From the IMG/VR virus record IMGVR_UViG_3300001518_000034: 64,000 nucleotides of DNA, one strand, 5' to 3'. Positions 1 through 64,000 of the stretch are shown here, piece by piece. The stretch is from an uncultured virus (IMG/VR IMGVR_UViG_3300001518_000034). Lineage: Duplodnaviria > Heunggongvirae > Uroviricota > Caudoviricetes. Position 1 is the first letter of the stretch. Every line of letters begins with the position of its first letter. Made by a program: the position numbers and the translations under genes. The notes beneath the pieces were generated by a model, which had not been told where the DNA came from, did no database searches, and saw only the letters and a list, made by a program, of their open reading frames with translations.

Positions 1-867
1 AACACTATCTTCATGCGAGACGCAAAGAATGTAATTATGCCGTATGAGTCTTTTGTTGAGCCTGAGTTCAACTATCTTCGTGGTCTACAATGGCGAGGAG
101 AGGAAAAGATCGACGGTACAAATCTTAGAATTGAGGTTACAAAAAGACCAATTTATAATAAAATTGAAGAGCCTCGTGAATCAAATGATTATTCAGATTT
201 TGGTAATACAATTGTTGGTGTAGCATTTGCTGTTCGTATTGCGGGTAAGACAGATAATGCACAGATTCCACCAAAATTGGATAAGTTCATGAAAGAAAAT
301 TATCCAAATGATAAAGTATTAGCAGCACTTGGTCTTAAGGATTATATTCCTGTAGAAGAGTGGGCAAAACATAAGTGGGTTGCAGAAGATGGAGTAACAC
401 CAAACTATGATTCAATTCCTAACATTTACACTATTTATGGTGAAGGTTATGGAGCAGGAATTCAGAAGGCAGGTGGAAACTATATTAAAAATGGTGTTGG
501 ATTCATTGTGTTTGATGTCAAGGTAAACGATATATATCTTTTGACTAGTGCACGTGATGAGATTACAACTAAGCTTGGTGCACCTATTGTTCCATTCATC
601 GGTAACTTCACTCTTGATGAGGCTATTGATTTTGTTCGTAAGGGATTTAAGTCAACTATTGCAGAGAATAAAGATTACATTGCAGAAGGTCTTGTACTTC
701 GTCCAGCTTATGGTCTTAAGAACCGTATGGGAAAGAGACTTATTGTAAAGGTTAAGTATGAAGACTTCCAGAAGTATCGTCAGGTTTATGGTACTGATGA
801 AAAGGTTGATCAACCGGTAAATGAGAATTATAAGGGTAATAAACTTAATTATGCATTTACTTGGTAA
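1..867 (+). CDS. ATP-dependent RNA ligase, Rnl2-like nucleotidyltransferase (probably 5'-truncated by the window edge)
   Basis: Motif I EEKIDGTN, motif III YGEGYG, IIIa FDVK, IV EGLVLRP, V KVK. The frame is open upstream of the ATG at 13 (NTIFMRD...). Confidence 0.85.
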   Translation, partial: NTIFMRDAKNVIMPYESFVEPEFNYLRGLQWRGEEKIDGTNLRIEVTKRPIYNKIEEPRESNDYSDFGNTIVGVAFAVRIAGKTDNAQIPPKLDKFMKENYPNDKVLAALGLKDYIPVEEWAKHKWVAEDGVTPNYDSIPNIYTIYGEGYGAGIQKAGGNYIKNGVGFIVFDVKVNDIYLLTSARDEITTKLGAPIVPFIGNFTLDEAIDFVRKGFKSTIAENKDYIAEGLVLRPAYGLKNRMGKRLIVKVKYEDFQKYRQVYGTDEKVDQPVNENYKGNKLNYAFTW

Positions 868-892
868 TATTTTCACATAATATAGAACTTTT

Positions 893-928
893 AAATCCAC
901 TTACTTTCACGTGAAAGTAAGTGGATTT
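893..928 (+). terminator. Intrinsic terminator after the RNA ligase gene (perfect 36-bp palindrome plus T-tract)
   Basis: aaatccacttactttcac|gtgaaagtaagtggattt followed by ttt. Confidence 0.8.
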
Positions 929-941
929 TTTCATATATTAT

Positions 942-969
942 TTGAATTTTTTAAAAATATTTCTATATT
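942..969 (+). promoter_or_regulatory. Phage promoter TTGAA-N16-CTATATT upstream of ncRNA copy 1
   Basis: ttgaa at 942-946, ctatatt at 963-969; the same motif and spacing recur at 8 other intergenic sites. Confidence 0.75.
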
Positions 970-977
970 ATATATAT

Positions 978-1080
978 AAATAAAGTCAGCCAGGGAGACT
1001 ATAAAATTATACACTGATGAGACCTGGACGAAAACATTTCTTCCAAATCCATTTGCTTGTGAAAGTAAGTGGATTTTTTT
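978..1080 (+). ncRNA. Structured small RNA copy 1 with hammerhead-ribozyme core, pseudoknot and terminator hairpin
   Basis: AGTC(984-987)/GACT(997-1000) hairpin. Loop CCAGG (990-994) is complementary to CCTGG (1023-1027). CTGATGA-G-ACCTGGA-C-GAAA at 1014-1033. Terminator aaatccatttgctt-gtga-aagtaagtggattt plus T-tract. No ORF. Confidence 0.7.
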
Positions 1081-1090
1081 ATATATTTTT

Positions 1091-1126
1091 TTGAATTTTT
1101 TAAAAATATTTCTATATTATATATGT
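1091..1126 (+). promoter_or_regulatory. Phage promoter TTGAA-N16-CTATATT-N4-ATGT upstream of ncRNA copy 2
   Basis: ttgaa at 1091-1095, ctatatt at 1112-1118, atgt at 1123-1126. Confidence 0.75.
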
Positions 1127-1151
1127 AAAACAAATAAATAAAAATTACGCA

Positions 1152-1255
1152 AAATAAAGTCAGCCAGGGAGACTATAAAATCATCCACTGATGAGACCTG
1201 GACGAAAACATTTCCTCCAAATCCATTTGCTTGTGAAAGTAGATGGATTTTTTTT
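1152..1255 (+). ncRNA. Structured small RNA copy 2 with hammerhead-ribozyme core, pseudoknot and terminator hairpin
   Basis: Near-identical to 978-1080 at a 174-bp offset, with 5 substitutions, none in the core. The two terminator-stem changes keep base pairing. Confidence 0.7.
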
Positions 1256-1265
1256 AATATATTAT

Positions 1266-1301
1266 TTGAATTTTTATTAAGATTAACTATTTTATTTATG
1301 T
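1266..1301 (+). promoter_or_regulatory. Phage promoter TTGAA-N16-CTATTTT-N4-ATGT
   Basis: Motif match upstream of the ORF at 1321. Confidence 0.7.
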
Positions 1302-1320
1302 AAGTTAAATTTATATTATA

Positions 1321-1554
1321 ATGATATTTAAAAATTCAAAAGAAGCACTTAATTGGATGATACAAAATCCTCTTAAGAAATTATATGTTGATGAATATGG
1401 AAACTATGTATTGTGGGGTCCTTATTCAAATGCTATAGAATATTGGCATTATATAGGTGGTGAAGATGAAGGTTATGATCCTTGGGATATGGATCATATG
1501 TCTATAGATGAATTTATTGAGCAATATGATAATGTTAAATTAAGTACAGAATAG
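1321..1554 (+). CDS. Hypothetical protein
   Basis: 77-aa ORF after the promoter; ends TAG TAA. Confidence 0.7.
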   Translation: MIFKNSKEALNWMIQNPLKKLYVDEYGNYVLWGPYSNAIEYWHYIGGEDEGYDPWDMDHMSIDEFIEQYDNVKLSTE

Positions 1555-1559
1555 TAATT

Positions 1560-1871
1560 ATGAAATATTTTGATTATATAGGTAATGAAATTAAAGTTGG
1601 TGATGAAGTATTGGTTTTAGTACCAAAATCAGATGCATCTTATCGAAGAGCGGTTATAGTTGGATTTAGAAATGCTTGGGAAAGAGATAATTATTTTCAT
1701 TGCGAAGTATTAGTTGAATATTGGTGTGAAAGATTATATTGTACTGTACCTCATTGGAAACTTAAAAGTGGAGAACCTGTAGATTTTACTAAGAAAATAA
1801 CAAAAGCTTGGAGAAGTAATTCAGATATAATATTGTATAAAGAAAATATAATGAATAAATATGACAGATAA
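1560..1871 (+). CDS. Hypothetical protein (SH3/KOW-like N-terminus)
   Basis: DYIGNEIKVGDEV start is typical of small phage beta-barrel proteins; tight operon packing. Confidence 0.65.
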   Translation: MKYFDYIGNEIKVGDEVLVLVPKSDASYRRAVIVGFRNAWERDNYFHCEVLVEYWCERLYCTVPHWKLKSGEPVDFTKKITKAWRSNSDIILYKENIMNKYDR

Positions 1872-2490
1872 TATAAATATAATGAGACAATATATGCTTG
1901 ATTTAGGTATACCGGTTAAGCAAATATATAGAAAAGATTTGTATTTCGATGTATCATTAGTACGTAGAGGTAAAGATCATCCAGATCTTCCTGCAGCAAA
2001 TTATACATTTAAGATTTATTACATCGATTCAATTGAGCTATTTGATAGACATATAGAAGAGATTAAAACTTGTTGTGAACTTTTTGGATTGCGTGCATAT
2101 ATTAGTGTAAATGCTAAGTCAAAGATTGAATTATCTAAGAAAACACTTGTAAAATATGCTGAGATGGTTGCAACAGAAGAGTTTAAGAAGCCATGGAGAC
2201 TTTGTGATTCTGTAAATGGTGGTCTTGATGGTAAAGAGAAGAGATGGATTCTTGATGTAGACGATATGGATGCAAATGATGAAAGATTTAAAAAATATTG
2301 TGAAATTATAGAATCTTGTGAAAGTGGATATGATAAACGAATTGTTGTAAGTATTCCTACAAGATCTGGTATTCATATTATTACTCATCCATTTAATTCT
2401 GAGAAGTTTGAAAAAAAGTGTATTGAAAATGGTTTAGATGTTCCGGAAATAAAAAAGAATCATATTACTTTATTATATGAAAATTTATAA
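1861..2490 (+). CDS. Putative archaeo-eukaryotic primase (AEP/PrimPol)-like protein
   Basis: hhhDhD motif (WILDVDD) and TxSGxH motif (TRSGIHII). Confidence 0.5.
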   Translation: MTDNINIMRQYMLDLGIPVKQIYRKDLYFDVSLVRRGKDHPDLPAANYTFKIYYIDSIELFDRHIEEIKTCCELFGLRAYISVNAKSKIELSKKTLVKYAEMVATEEFKKPWRLCDSVNGGLDGKEKRWILDVDDMDANDERFKKYCEIIESCESGYDKRIVVSIPTRSGIHIITHPFNSEKFEKKCIENGLDVPEIKKNHITLLYENL

Positions 2491-2552
2491 TTAATAAAAA
2501 ATTGTTTTTATTATTATAAAATTCTATATTAAATTAATATATTTTAACTTTT

Positions 2553-2756
2553 ATGGATTATCTTAACAAATACCAAACTAATGATATTTGTAATTTCTGT
2601 GCAAAATTTAACAAAGGTTGTGATGGTAAAATGTGGAAACTAAACAAAGCTTCACAAAATAATTATTGTCCAGATTTTCAAGATAGAATATATGTAAATG
2701 AGCCTATTCAATATCATTTAAAGAAATTCTCAGAATATACTAGTAAGAACAATTAA
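2553..2756 (+). CDS. Hypothetical Cys-containing protein
   Basis: 67-aa ORF with CxxC...C...C. Confidence 0.55.
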   Translation: MDYLNKYQTNDICNFCAKFNKGCDGKMWKLNKASQNNYCPDFQDRIYVNEPIQYHLKKFSEYTSKNN

Positions 2757-2863
2757 TAGAATTATCATGGGAATGCATACGAGATATGTAGAATGACCTT
2801 TTGATAAGAAAATAATAAAATATATGTTTAAACAAAAATATATTCTCCTGTGATGATTTTTTA

Positions 2864-3229
2864 ATGAGTAAAAGTACTTTAAATATTTTTAATTTATCTA
2901 TTTATCAACAATTGACTCATGATTATTCATTAGCTTTAAATAATCTTATAAAGTATAATAATATTTATGAAAAAATGACTAATTATTATACAAAAGATGA
3001 AATAAAATATATTGTTGAAGTATGTATGAATCAAATGATTGATATAATTAATAGTAAGACATTTGATTTATTTGTGCCTAAGAAGGTAAAGAAAGAAATA
3101 GTAAAATATATTCCTGGTATTAAGGCAAACTTTTCTCAAGGATATTATAATAGAGTGATTAATATATTTGAAATGATTAAAGATATATTTATTGTAAAAG
3201 TTGAATATAATAATGAGATAAAAATATGA
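2864..3229 (+). CDS. Hypothetical protein
   Basis: 121-aa ORF in a + strand operon. Confidence 0.6.
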   Translation: MSKSTLNIFNLSIYQQLTHDYSLALNNLIKYNNIYEKMTNYYTKDEIKYIVEVCMNQMIDIINSKTFDLFVPKKVKKEIVKYIPGIKANFSQGYYNRVINIFEMIKDIFIVKVEYNNEIKI

Positions 3230-3241
3230 TTTAGAGATTAA

Positions 3242-3811
3242 ATGGTTTATTCTAAAAGTTATAATAATACTTTAGTTATTAATTTAATTGGTGGACCTTG
3301 TAGTGGTAAATCAACAGTCGCGGCAGAATTATTTGCCCGTCTTAAGAAAATGGGTGTACATTGTGAGTTAGTTTCCGAATATATTAAAGAACGTATATAT
3401 GAAGATAACAAAACAATAACAACAAACCAAATACCTATTTTTGGAATGGAACATTATTCATTAACAAACAAAATAGGTAAAGTTGATTGTATTATACATG
3501 ATGGATCGCTTATTAATAATACAAGTAGTTTATATAATCCAGAATATAATCCAGAATTTGATACTTTAATTATTTCTGAATACAAAAAGTTTAATAATTT
3601 GGATTTCTTCATCAAACGAGGGAATATTGAATTTGAAGATTATGGAAGAATACATAATTTTAAACAATCCAAAGAATTAGATAAACGTATTAAAGATACA
3701 TATGATTTATATAAATTAGAATATATCGAAGTTGAATCTAAAGATGCAGTAGACAAGATGATTCCAATTATATTAAAGAAATTAGAAAGTATTAAATCTG
3801 GAGAACAATAA
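3242..3811 (+). CDS. NadR/AAA_28-like P-loop nucleoside/nucleotide kinase
   Basis: Walker A GGPCSGKST after VINLI; ELVSEYIKE, IIHDGSL and GRIHN motifs. Confidence 0.75.
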   Translation: MVYSKSYNNTLVINLIGGPCSGKSTVAAELFARLKKMGVHCELVSEYIKERIYEDNKTITTNQIPIFGMEHYSLTNKIGKVDCIIHDGSLINNTSSLYNPEYNPEFDTLIISEYKKFNNLDFFIKRGNIEFEDYGRIHNFKQSKELDKRIKDTYDLYKLEYIEVESKDAVDKMIPIILKKLESIKSGEQ

Positions 3812-3828
3812 AAAGTTCTCCATTTTTA

Positions 3829-3864
3829 TTGAATTTATTTTTCAATTAACTATATTATTTATGT
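3829..3864 (+). promoter_or_regulatory. Phage promoter TTGAA-N16-CTATATT-N4-ATGT directly after the terminator hairpin tggagaac...gttctcca
   Basis: Exact motif match. Confidence 0.7.
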
Positions 3865-3883
3865 ATTTTTAAGATAGATAATT

Positions 3884-4084
3884 ATGATTTGTAAGAATTT
3901 AAAGACAGGCAAATATTTCAACTATAAATTCATTAATAATGGTGAATTGGTTGTAATTGATGATGGACAAGGTGTTGAACAGAAGATATCTTACAATGAT
4001 TGGTATAAAGATTATCTTACGATTAATAAATGGAAAAATCTCGATGAATGGGATAAAAAATATAATAATGAATTAGAAAAATGA
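3884..4084 (+). CDS. Hypothetical protein
   Basis: 66-aa ORF downstream of the promoter. Confidence 0.6.
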   Translation: MICKNLKTGKYFNYKFINNGELVVIDDGQGVEQKISYNDWYKDYLTINKWKNLDEWDKKYNNELEK

Positions 4085-4227
4085 AAAATTTAGCAGTACG
4101 TAATATGTATAATGGTAATATAATGTTAGTTCCTGATAATCAAGATCCAAATGCTTGGTTTAAATGGATAATAATAATGCTAATAGTTTTTCTTATAATA
4201 AAAATATTAATTTTAAAAATATAAAAA

Positions 4228-4701
4228 ATGATTGCAGATATTAGATTTAAAAAGTTTAACTCAGAAATTTTGAGTGATGTAACAGCATATATTAAAAATT
4301 ATCTTGATGAAAGACAAAATGAGGATATCGAGATAATTATTGGTACCGACTCACAAAATAAGGGTCATAAAACAGCTTATTCAACAGTAATAGCTCTTTA
4401 TACTCCAGGTCATGGTGCTCACTGTATATATAGGAAGTGGCATGAGAAAAAGGAAACTGTTCGTAATGTACGTTTACTTCATGAGGTAGAAATGAGTTTG
4501 GAGATTGCCGAAAACCTTAAAAATGCAGGTATTGAAAAAATTAACTATATTGATATTGATATTAACCCAAATCCAAAATTCAAGTCAAATGAAGTTTATC
4601 AAGCTGCTAAAGGTTGGGTAGAAAGCATGGGTTATGAAGTACGTTATAAGACTCTTTGTCCTCTTGTAACTAGTGCAGCTGACTGGATTGTTAAGTCTTA
4701 A
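4228..4701 (+). CDS. Ribonuclease H-like YkuK (DUF458) family protein
   Basis: IIIGTDSQ, RLLHEVEMSLEIA, IDIDIN and C-terminal AAD motifs. Confidence 0.8.
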   Translation: MIADIRFKKFNSEILSDVTAYIKNYLDERQNEDIEIIIGTDSQNKGHKTAYSTVIALYTPGHGAHCIYRKWHEKKETVRNVRLLHEVEMSLEIAENLKNAGIEKINYIDIDINPNPKFKSNEVYQAAKGWVESMGYEVRYKTLCPLVTSAADWIVKS

Positions 4702-4726
4702 TAAAATAAATACATAAATAATAGAT

Positions 4727-4753
4727 AAGAGAGGTCTTTGATCTCTCTTTTTT
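4727..4753 (+). terminator. Intrinsic terminator
   Basis: aagagaggtc-ttt-gatctctctt plus T-tract. Confidence 0.75.
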
Positions 4754-4766
4754 GTTTAATAATATA

Positions 4767-4802
4767 TTGAATTTTTTTAATTTATGTCTATCTTAATTAT
4801 GT
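4767..4802 (+). promoter_or_regulatory. Phage promoter TTGAA-N16-CTATCTT-N4-ATGT
   Basis: Motif match upstream of the 4820/ligase operon. Confidence 0.7.
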
Positions 4803-4819
4803 AATTAATATAAATAAAT

Positions 4820-5227
4820 ATGATCACTGTTAAAGAATTTAGGAATTTAATTAATTTAGGTCCTCAAGATTTCAAACGAGTATTTATGAAATGGGAGCAT
4901 GGTGACGAAGAAGATTTCATGAAGCGTAATCATTATCCAGCACCTAATTTAGTTAGTGTTAAGATTCAAGATATCTCTTCACGTTACAATGATATGGGAG
5001 GCAAGATTTACAAATTTGTCTTTGAAGATGATTTTGAGAATGATTTTGAAATGCTTCCAAAGGATATGATTAAATTTTTCTGTGAAGGAAAAGATGATTA
5101 TGATTTGCTAGACTTTGTATTATATGTAGAAAAGAATGGTAAATACGATCATATTCCTCTTCGATTTTCAGAAGGTGATACTGGTTATAGTGACAAAATC
5201 AAACATATCGATATTGAAGAAATTTAA
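4820..5227 (+). CDS. Hypothetical protein
   Basis: 135-aa ORF abutting the ligase gene. Confidence 0.7.
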   Translation: MITVKEFRNLINLGPQDFKRVFMKWEHGDEEDFMKRNHYPAPNLVSVKIQDISSRYNDMGGKIYKFVFEDDFENDFEMLPKDMIKFFCEGKDDYDLLDFVLYVEKNGKYDHIPLRFSEGDTGYSDKIKHIDIEEI

Positions 5228-5229
5228 AT

Positions 5230-7140
5230 ATGACAAAGAAAGAAAAATTAGAACTTTATTATAAGGCTAAAGAAGCTTATTATAATGGTCAGGAGATTAT
5301 GACTGACTTTGAGTTTGATACTCTTGAGAAAGAACTTGGTCTTGAGAACAAATCAGAAGTTGGTACTAAACATAATCCTTCTTATACAATTAAACATCCT
5401 TTTGTAATGGGTTCTATTTCTAAAGTCCAAATTCATAAGGATAAGGAAGGAAATATTGATTGGAATAAGTATTTTAATGAAGCAAAGAAATATTTTGGTA
5501 ATGCTGAACTAATTATTACACCAAAATATGATGGATGTTCATTTGAAGTAGATATTTATGATGACTCTATTGAATCTATTTCTTCACGTGGTGATGGTTC
5601 GTGGGGAAAAGATTTGTTAAAACATCTTATCAATTTTATACCACAAAACCTTTTAGGAATATCATCTCATTATATACTTCGTGGTGAAGTACTTATTAAG
5701 AAGGATATTTTTGAAAAGAAATATTCAGAACAATTTACAAATCCGCGTTCATTTGTGTCTGGTGTTCTTAATCGTGATTATGATAAAAATGATCCTGAAT
5801 TTTTATCAATGCTAAATGATTTGTCAATTGTTATTTATGATTTTAGAGTATTTAATGATGGTGAATGGGAAGATAGAGATTGGATTGAATTGGATTTTGA
5901 TGAAGATTGTAATCATTTAGGTATTAAGGAACTTCCACAATTTGCAATTAATGATGAATATATTAAAACTGCAGATGATTTTAAGAATATTTATAATCAA
6001 TTTGCAGAATATAGACATACATGCGAATATGCTCTTGATGGTATTGTTATTAAGCCAATTATGGAAGATCGTATTAATAACACCACTGAACGTCGTCCTA
6101 AGGATTGCGTAGCTATTAAGTTTATTCCAATGCTTGAGGAAACTGAAGTATTAAATATTACATGGAATCTTGGTAAGACTGGCGAATTTACTCCTATTAT
6201 TTGGGTTAAGCCTGTAGAGATGGATGGACGAATGGTTCAGAAGTGTTCAGGGCATAATCTTGGTTATCTTAGAGAAAAGGGAATTACAATTGGTGCAAAG
6301 ATTATTATGAGTTTGGCTGGTGATATTATTCCATTTATGTATAAAGTTACAGAAGCAAATGAAAATGGAAATATACCAATGCCTGAAAATTATGATTATT
6401 ACGAAGATGATATTCATTTGATGGCTATTCTTACAGAAAAAGATATGCTTCGTAATATGTTTATTAATTCATCAGTATCATTAAATATCCCCAATATTGG
6501 TAATGAAACTACAAAAAAGATTTTTGAATATCTTGATAAAACAAATTCAGATGAGATAACAGCAGATTTTTTTGGTGAAACAACTAAAACTCTTCCAGGA
6601 AATATTTTACTTTGTTCACCTGAAGAAATTTATTTTGGTGCTGGTGCTGGTAAATCTGGTGATAAAGCGAAGAAGTCATTTGAAGAAATTGTTAAGAATA
6701 TTTCATTAGTAGATATTATTAAATCATGTAATTTTAGATTTTGTGGTCCAAAAGTTGCAGAACAATGTGCAAACTATATGCTTAATGGTGATGCGGATTT
6801 CGAACATCTTGCATCTCAAGGTTATGAATGGGTAACAAAGGATTATTCAGATGAAAAAAATGATATTTATAATATTCTTTCATTTCTTGGTAAATCTGTA
6901 GATGATTTTAAAATCCAACATATTGAAGCTAAAAAAATTGCTTCTGATCAAATTCCTATTATTATGACAGGAGAACCAAATGATTATAAGTCAAAGGGAG
7001 AATTTTTGAAATGTCATCCAGAATATCGTAACACTGGTTCATGGAAAGAAGTACAAATTGTATTTACAAATTCATTAGAATCAAATACTGGAAAAATGAA
7101 GAAAGCAAGAGAAAAGGGAATTGAAATTAGACTATATTAA
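5230..7140 (+). CDS. ligA: NAD+-dependent DNA ligase
   Basis: Domain Ia AYYNG..MTDFEFD, motif I KYDG, SRGDG, RGEV, NPR, DGIVIK, AIKF, OB fold (GKTG..TP, AGDIIP) and a C-terminal BRCT-like region (MTG...TGKMKKAREKGIEI). Confidence 0.93.
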   Translation: MTKKEKLELYYKAKEAYYNGQEIMTDFEFDTLEKELGLENKSEVGTKHNPSYTIKHPFVMGSISKVQIHKDKEGNIDWNKYFNEAKKYFGNAELIITPKYDGCSFEVDIYDDSIESISSRGDGSWGKDLLKHLINFIPQNLLGISSHYILRGEVLIKKDIFEKKYSEQFTNPRSFVSGVLNRDYDKNDPEFLSMLNDLSIVIYDFRVFNDGEWEDRDWIELDFDEDCNHLGIKELPQFAINDEYIKTADDFKNIYNQFAEYRHTCEYALDGIVIKPIMEDRINNTTERRPKDCVAIKFIPMLEETEVLNITWNLGKTGEFTPIIWVKPVEMDGRMVQKCSGHNLGYLREKGITIGAKIIMSLAGDIIPFMYKVTEANENGNIPMPENYDYYEDDIHLMAILTEKDMLRNMFINSSVSLNIPNIGNETTKKIFEYLDKTNSDEITADFFGETTKTLPGNILLCSPEEIYFGAGAGKSGDKAKKSFEEIVKNISLVDIIKSCNFRFCGPKVAEQCANYMLNGDADFEHLASQGYEWVTKDYSDEKNDIYNILSFLGKSVDDFKIQHIEAKKIASDQIPIIMTGEPNDYKSKGEFLKCHPEYRNTGSWKEVQIVFTNSLESNTGKMKKAREKGIEIRLY

Positions 7141-7143
7141 ATT

Positions 7144-7332
7144 ATGAAAATTAGAGAAATATTTGAATACGAAGTTGTAGATGAAGAGACTGGTGAAGAT
7201 ATTAAAAGTCTTGAAGATGTCTTTAAAATAAAAGATTATGTTGATTGTGTAGATGATATGTGTTGTCCATTTTGGGATGGTTATATAAAACCAAATATTA
7301 TTAATCACAAAATAGAAACAATAGAAAATTAA
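7144..7332 (+). CDS. Hypothetical protein
   Basis: 62-aa ORF in the operon. Confidence 0.6.
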   Translation: MKIREIFEYEVVDEETGEDIKSLEDVFKIKDYVDCVDDMCCPFWDGYIKPNIINHKIETIEN

Positions 7333-7334
7333 TT

Positions 7335-7499
7335 ATGAGTAATAGTACAAAAAGAATTTTATGGGGAGCATTGTGTTATTATTTGATGTTTTCATCTTAT
7401 ACACTTGCGGGTTATGATATTAAATGGTGGCAGTATTTGATGATGATTATTGCTGGAGCAGGTTTAACAGTTAATGAAATAATTTTTCCAAGAAAGTAA
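7335..7499 (+). CDS. Small membrane protein (2 predicted TM segments; not in the ORF track)
   Basis: MSNSTKRILWGALCYYLMFSSYTLAGYDIKWWQYLMMIIAGAGLTVNEIIFPRK fills the gap between its neighbours. Confidence 0.6.
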   Translation: MSNSTKRILWGALCYYLMFSSYTLAGYDIKWWQYLMMIIAGAGLTVNEIIFPRK

Positions 7500-7502
7500 G
7501 TT

Positions 7503-7733
7503 ATGGTAGGATATCAAATTTGGCAGAGATGCAGTGAATTAGTTGATGAGTTTGATCCAGATGAAACTCGAATAGAAAAATGTTATCCTTATACTGATAT
7601 ATATCTTAATGGGGATGAAGCAAATGAAAAACTTAAAGAACTAAATAGTAAACCATTACCTTATCATGGTAATCCTATTTCTTGTTATTCAAAAACATTA
7701 AAATTTTATATTAAAAAAATAAATATTAAATAA
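7503..7733 (+). CDS. Hypothetical protein
   Basis: 76-aa ORF; TAATG overlap with the next gene. Confidence 0.6.
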   Translation: MVGYQIWQRCSELVDEFDPDETRIEKCYPYTDIYLNGDEANEKLKELNSKPLPYHGNPISCYSKTLKFYIKKINIK

Positions 7734-8032
7734 TGAAAAAATTTTTTATATTAGTTTTTAGTTGTTTGATTTTATTTGGGTGTGGACCAAAAGAACAAAC
7801 AGAAAAAGTAAATGAATTTACAAGAAGTTCTGTGATTAATTCTACAGATAGTAGTAATATACAATATAATATTACATGGGATAATATCAATTATAGTCCA
7901 GTAGATATTCGTATTATCACATTAAAGAAAAATGACGAAATTCATGATTATGTAGTTGCAAATAATTATATTGGTCGTGCCGGTGGATTAGCGATTGATC
8001 ATTGGCCAGGTTGTAAATGTTTTAAAAAATAA
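7733..8032 (+). CDS. Putative lipoprotein
   Basis: MKK plus hydrophobic stretch plus lipobox LFGC. Confidence 0.65.
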   Translation: MKKFFILVFSCLILFGCGPKEQTEKVNEFTRSSVINSTDSSNIQYNITWDNINYSPVDIRIITLKKNDEIHDYVVANNYIGRAGGLAIDHWPGCKCFKK

Positions 8033-8038
8033 AGTATT

Positions 8039-8278
8039 ATGAGTGATGGAGTTTTTACATTATTAACATATTTATTAGGTTGGTTTATTTTTTCAATTGG
8101 GTATTATATTTATAAAGTATATCTTGATAAAGATATTCATGTTAGTAAAAAGATTCATATGTGGAGAGGATTTTGGATAGGTATATTTTCATGGATTGGA
8201 ATAATATTTGTTATATCAACAATTTTTACTGCAATAATATTTACCACAAATGAATGGGTAGAAGATAAATTAAAATAA
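8039..8278 (+). CDS. Hypothetical membrane protein
   Basis: Two hydrophobic segments. Confidence 0.6.
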   Translation: MSDGVFTLLTYLLGWFIFSIGYYIYKVYLDKDIHVSKKIHMWRGFWIGIFSWIGIIFVISTIFTAIIFTTNEWVEDKLK

Positions 8279-8279
8279 T

Positions 8280-8642
8280 ATGGTAAAAAAGAAAAATTGG
8301 ACAGTTCCTCTAATTAAAGGAACAACTATCCCATGGACAGAAATTTGGGATGCCGCATCTAATGTAAATCTTGATGAATGTGAACCTGATGATTTTAAGT
8401 TTGATGCTACAATTAAGTTTATTGGAATTCGTAAGGGTTATGGTTCAGGTACAAAAGTATTTGTTGAAGACAGAGATCGCACATATACAAACTCTCGTGG
8501 TGAAAATCATCAAGTAGAATATGGAATATTTCTTACTGATTCATATGATATTATCATGAAGATGAATGAAGGTGTTATGAGTGGCACATTTACAGTATGT
8601 AAACGTGGTCAAGATTATGGAATTAAACTAATTAGAGAATGA
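8280..8642 (+). CDS. Hypothetical phage protein
   Basis: 120-aa ORF; ATGA overlap with the next gene. Confidence 0.65.
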   Translation: MVKKKNWTVPLIKGTTIPWTEIWDAASNVNLDECEPDDFKFDATIKFIGIRKGYGSGTKVFVEDRDRTYTNSRGENHQVEYGIFLTDSYDIIMKMNEGVMSGTFTVCKRGQDYGIKLIRE

Positions 8643-9157
8643 GTTATACGGATAAATTTTTAAAAGACAATTGTAAGTTAATTTTTTTATCCATTCAAAA
8701 TGGATTTAATTCAGAATCAGAATATCGTAATAAAATTATTTTGCCAAATTATGATATTCAACAATTAGCTCAATATTTTGGTAATGGTATAGAAGCTGCA
8801 AGTAGAGGAGAATTAAAAAAATTAGGACTTAATTGTAGAGCAGGAGATCCAAAAAATAAAGATGAAGATGATGTTATAATTTTTGAACATCGAATTTTCG
8901 ATTTTGAAATGAAACTTACATTACGTAAATATACAAAAACCGGAAAAGTAAAAAAAGCTTCATGGTGGACAGATAGAAATCAATATGATGATAAGTTAAG
9001 AAATTTTATTTGTATTGAAGCTGAATATATAGATGGTGTATTTAAATTTATTGACATATTTGTAAGTTTTAAAAAATTGTCATATATGGATATAATATCA
9101 AATACTATTAATCGTGATTTAATAGTACAAAATTCAATAAATATTTGGAATGACTAA
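8639..9157 (+). CDS. Hypothetical protein, possible PD-(D/E)XK nuclease fold
   Basis: E...DVII...FEMK arrangement resembles a restriction-endonuclease active site. Confidence 0.4.
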   Translation: MSYTDKFLKDNCKLIFLSIQNGFNSESEYRNKIILPNYDIQQLAQYFGNGIEAASRGELKKLGLNCRAGDPKNKDEDDVIIFEHRIFDFEMKLTLRKYTKTGKVKKASWWTDRNQYDDKLRNFICIEAEYIDGVFKFIDIFVSFKKLSYMDIISNTINRDLIVQNSINIWND

Positions 9158-9509
9158 AAATATTAAAGATTTTTTACATAAGAAATGTTGCCTTAATTGT
9201 GATGGATTTTGTTGGTGGGATGGGGATTATTGTTGTTTCCCTAATTTTAAAATTCATCAATATGGATATGAAAATGGCCCATGGTTTAATAAAGATATAG
9301 ATAATACTATGAAAACACCAGATACATGTGAAGATTATGATTATGCCCATCATGAAACATATCCTGAAAGTGATAACCCATATATAAAAGAATATAAGAA
9401 GTTTAAGGAATGGGATAAACTTTGCAGACAACTTGAAAATCATGTTTTAGATGCATCGGGATATTACGAAAAATATACAAAACCAAAATATTATGGAAAC
9501 ATTAAATAA
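9150..9509 (+). CDS. Hypothetical Cys-rich protein
   Basis: CCLNC...C...CC...C pattern. Confidence 0.6.
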   Translation: MTKNIKDFLHKKCCLNCDGFCWWDGDYCCFPNFKIHQYGYENGPWFNKDIDNTMKTPDTCEDYDYAHHETYPESDNPYIKEYKKFKEWDKLCRQLENHVLDASGYYEKYTKPKYYGNIK

Positions 9510-9786
9510 TGAAGAAGTAAAACAAGAAATATTGAACTTTATACAGGAAGATGGTCTTAAAATGATGATTGGTTGGTATAAAGAAAAAGGAAGAGTATTT
9601 CCATTACTTATTGAAGATGGTGTTCCAATAAGTACTAATCTTTTTTATGGGATGGCAATTAGAAATCATATTCAAAAACATTTTAATGTAGTTCCTGATA
9701 AAATTAAAGATTGGGGTATTTATGAAGATTATATCTATAATATGCTTAAAAATATATTAGAAGAAAAAATTAAGGAGGGTTACTAA
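9493..9786 (+). CDS. Hypothetical protein
   Basis: ORF-track 9451-9786; the ATG at 9493 (METLNN) is the more likely start. Confidence 0.55.
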   Translation: METLNNEEVKQEILNFIQEDGLKMMIGWYKEKGRVFPLLIEDGVPISTNLFYGMAIRNHIQKHFNVVPDKIKDWGIYEDYIYNMLKNILEEKIKEGY

Positions 9787-9804
9787 CAAATGGTAATCCT
9801 CCTT
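9772..9804. terminator. Hairpin terminator between convergent genes
   Basis: aaggagggttacta-acaaa-tggtaatcctcctt. Confidence 0.65.
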
Positions 9805-9830
9805 TAATAAATGTTTTATATAATAAATGT

Positions 9831-12800
9831 TTAAATAAGTTTTCTGAATTTAAATGTTAATGATGCATTTGCTTCAAAATCAGATTCTGCTGCTATTTGT
9901 ATTTTGGAATATCCGGAACTTGAAGATGTTTGAAGTATGCGCAAATAAAGACGTTTACCACCAGCATGACCACTTCGATGTAATATTATTTCATCAGTTA
10001 AGCTTCCATTTGTACTGTGATAAATTGACATAATACCTGAATATATAGCTGGCCAACTGTCTGCTCCTGTAGCTGTTGTTCCTACAGCACTTGAAGGTAA
10101 AGTGCCATGCGATATTTGAACCGCATATGTACCGTTTCCTTTGTTTATTGTATTTGAAGTATTAGCATCACCTGTTGTAATTCCTGTGTCCATCCATGCT
10201 TCTGTAACCTTTAATGTTTTAGTAAATGTTAAAGTATCATAATCATTAATAGCTTCAAGGAATTTATCTTTTGTAACATATTTAATTACATCACTATTAT
10301 TAGCAGCAACATATACTTTTGCAAAATCTGTTGAGTTTAAATTTTCTGCAGTTGTACTAATCCAATTTGCAAATATATTACCTGAACTATCGCGAGCAAC
10401 AATTGTAGATGCTGTTTTAGCATTAGCTACCCATCGTTTATGTCCACCATTACTAGTTAAACAATATTCTGCTGAATTCATTGATGTTTTAAACCCTGTT
10501 GCATATACATAACCATTAACATATAATTTTTCTGTTGGTGAGGTAGTTCCTATACCTATATTTCCATAAGGTAATATTGTATTAGTACCATTTCCATATA
10601 TTAACCATGTACTTGTTGTATCATCATATATACCTCTATAAGTTATTTGATCACCAGTTCCAATACCAAAGCTTATCATTGAACCATTAGTATAATGAGT
10701 AGCATCAATACTTATACCATGTATATTTTTATATATACCACTAGTTGTATGTTTTTCAATATATATATCACCACATAAGTTCATTCGACCTGTTGATGAT
10801 TGTAAAGCAAACTTATTTGTTGCAGCAACAGTATCTGTACAAGATTCATTAATATGATCATCAACTAAATGAGTTAATAATACACCTCGCCATGAATCTG
10901 TACTTGTATATTCTTGATAAACTTTTCTATCTTCAGGATCAATAGTACATTGTACTAATTCACCATTTTTTAAATATACTGGTTGAGTACTTGAACCTCG
11001 TGTTTCTGTAAGTTTAGTTATTGTACCTTCATTCAAATATACAGGAGTAGCTGTACCACCAGCACTTCCCGATAATGCTGTTGGTACACCATCTTTCAAA
11101 TAAATTGGTTGAACAGTTTCACCAATTGTACTTGTCCATGAACTTATTGTATTATTATCACTATAATAAGCAATTTTATTAGTAGTACCACTATTAATAG
11201 CAACAGTACATGCTTTAGGTACTCCGGCATCCCAATAAATACCCTTTGTAGCACTACCATATGAATCAGCAGTACCTATATATAATTTAGCCCATCTATT
11301 ACCAGATGAACCTAAATTTTGTCCATTATTTCCACTTGGTATAATATTACCAACACTACTCATATTACCACTTACATTAGCAGTTCCATCAAATGACTGT
11401 CCCCAGATAGTTCGCGCATTTACAAATTTGGTAGCTGTTGATGCGTTACCTGTAAGAGTAGCTTTAATTGTTGAAGGAAGTTTTAGTTTGACTGCGGTAC
11501 TACCATTTACACTTACTGCTGTTCCGGTATTAGTTGAATCATTGTCAGCAATAGAGATATTCCTTGCTGTTCCCCAATTTGTTGTTGTAATATCAGCTGT
11601 ACCATCAAATAAAGTACCATTAATGTTGTGTGCAGTTGTAAGTTTGGTGGCTTCAGAAGCACTTCCTGCAGATCCAGTAATATTAATTTCCCATGTTCCA
11701 GTGGCGCCAGTACCTGTTTTTGTGACTGTATAATTTGTATAATTACTACTATCTAATAATTTATTCCAACCTCCTGATAATGTAGTTGCTGTTCTCCAAT
11801 ATAAACCTGTTGCTTCATTAGATGACATTAATAATTGCCCATACCAACCAGCAGCAGTTTTGAAACTTAATACTCCAAAAGCATCAACATTGGTTGGTTT
11901 ATCTGAAACAGAATTATCTCCACCGGCAGCTGCATATATTAAATTATTATCATTAGTAAATGAAGATAAACTAGATATAGATGTTTGAGCAATCTGACGA
12001 GCTATTAAATCAGTAATTGTTTTATTTGCTGATACAACATCATTAATAGTAATAGCTACTGTTAAGTTTGTTGCATTAGTAGATGATAATGTACTAACAC
12101 TTAAGCTATTAATTATTTGTGCACTTGATTTAGATATTGTTGAAGTTATACCATTTACAGTATCTGTATGTTCTGATAATGACATTATATTTGTATTTGA
12201 TGTTAATTGACCACCAGATGCTGTATGTGCATTAATTATCTTAACATTATTTGATGCACCAGCTGATTTTTCTGTATTACCAATCTTAATAGTATGATTT
12301 GATTGAGTTAAATAATTACCATTAGATGAAATAGTTCCTCCACTAAATGTTTGGAATAAATCAGATGCATTAAATCCATCTAATTTAGCTGCATCAATTG
12401 CAAGTGTTTTTGTTGTGCCACCTATTGTTATGCTTGTTATTTGATTACCTGCATTACTAAAGTTTGTAAATAATTCTGTTGGTGTTAATCCATCAATGTA
12501 AGATGCACTATAAGCATATATCTTAGGAATATAAGCATAACTTGATTCTATACCATTAACTTTATATCTTAAAACTAAGTTATATGATGTTGTTGTATAT
12601 GTAGTAGAATCAATATATGACCATTCAGCTGAATTAATTATTTTAACATTACTTGATGCACCAGCTGATTTTTCTGTATTACCAATCTTAATAGTATGAT
12701 TTGATTGAGTTAAATAATTACCATTAGATGAAATAGTTCCTCCACTAAATGATTGGAATAAATCAGATGCATTAAATCCATCTAATGTAGCTGCATCAAT

Positions 12801-14777
12801 TGCAAGTGTTTTTGTGGTGTCACCTATTGTTATACTTGTTATTTGGTTACCTGCATTACTAAAGTTTGTGAATAAACTTGTTAATAATTTGTGATCACCA
12901 CCACCTAATAATATATATGTATTATTACTATTGTATTTATAAAATCCATCACGAGCTTTTACTTTACCACTTGTTGTAACTTCAAATAGATTAAATCTAT
13001 TATTATTTGAGTTTCCACCACCTACAGAAAATATTGTGTCTGAATTAGATAAATTAAAATGACCTGTAGCAAATTCATAATTATGTAATGCTTGTGTATC
13101 TTGACCACATACAAATGAACATAAACCTGATGCTGTTGTATTAGCATTTACTGCAAAAGAGGCCCATCCTGATGCTATTACATTACTACCATGTGCAAAA
13201 GATTGATCACCAGAAGAAGTAGAACCATTACCTCCAACATGTGAACACCATCCTAATGCTATATTTGTACTACCTTCTGCATGACTAAATTGACCTTGAG
13301 CTTCTGATAAATAACCTTCAGCATGTGAAGTATCACCTGAAGCTTTAGTAGAACTACCTTCTGCATGAGCATAAGGTCCAGCTTCAGTATTTACACCTTC
13401 AGCATGTGAACATATATTTTTTGCTCTAACATTTTGTCCTTCTGCATGACTAAATTGACCTTGAGCTTCTGATAAATAACCTTCAGCATGTGAAGTATCA
13501 CCTGAAGCTTTAGTAGAACTACCTTCTGCATGAGCATAATCACCAGCAATTGTATTAGTACCTTCTGCATGTGCACATGGAGCATTTGCACTTACATTAT
13601 TACCTTGTGCAAATGATTTATAATATGGATTAATAGATATACAAGTATTAGTATATGCAAAATTACTATTATTTAAATTATTAGAATTAGTAAATAATAT
13701 TGGATATGTTGTATTGTTAGATTTTTCTGTTACTAATATTTTATATGCATCAATTTTAAGTTTTTTTGTGGTGTCACCAATTGTTATACTTGTTGTTTGA
13801 TTTGCTTCAGTACTAAAATTAGTAAATAACTCTTCTTTAGTTTTTCCTCCTAAAGTATAAGAATTTAATTGTAAATATTTTTCAACATCACCTATTTCAA
13901 TATATGCACAATTATTATCACCATTTCTAAAGTCTTTAAATAAATCATTAACATGGAATCCATCAACAGTATCAGCATTATCAACATTACCATGAAATAT
14001 ACCAAAAAAATGACCAGCATATGCTGAATTTAATGCAGGATTATAATAGAACTCACCATCTATATAACTTAAACTATAAGCAAGGTTTTTACTAAATGTA
14101 ATACAATATTTACTATTATTATTTATACTATGAACTGATTGATAACTATTAAATAATGCATATGTTGTATATGATGTATATGTTGAATATGTTGCATAAT
14201 CAGCAGTTTCAGCATGTCCTTTTAAATCACCTACAAAATATGTACTGTTTAATGTTTCTTCATAAGGATTATATAATAATTTATTGTTAACATATGTATA
14301 TGATTCATCATTTATATTGTTAACAAATGAAATATAATAAGAAGAATTATTATTTGTTGATTTTGTTGTTGTTTTATATGTTAAATCAGATACAGTTGAA
14401 TAATCAGCTGTACCTTGTAAACCACCAATAAATTTACCACTAACAGGATTAATACCAACATTTAATGCAACATATGTATAATAATATGCATTTGGTGTTG
14501 TTCCACTAATAACAGGAAAATAATATGTAGTATAGGAATTTGCTAAACTATTATTTGCAATATCTTTAATATAAATTTTATCTATTGATGGTATACTATT
14601 TTTAATATTATTTATAGCAGACATCCCAACACCTACATACGAATTTGTTATAGGTACATAAATTTGTTTTTCATCACCAATAAATATTAAAGAATTTTTA
14701 TATCTTTGGATAATAGTATCATTCATTTCAGATGATTTTTCAATATATCCAAATAAATTATTATTTATATCTAACAT
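9831..14777 (-). CDS. Tail fibre / receptor-binding adhesin with YadA-head-like (SHAEG) repeats
   Basis: 1648 aa, Thr/Ser/Asn/Gly-rich; ~14-aa xHAEGxxTxAxG repeats; fibre motifs GTLFDGTADI, IWGQSFDGTANVSG and GNIGIGTTSPTEKLYVNG. Confidence 0.8.
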   Translation of the reverse strand: MLDINNNLFGYIEKSSEMNDTIIQRYKNSLIFIGDEKQIYVPITNSYVGVGMSAINNIKNSIPSIDKIYIKDIANNSLANSYTTYYFPVISGTTPNAYYYTYVALNVGINPVSGKFIGGLQGTADYSTVSDLTYKTTTKSTNNNSSYYISFVNNINDESYTYVNNKLLYNPYEETLNSTYFVGDLKGHAETADYATYSTYTSYTTYALFNSYQSVHSINNNSKYCITFSKNLAYSLSYIDGEFYYNPALNSAYAGHFFGIFHGNVDNADTVDGFHVNDLFKDFRNGDNNCAYIEIGDVEKYLQLNSYTLGGKTKEELFTNFSTEANQTTSITIGDTTKKLKIDAYKILVTEKSNNTTYPILFTNSNNLNNSNFAYTNTCISINPYYKSFAQGNNVSANAPCAHAEGTNTIAGDYAHAEGSSTKASGDTSHAEGYLSEAQGQFSHAEGQNVRAKNICSHAEGVNTEAGPYAHAEGSSTKASGDTSHAEGYLSEAQGQFSHAEGSTNIALGWCSHVGGNGSTSSGDQSFAHGSNVIASGWASFAVNANTTASGLCSFVCGQDTQALHNYEFATGHFNLSNSDTIFSVGGGNSNNNRFNLFEVTTSGKVKARDGFYKYNSNNTYILLGGGDHKLLTSLFTNFSNAGNQITSITIGDTTKTLAIDAATLDGFNASDLFQSFSGGTISSNGNYLTQSNHTIKIGNTEKSAGASSNVKIINSAEWSYIDSTTYTTTSYNLVLRYKVNGIESSYAYIPKIYAYSASYIDGLTPTELFTNFSNAGNQITSITIGGTTKTLAIDAAKLDGFNASDLFQTFSGGTISSNGNYLTQSNHTIKIGNTEKSAGASNNVKIINAHTASGGQLTSNTNIMSLSEHTDTVNGITSTISKSSAQIINSLSVSTLSSTNATNLTVAITINDVVSANKTITDLIARQIAQTSISSLSSFTNDNNLIYAAAGGDNSVSDKPTNVDAFGVLSFKTAAGWYGQLLMSSNEATGLYWRTATTLSGGWNKLLDSSNYTNYTVTKTGTGATGTWEINITGSAGSASEATKLTTAHNINGTLFDGTADITTTNWGTARNISIADNDSTNTGTAVSVNGSTAVKLKLPSTIKATLTGNASTATKFVNARTIWGQSFDGTANVSGNMSSVGNIIPSGNNGQNLGSSGNRWAKLYIGTADSYGSATKGIYWDAGVPKACTVAINSGTTNKIAYYSDNNTISSWTSTIGETVQPIYLKDGVPTALSGSAGGTATPVYLNEGTITKLTETRGSSTQPVYLKNGELVQCTIDPEDRKVYQEYTSTDSWRGVLLTHLVDDHINESCTDTVAATNKFALQSSTGRMNLCGDIYIEKHTTSGIYKNIHGISIDATHYTNGSMISFGIGTGDQITYRGIYDDTTSTWLIYGNGTNTILPYGNIGIGTTSPTEKLYVNGYVYATGFKTSMNSAEYCLTSNGGHKRWVANAKTASTIVARDSSGNIFANWISTTAENLNSTDFAKVYVAANNSDVIKYVTKDKFLEAINDYDTLTFTKTLKVTEAWMDTGITTGDANTSNTINKGNGTYAVQISHGTLPSSAVGTTATGADSWPAIYSGIMSIYHSTNGSLTDEIILHRSGHAGGKRLYLRILQTSSSSGYSKIQIAAESDFEANASLTFKFRKLI
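12231..12875. repeat. Direct repeat of ~243 bp (12231-12473 and 12633-12875) inside the tail fibre gene
   Basis: 402-bp (134-codon) offset with about ten mismatches; LFTNFSNAGNQITSITIG...SNVKIIN occurs twice. Confidence 0.9.
13273..13539. repeat. Identical 102-bp direct repeat (13273-13374 and 13438-13539) in the SHAEG region
   Basis: 165-bp offset; YAHAEGSSTKASGDTSHAEGYLSEAQGQFSHAEG occurs twice. Confidence 0.9.
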
Positions 14778-14812
14778 TTATTATAAAATACATATTTCAT
14801 TTATTAAAAATA

Positions 14813-14844
14813 AAAAAGATTACTGATCGATCAGTAATCTTTTT
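14813..14844. terminator. Perfect 32-bp palindrome / intrinsic terminator
   Basis: aaaaagattactgatc|gatcagtaatcttttt. Confidence 0.75.
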
Positions 14845-14847
14845 ATA

Positions 14848-15084
14848 TTATTCTTCTATATTTGTTGTAATAAAAGAAGAATCTAAATTTTCTTTTATAT
14901 ATTCATTTGCTGCTATTAATTGTAATCCTTCGTTAACATTAGATGTTGATAGATTAATTATTGAATTTTCTTCATCATATTCAGCTTTAACTCCAAAATT
15001 TTCTTGTACATATTCTAAAGCTTTATCTATTTTATAATCTATATTAACAATTTCTTTTGCAAATTCATATTCATTTCGATCCAT
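14848..15084 (-). CDS. Hypothetical protein
   Basis: 78-aa acidic ORF. Confidence 0.65.
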   Translation of the reverse strand: MDRNEYEFAKEIVNIDYKIDKALEYVQENFGVKAEYDEENSIINLSTSNVNEGLQLIAANEYIKENLDSSFITTNIEE

Positions 15085-15108
15085 TTTAAAAGTTAAACAT
15101 TATATTTC

Positions 15109-15672
15109 TTAACACTCATTAATATGTTCTTCAAAATACTCTGATAATGATTCAGCTAAATGTTCCTTATCAAAGAAATTATCTATAACATAATTACATA
15201 TATCTTTAATCGGCACATCTAGCACATTAACTAACATACTAAACTCTTTAAATGGCCATTCTTCTTCAACTATTTCAAAATTAATTGTTCTTTCAACTGG
15301 ATATTTATCAAATACTTTTTTAATTAAATCATAATTTGGATTTTTTTCAACTTTTTTAATTGTAGATGTATTAATATTTGATTGATTAGTTGTATCAATT
15401 GTTTTTATTCTATCTTCTATATCAATTCCTTGATTAATTCTTGCTAGTAATGATGGATCTTTTTTACCATATAAATCTGCTAATGTTGGAACTACTTCTC
15501 CTTCTTCGCATTGTATATATTTCGAAAATTCGTCCATTGATAGTTGTCCTTTATTAGTAATAACAACCATTTTATCACCATCAATTAAGCTATCTCGTAC
15601 AAAGACTTCTTCACCTGTTTGAGTATTTACCCATTTACCAGGTTGAATCATTCCTGAACCATGCTCACCCAT
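15109..15672 (-). CDS. Hypothetical protein
   Basis: 187-aa ORF. Confidence 0.7.
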   Translation of the reverse strand: MGEHGSGMIQPGKWVNTQTGEEVFVRDSLIDGDKMVVITNKGQLSMDEFSKYIQCEEGEVVPTLADLYGKKDPSLLARINQGIDIEDRIKTIDTTNQSNINTSTIKKVEKNPNYDLIKKVFDKYPVERTINFEIVEEEWPFKEFSMLVNVLDVPIKDICNYVIDNFFDKEHLAESLSEYFEEHINEC

Positions 15673-15738
15673 TTAACATTTTTTAAAATATTTTTATCTA
15701 AAATAATATAGAAATATTTATTTAAAAAATTCAATTTT

Positions 15739-16269
15739 TTATGAATAATTTTCTAATAATTCTTCTCTTTTTTCTTCATGAAGTAAATAATCACATATTA
15801 CATCCATAATTTCTATATTATCTTTATCTAAAAAATATAAATATTTTAGGTTATCAGAATTTATTTTATCTAGTATATATTGTGATTCTTTAATTTCTTT
15901 TTTTATTCTCGAATGATCATGATTTTTTGTATCTAACCATACTAATATTAATTCATTATTAGATAAGAATATTTTATTTGATATATTATTAAAATCTTCT
16001 GAATTCATGAATATAACATTATTTTCATAAAATGAATCTAATGTAACTCCATAACTTTTATTTAAAATTGTTTTAACATATAATATAGCATTGTTTTTAT
16101 AACATCTGTTTAATTCTTCATTAGATATTAAATAATGATAATCATCTATTTTATCTTCATTTGTTACAAATAATTTTGCTACTTTAAACATATTTTCATT
16201 TTTTAATAACAAATCTATTAAAGATATTTTATCAATTGAATTTTCTCCTACTATTAAAAATTTTAACAT
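15739..16269 (-). CDS. Guanylate-kinase-like protein with degenerate P-loop
   Basis: FLIVGENSIDK replaces GxSGxGK; YHYLISNEE and SYGVTL match the GK nucleotide-binding segments. Confidence 0.5.
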   Translation of the reverse strand: MLKFLIVGENSIDKISLIDLLLKNENMFKVAKLFVTNEDKIDDYHYLISNEELNRCYKNNAILYVKTILNKSYGVTLDSFYENNVIFMNSEDFNNISNKIFLSNNELILVWLDTKNHDHSRIKKEIKESQYILDKINSDNLKYLYFLDKDNIEIMDVICDYLLHEEKREELLENYS

Positions 16270-16285
16270 TTAATTATTAACTTAA

Positions 16286-19000
16286 TTATATTTCTGTTGG
16301 TATTTTCCAAATTGATTTAATTTTATTGGATTGAACTTCATTAACAATAAACTTATTTTGACTTTGTATATAAGTTACAAATAATGTATTACCTAAATAA
16401 AAATCTTTTGAATTTAACGTATCAATTGTAACACCTGTATCTGTTGAACTAACAATAGAAATTGATTCCGATAATACACTGTTTGATGAAACTAAATACA
16501 ATTGTTTACCACCAACTACTATAATATCATTTGTATTTGATTCAAAATTTACATCACTAGTATAATTAAATCCTAAATATTTAACTAAATTTGGTAATAC
16601 TAACAAATCATTATATTTATAATAATAAGGCATTTGATTTTCGGCCGAATTTTTAACAGCTATAATAGGACTAATATATAAATATTGTTTAGCTGCATCA
16701 GAACCATAATCTAATTTCATATTTGATGCAAGTGTTGATAATTGTCGAATATCTCCTTCTAAACTATCAATATTTATAATTTTATACATATTTGATATAC
16801 GTTGATTATCTGCTAATATATTATCAAATATATAATATTTAAACTGTGGAATAAACGATGTACTTTGAATTTCAATACCATTTATTTCTGATTTATTCCA
16901 ATCAAATTTATTTAATATAAGATTTCCACCAACTTCAATATCATTAGCAACTGTTAAATCACCATTTGTATTAATATAACTAAAATTAATATTAAGAGTA
17001 TCTTGTATTTTAAAACTATTTTTAGTATTATAGTCAGTTAACGTATTTTCTCCTAAATTAATATTTAAACTATATGAACCAATTGTTAAAATGTTTTTAT
17101 TTGTTTGATGAGATGTACCAATATAACTATAATACATTTGTCCATCATTATCAAATGTAATTATATTTGTTTTATTTAATACATTAAAATCTTTTATTAA
17201 AACTTCCGATAAATCAAATAAAGGTACATTATAGTTTGGTATATATTCATTATAATAATTGATTTTATTACGAGTTACATATTGATAAAGAGTATTAGTA
17301 ACTACATTGGTTGTATTTGATGTACTTGCATTATTTTTTAAATATTTTGTATCGGAACCTTTTGAAACACCTTTAATATCTTTGCCAATTTCTCCTGAAA
17401 TATAATTAATATATTTTAGCGAGAAATTCATATTATTATTATATTTGTTATTATATTGTGATCCTTTTATATTTTGAAGTACAGGATATGAATATAATAA
17501 TTGTTTGTTATCTTGTTTTAACTGTTGATAAATTTGATCAAAAACTAAATGTCTATATAAATAATTATCAGGAGTTATTTGAGAAACATGTTGAATTTCA
17601 TATTTTATAAGATTTTCAAAATTAGTTAATTGATTAAAATCTAAAGCAATATCATTGTTTATACATATACATTCAAAATGACCATTAATATTTTCTTGAT
17701 TATCATTTTCTTCATTATAAACATAATGCCACATTGTTGTGACATATCCGTTTCCATATTTTTCAAGATTTTTTCCTTCAACAATAATATCTGTAATTTT
17801 TGAAATAATAATTAATGTTGAATTTTCTAATATGGTTTTTAATTTAATATCGTTTTTGGTTAGATTATCTTTACTAATATTAGGTGTTCGGATATTACAA
17901 AGTATAATATCTTCACCATTTTGTATTTTAAAATCAAAATTATCAGAATAACCTATTTGATCTATATTAAAATTATTATTTAATCCAGATAAATATTTAT
18001 ATGTAACATTATCATTACCATTTTTGTAATAGTATGCTAAAATAATATTTAAATTAACAGCATCATGAGCTTTAGCTTGTATACTTGTTTCTTGATTATT
18101 AATAACCCAATAATCATCACTATTAACATAAGGTAATGTACATTTATAACTACATTCTACTTGTTCATTTTCATTTTTTACAACAAATACATATTCATAA
18201 ACATCTGTTTTGATAAATGATTGATCTGCACAATAGAATATATTTGTATTATAAAAATCTAATGATTCAAGCTCATAATCATCTTCAGTATTATTAAATC
18301 CTGCAGGAATAACATTAACATAAATATCCTTAAAACTATGGTATATAATAGATTTATTAACACCATTAGCAATATAACCAAATTGATAATTTAATGGAAT
18401 AAAAATTTTATCACTTTTAATAGGATGTACATCCATACCAGTTTTATCTTTTAATGGATTACCATCTTTATCTTTAGGATTATTAATATAATCAAATAAT
18501 TCAGCAATAATATTAAGTTGTTTATTTAATATAATATATGAATTATCTGAAGAATTGCTTGTACCATTTGATAGTACTAATTCTTTAATATATTCATTAT
18601 CTTCTAAATATTTTATATCATGTGATTGTATAATAGAGATAATATCTTGTAAATCATTAATATCAATTACATTGTAATCACTAATTCCATATATATTATT
18701 AATTTTACTTTTATTTAATGTATAAAAAGTACCTACATCTCCATTATGATTAGCATTGTGATATATTACATATAAATAAAGATCATTTGGTTTTGGATTT
18801 TCTGCTGTACCAACATATACATTTAATTTAGAAAATATCTCATTTATTGTAAATGTTATACTTTCTAATAACGAATCATTTGTATTTCTTTGACCAAGAT
18901 TAGCTAAAGCTTCATTATAATATTGATTTATAAAATTACCATTATTAATATAAGATAATCCATTTTTATCTACTAATCCTTGGATATTTTGTATAGGCAT
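16286..19000 (-). CDS. Large hypothetical protein, probably virion structural
   Basis: 904 aa, Asn/Ile/Tyr-rich, in a block with the tail fibre gene. Confidence 0.6.
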   Translation of the reverse strand: MPIQNIQGLVDKNGLSYINNGNFINQYYNEALANLGQRNTNDSLLESITFTINEIFSKLNVYVGTAENPKPNDLYLYVIYHNANHNGDVGTFYTLNKSKINNIYGISDYNVIDINDLQDIISIIQSHDIKYLEDNEYIKELVLSNGTSNSSDNSYIILNKQLNIIAELFDYINNPKDKDGNPLKDKTGMDVHPIKSDKIFIPLNYQFGYIANGVNKSIIYHSFKDIYVNVIPAGFNNTEDDYELESLDFYNTNIFYCADQSFIKTDVYEYVFVVKNENEQVECSYKCTLPYVNSDDYWVINNQETSIQAKAHDAVNLNIILAYYYKNGNDNVTYKYLSGLNNNFNIDQIGYSDNFDFKIQNGEDIILCNIRTPNISKDNLTKNDIKLKTILENSTLIIISKITDIIVEGKNLEKYGNGYVTTMWHYVYNEENDNQENINGHFECICINNDIALDFNQLTNFENLIKYEIQHVSQITPDNYLYRHLVFDQIYQQLKQDNKQLLYSYPVLQNIKGSQYNNKYNNNMNFSLKYINYISGEIGKDIKGVSKGSDTKYLKNNASTSNTTNVVTNTLYQYVTRNKINYYNEYIPNYNVPLFDLSEVLIKDFNVLNKTNIITFDNDGQMYYSYIGTSHQTNKNILTIGSYSLNINLGENTLTDYNTKNSFKIQDTLNINFSYINTNGDLTVANDIEVGGNLILNKFDWNKSEINGIEIQSTSFIPQFKYYIFDNILADNQRISNMYKIINIDSLEGDIRQLSTLASNMKLDYGSDAAKQYLYISPIIAVKNSAENQMPYYYKYNDLLVLPNLVKYLGFNYTSDVNFESNTNDIIVVGGKQLYLVSSNSVLSESISIVSSTDTGVTIDTLNSKDFYLGNTLFVTYIQSQNKFIVNEVQSNKIKSIWKIPTEI

Positions 19001-19002
19001 TT

Positions 19003-22000
19003 TTAATATAAGTTATATTTAATTGTTAATGTATATAAATCATAATCTCTATCTCCATTAGAATTTTTATGGAAAGATTTTATGGTATGTGAATATTTAA
19101 TATCATATTTCTTATATAAAAATAAAATATCGTTTTCCGTTAACATTTTATTTTCATTTAATAAATGTTGCTTAAATAAATCATATACATATTTTTCATC
19201 ATTTTCTTTTTCATCAATTTCTTTTTTTGTAAATAAGTTTTTATTTTCTTCATTATCAGATACTGGTTTTATTGAAAATGATGTTTCTAAATTATAAAAT
19301 TTATTATGATTATAATTTTTATATTCAACAGGTGTAAATTTAGAAATATTTAAATTTAAATATGATAAATTATGATTTTGTTCTAATGAATTATCAAAAT
19401 ATAATATTTGTTTATCATTATAAATATTATTTGTACGTTGATACATTATATATGATATTTTCTTATTATATAAATCATTTTCAATAAACTTATCAGTATT
19501 TTTATAATAAAGATAATATGATGTTACACTATTAGAATCATATATATAAGGTGTAATATTATCGAAATATCTTAATAATTGTAAGCTTGTTTTACCTTTT
19601 ACAATAATGTTATATGAATATGTTGTATTATCATTAGCATCATTATTAGGTATTTGTTGATAAATATTTGTTAATGTATATTTATTTGGTTTAATTACAA
19701 TATTTACATTATTTAAGAAATCTTTAACAATATTTGAATTATTAATATAAGGTACTAAATTATGATAATATTTTGTTAAATATGTATATTGATCATTTAA
19801 TATCGTATTTGTATATATATCATTAATGTATGAAACTACATTAATTTTATTAAAATTCTCGCTTAATAAATTTAATGAATTTCTTGTATTATCAAATTCT
19901 TCATGAATAATATAAAAACCATAAGTTGTTCCATTACAATTATATGTAATCATTTTACCATAATCTTTAAACCATTGATTATATGCTAAACTATATGAAC
20001 AATTAGGATTTAAAAAATAGGTATAAGTATAATTGTCATGATTATCAGGTATTTCTTCCGTAATAGATATTTCCTTTTCAATAATATTTTTTGTATTATT
20101 ATCTATTGTTTGTAAAATATATGACATTTCATAATTCATATATTTATTAACAAACATATCCGAATTAACAATACAATTATTATATTTAGTATATAATGAA
20201 TATCTATAAGGACATAATCCTAAATTAATATTATTATCATTTTTAGGTAAATAAACTAAACAATCAATATTATGAACCGCATGTTTATATGTATCACTAT
20301 TTTCAGATTTAATAATATTATTTAAGAATGTATCATTATAAATTTTTGTTTGAATTTTTTCTTCAATATATATACTATTAAAATATGGATAAAGTTCTAA
20401 ATCTTCATTATCTATAATTTTTGTAGTTTTCCACTGGTCTTTAGATTGTTCATCTTTATTTTCAAACAATGTTAATTCTAATTTTGAATTATTTAATACA
20501 TATTCAAATTTATAATCACTTGAATCATATAATTTATAAAGATATAAGTCTTTAAATAAATTATGTGAATTTAATTGCATAATAAGCTCATAAAGCTTCT
20601 TATTAACTATACCCATAGTCTTTTTAAAACATAATTCAAAATTACGTATAGAATATGGTAAATCTTTTAATTTATCTTTATAATCAGCAAAATAATTGTT
20701 TGTAAAATAGAAATATCCAGTATCGTCATATCCAATATAATCTAATAATTTAGAAAGAGTAATTGATGAAATATTATTATCTTTATCTTTAAAATATTCA
20801 TCTAATGAAATATGTATTGTTGTTGTATTAATAAAATTAATTCCTGATTTATTATCATAATCAACTACAACATCATTTAATAAATGTAATTTAATAAATA
20901 TATTATGTAGTAATTCACTAACATTGCATGTTAATGATTTGTTTTCATTATTAAATAATTTATTAAAATATTTATGTACATGATCCATATTTAAAAAATT
21001 ACAATAGCAATTTTCAACTTTAAAGAAACTAAAATCATTATCTTCTTTAAAGTATTCATGATAAAATTTATTTAAATTATATGGATCAATAAATAATACA
21101 TCTTCATGAAAATTATTTAATATATACCAGTCATTTTTATCATGATTTTCTTGATTTTCAAAATCATATTGAGTATATTTACCGTAATGATTATCCTTTT
21201 CTTTTAATTTAATAAAACATATATCACTATATGATTGTTTGTCATTTTTATCATATAATGTATTTGAAATATAATATTTATTTAATTTAGCATTATTTAG
21301 ATCATTATTATAATTGTCATCACTATTATCTATATCATTTTTATATAAATTCTTTAAATCATTTAATAATATAAAATCTGTTTTAAAATAAACAGTAATT
21401 TTTGTATCATAAGGTATATCATATAATAATTCACTATTTTCTAATAATTTATATTTTATTTTATTTGGATAAACTGAAAAATATAAATCATCATATGCCC
21501 AATAAATATCATCATTTTCTAAAAATTTATGTTCACTATATATTAAATTATCATTATTAAATTGATTTTTTTTGTTTGGATAAAGTTTTAATAATTGACT
21601 ATATATTTCACTAATAATATTGTTTTTATATTTAATATCAATTATTCTATATCCATTAATAATATTTAAATCATAATTATTATAAATTTTATCATATAAT
21701 ATCTTATTATAATCATTTGGGAATAAATTACCATACATTAATATTTCTTTAACATCAACATATAAATTTTGATCACTATAATGTAATTTATTATTTTCTT
21801 GTTGATTTAAATAATATGCATTTATATCTACATAATCACCAGATTTATCATTAACTGCACAACATTGATCGTTATATACAATATTATTATTAGTTATATA
21901 TGCAATATTTGAATTAATAAAATCATATTTATATATATAACTAGAAATAGTATCAATAGGTTTTTCTGGTACTTCTTGTGAAATTTGATTAAATGACTCT

Positions 22001-23571
22001 AATGTAGAATTTGAATGTATAGTATATTTAACGGAATTATATGTTGTATTATAATCAAAATTAGATATTGAAGACATCATTTCAGGATTGACAAATATAC
22101 TAAATTTATCAATCTTAGGCATATCTTTATATTGTGAATATATAATATTAAAATCATATAAAACACCTTTATAATATAATTTATTATCTGAATTTATTGT
22201 TGTCCAATATTCATCATTTGTAAATATATTATCATATGTATTATCTGAATGTTTAACTAATAGATTATAAAAGTTCGTAATATAATTTTTATTGAAATAA
22301 TCATAGTAATCAGATTTAATATTTAATAAGTTACCACTACTATCTTCAATATCATTTAAATCAAAATACATATTATAATTTTCTCCTTTAAATTTACAAA
22401 TAGCATCTTTAGTTTTGTAAATTAAAGGAAATTCTTTATAACTATATAATGAATTTTGATTATTTGAAAATGCAAAATTATTATTGATAATATATGGATA
22501 ATTATCAGAAGAATATTTTAATTTCCATCTATTATAATTTTTAACAATAGTATTAATATATTTATAATTTTCTGATGATGCTTCTTTAAATGCAGGATAA
22601 TTCATATCTAAAATATTTTTAGAACTATTAACATATGTAAATATATTTGCTGATGTTAATTGATAAACAGATTCAGAATAAAAAGTATAATTGTCGGAAA
22701 AATTATAAAACTTTTCGGCTTTTGTTGAACCTTTTGTATACCATTCACCTGAGATTATAATTTCAGCGTCATTAAAAATACTTTGTTCATATAATGTTAA
22801 TAGATTTTGTGGATTAAAATAAAATGATAATGGAATAATTTGTTTCATCATCATATTATTTCTTTTAAAACCAAAATTAATTATAGCATCAAAATCATTA
22901 ATTGTATAATATTGTTTATAAAGATTTTTACTTATATTATCTTCAATATGTATAAATCCTCCATGAAGTAAATCTATGCCATGATACATATTCTTATATG
23001 TACTTGACATATATATTACTTTATCATCGATTTTACTTGCATATCGTTGTAAATAATCTCCTAAATAATTTTCACCATCTTCATTATTATATATATCAAT
23101 TATTAATTCCTTTTTTAATGTATTAACTTTATTAAAAATACATGTTATTTTGAAATATTTATCTTTAATGTCATCTAAGCTTTCAATATAAATTGGAGCA
23201 AAAAATGCCATTTGATTTTCATATTTACTATAAGAAATACGTTTACAACCAAATTGAAAATCTTCATTTCCATCTGGTACATTATTTGTAAAATCAATAA
23301 TTGGTATATTTATTTTTGAATAATTATAATTTGTTTTATAAAAAGTATCAAAATAATTACTGTAAAATTTCTTTACATCATATTCAAAACTATTATTTTT
23401 TAAATTAACATATATATTCTTATCAAATAATGTATGCGCAATTGGTAAAAGCTTAGCAACCTTTACATTACATGTATATGTTTTATTATGTCTTTTATAA
23501 TCATCAACAAAACAACTAAGCTTCATATTACCTGATAAGCTTGGTAATGTTTTTAATAATGCCTTGAACAT
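19003..23571 (-). CDS. Large hypothetical protein, probably virion structural
   Basis: 1522-aa uninterrupted ORF. Confidence 0.6.
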   Translation of the reverse strand: MFKALLKTLPSLSGNMKLSCFVDDYKRHNKTYTCNVKVAKLLPIAHTLFDKNIYVNLKNNSFEYDVKKFYSNYFDTFYKTNYNYSKINIPIIDFTNNVPDGNEDFQFGCKRISYSKYENQMAFFAPIYIESLDDIKDKYFKITCIFNKVNTLKKELIIDIYNNEDGENYLGDYLQRYASKIDDKVIYMSSTYKNMYHGIDLLHGGFIHIEDNISKNLYKQYYTINDFDAIINFGFKRNNMMMKQIIPLSFYFNPQNLLTLYEQSIFNDAEIIISGEWYTKGSTKAEKFYNFSDNYTFYSESVYQLTSANIFTYVNSSKNILDMNYPAFKEASSENYKYINTIVKNYNRWKLKYSSDNYPYIINNNFAFSNNQNSLYSYKEFPLIYKTKDAICKFKGENYNMYFDLNDIEDSSGNLLNIKSDYYDYFNKNYITNFYNLLVKHSDNTYDNIFTNDEYWTTINSDNKLYYKGVLYDFNIIYSQYKDMPKIDKFSIFVNPEMMSSISNFDYNTTYNSVKYTIHSNSTLESFNQISQEVPEKPIDTISSYIYKYDFINSNIAYITNNNIVYNDQCCAVNDKSGDYVDINAYYLNQQENNKLHYSDQNLYVDVKEILMYGNLFPNDYNKILYDKIYNNYDLNIINGYRIIDIKYKNNIISEIYSQLLKLYPNKKNQFNNDNLIYSEHKFLENDDIYWAYDDLYFSVYPNKIKYKLLENSELLYDIPYDTKITVYFKTDFILLNDLKNLYKNDIDNSDDNYNNDLNNAKLNKYYISNTLYDKNDKQSYSDICFIKLKEKDNHYGKYTQYDFENQENHDKNDWYILNNFHEDVLFIDPYNLNKFYHEYFKEDNDFSFFKVENCYCNFLNMDHVHKYFNKLFNNENKSLTCNVSELLHNIFIKLHLLNDVVVDYDNKSGINFINTTTIHISLDEYFKDKDNNISSITLSKLLDYIGYDDTGYFYFTNNYFADYKDKLKDLPYSIRNFELCFKKTMGIVNKKLYELIMQLNSHNLFKDLYLYKLYDSSDYKFEYVLNNSKLELTLFENKDEQSKDQWKTTKIIDNEDLELYPYFNSIYIEEKIQTKIYNDTFLNNIIKSENSDTYKHAVHNIDCLVYLPKNDNNINLGLCPYRYSLYTKYNNCIVNSDMFVNKYMNYEMSYILQTIDNNTKNIIEKEISITEEIPDNHDNYTYTYFLNPNCSYSLAYNQWFKDYGKMITYNCNGTTYGFYIIHEEFDNTRNSLNLLSENFNKINVVSYINDIYTNTILNDQYTYLTKYYHNLVPYINNSNIVKDFLNNVNIVIKPNKYTLTNIYQQIPNNDANDNTTYSYNIIVKGKTSLQLLRYFDNITPYIYDSNSVTSYYLYYKNTDKFIENDLYNKKISYIMYQRTNNIYNDKQILYFDNSLEQNHNLSYLNLNISKFTPVEYKNYNHNKFYNLETSFSIKPVSDNEENKNLFTKKEIDEKENDEKYVYDLFKQHLLNENKMLTENDILFLYKKYDIKYSHTIKSFHKNSNGDRDYDLYTLTIKYNLY

Positions 23572-23610
23572 ATAAATATCTTTCTTAAATAAATTTGTTT
23601 ATTAAAAATA

Positions 23611-23636
23611 AAAAAAGGATAGGTAAAACCTATCCT
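23611..23636 (-). terminator. Intrinsic terminator after the zinc-ribbon gene
   Basis: aggataggt-aaa-acctatcct with a flanking A-tract (T-tract on the minus strand). Confidence 0.75.
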
Positions 23637-23659
23637 CTTTATTATAATTTATTTACATA

Positions 23660-24697
23660 TTATTTTAATATTTCTCCACAATGTGGACATTCCATCATAT
23701 TACTTCTAACATTTCTACCACAATGTGGACATTTTTCAATAAAATAATCTGAATTTTTTGTTTTTTTGTTATTTGCACAAAAATCAATTTTAGTTCCACA
23801 ATATGGACAAAACTTATATTTTGTATTAAGTTTTCTACCACAGTTAGGACAATAAATCTTTTGTAAATCTTCTGATGTTATAGGTTTTTGTGATGTTGGT
23901 AATATTTGAATTGTTTCTATTGTAAATGGTGCATATTCAAAATCAACATTTATTGAATTAAATTTTTGAGAAGAATGACTACCTTTATCTATGCGACCAG
24001 TTTCTACTAATTTTGATCTTACTTTATGAGTTGATTTATAATTATTATTTGTTGCACTTGAAATGTCACATCCTAATGTTGTTGATGTTGTTGCTGTAGA
24101 AGTTGAACCATATACTGCACTAGTTGCATTGTTTGCATTGTCAACTGATTTACATAATTGAATAGAATTAGCATGTGAATCTAATGAAGCATCTAACGAA
24201 GCATCTAATGAAGCTACACTACTAATTTGAGTACAACAATTATCTGGTATATAATCACAATAATTTATATAATTATTATTACCATTCCAAACAGTAGTAG
24301 CTACACATGGTTGATACTTTATTTGTTCCTTTTCTTTAAAAAATCTAATAGTTACTAATCCATTTGCTTTAATAGCTTCTTGTGTAGCTTTAGAATTACC
24401 AACTTCATATGTACTAAATAATAATTTTGCTTCATCATTTAAGTATCTTTCTAACCATACACGTTGACCAGGTTTAATAACTAATAATTGTTCATACCAA
24501 GAACTATAATAACCTGTTTTTTCATTAAAATTAAATGATACACCAATAGTATAAGAATAAGGATTAAAAATTTGGATTTGAAATTCTGTACCGTCATCCA
24601 TATATACGATACGATCATTGGAAGAATTTGAATACTCTTTAAGGAGAGATTTATTTACGGCAATTTTAGCCAATTGTTCATTAATTGTCTTGTTCAT
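23660..24697 (-). CDS. Protein with two C-terminal zinc ribbons
   Basis: CPNCG..CPYCG and CPHCG..CPHCG; Ser/Thr-rich linker. Confidence 0.75.
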   Translation of the reverse strand: MNKTINEQLAKIAVNKSLLKEYSNSSNDRIVYMDDGTEFQIQIFNPYSYTIGVSFNFNEKTGYYSSWYEQLLVIKPGQRVWLERYLNDEAKLLFSTYEVGNSKATQEAIKANGLVTIRFFKEKEQIKYQPCVATTVWNGNNNYINYCDYIPDNCCTQISSVASLDASLDASLDSHANSIQLCKSVDNANNATSAVYGSTSTATTSTTLGCDISSATNNNYKSTHKVRSKLVETGRIDKGSHSSQKFNSINVDFEYAPFTIETIQILPTSQKPITSEDLQKIYCPNCGRKLNTKYKFCPYCGTKIDFCANNKKTKNSDYFIEKCPHCGRNVRSNMMECPHCGEILK

Positions 24698-24874
24698 AGT
24701 TTTAGTTTTTATATTTTTATTACACTATGTTTTAATATTATCGAGTCTTTATTATCAAGTAATATCAACTCTCAAAAGGATTTTTAATTCCTCAATACTA
24801 AAACAATACTACTTATCTATTTTAATATAATTAAAAATAAAAAAAGAAGTTAACAAATGTTAACCTCTTATAAA

Positions 24875-26068
24875 TTATTTATTAATAAAATGCGAATCTT
24901 TTTTATGTTTTGTTAATATATTTCCTCCCATTAAAGCATCTGCTACTTTTAAATTTTCATCTGTTATACCTGGATCTCCTTTATCTCCAATAAGATAACC
25001 AGATTTATCATTCATATCTTCCCCCACTAATTTGTTAGATTTTGTATCTTCTTCTTTAATTGGTTCTTCATCATTTGAATGTGAATCTCCTGTAATTGTT
25101 TCTTCTGTTTGTTTATCTGTTGTTTCCAAAGGTTTTTCTCCATCATCAGTCGATTTATATTGTTCTCTATCATCATCTTTATTATCTATTTTTTCAGGAA
25201 TTTCAATATTTTCATTATTAGATTGGTTTTTTTCTGTAGATTCTTCTCCTCTTTGTTTTTCTTTATCTGTTCGTCCATCATTTGTCTGGCTTTCTTCTGT
25301 TGTGGTGAATCCCACATCTGTACCGGACAACCCCGGTTGTGAATCTTCTTTTTCTTTATCATCTTCTTTTACTTTTTTTAATTCTTCTGGTTCTGAAAAT
25401 GGAATAGGTTCATGAATTTCTAAAGAAGGAATTTGTTGAATTTTTGGATTTTTTAAATCTTCTAATTCTTTTTTCAAATTATTAATTTCTTCATCTTTCT
25501 TTGTATTAGATTCTTGTAAACCTTGATTTTCCATATGAAGCATAGAATTTTGATTAATTAAAGGATTTTCATTATTAATAACCATTGGAGCTTCTGGTGC
25601 TTCATTATTTTTATCTTTCTCATCTTCTAAATAGTTAGTTACCATAGCTGACATGGCAAGGGCGACAAGAGGTAAAATTCCTCCCACGATGTATGTTATA
25701 ATAACTGTAGCCTGAGCATCTGGAATATCTGTCCATATAAAAACTGGTTCTTTAAAGAAACGTAAATTTTCGGGTGAATTTGATACAATATATTTATATG
25801 AACTAAATACATTACCTAAAATTTGTACCGCCGTTAATATACACATTAATATCCATGGCATTACTTTAGATTTTCCGGTTGATGATGTTAATATTGAAAA
25901 TAAAACAGCACTTTGTCCTATTTCAAAAATCACTGCCAATAATATCGCTAACCATAATAAATTGGCAAGAGCAAAAAAACTAACAGCATGAATTAAACTT
26001 ACCAATGCAACACCACCATACAATATTCCAAATAATGTTATATAAATATTCTTTTTATTAAATTTCAT
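24875..26068 (-). CDS. Membrane protein: four N-terminal TM helices, coiled coil and acidic low-complexity tail
   Basis: Hydrophobic residues ~8-143, then an E/K/D-rich tail. Confidence 0.7.
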   Translation of the reverse strand: MKFNKKNIYITLFGILYGGVALVSLIHAVSFFALANLLWLAILLAVIFEIGQSAVLFSILTSSTGKSKVMPWILMCILTAVQILGNVFSSYKYIVSNSPENLRFFKEPVFIWTDIPDAQATVIITYIVGGILPLVALAMSAMVTNYLEDEKDKNNEAPEAPMVINNENPLINQNSMLHMENQGLQESNTKKDEEINNLKKELEDLKNPKIQQIPSLEIHEPIPFSEPEELKKVKEDDKEKEDSQPGLSGTDVGFTTTEESQTNDGRTDKEKQRGEESTEKNQSNNENIEIPEKIDNKDDDREQYKSTDDGEKPLETTDKQTEETITGDSHSNDEEPIKEEDTKSNKLVGEDMNDKSGYLIGDKGDPGITDENLKVADALMGGNILTKHKKDSHFINK

Positions 26069-27247
26069 TTATGTATTGTTTTAATTTATTTTTTAATTCG
26101 TCTAAATTCCAAGCTTCTATAAAATTTAAATTATTATCTTTAGCTATTTGTCTTTTAAAAGGATCTGATTTTGTCCAAACATTAATTTTTTGTTGAAATA
26201 AATCATTTTTATTTGTTTTATTTATTAATGTATTTAATTCATTAATATCATCTATATTATTAGGATATTATTAGGATCAAATGCATGATTACCATGTGAA
26301 TAAAATCCTTGTATTTCTATAAATAAATCAATTGATTGAATGTAAAAATCTGTTAAAAATTTTCGATTAGTTATTGGATTTTTATATCTAATATCTCTAT
26401 ATTGACGATATATATCATTTTTATCAAATAATGTTAATAAATATTGATATGTTAAATTTTCAAATGTTGATGATACCCATGTATTGTGTTTATGTTTTGA
26501 TTCAATCATTTTATTATAACTAATAGGATTTTGTAATGCGTGTTCATATCCATATTTATTTTTTAATGATTGCTTAAAATGTTCTTTAACTTCATCTGAA
26601 TGCATTGGTGATTTACCACCATAACGTTCAATATTAGTTCTATCTCTTTTATCTAAATTATTATATCTACCATAACGTTGTATTGATGTTTCTTTAGCCT
26701 TTTCTCTATTTTCTTTTGATTTAAAATTATGATCAACACCAAAATGTTTTAAAAATGTTTGCTTAGCCTTTTCATAATTATACCCATTTGGTTTTCCATA
26801 TTTTTCTAAACATGTTTGTTTAGCTTTTTCTTTAACAATATTTGATTTTGATGAATTATCATACCCATATTTTTCTAAACATGTTTGTTTATAATGTTCT
26901 TTTGCTATTTCTGATTTTGCTGGATTATCTACTCCATATTTTTTAAAACATGTTTCTTTAACATGTTGATGTATTAATCGATAATTACATTCTTTTGAAC
27001 ATGTTAATGAATATCCTATTGTACTATTACGATAATATGTTAATTTTCCACATATTGGACATTTTGGAATTTCTTCAATTTTATGTTTTATTCTATATAT
27101 TATTTCAGTTAAATTATGATTAGTATCGTCATTAAATCTGTTTAATAAATATTTTAATTCATCATCATTAATATTTTTTAATCGTATTGTATTAATTTGA
27201 TTACGTATATTGAGATATTTATTTAAAATATATTCATCAGTTATCAT
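26058..27247 (-). pseudogene. Homing-endonuclease-like gene (Zn finger, KxTCxxKYG repeats, PD-(D/E)XK/Vsr-like domain) frameshifted by an 11-bp tandem duplication
   Basis: CPICG..CSKEC; repeats KETCFKKYGVDN and KQTCLEKYGYDN; TDFYI..LFIEIQG..HG. tattattagga is duplicated at 26255-26276; removing one copy extends the ORF to the TAA at 26058-26060 (392 aa, ...WTKSDPFKRQIAKDNNLNFIEAW...). Confidence 0.8.
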
Positions 27248-27301
27248 TAAATGTTATTAACTATATTTTATTTAAAATAGTTATTTCATTATATAATAAT
27301 A

Positions 27302-27329
27302 AAATGAGATACTACGTAGTATCTCATTT
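27302..27329. terminator. Perfect 28-bp palindrome at the end of the 27324-27848 gene
   Basis: aaatgagatactac|gtagtatctcattt. Confidence 0.65.
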
Positions 27330-27848
27330 ATATTTAATATTTTTTTCATCTAAAATTATTTCTAAAGGCCATTCATTTTCTTTTGATGATTCACATTGTT
27401 TAAATATTTCAATTAATGTTTCATTTATATCTTCTATCGATTCATCTTTTAAATCAAATTCATCAAATTTAATAATATATCTTAATTTTTCTAATTTGGT
27501 ATAAACAAACTTTGCATCATCTTTTATTTTATTATCGTAATTAGTATCAAAATCTATAAAATCCTTTTCATCAGTATCTTCAGATTTTTCATAAGTTTCA
27601 TATTCAAAAACTACATCAAAAATATTTTCAGCATTTTTTCCAAAGAAATCTTCAGTATGATCTTCTCCACCTGGCATGTCTTTAAAATATCTATCTTGAA
27701 TATAAATTTGAAAATCATCTTCAGACCAAACTTCTGGAGTTTTGAATACTATATAATCTTTATCTGGATTAACAATATAAGGAACTTCTAGATTTTTTAC
27801 TCGATAATCATTATATTCTTCTAATATAAATTGTTGAAGTGATTTCAT
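27324..27848 (-). CDS. Putative internal head protein (N-terminal MKSLQQFILE targeting peptide)
   Basis: N-terminus resembles the T4 IP capsid-targeting sequence MKTYQEFIAE. Confidence 0.55.
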   Translation of the reverse strand: MKSLQQFILEEYNDYRVKNLEVPYIVNPDKDYIVFKTPEVWSEDDFQIYIQDRYFKDMPGGEDHTEDFFGKNAENIFDVVFEYETYEKSEDTDEKDFIDFDTNYDNKIKDDAKFVYTKLEKLRYIIKFDEFDLKDESIEDINETLIEIFKQCESSKENEWPLEIILDEKNIKYK

Positions 27849-27853
27849 ATTAA

Positions 27854-28093
27854 TTAAAATGCATCTTTTTCTATAATAGTTTCTTCTTTAATAGCCTTTT
27901 GAAGCATTTGTAATTTGTCATATGTTCCAATAAAATATATTCCAGCATGAGGATCCCATCCAATTTCTATTCCACCAATATCTTTAATAGTTTTTCCTTT
28001 ATCAGATATTGTCCATGTATCACTATCTTCACTTTTTAGATATAATGCAGATAATGATTGATTTTCATTAATAAAATTATTTATGGTTTTCAT
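27854..28093 (-). CDS. Putative internal head protein (MKTINNFINE)
   Basis: Same N-terminal motif. Confidence 0.55.
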   Translation of the reverse strand: MKTINNFINENQSLSALYLKSEDSDTWTISDKGKTIKDIGGIEIGWDPHAGIYFIGTYDKLQMLQKAIKEETIIEKDAF

Positions 28094-28123
28094 TCTTTAG
28101 CTTTAAATAATATTTTTCGTTTA

Positions 28124-28426
28124 TTATGTTAAATAATTTATTTGTAGTTGAGATTTTTGTGATGTAATATTTAATTCTCTAATGGCATCAAATAAATCAT
28201 CTGCATATTCAAGTTTTATTCCTTCTGGAACAAATCTCTTTAATAACCTCATAATTTCTTCTACTTCATCAACAGATAAAACTTTTTTACTTGTTAATAA
28301 TTCATTAAATAATTTTCTTTCATTTTTATTAGTAATACATGACAATACATAAATCCATGCTGCTGATGAACTCCAAGGTAATGAATTATTTTTTCCTTCT
28401 AATAATATTTCTTTTATATCTTTCAT
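28124..28426 (-). CDS. Putative internal head protein (MKDIKEILLE)
   Basis: Same N-terminal motif. Confidence 0.55.
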   Translation of the reverse strand: MKDIKEILLEGKNNSLPWSSSAAWIYVLSCITNKNERKLFNELLTSKKVLSVDEVEEIMRLLKRFVPEGIKLEYADDLFDAIRELNITSQKSQLQINYLT

Positions 28427-28429
28427 GAA

Positions 28430-28705
28430 TTAATAATCTTTATATTTACTAAAATCTAGAATTTTGTTCTTTTCACAGTAATCACCAATAAGTTCAACAA
28501 TATCTTGTAAATATCCTGCAGCCTTTTCACCTTCTTTACCTCTACATATATCTGCTCCAGTTACTTCATTAGTTATATCCATTAAAAATCTACAAAATTC
28601 TGAAATATCTTTAGCTTCTTTATCTGCATAATTAAAAACAGCATCCCAAGCTTTATCTTGTAAAGTTGAATTGCTTTCATTTATTTTATTAACTATATCT
28701 TTCAT
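28430..28705 (-). CDS. Putative internal head protein (MKDIVNKINE)
   Basis: Same N-terminal motif. Confidence 0.55.
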   Translation of the reverse strand: MKDIVNKINESNSTLQDKAWDAVFNYADKEAKDISEFCRFLMDITNEVTGADICRGKEGEKAAGYLQDIVELIGDYCEKNKILDFSKYKDY

Positions 28706-28726
28706 AATGGTTTCTATATATTTTTA

Positions 28727-29023
28727 TTATTTTATTCTAACATATAGATTAATACCACCATCAGCATCATATATTTCTCCAATTTTTAATGCTTTAACAG
28801 CCTTTTCTCCGGTATCATCACCTTCAAAATCTTCAGTCCATTGTTTTAAATCATCTTCAGTATAAGGTGTAATTATTTGACCTTGAGTATTAATATATAA
28901 CCATTTTGCATCTTTCTTTTCAAGACCAGATAATTTAATACCTGAATGACTTGGGTCACTAACATTTGAAAGATATTCCCAAGCATTAGAACTTTCATTT
29001 ATATAATTTGTAATGTTTTTCAT
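28727..29023 (-). CDS. Putative internal head protein (MKNITNYINE)
   Basis: Same N-terminal motif. Confidence 0.55.
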   Translation of the reverse strand: MKNITNYINESSNAWEYLSNVSDPSHSGIKLSGLEKKDAKWLYINTQGQIITPYTEDDLKQWTEDFEGDDTGEKAVKALKIGEIYDADGGINLYVRIK

Positions 29024-30229
29024 TTATTCATCATCGTCTATATTTATATTAATTCCTTTTGTAGAATGAGCTTCATAATATTGATCATCTTCATTATATT
29101 TATCTTGTTTAGCTTCTCCTACAATATCTAAAATTTCATTAAATGCTGCCCAAAGTGTTTTATCATTTTTAATAAAATTAATAATTTTTTTCTTAATAGG
29201 TGTAATAGCAGATTCACCTATGCCATATTTTTTAGCTAATTCTTTACCTTTAATTTTCTTATGACCATTCAAACCAAATGATGAATAGAATATTTCCAAA
29301 TCACGTTCTTTGAAATTATCGTTTAATTTTTGATAAACAGCTTTCCAAAGTTTATCTAAATCATCATTATTTATACCTTTATATCCATTTTCACCGGTAT
29401 CAAGAATGTCAAATAATGTACGTGTATTACCACTATCATTCTTTCCAATACCTATATCACCACTAACAGAATATTTCTTTGTATTATGTCCCTTTTCTTG
29501 ACGTTCTTTTGATTGTTGTGATGCAGGAACACGTACTAAATGTGATGAATGCTTGATTTCTTCTCTAATACTGTTATCAATACAATATGCAGCAAATTGT
29601 GTAAATGAATATTTAGCTGTTTTATCATCCTTTTCAGCTTCTACCCATTTACCATTTTTATCACGTACTTTACGCTTACCAAACTTGTTCATAGCATAAG
29701 TAATTCCTTCATAAGCTACTGACAATAAATCATCTACACCAAGATTTGATTTACCAATCCATTGTCTAACTATCTTATGAATAAGTGGAGTATATTGTTG
29801 AACAATCTTATTACGACCACTTTCGGTCTTTAAATCAAGAAGAACTTCATCTGGAGAAATTTTCTTATTAACAATATCCTGAAATTGTTCTTTTGTTTGG
29901 AATACAGGAATTTCAAGTAAACGATCTGCTAATTTAACTTTACCAATACATTTATAAAGTTCTTTAAGATCATCATCCTTTGGAATTCCACGATTATAAA
30001 ATGCTGCTAATGCATTATCACTAGTTCCTTTAGGATCTAAGTCATGAAGATATGTTTCATTATTAACAATTAACCAATCAATAATTTCTTTTGTTTCTGA
30101 AGAAAGATATTTATTTGCAATGGTTAAATAACTTTTAAGGTCATCAACACCAATATAATTAATTGTGTTATCTTGGATGTTTAATTCCTTTTCTGATTTT
30201 ACCTCATTAAATTGTGAAAAGTTTTTCAT
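29024..30229 (-). CDS. RNA polymerase sigma70-family factor with N-terminal extension and MKNFSQFNE targeting-like peptide
   Basis: Region 2: RNKIVQQYTPLIHKIVRQW..DDLLSVAYEGITYAMNKF..FTQFAAYCIDNSIREEI..VRVP. Region 4: FKERDLEIFYSSFGLNG..GKELAKKYGIGESAITPIKKKII. Confidence 0.85.
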   Translation of the reverse strand: MKNFSQFNEVKSEKELNIQDNTINYIGVDDLKSYLTIANKYLSSETKEIIDWLIVNNETYLHDLDPKGTSDNALAAFYNRGIPKDDDLKELYKCIGKVKLADRLLEIPVFQTKEQFQDIVNKKISPDEVLLDLKTESGRNKIVQQYTPLIHKIVRQWIGKSNLGVDDLLSVAYEGITYAMNKFGKRKVRDKNGKWVEAEKDDKTAKYSFTQFAAYCIDNSIREEIKHSSHLVRVPASQQSKERQEKGHNTKKYSVSGDIGIGKNDSGNTRTLFDILDTGENGYKGINNDDLDKLWKAVYQKLNDNFKERDLEIFYSSFGLNGHKKIKGKELAKKYGIGESAITPIKKKIINFIKNDKTLWAAFNEILDIVGEAKQDKYNEDDQYYEAHSTKGININIDDDE

Positions 30230-30297
30230 AAATTATTACTTTATATTAAATTGTTTATATATACATACATAGCATACTAGCATAATAAATGCTAAAC

Positions 30298-30333
30298 ACA
30301 TAATAAATATAGAATTAATTTTTAAAAATTCAA
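30298..30333 (-). promoter_or_regulatory. Phage promoter TTGAA-N16-CTATATT-N4-ATGT upstream of the sigma / internal-protein operon
   Basis: Minus strand reads ttgaa-tttttaaaaattaatt-ctatatt-tatt-atgt. Confidence 0.7.
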
Positions 30334-30427
30334 TAAATTTCATAAAAAAATTATATTTTTTAATTGAAAAGATATAATTAATAATTCTATATTATATTAA
30401 ATAAAAATAAATTTTATTAAAATATTC

Positions 30428-30937
30428 ATGCAAAAATTCTTTTCGAATTTCTTAATATATAAAATAATTGCATTTATACAGAGTATCTTTAGTTATATTC
30501 ATGATTATAAATTAATATCTGATACATTATATAGTCGTCAGTTCAACATGGTAATTATGAAATATCTAAGATGTGAATTAGATAAAGACTGGCTTGGAAG
30601 ATTATATGGTATAGTTAATCCAATTATTGATATTAATGGTAAATTAGATATATCATCAATGATATTAGAAATAGATGATTATCAAACAAATAATGAAGAA
30701 TATGTTAAAAGTTGGATATATAAGCAAATGACATTAATTAGTTCATTATTTAAAATTGAAAAATTATATGATTATATATCTTTAGATATTAAACATGTTG
30801 GACCTGAAAATCATGACAATTATTTATTAGTATTTGATATCACTTCACGAAAATATATGGCATATTGTTTTAAAAGAATGATTTGGCATAGTTTTATATA
30901 TCTTATAATTATAGGTGGAATATTAATATTCGTTTAA
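30428..30937 (+). CDS. Hypothetical protein with a C-terminal TM anchor
   Basis: 169 aa; hydrophobic C-terminus. Confidence 0.65.
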   Translation: MQKFFSNFLIYKIIAFIQSIFSYIHDYKLISDTLYSRQFNMVIMKYLRCELDKDWLGRLYGIVNPIIDINGKLDISSMILEIDDYQTNNEEYVKSWIYKQMTLISSLFKIEKLYDYISLDIKHVGPENHDNYLLVFDITSRKYMAYCFKRMIWHSFIYLIIIGGILIFV

Positions 30938-30967
30938 CGAATAACTAAATATATATTTATTATTTTA

Positions 30968-31501
30968 ATGAATCAATTAGAAAAACAAAAGGAGTTAGAA
31001 GTCTATAAAAGATTAATTGACTCTAAAACATTAGAAGAAGTACTTGAAATTGAAAAGGAACTTGTAAAGGATGCCGACAAAATTAATGAAAAAATTCAAA
31101 AGTATGAATTTAAATTAGCTTCTAAAGGATATAAAGAAGCAGCAGAAGCAATTCGTTATTTCTTGGATCAACAATCAGTAACATGGCAATTTACCGTTGG
31201 AATGATTACAATGTATGAATTCTGGAATCCTTCAAAGAATCCTAAGATAGTACTTTATCCTATGTTTGATGGAACACTTCGCACATTAGGCGAACTTAAG
31301 TTTAAAGGTTATCAAGAATGGAAATATGTTGTTACGATTAATGATTATTTCAAAGATCTTCGTGATGAATATGCTGAATTAACACAAGAAATTTGGGATA
31401 ATGCAGCAAAGCATAATATTATTTGTGATCGTATTCAACTTTTAGATCCTGAAAAAGCTAATGAAAATGGTACTGCTCCTGTAGAAGTACGTAGTGAATA
31501 A
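30968..31501 (+). CDS. Hypothetical protein
   Basis: 177-aa ORF followed by a hairpin at 31512-31546. Confidence 0.7.
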   Translation: MNQLEKQKELEVYKRLIDSKTLEEVLEIEKELVKDADKINEKIQKYEFKLASKGYKEAAEAIRYFLDQQSVTWQFTVGMITMYEFWNPSKNPKIVLYPMFDGTLRTLGELKFKGYQEWKYVVTINDYFKDLRDEYAELTQEIWDNAAKHNIICDRIQLLDPEKANENGTAPVEVRSE

Positions 31502-31662
31502 AAACATATTATTGTCCTATAATTTCTTTATGATTTTATAGGACAAAAATGTCATTATGGAATTATTAATAACAAATTATACTATTGAAGATTATTTGCA
31601 AAGATCATTAATACAACAACTAACCGAAACAATTAATCAAAATATTATTGAAAGACTAAAAA

Positions 31663-32268
31663 ATGGAACGTAAATTTTATATTGATATTATAGAAGATGG
31701 AAAAATTCAAATATATACTTTTGAAAATAATCAAAAATATATAATAAATGAAAATAAAACCAATGATGAAATGAAAGTTGCCATTGTTGGTAGTAGATCT
31801 ATAAGATATAATCCAATATTACCAGAAACTTTATTTAGATGTTTTGTTCATATATTTGGAAAACCTACTAAAATTATTTCTGGCGGTGCAAAAGGTATAG
31901 ATTCATTTGCAGAAGATTTTGCACATGTATATAATATTGAATTACAAGTATTCAAACCAGATTGGGCTAAATATGGTAAAAAAGCAGGTTTTATACGTAA
32001 TGAAAATATAATAAAGAATTGCGATATTTGTTTAGCTATTTGGGATGGTAAGTCACATGGAACTAAGCATGATATAGAATTATGTGAACAATATAAGAAA
32101 GATTTAGTATTATATAATTTACAGGAGCACATTCTAGGGCAGTTTAATGGATTTTACTATAAACAATATGATAAAGAACAAGAAATTCATTTCGAGAACA
32201 CTGGAATGCCTCAGGTTAAACAAAAATATAATAGATGGTTACCACAACCAGGTATTATATCTGTTTAA
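31663..32268 (+). CDS. SLOG superfamily (YspA/DUF2493-like) protein
   Basis: MKVAIVGSR, IISGGAKGIDSFA, PDWAKYGKKAGFIRN and WDGKSHGTKH motifs. Confidence 0.85.
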   Translation: MERKFYIDIIEDGKIQIYTFENNQKYIINENKTNDEMKVAIVGSRSIRYNPILPETLFRCFVHIFGKPTKIISGGAKGIDSFAEDFAHVYNIELQVFKPDWAKYGKKAGFIRNENIIKNCDICLAIWDGKSHGTKHDIELCEQYKKDLVLYNLQEHILGQFNGFYYKQYDKEQEIHFENTGMPQVKQKYNRWLPQPGIISV

Positions 32269-32528
32269 TGGCTACTAAACTTAAAAAATCTGAATTAGTT
32301 CCAAAATCTAAATTAGGTATAGACAAAACATTTAAAATTTGTTGGAATTGTATGTTCTGGAATGAAAAAACTGGAAGATGTCCATGGATTCCTGATAAAT
32401 TTTCAAAACCTCCAACAGATTATTCTAATTTTCCATATAATCATGTTTGCCCAAATAAAAGATCATTTAGATATAGGTTAGATTATTTAAAAGAAGATTA
32501 TGATAAATTTGTATATAAAGAAGAATAA
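32268..32528 (+). CDS. Hypothetical Cys-containing protein
   Basis: Likely start at the TAATG overlap (MATKLKK); CWNC..C..C. Confidence 0.55.
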   Translation: MATKLKKSELVPKSKLGIDKTFKICWNCMFWNEKTGRCPWIPDKFSKPPTDYSNFPYNHVCPNKRSFRYRLDYLKEDYDKFVYKEE

Positions 32529-32551
32529 AGGAGTAACTTAAGTTACTCCTT
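32528..32551. terminator. Perfect 24-bp palindrome, bidirectional terminator between convergent genes
   Basis: aaggagtaactt|aagttactcctt. Confidence 0.7.
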
Positions 32552-33667
32552 ATTTATTTGTATTTCACCACAACCAATACATACATCATAAGTCTCATCA
32601 TATAATGTACAAAATTGTCCTGGTGCCATTGTTAAAGGTGTATCTGATATAATCTTCACATCCTTATCAGAATCACAATAAAGCATCTTACCAGAATAAA
32701 TTGTTGGTGAATGACGAATCTTAAATTTAATATTACATATTAATCTAAAATCCTGCTCACCATCCCAAGTACGATGTAAATAATCATCTATCATATTCTT
32801 TGTAAGCCAATTTATATCTCTACAATAAAACTCACTTACATCTGCTTGATTTTGATTAAGAGATACATAAACAATATTCTTGTCAATATCCTTTTTTACT
32901 ACATACCAAGGACCACCTGGTAAACCTAATCCCTTTCGTTGACCAATAGTGTGGAACCAATGTCCATAATGATCACCAATTTTCCTATTAGTATTTATAT
33001 CGATTATATCACCCTTTTTCTTTCCAAGATATTGCTCAATATACTCATTATAATTAATCTTACCAAGAAAACAAATACCTTGTGAATCCTTACGCTTTGC
33101 ATTAATAAGATGATTCTCTTCAGCTATTTCACGAACCTCAGTCTTTGTTAAATATCCAATAGGAAACAATATTTTTGATATTGGAACCTTCTTTGTATCA
33201 ATATTTGCTATAAAATCAACTTGATCTTTTACTGGATCTGTTGCAGGACTTATCCACCACTCCTGATTATCTATATCACCATATGCTGTTCTTGTTGCAT
33301 AATGACCAGTTGCTATATAATCATACTTATATCCAATCTTATCATAAAATGCACCAAACTTTATAATAGTATTACACATAACATCAGGGTTTGGTGTTAG
33401 TCCATTACGTACCTTTTCCATTGTATACTTGACAACCTCATCCCAATACTCTTTATGAAGATCAATTATGTCAAATTTTACCCCATAACGACTAGTAACG
33501 GCCTTACACATCTCAACATCCTCATCAGATGTACAACTATATGTGTCATCCTTATCTGGACCTATATGTATATAATAACAATCAGGCTTTAAACTAGCTT
33601 GACAAAGCATATGTAATGCTACTGACGAATCAACTCCACCCGAAAGTAAAAGTGCTATCTTACTCAT
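32543..33667 (-). CDS. mnmA: tRNA-specific 2-thiouridylase MnmA
   Basis: PP-loop SGGVDS, NPDVMCN (catalytic Cys), ATGHYA, DPVKDQ, DSQGICF, TIGQRKGLG and APGQ. Confidence 0.95.
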   Translation of the reverse strand: MSKIALLLSGGVDSSVALHMLCQASLKPDCYYIHIGPDKDDTYSCTSDEDVEMCKAVTSRYGVKFDIIDLHKEYWDEVVKYTMEKVRNGLTPNPDVMCNTIIKFGAFYDKIGYKYDYIATGHYATRTAYGDIDNQEWWISPATDPVKDQVDFIANIDTKKVPISKILFPIGYLTKTEVREIAEENHLINAKRKDSQGICFLGKINYNEYIEQYLGKKKGDIIDINTNRKIGDHYGHWFHTIGQRKGLGLPGGPWYVVKKDIDKNIVYVSLNQNQADVSEFYCRDINWLTKNMIDDYLHRTWDGEQDFRLICNIKFKIRHSPTIYSGKMLYCDSDKDVKIISDTPLTMAPGQFCTLYDETYDVCIGCGEIQINKE

Positions 33668-33699
33668 TTTTTAATTAATTTAAAAAATTATTCATTTTA

Positions 33700-34011
33700 T
33701 TATATTTTATAATTATTTCTATTGAATATATTAATAAGATATTCATTTTCATTTTTTCCTTTTTCAATTCCATATCCTTTAAGGAGAAGCAATGCTTCAA
33801 TCATTCCAGGTAAATTTCCTGTGGGTGCATCTCCAAAAAGTGAAAACTGAATACAACCGTTTTTAATACAAAGTTCGATTTGACTATCTATAAAGTCAAA
33901 ATATCTTTTATAAACTTCTTGATTAATTGGAAGATCATTATTAATCTTTTTATAAATTCCATCAATAATTTCTTGACGAACATGTTCTACACTTTTAATA
34001 GTACCTATCAT
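33700..34011 (-). CDS. Hypothetical protein
   Basis: Likely start at ATG 34011 (MIGTIKS) rather than 34083. Confidence 0.55.
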   Translation of the reverse strand: MIGTIKSVEHVRQEIIDGIYKKINNDLPINQEVYKRYFDFIDSQIELCIKNGCIQFSLFGDAPTGNLPGMIEALLLLKGYGIEKGKNENEYLINIFNRNNYKI

Positions 34012-34137
34012 CTTTTTGTATAATTTTAATCGTTTGCAGTATAATTTAATATTACGAAATTTACAATATACTCTAATAACCAAGGCTGAATATAATCAAC
34101 TAATTTATCATTTTCTAGTGCATCAATTATTTCTTGA

Positions 34138-35729
34138 TTAGTCATACTTAACTTTAAAATGCTTTAATATTTTTTCCAATTCCACCATAGCATAACCACA
34201 ATAATTAGTTTCAGCTATGCTTGTTCTCGTAGAACGATATTTTCTTTTATTAATATTATATCTCTTTAAAATATAATTTATAACTTCATTATTATCCATT
34301 ATTTCTTTCCTATTAAAATATTATACATTGCATTCATAGCTTCAATATGATTATGTTCTGCTTTTTCTTTTTCTATATCTTCAGCAACTCCTTCAAGGAA
34401 ATGAATTAATTCCCATACTTTCTTAATACTTCTCATAATCAAATAAAAAAATAGTTTTTCATTGTTGCCCGAAGTGACTTAATATCATCTTCGGTAATTT
34501 CATTCTTTCGACCTTCAATATATCCTTCAAGCCAAAATGATGCTATTTGAAGAGCCATTGTATTCTTTTGACCATTAAGAGCTTCTGTTCCAAATACAAC
34601 AGCTCTATCTATAATTTCTAAAACTTCAAATTCATTAATCTTATACATACTTTTCTCCGTCTTTTACATTACAAATATAAACTCCTTTCCAAAATGTTGC
34701 CCAATATAAAGCAATCATTTGAGCTATCGTAACTTGATTTGTTTCATCACTATATATTTCATTACATGATAATTCTTTATCACTAGTAATTAAATAAAAG
34801 TGTTTAGATTTTATAATTTTCCAAATTGCTTTAAGCTTATTCATACTCATTCATTTACTTCGCATTCTCTATTATTTGCACCATTCTCATAAGCTTTCTC
34901 TGCTATTTCTGTAACAATATCAAATATTTTTATAATATCTTTCTCTTTTTTTATTGCTAATTTATTTAATAAAGGAAGTAATTTATTTTCGAAAATCTTA
35001 CCAGGATCATCTTTTCCCCAATAATCACTAAGACCCATATAATATTTAATATATTCCATTTTTAAAATATATCTTTATAATATTTCTTATCTAATTTTTC
35101 TTGTGTCCAAAATTTGCCTTCATGACAAATTAATTTAATATTATGATTTTCTCTAAGTAATCTAATTATTTTAAGAGTTTCCATATATGCTGTTAAATAT
35201 TCTTTTGAATTATTAACAGTATTTTTATTTCTTTGTAAATCTTGTATCTGATCAGATATTAAAAGTTGTAATCTTACTAATGTTTCATCCATATTAAAAC
35301 ATTCCTTTAAAATTTTCCATTACAAATTTCTTAGCTTCTAAATAAATGTTAACCTTTTCTAAAACATATGAAGGATTATTTAAATCTTGTACAGAAAGAA
35401 GATTATAATCAATCATAGTCTTGATAATATCCAAAAGTTTTTCTTCGTATGTCATAGTATTAATCATTTACAAGATGAAACTGTGAAAGATCTCGCTGAC
35501 CATAAGGTTTCTTACATTCTTCAATATATTTCAGAACAATCTTCTTAGTCTTTGAATAATCTCCATTAGGATCTCCTTTCATCCACACTTTCCAATTCTT
35601 ATGCTGCCAATTTCCACCTATAATATTAAAATCATCAATAGAATAATTAAATTCTTTATTACGTTGAGAATCATATAATTCTCTTACCTCATTAATTCTT
35701 TTTTGTTCATCAGAAATAATTCGTTTCAT
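34138..35729 (-). other. Run of tightly packed small hypothetical ORFs (e.g. 34138-34299, 34439-34648, 34641-34850, 34847-35059, 35062-35292, 35460-35729)
   Basis: Co-directional, overlapping or abutting 50-90 aa ORFs downstream of the promoter at 35748-35783. Confidence 0.65.
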
Positions 35730-35747
35730 AATATATCTAATTTAATT

Positions 35748-35783
35748 ACATTATAAATATAGTAAAACCCAGGAAAAATTCAA
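35748..35783 (-). promoter_or_regulatory. Phage promoter TTGAA-N16-CTATATT-N4-ATGT overlapping the terminator hairpin aacccaggaa...ttcctgggtt
   Basis: Exact motif on the minus strand. Confidence 0.7.
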
Positions 35784-35799
35784 TTCCTGGGTTATTATA

Positions 35800-36882
35800 T
35801 TATATATTTTCTATATATAATTTTATTAAATCAGAACAATTATCAACATCATCTTTTTGTACTATTTCAACTTGTGTATGCATATTACGAATAGGTATAC
35901 CAAGATGAGCTGTTGTACAATCTTTAGCATTTATTTGTAAAGCTGAACAATTATTTCCACCTACCTTTGAAACTTGTTCTTGATATGATATTGCAAACTT
36001 ATTAGCTATATCCTTTAAATCATTTATAAGTGTATAATTAGAATGTGGACCATAATCAATTACTACACCTTTACCCATCTCTACATTTCCAAATTTGTCT
36101 TTAGAAACAAATGTACCTTTACCTGTATCAAAAGTTACATCTACATCTATCGAAATATCGGGTTGTATATATTTAGCAGCTACTATTGCTCCACGTAGTC
36201 CAACCTCTTCTTGAGATAGCCATCCTAAAATAACTTTGATATTTTTATTGATAAGTATTGTTTCATCCAAATCTAAAAATGCTGCCGTTACTGCATATAT
36301 ACCAATTTTATCATCCAATCCATTTGAAACAATCTTATCTTCTTTAGGACCAAATGATATATTAACATCCTTTTTGAATACGATAACTGAACCTATATGA
36401 ATACCAAGTTCTTTGACTTCATCTTTTGAAGAAGCCCCAATATCCACAAGCATTTTATCGTATTCATCTACCTTTTCTCTTTCATCTTTAGATTCTTTAT
36501 GTAATGGCTTCTTACCAATAATACCTGGAATAAGTTTCTTTTGAGTTATATCGTCTTTATCCCATTCATCACTAATTACAAATACATGTGATCCTTCAAT
36601 CGTCTTTTTATCAAGACCACCAAGATTAATCACATTAAGAAAACCATTATCAGTAATATTTACAACCTGCAAAGCATTCTCATCATAGTGTGCAGATATA
36701 AATACTTTCAAAGCATTTTCTTTTTCACTACCTCTTTCAAAATATAAATTACCTATATTATCATTATAATGTTTAAATGTAAATAAGTAATTTTGTCTTA
36801 TATTGTATATTTTACCTAAACGTTCATAACCAGAGGGAGTATAGGTTTCGAGTAATTCACATAAAAAATTAGTATATTTCAT
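35800..36882 (-). CDS. M42 family metallo-aminopeptidase
   Basis: TPSGYE, SAHYDE, LGGLD, GLDDKIG, QEEVGLRGA, IDVDVT and IPIRNMHTQVE motifs. Confidence 0.9.
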   Translation of the reverse strand: MKYTNFLCELLETYTPSGYERLGKIYNIRQNYLFTFKHYNDNIGNLYFERGSEKENALKVFISAHYDENALQVVNITDNGFLNVINLGGLDKKTIEGSHVFVISDEWDKDDITQKKLIPGIIGKKPLHKESKDEREKVDEYDKMLVDIGASSKDEVKELGIHIGSVIVFKKDVNISFGPKEDKIVSNGLDDKIGIYAVTAAFLDLDETILINKNIKVILGWLSQEEVGLRGAIVAAKYIQPDISIDVDVTFDTGKGTFVSKDKFGNVEMGKGVVIDYGPHSNYTLINDLKDIANKFAISYQEQVSKVGGNNCSALQINAKDCTTAHLGIPIRNMHTQVEIVQKDDVDNCSDLIKLYIENI

Positions 36883-37121
36883 GATATTTTAGATATTTTT
36901 TTAAAATTAATTTTTGAATTATCCCATTTAATATTGAAATCTATAACAATATCATTACCGAGATTCATTGTCAAAATATCTTTATCATAATCATAAGTTG
37001 TTGAGAATATACAATCAGATAATATTCTATCGATTATATATTCCTTTGTTATTGAAAATGTATTAAGATATGATTTATTTAAAAAATTATTAATTATGTT
37101 TGATTTGACTTCTTCATACAT
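36879..37121 (-). CDS. Hypothetical protein
   Basis: 80-aa ORF overlapping the peptidase start. Confidence 0.55.
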   Translation of the reverse strand: MYEEVKSNIINNFLNKSYLNTFSITKEYIIDRILSDCIFSTTYDYDKDILTMNLGNDIVIDFNIKWDNSKINFKKISKIS

Positions 37122-37122
37122 A

Positions 37123-37374
37123 TTAATCTTTCCAATCTATAAAGTTTTCGATCAAAAATGAACGCCATCCATTAGAATCTGTATCATAATAACGAATTTG
37201 ATTATCTGGTACTATAATTTCTTTATTACCCTTAGGAATATTATCTTCACCCATAATATCGATATTCAAAGTACCATGGGCAGTTCTTGTTTCACCATTC
37301 TTTTTCTTATACTCAAACTCTACAACTCTTTTATGTAGAGCATTTTTAAATTTTATTATATATGTTTCATTCAT
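37123..37374 (-). CDS. SH3/WYL_2-like (DUF2693) beta-barrel protein
   Basis: VVEFEYKKKNGETRTAHGTL...YYDTDSNGWRSF. Confidence 0.8.
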   Translation of the reverse strand: MNETYIIKFKNALHKRVVEFEYKKKNGETRTAHGTLNIDIMGEDNIPKGNKEIIVPDNQIRYYDTDSNGWRSFLIENFIDWKD

Positions 37375-39726
37375 ATTATATATAGAATTTTATTTGTTTT
37401 TTGATAATAATCTACTCTATCAGGTATTTCTAAATTAAAATACAATGCAAAAAACACTAAACTAATAATTGTCCATATATTAATATACCCAAAAATGATT
37501 ATTAAAAAATTAGATATTGATATTAATATAGCGGTTATTAGCATAACATCTAAAAAACAATAATAAATTTTATTTTTCATAAATCTTCATTAAAATAAAT
37601 TCTTGGTGTATTTCCTTCCATTTCAATTTTCCACCTGTTCCACCAGTGTTTCTTATATTCTTTTATAAAATAAGTTATACCACCAGCTTTATATTTAACA
37701 TATCTTTCTTTCATAATTACATGTTTGATTGGTGGAGTCTATCATACTTAAATGTTACATCGAATGCAGTCATAGAATTCATATACGGGAAAACATAAAG
37801 TATATCATCCCAATTATCTGAACCATAATGTCTTACACAAAATTTCAAATCTTTATCAAGACAAGCATAAGCATCATGTGGTCTATGCATTCCTTTGAAA
37901 TTATCTTCAAAAACATCAATAGGAACAATTCCTCCATCCCTTATGACCCTTTTAAGACTTTTAATCTCTCGTGAAATATTTGAAAGAACTGTATCTATAG
38001 ATATATCTGATTCTCCTGTGAATTCTTTATGACTAAAAGAACTCATCATAATATCAAGTAAAGCATTTCCTTGTGCTTCGCCTCCACCTGCATAAAGATT
38101 ATCATTAATATCTTTTATACGATCTTCAAAACTTTTATTTTTTAAATCTCCCATATCAATAATAACCTGTTTTTTTCAAATTTATTTTAATATTACCAAT
38201 TGAAATATACCAAAAGAACAAAGCAAAACTTAATTCCCAAGATGTTGGGGTTGTATTTGTTTTATGCATCCATGTAATATTAATTAATGGTAAAATACAA
38301 AAACTATCAATTAATCTACCACAATTAAAATAATCTTTCATATTATTACAATTTTAATCCACCAAAATGAATTCCATCTTTATTTAAAAACATTCCACCA
38401 CCTAAACCAATTCCTGCATTAATTCCTTCGTGGTTAAAATAAAGACCAAAACCTTCACTATCTTTCTTTTTATTTTTATCTTTCATAATTATAACATTTA
38501 TTATTTTAATGCTTACAGTATCGCCTTACACTATCCCAAACTTCTTCTTTAAGAGCTATTTCATCAGAACCATCATATATCCAATGATAAGAATCATAAG
38601 AATCTCTTTCTACTTTTTTGGAAAACATTCCACAAGATTTGCATTTTATTTCTGCCCAAAATGGTATAACAATAGAATCACCACCACCTTTATGAAAGTT
38701 CAGTTCCAAATTACCACCACAAACAGGGCATTTTGCCAAAGCGATTTCTTCATTTAATTTTTCTTCACGTTCAGCATATTGTATCTGACGTTTAAGTAGT
38801 TCTTTATCAAACATAATTACAACATTTTAAGTAAATCATTAATTTTTCGTAGTTTATAATTAATTATTATAAAGTTCATTAGTTCGATTAATTATTTTTT
38901 GTAGATTCTCATCATCCATTCCTTCAAGAATATAAGATGTAATACAATCCAAGGAACCATGATGAGTTTTACAAGCAGTTTCCCATTTCTTCCACATATG
39001 ATCACCAAGACTATACTTCCATTTTTCAGGATCAAAATCAGAACCATTAATTACATAATTACATTCTCCTTTTGACCATTTACAACAAAAATATTGAAGT
39101 ACTTGTCTAAATTCTTTCGTAGTCATAATTAATTATTATTTATCACCAACTTCTATCATATCTAAATTCATAATCAGCACACATACTATCTATAGCACAA
39201 AGGATATCACTAGGAATAGATACATTAATACCTGATTTACGATTATTAATAAAATTTCTAACTTTTTTAACTTCTTCTCTTGTAACCATGACTAATATAT
39301 ATTTAAATTAATTAAAGGAGACCCAAATTAAAAACTTGGATCTCTATATTCATCTGCTTTTCCAAAATGAACTCCACCAGTGGCCCAAAGTGAATTGCCT
39401 TCCTGAATCCATCGACCATTTTTACGAAGCTTAAATACTGCACCAATTGGAACAATAGATGTACGTTCTTTATTTACTCGAGCATAATTTTTCATATCCT
39501 TAAGATATTCATTATCATTCTCATCAACTAAACGATTATTGTCATAATCATTGTCAGTCATATTGGCAATTCGTACCGCTTTAGGAGAAATAATTTCAGT
39601 AATAACTACTGCATAACGATCAGAACCTACAAATTCTGTACCACAAAGTCCAACATAAAGATTACTGTTGTCTGATTTACGTACATTCATTACTTCACCA
39701 ACCATAGAAACAGGAATACTATTCAT
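37371..39726 (-). other. Cluster of small hypothetical ORFs (37371-37580 membrane, 37717-38154, 38156-38341, 38860-39126, 39328-39726)
   Basis: Co-directional ORFs downstream of the promoter at 39758-39785. Confidence 0.6.
38506..38814 (-). CDS. Zinc-ribbon protein (Lar restriction-alleviation-like pattern)
   Basis: CPVCGG...AEIKCKSCG. Confidence 0.5.
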   Translation of the reverse strand: MFDKELLKRQIQYAEREEKLNEEIALAKCPVCGGNLELNFHKGGGDSIVIPFWAEIKCKSCGMFSKKVERDSYDSYHWIYDGSDEIALKEEVWDSVRRYCKH

Positions 39727-39757
39727 ATTAAATATATTTTTGGTTATTTACAATTAT

Positions 39758-39785
39758 AATATAGAACATTATATAAAAAATTCAA
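39758..39785 (-). promoter_or_regulatory. Phage promoter TTGAA-N16-CTATATT
   Basis: Motif on the minus strand upstream of 39726. Confidence 0.7.
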
Positions 39786-39792
39786 TTAAATA

Positions 39793-42205
39793 TTAAACAT
39801 TTTTTATTGCATCAAACCAATATGAATTAGAATATTTTTTACAATACTTATTATCATCTTCATCTGAAATATGATATAATTTCTTTAATGCTTCTGTTGG
39901 TAACATAGATTCACAATATAAAAATTTAAACGATTGTATACCTTGATTAATTAAAGGTTGTGTCATTTCATAAAACCAATCACGTACATAATCCTTATTT
40001 TTTATTTGATTATCATGTAATAGTTGATTATATTTATAAATTAACCAATTTGCTTCTTTATGTAATTCTTCTTGTCCTTTAGTCCATTTAGATTTTGATA
40101 ATAATGAAGTATATTCTGAATGATGTTCACAATATTTTTTAAATTTATTGTTTATAATCTCCATTTGTTCTTCAGATAATCCAAATCGATCTGCTAACTC
40201 TTTAAGATAATTCATATTATTCAACATTTACAAATTTAACGTCAACACTTTTCCCTGAATATATATACCCATTTTTATCCATCGATACATATTTTCCACT
40301 AACCATTTTAATCATATCCTTTTTCCATATCTTATAACCATATTTTTTGGCATCTTTTACATAAAGATTATAATTTTCTTTATATTCATCTTTAATCAAG
40401 AATCTTTCAATATATGGTTCTGGTTGACTATTTCCAAGTAATTTGGTAATAATTGATATTTCATCATTATTACAAAATCTAATTGCTAATTTACATAAAT
40501 CATTTACTGGTATATCTATTGATTCAAGATTACCATTAATATCAACATAATAAATTTTGATATATCTTGTATACATTGATTGTACATATCCTATTTTTGA
40601 CACAAACATCAATATAGTTTTTCTACTATCAACATTTTTGGATAATTCATCATTCCAAGATGTTGTATTTATTTTATAAGTTGAAAGTTGTACCCAAACA
40701 CCAGTACTATGTTTAAATATTCTATTAACATATTCTTCAACAAATGAAATATACATAGCAGATGGTGAAGCCGAAACTTTCCATGGATAATTAGGATTAC
40801 CTTCTTTAGTTGGCACCCAATTTTGAAGATTTTCTATTTTTGAAATAATCTTCTCACATCCAGGTATATCAATTAAATGAATAAATCCATTCTTATCTGT
40901 ATATTTTTCTAAACTTTTTTTATTAAATAAATTATTCATAATATTTCCACTCATTTGTTATCTACTTTATAAATATGGAACGCATATCTATTAGACTTTT
41001 GAACTGTCCCAATATATTTATGATTAAAATTTACAATATCATCCATATTAGCTCCTGTACCATATACAAGAAAACGTACTCTTTCAGTATGATAAGGGCG
41101 AAAATTTTCATCAACTTCTACTTCACACCAAATAGAAATTTTTTCAAACCCAAGATTATCTGTAGCAATACCAACATTCAAAATCTTGTAACCTATTGGT
41201 AATTCACGATCATTAATTGCATTTGTCAATTCGTATCTAAGAATAGTAAGCATAATATTTTATTTAATTAGTTTCATTAAAATCTTTTAAATGTTCTTGA
41301 CAGTTTTCTATAAAGTTTTCACCTAATTCAATAGACTTCTTTATTGAATCTATACGTTCACATAATGAATAATATTTAGATTCATATGATTTTCTCAATA
41401 GCTCGGCTTCTTTAATAAGTTTATCAACTTCCTTATGACATTTTTCTAATCGTATCTTTTCATTTTCTATAGATGATTCTGTCTTATTCTTATCTAAATC
41501 TTGTATATTCCACTTTCCCATATTACTTATATTTTACAAATGTTCTATTAAAATTAGGATAATATTCTTCATAAAATATTCCTATTAAATGTTTATTTGT
41601 ATTTATTGCTTTATTAACAATATTACATTTATCATCATAATATTTTACATTAAAAGAATAATCATATTTTCCTGTTCTATCAAAATCTACATTTATATAA
41701 TGTCTACGATGTTTAATTTTACCGGAATGTTTATGACGTCCACCATAAACATTATATTCAACATATCTAGGTTTATGATATTTTTTTAATATTGAATCAG
41801 TTAATGAATATTCCCAAACATATAGATAATTTGCATCTTCATGATCAATACAGTCATTTTTACATGAAGTACAAATTAACAAACTAATTAAAATAATAAA
41901 TAAATGTTTCATATTAAATAAAATTTTTGTTTTACTCATTTCTTTGTATATCTTTTTAATTCATCTATATTATTAAATTTTTTTCCTTTATTTGTTGAAG
42001 CACTAATTACTAATTTAGAATTTTTAGATACTTCTATATATAATTTTTCAGGTTCTTTACGAGTATCTCTAAACATTATTAAAAATGTATAAATAAATGT
42101 CGAATCATTTATCTTAACAGTAAATCCAAATACATAATTACTTTCTAAATAATCATGTAATTCACCAAATGTTATTTTTCCAAATTTATTTATACGTTGT
42201 CTCAT
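39793..42205 (-). other. Operon of hypothetical ORFs (39793-40227, 40217-40954, 40951-41253, 41264-41521, 41523-41939 lipoprotein-like, 41936-42205)
   Basis: Overlapping or abutting ORFs; 41523-41939 has a signal peptide with CTSC lipobox. Confidence 0.65.
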
Positions 42206-42222
42206 TTATTAATCATATTAAA

Positions 42223-42258
42223 ACATAATTAATATAGAAATAAATATTAAAAATTCAA
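42223..42258 (-). promoter_or_regulatory. Phage promoter TTGAA-N16-CTATATT-N4-ATGT
   Basis: Exact motif on the minus strand, just after the terminator hairpin at ~42275-42303. Confidence 0.7.
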
Positions 42259-42315
42259 TTTTATATAAATAAAAAAAAGAGAAACTCCTAAGAATTTCTC
42301 TTTAATTATATTAAT

Positions 42316-43419
42316 TTATGCTAATTTAAATACTGGGCGAGTATTACATTTAACAATATTTCCTTTTTTATTTATAATAAATGGATCTTTTCCTTCCTGA
42401 ACCTCAAATTCTTTAATTTCAATCTTAATTCGATCACCTGGTTTATAATTAAATATATCCATAGAATCTGTAGGCATAAGACCTGTAATATATTTTCCTT
42501 CTATTTCAACGAATGCACCAGTTTTCTTTGATGAATTTATAATACCTGTTACTATACCATCATAAACTGTATGTTCAATATTAACATTATTTCCACTTTC
42601 TGCCAATTTCATCTTCATTTGTAAATCATTGTACATTTCATACAAATTCTTATTACCAATGTTTTGAAGTACCAATTTACGTGAACCTACCAATGATTTT
42701 TCAATTAACTTATTGTTACCATATCCAATAGTTTTGAAATCTACAAACTTTTGAGGAATCATATCAACATCTTTTCCAATCCATTTTTCAAAATCATGTT
42801 CAATATTAAGAACAATATGTGAACCTGGAATAAATACTGAATGAGTATAATTTCGTCCCGTTAATATATTAAGTTCATCAATATTAGTATGACAAATATA
42901 TCCACCTTTTACTAATTCATCAATATGAACATTAATTGGTTGTGACTTTTCAATCATTTTCATTATTCGATTAGCCCATAACTTATAATAACCATGAATA
43001 ACACTAACAATATATTTGTTATTTTTCTTTTCACGAACTTCAAATACCATCTTATTATCATGTGTAACAAGATAATTATTTATTGCATCTGCACATGATG
43101 TAAAGTTTTCATTGCAATAAAGTTCTTCTTTAACTCCTGGGATTGTAAATGATATTGATGTTTTATTAAATTTCTCTACTTCACCATTATAAATATGTCC
43201 TAATTCTATATTTACAACATTATTAACAACTGGTGAATTTTTAACTTCATTACTAAGATCTTGTCCATAATATACTGACATTGCTTTTGCTAAACTCATG
43301 TTCGCATATGCCTTCTTTATATATTTAATTCTTTCTATATCTGACATTGAATTAAAAATATTTCCTTCAATATCTTCATACTTTAGTAATTTAGTTGGTA
43401 TATTTTTCTTATTTTTCAT
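42316..43419 (-). CDS. S1 RNA-binding-domain protein (ribosomal protein bS1-like, about three OB folds)
   Basis: LGHIYNGEV, IDELVKGGYIC..VFIPGSHI, LVGSRK and YDGIVTGI..GAFVEIEG..TGLMP..YKPGDRIKIEI. Confidence 0.75.
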   Translation of the reverse strand: MKNKKNIPTKLLKYEDIEGNIFNSMSDIERIKYIKKAYANMSLAKAMSVYYGQDLSNEVKNSPVVNNVVNIELGHIYNGEVEKFNKTSISFTIPGVKEELYCNENFTSCADAINNYLVTHDNKMVFEVREKKNNKYIVSVIHGYYKLWANRIMKMIEKSQPINVHIDELVKGGYICHTNIDELNILTGRNYTHSVFIPGSHIVLNIEHDFEKWIGKDVDMIPQKFVDFKTIGYGNNKLIEKSLVGSRKLVLQNIGNKNLYEMYNDLQMKMKLAESGNNVNIEHTVYDGIVTGIINSSKKTGAFVEIEGKYITGLMPTDSMDIFNYKPGDRIKIEIKEFEVQEGKDPFIINKKGNIVKCNTRPVFKLA

Positions 43420-43507
43420 GTATTTTTATGTTTTTAAAAGTTAATAAAAAATGTTAATTAATCTCTTTATATGTTAATATAATTTAATATAGTATCTAAA
43501 AATTTTA

Positions 43508-46203
43508 TTATTCAATTTTTAATTTAATAAATTTATTAATATCTACATGTTTTATTCCGCAATATGACATAATAGCTTTAAATGCTTTAATTGCATCATA
43601 ATCTTCCATTTTTTCAGGTGATCTTAATTTTCTATTAAAATCCATAATATCATAAATAATATCATTTAATGAATTATTATAATATTTCTCCGCAAATGTT
43701 TTAGATATTTGATTTATATTTATTAATTTCATCCATTCTATCTCGTATTTTTAAATTAAAGTATTCATTAAAATTCATATCATTTACATAACATAACGCA
43801 AATAATAAAATCAACTCTTTAAAAGCATTTGATTCTGTAAAATTAAATGATATTCCTTTCATTCTACCAGTATTTTCATCATATGTTAATACTTCTGATA
43901 AATATGTATCTCCAAGTCTTTCATATATTTTATCACTAATTATTTTTTTTTCATGTTCAGTTAATTCTTCTTTAGGTTTATTTTCTAAAAAATCTAATCT
44001 AATTAGTTCATTATATGAAGCCAATTGTAATTCATTTAAATCAACATATTTCATAATTTAATTTGCTTTTACTAATTTATCTGCTTCATCGGCTTTTTTT
44101 GGATTACCTAATCTATCTAAAGCTTTTGTACAAATACCTTCATCATTCCATTCATAATCTAATAATTTTTCATTCCATTTAACTTTACCTTTAATTATGT
44201 TTGGAACTTTATCATAATCTATTTTTGTTATAATAACTTGACGTCCATCTTTAGTCATTACGGGATTTTCATCATTAATCCATTGTTCATCAATATCATC
44301 TCCTTTTTGTTCAAATAATGACTGTTTTTCTAATTCTTCATCTAATATAAAATCAACTATAGATCTCATATATTATATATAAATTGTATTTTTTAAAAAT
44401 AATTATCTACAACTTTATTAAAGGTTTATAATCAGCTTTTTCTTCTTTAATCCAAACTTTACCAATAATTCCACCTTTATTAATTATACGTAAAATTTCT
44501 TTCTTAAATGCTTCTTCATCATCAAATTCCTCAACAAAATTAAAACATCCAATTTTCCAAGGAGTTTCGGTCATAGCCCAAAATGAACCATCTCTAAAAT
44601 ATTCTTTAGGATAACCTTCACGATCCATTTCTTTCCACCATGTCTCAATACAATAAATTTTCTTCATATTTATTTTATTATTTGTTATGTATTCCTGATA
44701 TCCTTTTTCAAAATTCTCAAGTTCTTCTTTTGGAACATATCTATTATACATATATTCCCAATTTCTGTGATTTTTATATACTTTCACATAATCCCATCTA
44801 TATCTATCTTCTTTACCTTGATATGTTATTTCAAACATCATAGGAGCCCAATCTTTCATAGCAAGTAAATAATTTAAGCTATCCCAATTACTAAAAGCTT
44901 CACATCTATATGATGGACGTAATTCTTCAATATAATGTGCACAATTACGTAATTCATTTGGAGTTATTTCAAATATATCTTTATCAGATTTATTTGCCAT
45001 AAATAATAACACACTATCAGGAGTTATTTCAATAATACACATATTTATATAATTATATTTTTTCTATTCTTAATGGATAAGGTGTGTTAATACTCAACAT
45101 GTTACATATACCTTTTGCATCTTCTTTAGAATGAAATATAATTGCACTTTCTATATTAGATGTCCAAGACTTACATGGAAATATAGATCCATCTAATACA
45201 AACTCGCAAAGATATTTATCAGGTTCTATATCATTCCATGATTTAGCACCTACCTTTTCTTCTATTTTTAAAATAACATATTTATTCATAATCTTCCCAA
45301 TATTCATTGAATTGAATTGTATAAAACTGAATTTGTTTAATTATATATTCTTTAGTTCTCATGATTATTTATTTTATTTTTTCATAATCATTATCTTCAA
45401 AATATTGTTTTACTTCATTTATTGTCATTATTAATTATTTAATGTATACTTCAAATATTCTCCTTTATTTAATCCATCTAAAAACCACCTAAAATCTTCC
45501 AAATCAGACCATTGTCCAGATGCTGAACAAAATTTACCATTTTTTTCTAAATGTGGTTCATCAAAATGTAAACAATATCTACCGTCTAAATTTCTTACAA
45601 TATAAATGGTTTGCGGTCTATCTAAATTTATTTCCATAATTATTACCAACCATTTTTCTTTTTTATTGTTTCCCAAACATTATCGTACTTTTCCTTTTCT
45701 GTCATTTTCTTTAATGCTTTAGTAAAATCAACTTCCCATCCCTTTGATCGTAAAAACTCCGTTATTTTTACATTCTTCCACATTTCCATATCAAAAAATG
45801 GATAATTTTTTGTTGTATATGACATAATATTTATTTATATATTTAATCACCCCCACTTTAACATTAATATATATTGTCTATATGGATTTTTTTCTAATTC
45901 TTCTATTGATGGATTATATTTTTTTTCATTAATTAAACCTGGTTCATATAATTCAACATCATAATATAAATCTTTAAAATATTTTATTATATATTCTTTG
46001 TTAGGACTATTATATCTAAATGTTATAAATATTCCTATTGAATATATACCATTTGATGCTGCATTTATGCATTGTTGATATATATCATCTAATTGTTTTT
46101 TAGATGTTTTAATATACTTTTCATAATCTGATAAATTATTAAATTCATCTGCAATTAATTTAAGATTGTAAGCTCTTTTAAATTTATCATTATCCATAAT
46201 CAT
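43508..46203 (-). other. Cluster of hypothetical ORFs (43508-43732, 43701-44054, 44058-44369, 44407-45042, 45053-45307, 45431-45637, 45643-45825, 45847-46203)
   Basis: Co-directional packed ORFs. Confidence 0.6.
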
Positions 46204-46724
46204 AATACTTTATTTTTGTAAAGACCTTCCTGTACAAACCATTCATCAATATATTTCCAATCACAAACTTTACACTTTTCACCAAATTTGTTTTCAATTA
46301 TAACATATTTCATTCCAACACTATGATCATCTATAAAATAATCAGCATATACTTTTCTGGAATTATCTTCAGTATAATTTTCCCATAAATAATTATCATT
46401 TATTGCATATAATGATATTCCATGATTTGTAAATACTTCAATAGCTGGTGTCAATATATCAACTGTTCCCATATCCATACCATGTTTCTCTATAGAATAA
46501 TTATAAAGTGCTTCACAAGATATTGGATAATTTGTACTTCGTTGTGTAAATAAAATTAATTTATGTCCATTGTTTTGTAATTCTTTTAATACTTTAATAG
46601 AATCTTCAATAACTGGCCCAATATAAGGCCATTCATCAAGACATACACTATTATCAAAATCTATACAAATAACTTTTTTACCATTTAATTTATTATAATA
46701 TCTATCAGCCCAATACACCTTCAT
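46200..46724 (-). CDS. HAD-superfamily phosphatase, BT0820-like
   Basis: ICIDFDNSVC (DxD), WPYIG, LILFTQR and RKVYADYFIDD. Confidence 0.8.
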   Translation of the reverse strand: MKVYWADRYYNKLNGKKVICIDFDNSVCLDEWPYIGPVIEDSIKVLKELQNNGHKLILFTQRSTNYPISCEALYNYSIEKHGMDMGTVDILTPAIEVFTNHGISLYAINDNYLWENYTEDNSRKVYADYFIDDHSVGMKYVIIENKFGEKCKVCDWKYIDEWFVQEGLYKNKVL

Positions 46725-49192
46725 AATTTATTAATGATTTAATTTTATTATCAACTATTTCTGAAAAATGAAAATCATCTATACCATATATACTAAATAT
46801 ATATCTCCAAATTTTTTCCATATTAAGAATTATTTCGTCATTATAATTATCTTCAATAAATGATTTACTAAATCTATATCTTAATTTTGATATATCTTCA
46901 TCCGATAATGTATCAAGTAATATATCAATTAATTTATATGGATTTACATATCGTTGCCAAGCATTTATTAAATTAAGTAAATTAATTTCTAAATCATTTT
47001 CTAATTTTTGTAAATTTTCTTTTGTCTTTAATTTAAAAACATATTCAGATGATATATATTTTATTACTTCTTCACAACATACCAAAAAATCATAATGAAA
47101 CTTATCTAACTTTTCTGATAATTGTTTTTGTAATTCTTCTTGTTGTATTTTACTCAAATGATTAATTTTAGCATCTTGCCACATTTGTTTATAACTTTCA
47201 ACTATATTATAAGATGTCCAAAGTTTATCATTAATCTTATCCCAATCTGTTTGATGTGGAAAATTAACTTTTATAGGTCTTTCCATATTTATATTATTAC
47301 TTTATCTTTTATATCTTCATACCATATATAATTCGCTTGAGCTGCACCTATAGGATCAACAATATAATCACCTGGATAAAAATATTCATGAATTTTATCC
47401 AATAGTTTTCCTTCTTCTTTAGTCAATTTAGGAGATACCCAACAACCCATATAATCCTCTTTATCATCTTTAGAATTATATTCAACAAAACCATTTTGGG
47501 CCTTTTGTTATATTGATTTCCATAATATAGATTCTTCTGCTGATAATTTATATATTGTTGATTTGTTAACTGATTGATCTAACCAATTAGAAAATTTCTT
47601 ATTAGTGTTATCTAATAAAACTATTATACTAAAAACTATAATAAAAAACCCATGTACAACTATAGTTTCAAAGTCAAATATTCCTATTAAAATACATGAT
47701 AAGAAAAACCAAAGACACCAATATAACCAAAATATTTTATCTCTATTATTTCTTATTAATTTCATTTTTATTTAACAAATGTTTTTGTCATTTTTCCATT
47801 TTCGTCAATTGTTATATTAACATCAGGTTCTCCATTTTGACCAGGAATAAATGCACCAGTTACTTTAGGACAAATATAAGCTTTAGGAGAATATTCTTTT
47901 CCTTGTTTTACAGCTTCAACCATATCAATAAAAGCACAAGTTTCTAAAAATCCTCCAATAGCTTCACCTCTATTTATTGCATCATATAATTCTCCAAATT
48001 CTTCTCCATATGCTGCAATACATTTATCTCGTAAAGAATCTTTCTTTTTAAATAATTTTTTAAACCAATTCATAATTATTTTTCTAATATAAATGTCCAA
48101 TCACTACCATTTTTAGATTTGGCAAATTTCCAATCTTTAATGGTCCAACCCTCATTAAGAAATTTATCTAACACCGGACTTTCGTACCAACATGAATCAT
48201 AAAATGTTTTTGGTTCTTTATTTGGGTCTAATAAAATTTTTTCCCAAGCACATCCATCAATATTTATTACTTTAATCATAATCTAAATTTACTTCCAAAA
48301 ACTTGCATTAATGTATTAAATTCCCATACTGTACTAATATCTGCACAACCAATAGTTTCACAACTGCTATTATCTATATGAAGATGCCAAGATGTTCCTC
48401 TATTGTTTTGACCATTATCTATATCTAATTTAATAGGATTTTTATCATTTATAGTCCATTTTCTATATACACTATAATCTTTTGAACCATATTCAAAATT
48501 TAATTTATATGCTTCTCTTCCTAAATTAGATTCATTTTCAAGAAATACAAATCCAGCTTCTTTAAGAATATCATCAGTTATATAACGATGTTTATCCATT
48601 TCCGAAATTTCAGAATTCATATATTCTAGAAAAGCCATTTCATTATCAAATTGTTCATTAACTTTTCGATAATCTCCTGTGGTAGCTAAACAAATAATAA
48701 AACAATCATCATCAAGATCTATTATATTATCATATAATACTAATCCTTTAATTAAATCATATACATCTGGAAATAATTCTTTAATATATGATTTAATATT
48801 TAAATGATATATACTATTATAAGGATTTTTAAAAAATTTTTCTGCATATTCTTGATTATCTAAATATGTCTCACATATTTTTTTCCAAATTTTTTCTTCA
48901 TATCTAACTCTTATAGTAGATATTAATTCCTCTGGATTATCTAATGTTGTCTTAAATATATTAAAATATTGACTATACTTCATAATTATTTTATTTTAAC
49001 TCCACCATTTATTGGCACTTCAAAAGTAAAATATTCAATATTAAATTTCTTAATATGATTAGGAGCATCACATTCAAAACTTACTGATTTAATAATCTGA
49101 TCACAATCTGGTAATTCTCTTATTATATTAATAAATTTAATAACATCATCAATTGTTCTTATCGTATTTTCCATAATTTTATTTATAATCAT
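46705..49192 (-). other. Cluster of hypothetical ORFs (46705-47286, 47508-47765 membrane, 47768-48073, 48076-48279, 48276-48983, 48986-49192)
   Basis: Co-directional packed ORFs. Confidence 0.6.
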
Positions 49193-49754
49193 TTTTTATG
49201 TAATCAAAAAAATTCGAAATAACATAATTTGAAAAGTTAATCATTTTTCTACTTCTTTTATTAAATAAAATAGTATTTTTAGATGGTATAATATTACGAT
49301 ATAAATTTTCTCTTAAATAAATGTCTATTATTTGTTTTAAATCAGGAAAATTTTTTGCAATATCAATTAAATCAATTTCATTATCTGTTTTATATGGAGT
49401 ACTTATAAATAAAATTTTATCTTTCCAATTAGTATTATTCTTTAAAAAACTTACTAATCTTTGCGTACGATTTATCCATCTTTCCTTTATAATATCTTCT
49501 GAATCATAATGAATAAACCAAATTTTAATTTGATTATCTAAAATAATATAATAATGTACTTCATTATTCAAAGGATATGCATCTTGATTAATTTTTATAT
49601 TAAACCAATTAAAATGCTCAAAATTTTGTAATAACAATTTCCAATCTTTTGCAAAAATTGTACAACCAATAAATGGATTATTATATTGATAATGTATATT
49701 TAATTCTTTATTTTGATAGCAAAAACCTCCTGAACATGAATTAGCTATTATCAT
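49179..49754 (-). CDS. DUF1919-like protein (family usually found in polysaccharide loci)
   Basis: IIANSCSGGFCY...NNPFIG...IWFIHY...WINRTQR. Confidence 0.7.
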   Translation of the reverse strand: MIIANSCSGGFCYQNKELNIHYQYNNPFIGCTIFAKDWKLLLQNFEHFNWFNIKINQDAYPLNNEVHYYIILDNQIKIWFIHYDSEDIIKERWINRTQRLVSFLKNNTNWKDKILFISTPYKTDNEIDLIDIAKNFPDLKQIIDIYLRENLYRNIIPSKNTILFNKRSRKMINFSNYVISNFFDYIKNDYK

Positions 49755-49760
49755 TTTTTG

Positions 49761-50564
49761 TTATTTTTTTGCTAATTTTTTCATTTCTTCTAATTTTTTA
49801 TCTCTTTCGGCTTTCTTTTGAGCTTCTTCATCTTTCCATTTTTTATCCCATATTTCTTTCCAATCTTTACCATATTCTTCTTCCATTATTTCTTCAAATT
49901 CATCCCCATAATAATCCTTTTCCCAAAATAATAATGGATTTCTTTCTTCTATTTCTATATCAACATCATAATGATCTTTCCACCATTTCTTCACTGTTTC
50001 TGCATTTCCTGAAGGAGAACATCTCATACAAACAGTATTTCTAAACTTTTGCTCATCAACATTAAACATATAAAAATTCTTACATGTTGAAATTGTGTCC
50101 ATTACAATTTTTGTAATAGCATTAGCAGCACCATTACATTGATCTTCGTTATCAACCCATTTATATATTTCTTTAAGAATTAATTCTTTTAATGGTGGTA
50201 CATCTTCATAACTGCGATATCCTGAATGATGATTACCATTTTCGTCAGTATAAGCTTCAATATACTTATCCTTTGTTCCTCCTTCAGATAAATATTTTTC
50301 AACAACTTCTACATCTTCATCCCATTCAGAATTAATTCTATATGCTTTCATATACTTATTAAGTATATATGTAAATTCTGCACATGACAAATAATGACGA
50401 TCATAAATTGGACCATCCTTTTCCTCATCAATTTTACCTGCTTTAACTTCTTCAATTATATTATCAAAATCTGCCGCTGGTTGTGCTTTTGCAAACATTT
50501 CACGAATACAATCTTCATAAGCTTTACATAATACGTCTTCTCGTTCTAAATATTCTTTACTCAT
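49761..50564 (-). CDS. Hypothetical protein
   Basis: 267-aa ORF. Confidence 0.7.
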   Translation of the reverse strand: MSKEYLEREDVLCKAYEDCIREMFAKAQPAADFDNIIEEVKAGKIDEEKDGPIYDRHYLSCAEFTYILNKYMKAYRINSEWDEDVEVVEKYLSEGGTKDKYIEAYTDENGNHHSGYRSYEDVPPLKELILKEIYKWVDNEDQCNGAANAITKIVMDTISTCKNFYMFNVDEQKFRNTVCMRCSPSGNAETVKKWWKDHYDVDIEIEERNPLLFWEKDYYGDEFEEIMEEEYGKDWKEIWDKKWKDEEAQKKAERDKKLEEMKKLAKK

Positions 50565-50638
50565 AACTATTTAATAATGTTTTTATTAAAATAGAATTAA
50601 TGTTCTTTGTTATTTTATTTAGATTGTGTTAATAAAAT

Positions 50639-51013
50639 TTAAATATTATCTTTTATATATTCTTGATATAATTCATATGAAAGTTCAGATAATATTTCTT
50701 TATCCTTTTCATCATTAGGATCAAATAAACATACTTCTAAAAATTCAATTCCATGTTTACCTGATGAATTGCTACAATAAATTTGTGAAATAGGAAAATG
50801 TATTCCTAATGTATTAACACACATAATATCGTTTCTTAAAGCATTACCACCATTATGCCATACTTCAAAATGACATTCCATAAATTCACAATGATCTGTT
50901 TGTTTTACTGCAACAACACATTGTTCTCTAAGATCTGGATTCAACCACAATGATCCTATAGAATTAATACTATCTTTATACCATATTGTTAATTTTTTCT
51001 TAATCATATACAA
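50639..51013 (-). CDS. Hypothetical protein
   Basis: 124-aa ORF. Confidence 0.6.
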   Translation of the reverse strand: MYMIKKKLTIWYKDSINSIGSLWLNPDLREQCVVAVKQTDHCEFMECHFEVWHNGGNALRNDIMCVNTLGIHFPISQIYCSNSSGKHGIEFLEVCLFDPNDEKDKEILSELSYELYQEYIKDNI

Positions 51014-51103
51014 AATAAGTAATTAAAAAATAAGATAATGCAAGCAAAGCCCAGATAATTAATATCTGAGCTATAGATTTTATATGTATTTTGTCAATAT
51101 TTA

Positions 51104-51454
51104 TCATAATACTTTCTTACAAAATGTTTCAACTCTTTCATCAAACTTAGACTTATAATTATCTACTACACATGATGAATCGGTTTTGAATTTATAATCA
51201 AGATAATTTTCGGCATATTGCATATCAATATAAGTATATTTTTTCCCATTAACTAAAATATATTCAGGAGTTCCATCTGGGTTAGCACAACTATATTTAC
51301 CTTTAAATATATCTGACCATTTTGTATGTTTATTTACATTAGTTGTCATCATAACAGGATATCCATTTGATGTATCAATAATAAATGTATTCTTTGGATT
51401 AACAACAGTAAATAATTGATGTTTATGATTAAATAAAATTTCTTCTCTTTTCAT
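51104..51454 (-). CDS. Hypothetical protein
   Basis: 116-aa ORF. Confidence 0.6.
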   Translation of the reverse strand: MKREEILFNHKHQLFTVVNPKNTFIIDTSNGYPVMMTTNVNKHTKWSDIFKGKYSCANPDGTPEYILVNGKKYTYIDMQYAENYLDYKFKTDSSCVVDNYKSKFDERVETFCKKVL

Positions 51455-51460
51455 AATTTT

Positions 51461-51643
51461 TTATTTTTTGAATATTAACTTGTCTACATTAAAAAATATT
51501 AATGAACCAATAAAATTTGCTAATATAGCACTATAGAAACTACCTATATCATCAATAGTTAAATATGTAATAATTGCTAATATTGGTGTACTTAATTGCC
51601 ATCTTAAAATATATAAAAGTAATTTATACATTAATTTTATCAA
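51461..51643 (-). CDS. Small membrane protein, GtrA-like
   Basis: YILRWQLSTPIL...SAILANFIGSLIFFNVDKLIF. Confidence 0.5.
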   Translation of the reverse strand: MIKLMYKLLLYILRWQLSTPILAIITYLTIDDIGSFYSAILANFIGSLIFFNVDKLIFKK

Positions 51644-51648
51644 ATATA

Positions 51649-52260
51649 TTAATTATGAATTATGCTTTTTACACATTCAGCAATAAGCTTTCCATCTGCT
51701 CTCTCAAATGCCTTCTTAACTTCACCAATAACTTTACCCATTAACTTTTGTTCGACGCCTGATGGATAATGCTCATTAAGATATTCCATTATGTCTTCTT
51801 TAGTTGCCTCCTTAGGTAAGAATTGTTCAATTATTTGTAATTCAAATGCTTCTTTACGAAGTATATCCTCATAACCAGGTTTATTATAGTTGACAAGATT
51901 TTCCTTATGTGATTTAACCATCTTTTCAAGCACAGTTCTCTGGAACTGCTCAGGAAGATTATCAATTTGATAGTCCATAGACTCATTAACTACAGTAACC
52001 TTAATAATCTTACCATCCTTCTCCGCATCTTCTTGACGAGTAGTAATAAGTTTTTCTGCCAACATTACTGGGAAAACTTCCTTATTCTTTGTAATTTCCT
52101 CCATAAAAGCACCTTTAAGAATCTTATAAAGTTCAAGAGTAGTATTTAACTCAAAATATTTCTGAGTATCTTCTTCGGTTACTTCACTATTTGACATAAA
52201 CTTTTTCTTAATAGGCATGTACTCCTTAGTTACTGCCTGAATCAATTCATTTATTTTCAT
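51649..52260 (-). CDS. GatB/YqeY domain protein
   Basis: LEKMVKSHKE..Y...EAFELQIIEQFLPK...KLMGKVIGEVK...ADGKLIAECVK. Confidence 0.8.
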   Translation of the reverse strand: MKINELIQAVTKEYMPIKKKFMSNSEVTEEDTQKYFELNTTLELYKILKGAFMEEITKNKEVFPVMLAEKLITTRQEDAEKDGKIIKVTVVNESMDYQIDNLPEQFQRTVLEKMVKSHKENLVNYNKPGYEDILRKEAFELQIIEQFLPKEATKEDIMEYLNEHYPSGVEQKLMGKVIGEVKKAFERADGKLIAECVKSIIHN

Positions 52261-52275
52261 ATTTAATATTTATAA

Positions 52276-53046
52276 TTAGTTATTTTGTTGTATAAATTGT
52301 TTAATATAATTTTTTGTAGATTGTAAAAAATTACAAGAATCTGAAATACACCATGCTAAATAATTTTTATCAATGGTTGATACAAATTCAAGACTTAATC
52401 CTTTATATTTACCAATATTGAAACATGGTTTAATTTCACCTTTAAATTCTTGATCAGTAATTACAGCATCTTCACCATACATATTAGCAGGTTCATATTG
52501 TTGATTTCTTTGTTGTGCTACAAATATAGTATATGTAGCTTTAACATCTGATAATGCATCATGTGCTTGTAAACCTGATTCTTCCATAGATTTACCTTTA
52601 TATCGTTTATAAACATCTTCAAGATGCATTCCATGACGCTTACGTTCTTCAACATAGGTATCATAACATTTACAATTCATAAATGAATATGATATACCTA
52701 CTCTATTTAACTCTGTTATTAAAAAAGGAATATCAAATCCATTACCATTATATGTAACTATATCACAATCTTTTATAAAATCAATTATTTCATTAGCTAC
52801 ATCTTTAAAATGAGGTTTATCCTTTAAATCATTTACTTTTATACCATGCTTAAAATATGCTTGTATAGAAATTTGATAATTACCAACTGGTTGAATAAAT
52901 AAATTCTTACTATCTATTAGTTGATTTGTTTCTGGATTAATTTTTATACCTGCAAACTGTATAATTTGATCTTTTATTCTATCTACTCCTGTTGTTTCTA
53001 AGTCAAAAACTACTAAATTTTTCATATAATTAAATTTATTATTCAT
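52276..53046 (-). CDS. DEDDh 3'-5' exonuclease (DNA Pol III epsilon / ExoX-like)
   Basis: VVFDLETTG, YNGNGFDIPFL, HDALSDVKAT and C-terminal FNIGKYKG. Confidence 0.9.
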   Translation of the reverse strand: MNNKFNYMKNLVVFDLETTGVDRIKDQIIQFAGIKINPETNQLIDSKNLFIQPVGNYQISIQAYFKHGIKVNDLKDKPHFKDVANEIIDFIKDCDIVTYNGNGFDIPFLITELNRVGISYSFMNCKCYDTYVEERKRHGMHLEDVYKRYKGKSMEESGLQAHDALSDVKATYTIFVAQQRNQQYEPANMYGEDAVITDQEFKGEIKPCFNIGKYKGLSLEFVSTIDKNYLAWCISDSCNFLQSTKNYIKQFIQQNN

Positions 53047-53159
53047 ATTTATAAAATTAAAATAGAAAAACCATTACAAAATTTAATTTTATTCATTTAT
53101 AGGTTATTACCTTTTTTTATTTTTAATAAAACAATTTTATAAAGATATATTTATTTAAT

Positions 53160-54467
53160 ATGAATCGTAAAACAAATATATTCTATAATAGTTCAGAAGA
53201 TTCTAAATTTTTAACATTTAATAACTATACCGAAGCTTTGACAGGTGATATTTTGGCTACAGATTATAAACTTTGGCCATCACGTTTTATTTGTGTATAT
53301 ATAGAAGATTTAGATAAAGAAGACTTTACTTTGAAATTACAAAAATATTATGAGAATAAATTAGCTACTCTTAGAGATAATATTGATGATGTTTCTGTAT
53401 TAAAGCCATTAAATTATTTAATTACATTTTTATATTGGTATGTTTATAACAGAAATATTACAAATAATGATGAGTTAAAAACACCTATTGATATTGAAAA
53501 ATCTTTATTAGATAATAACAACGATATATTAAGTTTAGTTAATTTTAATTATATTAGTGATATTGTAGAACAACAATATAATGGTACATATGCAGATATT
53601 ATTTGCACAATAAATCCAAATAAATGGAATAAACCACAATTACAATTTGTTCCGTTAGAAATTAATGAAGATGTATATGATACAGATTCATATTTAAATG
53701 AAATTGTAATAAATGTTGATAATACTGATTATTTACATGGATGGGAAAATGAATCTACAGCAAAAACAAAATTAGGCGAACAAATAAAAAATGCTATTGT
53801 TGATGAAATTAAAAATATAGATGGTGAAGATAAAAATATTTATTATGCTAAATCATTAATAGATAAAATAAATATAAATCAAGTTATATCAGAAACTAAT
53901 CTTAAATTTAATTTAATAATTCCATTATTTAATGTTATAAATACAAAAAATATAAATGATATTTCAAATGATGATGAAAATGTAACATCTATTGAATTAA
54001 CAAATAAAGTTAATATTCCTTTAGGAATTTATTTTACAGATAATGATGTAGAATTACAAATTAATGGAAAGTTTTCTACTAATTGGTCGTTATTAATTAG
54101 TACACAATTTAGTGCATTTCCATTCTCATATGATATACAACAGAATTTTGACGATTCGCAATCAACTAAACAAGCATATTTGACATTTGCTGAAATTTTA
54201 GCTAATCAAACAAATTTTACAGATGCATTAGTTAAATATGATATTTTAATTAAATCATTACAAAAAAGATTAGAAATTGCTGAGAGTAAATTAAATAATA
54301 TATCAACAGTTCAAAACATTGATGGTATTGTTAAGAATATAACTAATATACAAAATTCTATAGATGAATTAACTACAGATATAAATAATAAATTAGAAAA
54401 ATTAGATAAGAAGATAGAAGCCAATAAACTTAAATGGCAAGTAAATGCAAAAAATAATACTAATTAA
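53160..54467 (+). CDS. Hypothetical protein with C-terminal coiled coil, probably structural
   Basis: 435 aa; first gene of the + strand large-gene block. Confidence 0.6.
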   Translation: MNRKTNIFYNSSEDSKFLTFNNYTEALTGDILATDYKLWPSRFICVYIEDLDKEDFTLKLQKYYENKLATLRDNIDDVSVLKPLNYLITFLYWYVYNRNITNNDELKTPIDIEKSLLDNNNDILSLVNFNYISDIVEQQYNGTYADIICTINPNKWNKPQLQFVPLEINEDVYDTDSYLNEIVINVDNTDYLHGWENESTAKTKLGEQIKNAIVDEIKNIDGEDKNIYYAKSLIDKININQVISETNLKFNLIIPLFNVINTKNINDISNDDENVTSIELTNKVNIPLGIYFTDNDVELQINGKFSTNWSLLISTQFSAFPFSYDIQQNFDDSQSTKQAYLTFAEILANQTNFTDALVKYDILIKSLQKRLEIAESKLNNISTVQNIDGIVKNITNIQNSIDELTTDINNKLEKLDKKIEANKLKWQVNAKNNTN

Positions 54468-54471
54468 GTAA

Positions 54472-57400
54472 ATGAATAGTACTAATACATTAAAAGAATA
54501 TTACATTAAAATATTTGATTTATATAATAATTGTGTAAATATGCTAACATCATTGAATCAAAGTTTATCAACGGCATCACCACAGGTTTCGTTGAATATT
54601 ATTGATTCAGATGGAATAAGTCATGAAACAAAAATTCCATCATTTATTTATTTAGATAATAAACTAGATGAAATTAAAAATAGTTTTAATAATTTTTTTG
54701 ATATTCCAAATAGTGGAGATGCATGGTTTGAAAATGATTCAAATATGTATAAATTTCATTTAATAAAAAGTAATACAGCTCCACAAATTCCGAATATTAT
54801 TAATGATAAATTAGTAGCATCATTTACAGATAATAATTATTTTAAGGATTTAGTATCTCCTAAAATGTATTTAAAAATGAATATATCAAACTTAACAAAT
54901 AATATTGAGAAAATATTTGTTAAGAAATATATTTTTTATAATACTGCATCAAATAATTTATATGAAATAATTCAAAATAGTGGAATTAAAACCAATGAAC
55001 AATATGCAGCATTGTTATCATCATATACTAAAGGAAAAGATTATGATGTATATGATTTAATTCTTGATTTACCTTTAAAGAAAGAAATTTATAATTCACA
55101 ATTTCAAATAGAAGAAATTGTTAAATTAGATGGTGATAATCCATATGTTGAATATAATACAGACTTAAATAAAGAAGTTCTTAATTATAAATTAATATTA
55201 AATACAATTGAATATAATAATCAAGAAGATAATTCTATAAAGTTTTTATTAAAAGCTGGAGATAGTTTATCATTAAATAACACTAATTCAGAATATTATG
55301 TTAAATATGTAAATAATACAACTAATGAAGTTATTATTGAAGAACGTTTAGGACATTCTGCATTACAACCATTTAATGAAAATCCAAATATGTTCTTTAC
55401 AATTAATAATCATAATTATGATGATTATAATTATATACAAATTCCATTAGAAGAAAATCAATATATTGCTGTATTCATTGGAACAATATATAATAATGTA
55501 AGAAGTATATTATCTAATGGAGTTTTATTAGATCTTAACAATATTTATATGATTGATGAATATGGAAATAAGTTAGTTGATTCAAAAGGTAATCAAATTA
55601 CTTATATGAAATATTATAATACATATTGTAAGAATATTGGAGATATACTTTCAGGATTTAGTGAAATTACTAACCCATTATTATCTGAATATGAATATAA
55701 TACACTTGAAGATTTACAAACATCTGAATCAATTAAAGAATTAGTTGATAAGTCATTTAATTCAACAGATATTCTTCAAGTTGTTCCAATTAATAAACAC
55801 TTAATAGATGATTCAACAACACAAGAAATTATAAATCTTCATAATCAAAAAAGTGAATTAAATAATAAATTAACTTCAATTAATTCAAACATTGATGATT
55901 TATATAATACATTGACAAATACTGATTGGTCTCAAGAGGTTGCTAATTCTCAATTATCAATTCGTAAGAAACTTGATGAATATTATAATGAACGTACACA
56001 AATAACAACACAATTATCTAATGTTGTTGACAGTATTAATGCAAAATCAGTAGTAAAATATGATGAAGACTTAAAATATAGAATTCGTGGTATATTAGAT
56101 ACTAATCAACTTGAAGAATATGTTTCTTCTAATTATCAAAATGTTGTAATAATTGGTATAGATGTACAATATAAATATAAATCTAACTATTCAACAACAA
56201 CAGCTATGCAATCAATTAATGCTAATACATTTACTGATTGGAATAGATATACTACTAAAGATAAAGAACGTTATGTTGATTTTAATGAATATACATCATC
56301 AATAGAACTTAAATGGTTAAATGAAAATAGTACTGATAATATAATTAAATGGAATCAAATTGATATTCCAATTAATCAAAATGAAGAAGTTGTATTTAAA
56401 ATAAGATATAAATATAATATTGGTCAACCATTTGTAACTTTATATACTCCATGGTCTAATGAAGAAACATTTGTATTCCCAGATGAATATAAAGAAATGG
56501 TTCAAATAAGTGAAATTATTGAAGAAAATGCAAGTGATACAAATACATCTAACTTTAATAAAACACTTATTAATGATGGTTATGCAGAACATGTAAATAA
56601 TAAGTTTATATCTGGAAATCAAGTATTCTATCATATGCCTGAATCTATTTATTCAGGATTTAATACTTCTGAAAATAACTTATTATCACTTAAAGATAAA
56701 TTAACTGAAATGTCTAATGATATTGAAAAATATCGTGATATATTAGATGAATCAATTAAGAAAAAATATAGTGTTTATCTTGAATTTGATAATCAAGTTA
56801 TTGAATTATTCTCAGGTTCAATTAACCGTGTTAATATTAATGATACTAATATAACAGATTCATTTATTAAAAAACCTATGAGAATTATTATTAAGAATAC
56901 AGGTGAAAATCCTGTTAAATTCTATACAATGTTCCCAGGTAATTCAAATGTTACTCTTATTGAAGATAACCGTAAATCATATGTTAGAACAATTGGAGAA
57001 TATGAACGTGTTCCAATTTTAATTAATGATCAAATGACTCCTCAATTTTTAGGACAATGGATATATTTTCGTCAAAACAATCCATTTACTAAAGAAGATA
57101 TATATTTAAATGAGAATTCTCAAAATATACAAGATAAATCAAACATTAATGATATTTTAATTTGGGGTAAAAATAATAGTGATTATAAAGCAAAAGATAA
57201 TTCACAAATATTATATCCATATAAAGAACATGGTGGATTTAATATTAACTTAAATAAGAATATCTGGCAAGGATTAAAATATACACCATCGGCAGATGGT
57301 TCCGAATATACAATTACAGAATATACTTTATCTAATTTATTAGATTCTGAAGAAATTGATTATAGTAATAAAACATTAAATAACTTCTATCATTATGATA

Positions 57401-57879
57401 ATGTAAAAGATGGAAGCAATATTTATTTAATGAGATTTGAAGATATTAAATATGTGACAAATAATAAGATTATTTATTTATCTGAAAATGATGTTATATC
57501 TGATTTTATGAATGCAGGTTATGATTATTTAGATAATTCAATTCAAGACTTTAATGGTGCATTCTTATATCCAGATATTATGCATAAGAATAATATTATA
57601 ATTGATAATACAGATATAAATCCAAATAATTATATGAGTATTGATATTGGTAAAGATATGACAATACCTTTAACATTTGAATATTGTTTAAATAATACAA
57701 CAGGTGATAATTCTAAACCAATTTCAACAATTAAAAAATCTATTTATTTTGATTTAAAAGATTCATTATTTGTAGATGCTAAAAATTATATGATTGAATT
57801 AACAGTTAATAATAATTATTCATCATTAAATAATTATTTAGATATAACAAATTTATTACAACCAGAAGGAACTGAATAA
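54472..57879 (+). CDS. Large hypothetical protein, probably virion structural
   Basis: 1135 aa with coiled-coil segments and a beta-rich ...YTPWS segment. Confidence 0.6.
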   Translation: MNSTNTLKEYYIKIFDLYNNCVNMLTSLNQSLSTASPQVSLNIIDSDGISHETKIPSFIYLDNKLDEIKNSFNNFFDIPNSGDAWFENDSNMYKFHLIKSNTAPQIPNIINDKLVASFTDNNYFKDLVSPKMYLKMNISNLTNNIEKIFVKKYIFYNTASNNLYEIIQNSGIKTNEQYAALLSSYTKGKDYDVYDLILDLPLKKEIYNSQFQIEEIVKLDGDNPYVEYNTDLNKEVLNYKLILNTIEYNNQEDNSIKFLLKAGDSLSLNNTNSEYYVKYVNNTTNEVIIEERLGHSALQPFNENPNMFFTINNHNYDDYNYIQIPLEENQYIAVFIGTIYNNVRSILSNGVLLDLNNIYMIDEYGNKLVDSKGNQITYMKYYNTYCKNIGDILSGFSEITNPLLSEYEYNTLEDLQTSESIKELVDKSFNSTDILQVVPINKHLIDDSTTQEIINLHNQKSELNNKLTSINSNIDDLYNTLTNTDWSQEVANSQLSIRKKLDEYYNERTQITTQLSNVVDSINAKSVVKYDEDLKYRIRGILDTNQLEEYVSSNYQNVVIIGIDVQYKYKSNYSTTTAMQSINANTFTDWNRYTTKDKERYVDFNEYTSSIELKWLNENSTDNIIKWNQIDIPINQNEEVVFKIRYKYNIGQPFVTLYTPWSNEETFVFPDEYKEMVQISEIIEENASDTNTSNFNKTLINDGYAEHVNNKFISGNQVFYHMPESIYSGFNTSENNLLSLKDKLTEMSNDIEKYRDILDESIKKKYSVYLEFDNQVIELFSGSINRVNINDTNITDSFIKKPMRIIIKNTGENPVKFYTMFPGNSNVTLIEDNRKSYVRTIGEYERVPILINDQMTPQFLGQWIYFRQNNPFTKEDIYLNENSQNIQDKSNINDILIWGKNNSDYKAKDNSQILYPYKEHGGFNINLNKNIWQGLKYTPSADGSEYTITEYTLSNLLDSEEIDYSNKTLNNFYHYDNVKDGSNIYLMRFEDIKYVTNNKIIYLSENDVISDFMNAGYDYLDNSIQDFNGAFLYPDIMHKNNIIIDNTDINPNNYMSIDIGKDMTIPLTFEYCLNNTTGDNSKPISTIKKSIYFDLKDSLFVDAKNYMIELTVNNNYSSLNNYLDITNLLQPEGTE

Positions 57880-57896
57880 AAACATCAATAATTGAC

Positions 57897-59159
57897 ATGA
57901 AAAATTTTTTAGCAAATAAACATAATGTAGCTGTATCTGCTTATATAACTGATTTAAATCCATCACAGATTACAACAAATGGAGCATTAACAATTATTGA
58001 TAATAGTGATCCACAAAATCATATTCAAGGATTGGTTCCAAATTCATACAGTATATTTTTAGATAATTTATTTTTAGCTACTGGATATGGATTTTCATCA
58101 TATTATAATTTTGAAAGAGCATCATATGTTGTTTCAACCTATGCTAATGCATATTCATATATTTTACATACATTAGATGAATTAAGTAAAAAAACATTTA
58201 ATCTTGAATATTCATATGTAAATTCTGAAAATAAAATTGATAGTATATATAATAGTTATGGTTGGCTTACTGAATATAAAGAATTAGACATTAAACGTAA
58301 AGATGCACATACATATTTAATATCTTTAAATACCGTTAATACATATTATATTTCTAATATGAAATTAGAAATTATTGGTGGAGAAAATATATATGGATTA
58401 AATGAAGATAATTCTACCGAATTAACATATAATTATTTTGATATTGGTGATACTGAATCAGCTGAAGTTAAATTTTCATTTATAAAAAATGCTTCAATTA
58501 ATAAAGCAAAAATTAAAGATAACGCACCATCAGTATATTTTGATAATGAACTTATAGATTTTAGTAATAATAATATAATTGATGATGGTATAAGCACTTA
58601 TACTATAAAAAATTATAGCAATCCACAAGTTAATCAAACAAAAGATATTACATTAGTATGTAAACGTAATGATGATATAATTTATAGTTATACATTTATT
58701 AATGCAATTAAATGGAGATATAAAATATTACCATTTAATACTGAAAAAAATAATGCATTATCTGAATTAGATTTAAATACAATTTTAGCACTTGATAATA
58801 TTAATTTTGGTGATAATTCATTCGATATTACAACTAATAATGATATATATAATAATTTTATAAAATTTATTGATAATCATCATAATCAAATGGTATACTT
58901 AGATGATAATACTCAAATTGAATTTAGTGGAATTGGATATAAATACATAAATAATAATCAAACAATACATAATTTTTCACATGATTATATTCTTATTATG
59001 AGTAATTCAGTAAATTTCGATTTTTATTTTAATGGTATTAAGAATAATTGTTGGAATTATATAGAATTTAATAATAAAGATCATGTATACAGATTATATC
59101 AATCAACACAACGATATATAGGTAAACATATATGGACAATTAAATACAACTATGAATAA
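57897..59159 (+). CDS. Hypothetical protein, probably structural
   Basis: 420 aa, Asn-rich. Confidence 0.6.
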   Translation: MKNFLANKHNVAVSAYITDLNPSQITTNGALTIIDNSDPQNHIQGLVPNSYSIFLDNLFLATGYGFSSYYNFERASYVVSTYANAYSYILHTLDELSKKTFNLEYSYVNSENKIDSIYNSYGWLTEYKELDIKRKDAHTYLISLNTVNTYYISNMKLEIIGGENIYGLNEDNSTELTYNYFDIGDTESAEVKFSFIKNASINKAKIKDNAPSVYFDNELIDFSNNNIIDDGISTYTIKNYSNPQVNQTKDITLVCKRNDDIIYSYTFINAIKWRYKILPFNTEKNNALSELDLNTILALDNINFGDNSFDITTNNDIYNNFIKFIDNHHNQMVYLDDNTQIEFSGIGYKYINNNQTIHNFSHDYILIMSNSVNFDFYFNGIKNNCWNYIEFNNKDHVYRLYQSTQRYIGKHIWTIKYNYE

Positions 59160-59733
59160 TATTAGTAATATTAAAGATCAATATCAATTGAATTCAATAT
59201 TAGATATATATGATGGTTATAAAAATAATCAAACAACTAATTCTGCTTTACAATATTATATTGATCATAATTCTATTCCAAATGGTATAATATTATCTGA
59301 TAAGATTAGACCTGTTCATGGTATGCATCAAATTTCATATACTCATTATTATTCATATGATAATCAATATGATTATGCATTGGATTTTTATCCATTATTA
59401 TTATCAGCTCATATACCTGCATATGTTATAAATAATTATAAATTAATATCTGCTAAAGATATTGATTTTGAAAATGCTTATTTAAAATATGCACAACCTT
59501 CATATGATTATGATGAACCAATATCATATTATGATTTAACTATAGATAATAATGGTAAATTAAATACAACAGAATGTACAACAGGTACAACATATTCATT
59601 TAATAGACCAATAACTCCTTATATAAATAATACATATGATTTATTAAATATTGTTGATTATTTATTAAATAGAGTAAATTGTTTAAATTTTTTATTAGAA
59701 ACTATTAAAAAACAAAAAAATGTCGCAAATTAA
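59152..59733 (+). CDS. Hypothetical protein, paralogous to the N-terminus of the next gene
   Basis: NNYKLISAKDIDFEN...YINNTYDLLNIVDYLL. Confidence 0.65.
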   Translation: MNNISNIKDQYQLNSILDIYDGYKNNQTTNSALQYYIDHNSIPNGIILSDKIRPVHGMHQISYTHYYSYDNQYDYALDFYPLLLSAHIPAYVINNYKLISAKDIDFENAYLKYAQPSYDYDEPISYYDLTIDNNGKLNTTECTTGTTYSFNRPITPYINNTYDLLNIVDYLLNRVNCLNFLLETIKKQKNVAN

Positions 59734-59745
59734 TTTTATATAATT

Positions 59746-62700
59746 ATGGCACAAAAGAATTATTTTTCATACAATATAATAGACACACTATATTTTAATC
59801 AACCAACAGGAACAGATTTACAAAAAGTATATGGTAATAATATTCCTGCGTCATTTGTTAGACGTAATTCAATTGAATATGATCAAATGAATCCAGATGA
59901 ACAAAGATTATATGATGAAAATGAAAGAAATTTTATTGAAGCGGTTATTAATAAATATATAATGGATGATTTTGGTAAAGGTAGTTATATTGGTATCGAT
60001 ACAAATTATCATGATAATAATGAACATGAATTAACTAAAGAAATAACATATGCATATTTCAAAACTAGTTATGAAGTTGGTATTGAATTATCCGATATGA
60101 TATCAAATATTAATGGTGTGCATAATTATAAATTAATATCGGCTAAAGATATTGATTTTGATAATATTATATTACCAAATTCAGCTATTTCTAGAGATTT
60201 TAACTGGGGTGGATTTGATAGAAATCGTAGATGGGGCGATAAACCAATTCATATTAATAATACATTTGAACTATTAAATGTTATAGATTATTTATTGTGT
60301 GCATGTGATAATCTTTGGAATGAATTATATAAACTTAAATATAGTGTTAATGAAGGTGTAGAAATTTGGTTTACAAAAAATGCATCTGATAGAACATTAA
60401 TTTCTAGTTCAATGAAATTAGTTGTACAAGATTTTCAACGAGATAATACAGAACGTACTGAAGCAACTAGAATGATTACATATTTAGATCCATTTAATTA
60501 TTATACATCATTAAATAATAATGCTGAAAATAATTTTGGTATGGTTACTAATTTTTATGTAGTAAATGAAGATTCAGATGATTTAACATTTGATAGAAAG
60601 ATTATTGATAATAAAGGACGAAATATTATTTTAATGATCATTTTACCAAATAGTAAAGCTATTGGACAAGCTAACGCAACAACTACTCAAAATGTTAATA
60701 GTACATTACAACAAATATATGCATATAAAATTGGTAATGAATTAAAAATATATCCAGGTTCTAGAATTGATGCATTTATAAATGAAAACTATATAATTAA
60801 CAATTCAAATGATTTAGTTGATTTTAAAAATAAAAAATTAAAATATGAGACATATTTTAAATCAAATTCTAGAGATAATATTTATTCACAAATATATATT
60901 GAATTTCTTAATACATCAAAATTTAATCAATCAATAAAAAACCCATATTTACTTTATTATATAAAAGATTCAAATGTTAAAGTAGTTGTATCATATAATT
61001 ATGAAGGATCTGGCCAAGCTTATGCGACAACTATATATGATATTATTTTAAGAAACATAAATAATACTGCTACTTATTCATTATATAATACACATACATC
61101 AAGTGACGATGATAATTTTAATGTTATTACTAATGAATATGATCCAAAATTTTATATTATACCTGATGAATTTTTTTCTACATTAGAGGTTGCGACACCA
61201 AATTCTAGAAAGTACTCAGCATCTTCACAATCTATTAGAATATATTACTATAAAAATTCAAATAATTTAACATGTAAAGTTACAAGATTAAAAGATGATG
61301 AAGAAATTGAAATTAAGCCAGAAAATGATCCAACACAATCAAATTCATTAGCATATAATTATTTTAGATATAATGTACCAGATGGTCAAAAAATAACATT
61401 TGAATTTGATTCATCATATATTGCTTTAGATTCAACTAACGAAGGTAATCCATTAGGATTAAAATTAGATGATGAGTATAAAGATATTATGCTTTATAAT
61501 CCAAGTAGTGTTAATGATGAAGATAAAGACAAATATTATCAATTTATAAATACTGAAGATTCAGGAACATATAAGCGTATCTTTAAACAATTTAATATTG
61601 ATACATTTGATACTAGAAATTATATTAATATAGATAACAAAAGTCAATCATATAAACATATATGGGTAAAATACGATAATCCATATAAACTTAATTTAAC
61701 AATTGATCATGATGAATTAATTACACAATCATTAATATATTCTGATGTTAATAATGAAATCAATAAAATAATTGAAAATAATGAATTAAATATGATATCT
61801 TATAATAAATATACATTAGAACATACTTTGTCTGATGGTGTAGAAGAAATCAAATTTAATTTAAGATTTCATATTGACGAAACATCAAAAGTTAAAGGAA
61901 CTGAATGCATAATACCATTAAATATTAATAAGATATATTATCCAACTATTAATTATTATACTTATAATGCAATGGATTTGGAAAGAAAAAAATATAATAA
62001 TATTGAATATACATATACAGTTAGTGGTATTAATCAAAAAGCAACATTATCTGAAATATATAATAAAACATTCCGTAAATATGATTATAATTCATCTGGT
62101 AAACTTAATTTACCTCAAAATGTTTATAAAACAATGTCTACTGATCAAATAGATATTAATACTTTAGATGATTTACAATTACAAAAGTCATATGATTGTA
62201 CAATAAATAATGCAATATTTGAATTTACATATAATCACTATAAATCAAACATTGTTAATTTAATTGGTGGATGGTATACAGAGAATTATATAAAAAGACA
62301 TTTAAAGAAAGACTTTGCTGCAACAAAACTAAAATTTAATGATAATTCATCTGAAACAATATTAAAGAGTGAAATTAATACTGATTCAGCATATTCATAT
62401 CATTTATATATGTTTAATTTAAATGGATTTGGTAGAAATTATCGTTTACATGGTAATGGTCATACTTTACCAAGTAATTATAATAATTCTAGTAGTAATA
62501 TATCATCTCTTTATCCAGAATTTGATTTAATATCTATTGCATCTAATAAAGATTATCAATCGATTAATGAACAATTAAAATTTAAATTAGATGATAATAA
62601 TGCACAATTGTCACATATTGCTATTGAAATGAATGATAATGAATATGTTTGGACTCAAAATGATTTAGAATTTAATTCTGGATATAATATTAAATATACA

Positions 62701-64000
62701 AAAAATAATATTTCATACAACGATTATATTATTAAAACTAGACCAGTTGATATATATAAAACATCATATGTTATAAATTGTATAAATAATTACGAAAGTC
62801 AAAATACAACATATACAACATATTATTTACCATTAGCATATATGCAAATCAATTCATCAACATTTAATCCACCAGAATCAACAAAACCATCTGGAATAAT
62901 TCCTGATATTAATGATGATGAAGAAAAACGTAAATATGGAGAATATATAAATTGTTGGAATGATGATACCAATTATCATCCAATTACAGCATATATTAAA
63001 TTATTTAATAATACAACAAAATCTAATCCATATTATTATGATTCAAATGAGGCTGTAATACAATTTAATATTAATCGTACAACATTCCCATCATCTGATG
63101 ATTTTATTAATGGTCGTATTTCTAATTGGATATACGTATCAACTGAATCAATGTATTATTTATCTGATTTTATTGAAATGGGTATTGATGCATCAGATTT
63201 TCAGGAAGGATTTTCTTTAGGATCATGCGCACCAACAGGAAGCTATTATTATTATGATGAAAATTATTCAGAATATATTGTTAATGAAATATATGCTAAT
63301 AAATATATTGAAAATTTAGGATCATCACATAATAATCACTATCAATATGTTAATTTAAATTCATCATATACAAATAATTTATTAAATCCTGATACTCCAG
63401 CAAATATTGAATCTAGAAGTTATATTATACCATATCCAATATTTAATCAAATGATTGTTAATAATGATAGTAACAATGAAAATAATAATGACAATGATAA
63501 TAATGTAACATTTTCAAGTACATCATATAATTTTGATATATATCGTCTTGCAGATATAAATAAATTAAATATAACAAGTGTATCTGCAATTACAACAACA
63601 TGGAATAATTCTATTCAACATGATCATAATGATGATCAAATAGAAGGTAATGGCATATATACAAATAAAACATATTATACTGTTAATTTTGATAATACAT
63701 TTGTTAATTCATTTGGTAAAAATTATCCAAATTATGGTAAAGATAATGAAAAACCATTTAATATGATTTTATATAAAATATATTATGATCGTGTAAGAGG
63801 ATCTAAAAATTATAAATCAGGTATACTTAGTACAGGATCAACAAACACATTTATATGTCCAATTATTAGACTTCATAAAGATGGTATGCCAAATATATAT
63901 GTAACAACAAAATATGATAATAAAATAACAAGTGTTGAAGAAACGTATGAATTCTTTAAATTTAGATATAATGATATTTATATTGTTAAAAAAATAGAAA
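59746..64000 (+). CDS. Very large hypothetical (probably structural) protein, 3'-truncated by the window edge (>1400 aa)
   Basis: ATG at 59746 (MAQKNYFSYNII...); frame +1 stays open to the end of the window, which explains its absence from the ORF track. Confidence 0.8.
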   Translation, partial: MAQKNYFSYNIIDTLYFNQPTGTDLQKVYGNNIPASFVRRNSIEYDQMNPDEQRLYDENERNFIEAVINKYIMDDFGKGSYIGIDTNYHDNNEHELTKEITYAYFKTSYEVGIELSDMISNINGVHNYKLISAKDIDFDNIILPNSAISRDFNWGGFDRNRRWGDKPIHINNTFELLNVIDYLLCACDNLWNELYKLKYSVNEGVEIWFTKNASDRTLISSSMKLVVQDFQRDNTERTEATRMITYLDPFNYYTSLNNNAENNFGMVTNFYVVNEDSDDLTFDRKIIDNKGRNIILMIILPNSKAIGQANATTTQNVNSTLQQIYAYKIGNELKIYPGSRIDAFINENYIINNSNDLVDFKNKKLKYETYFKSNSRDNIYSQIYIEFLNTSKFNQSIKNPYLLYYIKDSNVKVVVSYNYEGSGQAYATTIYDIILRNINNTATYSLYNTHTSSDDDNFNVITNEYDPKFYIIPDEFFSTLEVATPNSRKYSASSQSIRIYYYKNSNNLTCKVTRLKDDEEIEIKPENDPTQSNSLAYNYFRYNVPDGQKITFEFDSSYIALDSTNEGNPLGLKLDDEYKDIMLYNPSSVNDEDKDKYYQFINTEDSGTYKRIFKQFNIDTFDTRNYINIDNKSQSYKHIWVKYDNPYKLNLTIDHDELITQSLIYSDVNNEINKIIENNELNMISYNKYTLEHTLSDGVEEIKFNLRFHIDETSKVKGTECIIPLNINKIYYPTINYYTYNAMDLERKKYNNIEYTYTVSGINQKATLSEIYNKTFRKYDYNSSGKLNLPQNVYKTMSTDQIDINTLDDLQLQKSYDCTINNAIFEFTYNHYKSNIVNLIGGWYTENYIKRHLKKDFAATKLKFNDNSSETILKSEINTDSAYSYHLYMFNLNGFGRNYRLHGNGHTLPSNYNNSSSNISSLYPEFDLISIASNKDYQSINEQLKFKLDDNNAQLSHIAIEMNDNEYVWTQNDLEFNSGYNIKYTKNNISYNDYIIKTRPVDIYKTSYVINCINNYESQNTTYTTYYLPLAYMQINSSTFNPPESTKPSGIIPDINDDEEKRKYGEYINCWNDDTNYHPITAYIKLFNNTTKSNPYYYDSNEAVIQFNINRTTFPSSDDFINGRISNWIYVSTESMYYLSDFIEMGIDASDFQEGFSLGSCAPTGSYYYYDENYSEYIVNEIYANKYIENLGSSHNNHYQYVNLNSSYTNNLLNPDTPANIESRSYIIPYPIFNQMIVNNDSNNENNNDNDNNVTFSSTSYNFDIYRLADINKLNITSVSAITTTWNNSIQHDHNDDQIEGNGIYTNKTYYTVNFDNTFVNSFGKNYPNYGKDNEKPFNMILYKIYYDRVRGSKNYKSGILSTGSTNTFICPIIRLHKDGMPNIYVTTKYDNKITSVEETYEFFKFRYNDIYIVKKIE

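Follow-up and report, generated by a model that had tools for sequence, protein, structure and literature searches.

To our knowledge, small nucleolytic ribozymes that occur naturally act by cutting themselves. The hammerhead variants among the RAGATH RNAs are cited as proven ribozymes (PMC11061315), and the discovery of the pseudoknot (PK) hammerhead is attributed, in that paper and in PMC11300833, to the Breaker laboratory in 2015. Its crystal structure (PDB 8YDC), as presented in the latter, is that of a two-piece complex, with a ribozyme strand and a separate substrate strand from which the cleavage-site 2'-OH had to be removed to stop cleavage (PMC11300833). The RNA is catalogued in Rfam as RF03152, the RAGATH-1 hammerhead, and it is against this family that the locus described here is compared.

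The window analysed is the whole 64,000-nt stretch (24% G+C) of an uncultured virus (IMG/VR record IMGVR_UViG_3300001518_000034). The non-coding stretch 868-1320, flanked by an RNA ligase gene (13-867) on one side and a small ORF (1321-1554) on the other, is where an earlier note, made from the letters alone, had placed two small RNAs bearing a complete hammerhead core, no cis substrate and no ORF. On the last point the note was right, as the stretch has just one frame of at least 40 aa, which begins with TTG, is 44 aa long and lies on the minus strand. The ligase is about 70% identical to those of Prevotella Lak megaphages, which make up 15 of the 19 matching records, and members of the RNA family considered below lie on contigs of up to 474 kb. 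The source of the window is a giant Lak-like gut phage and the family occurs in rumen and gut phage contigs. Sampled words of window positions 1-2400 also occur in contigs of seven RNA runs, the top four of which contain 41-71% of the words. The ligase gene opens a plus-strand run of genes with repair-like, nucleic-acid functions (13-7140). The features of the locus are as follows.

13..867, plus strand: RNA ligase gene, 284 aa (ORF; Pfam PF09414 RNA_ligase, E 4.6e-14)
893..936, plus strand: terminator hairpin T0 (hairpin 893-928) and U run, after the ligase gene
941..971, plus strand: promoter-like motif P1, TTTGAATTTTTT-N-TTCTATATTAT, upstream of copy 1
978..1080, plus strand: small RNA copy 1 (RF03152, 49.3 bits)
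984-987/997-1000, plus strand: copy 1 helix IV, AGUC/GACU
990-994 with 1023-1027, plus strand: copy 1 pseudoknot, CCAGG/CCUGG
1001-1007, plus strand: copy 1 linker, UAUAAAAU-type
1007-1013, plus strand: copy 1 arm I
1014-1020, plus strand: copy 1 core, CUGAUGA
1021/1029, plus strand: copy 1 helix II G-C pair
1030-1033, plus strand: copy 1 GAAA
1034-1044, plus strand: copy 1 tail (arm III)
1045-1076, plus strand: copy 1 terminator, then U run
1090..1120, plus strand: promoter-like motif P2, identical to P1, upstream of copy 2
1152..1255, plus strand: small RNA copy 2 (RF03152, 50.1 bits)
1158-1161/1171-1174, plus strand: copy 2 helix IV, AGUC/GACU
1164-1168 with 1197-1201, plus strand: copy 2 pseudoknot, CCAGG/CCUGG
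1181-1187, plus strand: copy 2 arm I
1188-1194, plus strand: copy 2 core
1195/1203, plus strand: copy 2 helix II G-C pair
1204-1207, plus strand: copy 2 GAAA
1208-1218, plus strand: copy 2 tail
1219-1250, plus strand: copy 2 terminator, then U run
1265..1295, plus strand: third, looser promoter-like motif, ahead of the ORF at 1321-1554
3242-3811, plus strand: AAA_28 kinase-like gene, in the repair-like gene run
4228-4701, plus strand: RNaseH_like gene, in the same run
5230-7140, plus strand: NAD-dependent DNA ligase gene, in the same run

The two copies, put at about 100 nt each in the earlier note, belong to a direct repeat of 133 nt (978-1110 and 1152-1284) with 89% identity and a spacing of 174 nt, and every letter quoted in that note is correct. 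The core segment CTGATGAGACCTGGACGAAA occupies 1014-1033 and 1188-1207 and occurs nowhere else in the 64 kb even with two mismatches allowed, the expectation from shuffles being 0. Both copies carry the exact hammerhead core closed by a helix II of one G-C pair, and in both the CCUGG of the helix II loop can pair with the CCAGG in the loop of the AGUC/GACU hairpin, as had been claimed. The segments on either side of the core are single-stranded, again in accord with the note, and differ between the copies as it had quoted: UUAUACA in copy 1 against UCAUCCA in copy 2 before the core, and ACAUUUCUUCC against ACAUUUCCUCC after it.

That each copy has its own promoter-like motif and terminator-like hairpin is likewise borne out. 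Three terminator-like hairpins with U runs stand on the plus strand (893-928, 1045-1076 and 1219-1250) compared with 0.1 +/- 0.3 in shuffles, and the 3' arm of T0 is common to both small-RNA terminators. The promoter-like motif takes the fuller form TTTGAATTTTTT-N10-TTCTATATTAT-ATATGTAA and is always found on the coding strand, at 941, 1090 and 1265 in the window and at eight sites (L165-L172) in the relative G001, a phage of 158 kb that is 56% complete. All eight lie on one strand and are followed by an ATG inside the 70 nt displayed, one of them having been checked as an ORF start. This recurrent motif is probably a promoter class of Lak-like phages.

An Rfam scan of the window at gathering thresholds returned zero matches. 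A permissive scan of 850-1350, by contrast with that threshold, placed RF03152 in both copies at 49.3 and 50.1 bits (E ~2e-7), below the gathering cut-off of 56.3 bits, a shortfall explained by the lack of helix III, of the UH cleavage site and of the helix I return strand. The 5' two-thirds of each copy (AAGUCAGCCAGGGAGACUAUAAAAU, arm, CUGAUGAGACCUGGACGAA) nearly equals the RF03152 consensus, with its one-pair helix II, its loop-loop pseudoknot to the 5' helix IV hairpin and its UAUAAAAU-type linker, and the catalytic core, C3-A9 (CUGAUGA) and G12-A14 with A15.1 (GAAA), is exact in both. To these features the full consensus, as seen on complete relatives, adds a hairpin forming helix III, then GUC and the strand that completes helix I. 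No helix III hairpin closed by A15.1-U16.1 stands directly 3' of GAAA in either copy, the alignment skipping 22 helix III positions of the model, and no UH site (GUC in the consensus) followed by a helix I return strand is present. The model's return strand is instead aligned to the terminator loop in copy 1 and to the terminator 3' arm in copy 2, spots that are non-homologous, and these placements are chance.

In a scan of 20 loci other than the window, ten cis-complete relatives scored 59.7-85.8 bits, and ten of 12 truncated or atypical elements scored 43-55.1 bits, the other two lying above the cut-off (L059 at 59.7 and the first L042 copy at 57.4). Rfam thresholds thus hide truncated forms such as these. 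The layout of core and pseudoknot is that of the catalogued and crystallised PK hammerhead, so the fold itself is not new. The overall interpretation offered in the earlier note is partly supported: it holds for the core, the pseudoknot, the missing substrate, the single-stranded arms and, going by motifs, the separate transcription units, but the note had overlooked RF03152. A match to an already characterised cis-cleaving family, which that note had listed as counting against it, is half realised, since the match exists but at sub-threshold scores. As read from its letters, each copy appears to be the ribozyme strand of a PK hammerhead and nothing more; with the helix III return strand, the UH site and the helix I return strand absent, such an RNA would be unable to cut itself.

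Some features of other loci in these scans may be set down here. Locus L009 has a partial RAGATH-14 match at 1-100 (72.5 bits, clipped at the locus end) about 270 nt upstream of its PK hammerhead. The cis-complete PK hammerheads of L103, L126, L116 and L102 have only 2-3 base pairs in helix III, with a loop of 8 nt, and in three of the four (L103, L126 and L102) the ribozyme lies some 40-60 nt upstream of a start codon. Terminator-like hairpins with covarying stems are found downstream of the core in L003, L017, L040, L055, L065 and L070, and at 2830-3140 and 3560-3610 of L001. Their 13-nt loops share YGAAGNAYAGUA (in the cr7_1 type, GUGAAGAUAGU) and recur beside PK hammerheads in crAss-like contigs, and no such motif was named in the Rfam scans, which covered the window and 20 loci other than these. 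By eye, an apparent tRNA 5' end follows just after the terminator-like hairpin of a substrate-less element in L003, and an apparent tRNA 3' end, with a T-arm motif, lies just before helix IV of a substrate-less element in L065. In the crAss-like phage cr7_1 (NC_055895 14105-15367; L001 2382-3644), 1.26 kb without an annotated gene contains one complete PK hammerhead together with several special-loop hairpins and, near 3500-3530, a tRNA-like T-arm sequence.

The missing substrate was sought in several ways. A search that demanded U16.1 and H17 together with helices III and I was run on 78 core matches from the window, cr7_1 and IMG/VR, and found the expected adjoining site in most of them and none for either window copy in the 380 nt downstream. 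With one mismatch allowed and 400 nt searched on either side, the sites seen in relatives of this type were few, dispersed and not syntenic. Across both strands of the whole 64-kb window, sites with at least 4+4 contiguous pairs numbered two for copy 1 and one for copy 2 (4+4). The best copy 1 match (8+5, opposite strand, 33380) is not above chance, a score of at least 13 having been reached in 10 of 30 shuffled-arm trials, and the sole plus-strand match is a 4+4 bp site at 32356, so that the scan shows no hammerhead split over one transcript. In an alignment of 38 distinct members, arm I and the tail covary with nothing. The claim that a cis substrate is lacking survives for the adjoining sequence, for the 64 kb and by covariation.

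Several candidates were considered and rejected along the way. Pairing of arm I as helix I to the terminator base (UGAAU) or to the terminator 3' arm (UGGAU) fits few members (L059, window copy 2), leaves changes in arm I uncompensated and would make position 17 or 16.1 wrong. A site in the upstream ligase mRNA, AAAGGUUA|AGUAUGA at 747-761, offers 5+6 pairs to copy 1 and is conserved coding sequence that does not track the arm variants. Mutual pairing of the arms to close the core, seen by eye in L002, L005, L040 and L070, is not of the window's type and not general. As a separate observation, the best substrate of the PK hammerheads L021 and L031 (IMG/VR; core at 401-420) is a UA site 279 and 210 nt downstream, respectively, and in L021 a weaker local site stands beside the core and the best one past a terminator-like hairpin. 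This looks like a natural discontinuous arrangement that would cut only read-through RNA.

The substrate-less form recurs in relatives. Three scans of sequence collections, on the core (74 IMG/VR loci), on the terminator arm (22 loci) and on helix IV with the linker (65 metagenome loci, 61 distinct), yielded 38 distinct sequences with the window's layout, namely the 5' domain, a tail of 7-13 nt and a terminator with the GUGA loop seen there. Both window copies recur without a single change in metagenome locus L110. For 13 members, pairwise identity averages 0.95 in helix IV, 0.98 in the core and 0.93 in the terminator, compared with 0.74 in arm I, 0.72 in the tail and 0.63 and 0.68 in the flanks. 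As these 13 were picked by a regular expression that fixes the core and helix IV, the terminator-based set and the set based on helix IV and linker serve as the unbiased check. Of 23 terminator instances ascertained without regard to the core, 15 have the element upstream and all 15 have an intact core, one of them with C11.1U that retains a G-U pair (L082). Position 7 is the one core position of the hammerhead that tolerates any base. Among the loci collected by helix IV and linker alone it is U, A, C or G, the other catalytic positions being fixed save for a single G8U (L151). The constancy of core and pseudoknot beside variable arms, proposed as a test in the earlier note, is borne out, with no departure in the core beyond position 7 other than these two single-sequence changes.

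Within the 38-sequence alignment, only terminator pairs covary (C-G in 33 and G-C in 5; C-G in 24 and U-A in 11). Other substrate-less lineages, with different terminators, bring pseudoknots of CCGGG:CCCGG, CUAGG:CCUAG and CCAAG:CUUGG and a helix IV of AGAC:GUCU. In 23 substrate-less elements, chosen for diversity from 67 without a strict cis site, the cells of helix IV, pseudoknot and helix II are paired in 230 of 230 cases with four pairs compensatory, a result that none of 500 shuffles equalled and that collapses in slid controls. The 67 are an upper bound, in that the strict rule, which called for 3 bp or more in helix III and 4 bp or more in helix I inside 150 nt and had 4.7% false positives on shuffles, also lost complete ribozymes with a 3-bp helix I (L004, L044, L006), forms with a 2-3 bp helix III (L103, L126, L116) and the distant-site L021. 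Substrate-less hammerheads, as judged from these comparisons, are a conserved family in Lak-like rumen and gut phages, and an exact 24-mer of the family element has no match in bacterial and archaeal species genomes.

With respect to gene setting, 46 of 112 element instances have the ligase C-terminus upstream of them on their own strand, no more than 21 nt away in 41 of those 46, the RNA element of relatives usually beginning 9-21 nt past the ligase end (stop codon or end of the C-terminal alignment). From these 41 of 112 instances the usual form is taken to be a ligase 3' UTR. A promoter-like motif, rather than the ligase end, precedes the element in the window and in a small number of other loci (L100, L125, L152). 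The short forms appear to derive from longer ones by loss of the 3' half, and look as if deletion had produced them from long forms occupying that locus: L145 retains only UAUCCCC of the L135 type, and in L150 GAAA is joined directly to UAUUCCUCC, the segment found ahead of the L104 terminator. Other long forms of the ligase locus stand in tandem arrays in L042, L111, L128, L136, L138 and L162, and are also seen in L135, L106 and L113. These have helix III and a UU site, then about five extra bases and GUACAG, which pairs with arm I and C3 and so places G at position 17. They often directly precede a short substrate-less copy, the CUUGA tail of which complements the UCAAG before that GUA.

The search for targets in trans gave little. 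The 15-mer NUH targets that the earlier note had predicted from the arms are not enriched in the window, the two counts being 82 (74.3 +/- 8.4 by chance) and 36 (27.1 +/- 6.0), and no site in a hammerhead-type scan of the window was better than those of shuffled arms. In G001 the target patterns were counted at 8 versus 7 in the control for one pattern and 5 versus 0 for the other, the best site having a helix I of only 3 bp, and the top score of 12 in the hammerhead-type scan was attained by 16 of 30 shuffled-arm controls. On the phage side, that is, in the window and G001, nothing stands above controls. The host search suggested in the note fared no better: the exact 17-mer of the copy 2 target occurs in at least 120 places in bacterial and archaeal species genomes, scattered over unrelated phyla, and no Prevotella title is among the 80 matches listed.

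What these RNAs might do has to be judged from their architecture and conservation. Each copy would be a small RNA of about 100 nt with its own promoter-like motif and intrinsic terminator. It would open with the helix IV hairpin and the UAUAAAAU linker, followed by an arm I of 7 nt, the complete catalytic core and the 1-bp helix II. The helix II loop would engage the helix IV loop in a 5-bp pseudoknot, and GAAA, a CU-rich arm III of 11 nt and the terminator would make up the rest. The window phage would have duplicated an element whose norm in the family is the 3' UTR of the RNA ligase and supplied it with promoters of its own. A separate RNA would then pair with both free arms and contribute helices I and III and the UH site, the hammerhead would cut this RNA in trans, and the different arms of the two copies would address two different sites. 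That the free arms recruit a second RNA, which the hammerhead cuts, is the reading we favour, tentatively. Conservation specific to the hammerhead core suggests that the fold still forms, and as the fold needs a partner strand, pairing and cleavage in trans are the most economical account; the window RNAs are, moreover, collinear with the ribozyme strand of the crystallised two-piece complex. Against it stand the G8U of one family member (L151) and the recurrence of the CU-rich tail before the terminator of longer relatives, away from GAAA (L104 compared with L150), so that conservation of the tail need not reflect a role as helix III guide. A non-catalytic role, doubtful in itself, is nearly as likely as trans cleavage. 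The element would then be a small RNA or 3' UTR module whose pseudoknotted domain serves as a stable 5' body or a protein-binding platform, possibly linked to the ligase, and whose CU-rich tail (UUCCUCC or UUCUUCC) serves as an antisense seed or decoy. It follows close behind since no cleavage target was found in the window, G001 or the 17-mer genome scan, since a UAUUCCUCC-like tail motif stays beside the terminator in short forms and also in long ones, where it is distant from the core (L150 versus L104 and L139), and since the linkage to the ligase is tight. The UCAUC/GAUGA pairing that the earlier note had raised as an alternative is indeed present in the minimum-free-energy fold of copy 2, but in copy 2 only, and it is not conserved across the 38-sequence alignment. 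A scaffold alone, however, leaves unexplained why the catalytic nucleotides are fixed while only position 7 drifts through four bases, and the hammerhead core fold requires helices I and III, which the window RNA cannot form by itself. Sites complementary to the seed are also few in the window, at 1, 4 and 5 for three patterns (own antisense excluded) compared with 0.1, 0.8 and 2.5 in shuffles.

It is improbable that the RNAs act in cis after all, through a substrate strand that is non-canonical or far off on a transcript reading through the terminator. There is precedent in the site with a 10-bp helix III and 6-bp helix I at a distance in L021 and L031, beyond a terminator-like hairpin in the former, in the helix III of 2-3 bp in the cis forms L103, L126 and L116, and in L059, which reaches its 59.7 bits by way of an AUUCA/UGAAU helix I adjoining a UC site. 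The window copies, however, have no plus-strand site of at least 4+4 contiguous pairs within 31 kb downstream, and the UGAAU pairing of the L059 type is impossible in both and is lost elsewhere as arm I changes, positions 2.1 (A/U) and 2.3 (U/C/A) varying uncompensated. Least probable of all is that these are decaying relics, functionless remnants of self-cleaving hammerheads whose 3' half was deleted. The deletion-derived look of short forms at the same locus (L145 beside L135, L150 beside L104) and the G8U variant would fit such decay, but across the 38 distinct sequences the arms, tails and flanks diverged and helix IV, pseudoknot and core did not, the pseudoknot covaries among independent substrate-less lineages, and the copies were duplicated and acquired promoter-like motifs. 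Retention of the 5' domain with no cis substrate, clearly under purifying selection, argues against a relic.

Trans cleavage, the favoured reading, admits of a bolder form, in which the window RNAs and at least 38 relatives are natural trans-cleaving hammerheads whose variable arms guide the cutting of host or phage RNAs, possibly together with the neighbouring ligase and repair genes. We consider this unlikely as a whole; if true, these would be the first natural guide-programmed small nucleolytic ribozymes. A natural family that keeps the hammerhead core and pseudoknot and has discarded its own substrate would, if it cuts in trans, put a classic ribozyme to a biological use not seen before and offer a template from nature for programmable RNA cutters; otherwise it would represent a re-use of the hammerhead fold for something non-catalytic. 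The literature found holds no natural trans-cleaving hammerhead of any kind and no substrate-less natural PK hammerhead, the supplements to the 2015 discovery paper being a place where truncated examples may be described, and a jumbo-phage paper reports group I introns only. The fold is known, and the conserved substrate-less form is new relative to the literature found, those supplements possibly excepted.

Compared with the RF03152 PK hammerhead, the window RNAs have the same helix IV, UAUAAAAU linker, CUGAUGA, single G-C helix II, loop-loop pseudoknot and GAAA, and differ in having a short CU-rich tail and a terminator in place of helix III, the UH site and the helix I return. A discontinuous hammerhead in the 3' UTR of mammalian mRNAs was reportedly described by Martick et al. 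in 2008. As treated in a review (PMC6765202), that ribozyme likewise has its enzyme and substrate parts set apart, and relatives of the window RNAs also lie in a 3' UTR, but it has both halves on one transcript, whereas no second half was found in the 64-kb window. The canonical phage hammerheads found between genes (Perreault et al. 2011, PMC3088659) share the phage setting and a pseudoknot tertiary contact and, unlike the window RNAs, are complete self-cleavers thought to process polycistronic RNA. The connectivity of the pistol ribozyme's secondary structure equals that of the PK hammerhead (PMC11300833), from which it differs in core sequence and mechanism, and the Rfam scans of the window gave no pistol match. 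The engineered two-piece PK hammerhead is man-made and acts on a designed substrate, whereas the window RNAs are natural and end in a terminator; the two nevertheless follow the same order of hairpin, linker, arm I, core, pseudoknot loop, GAAA and arm III (PMC11300833).
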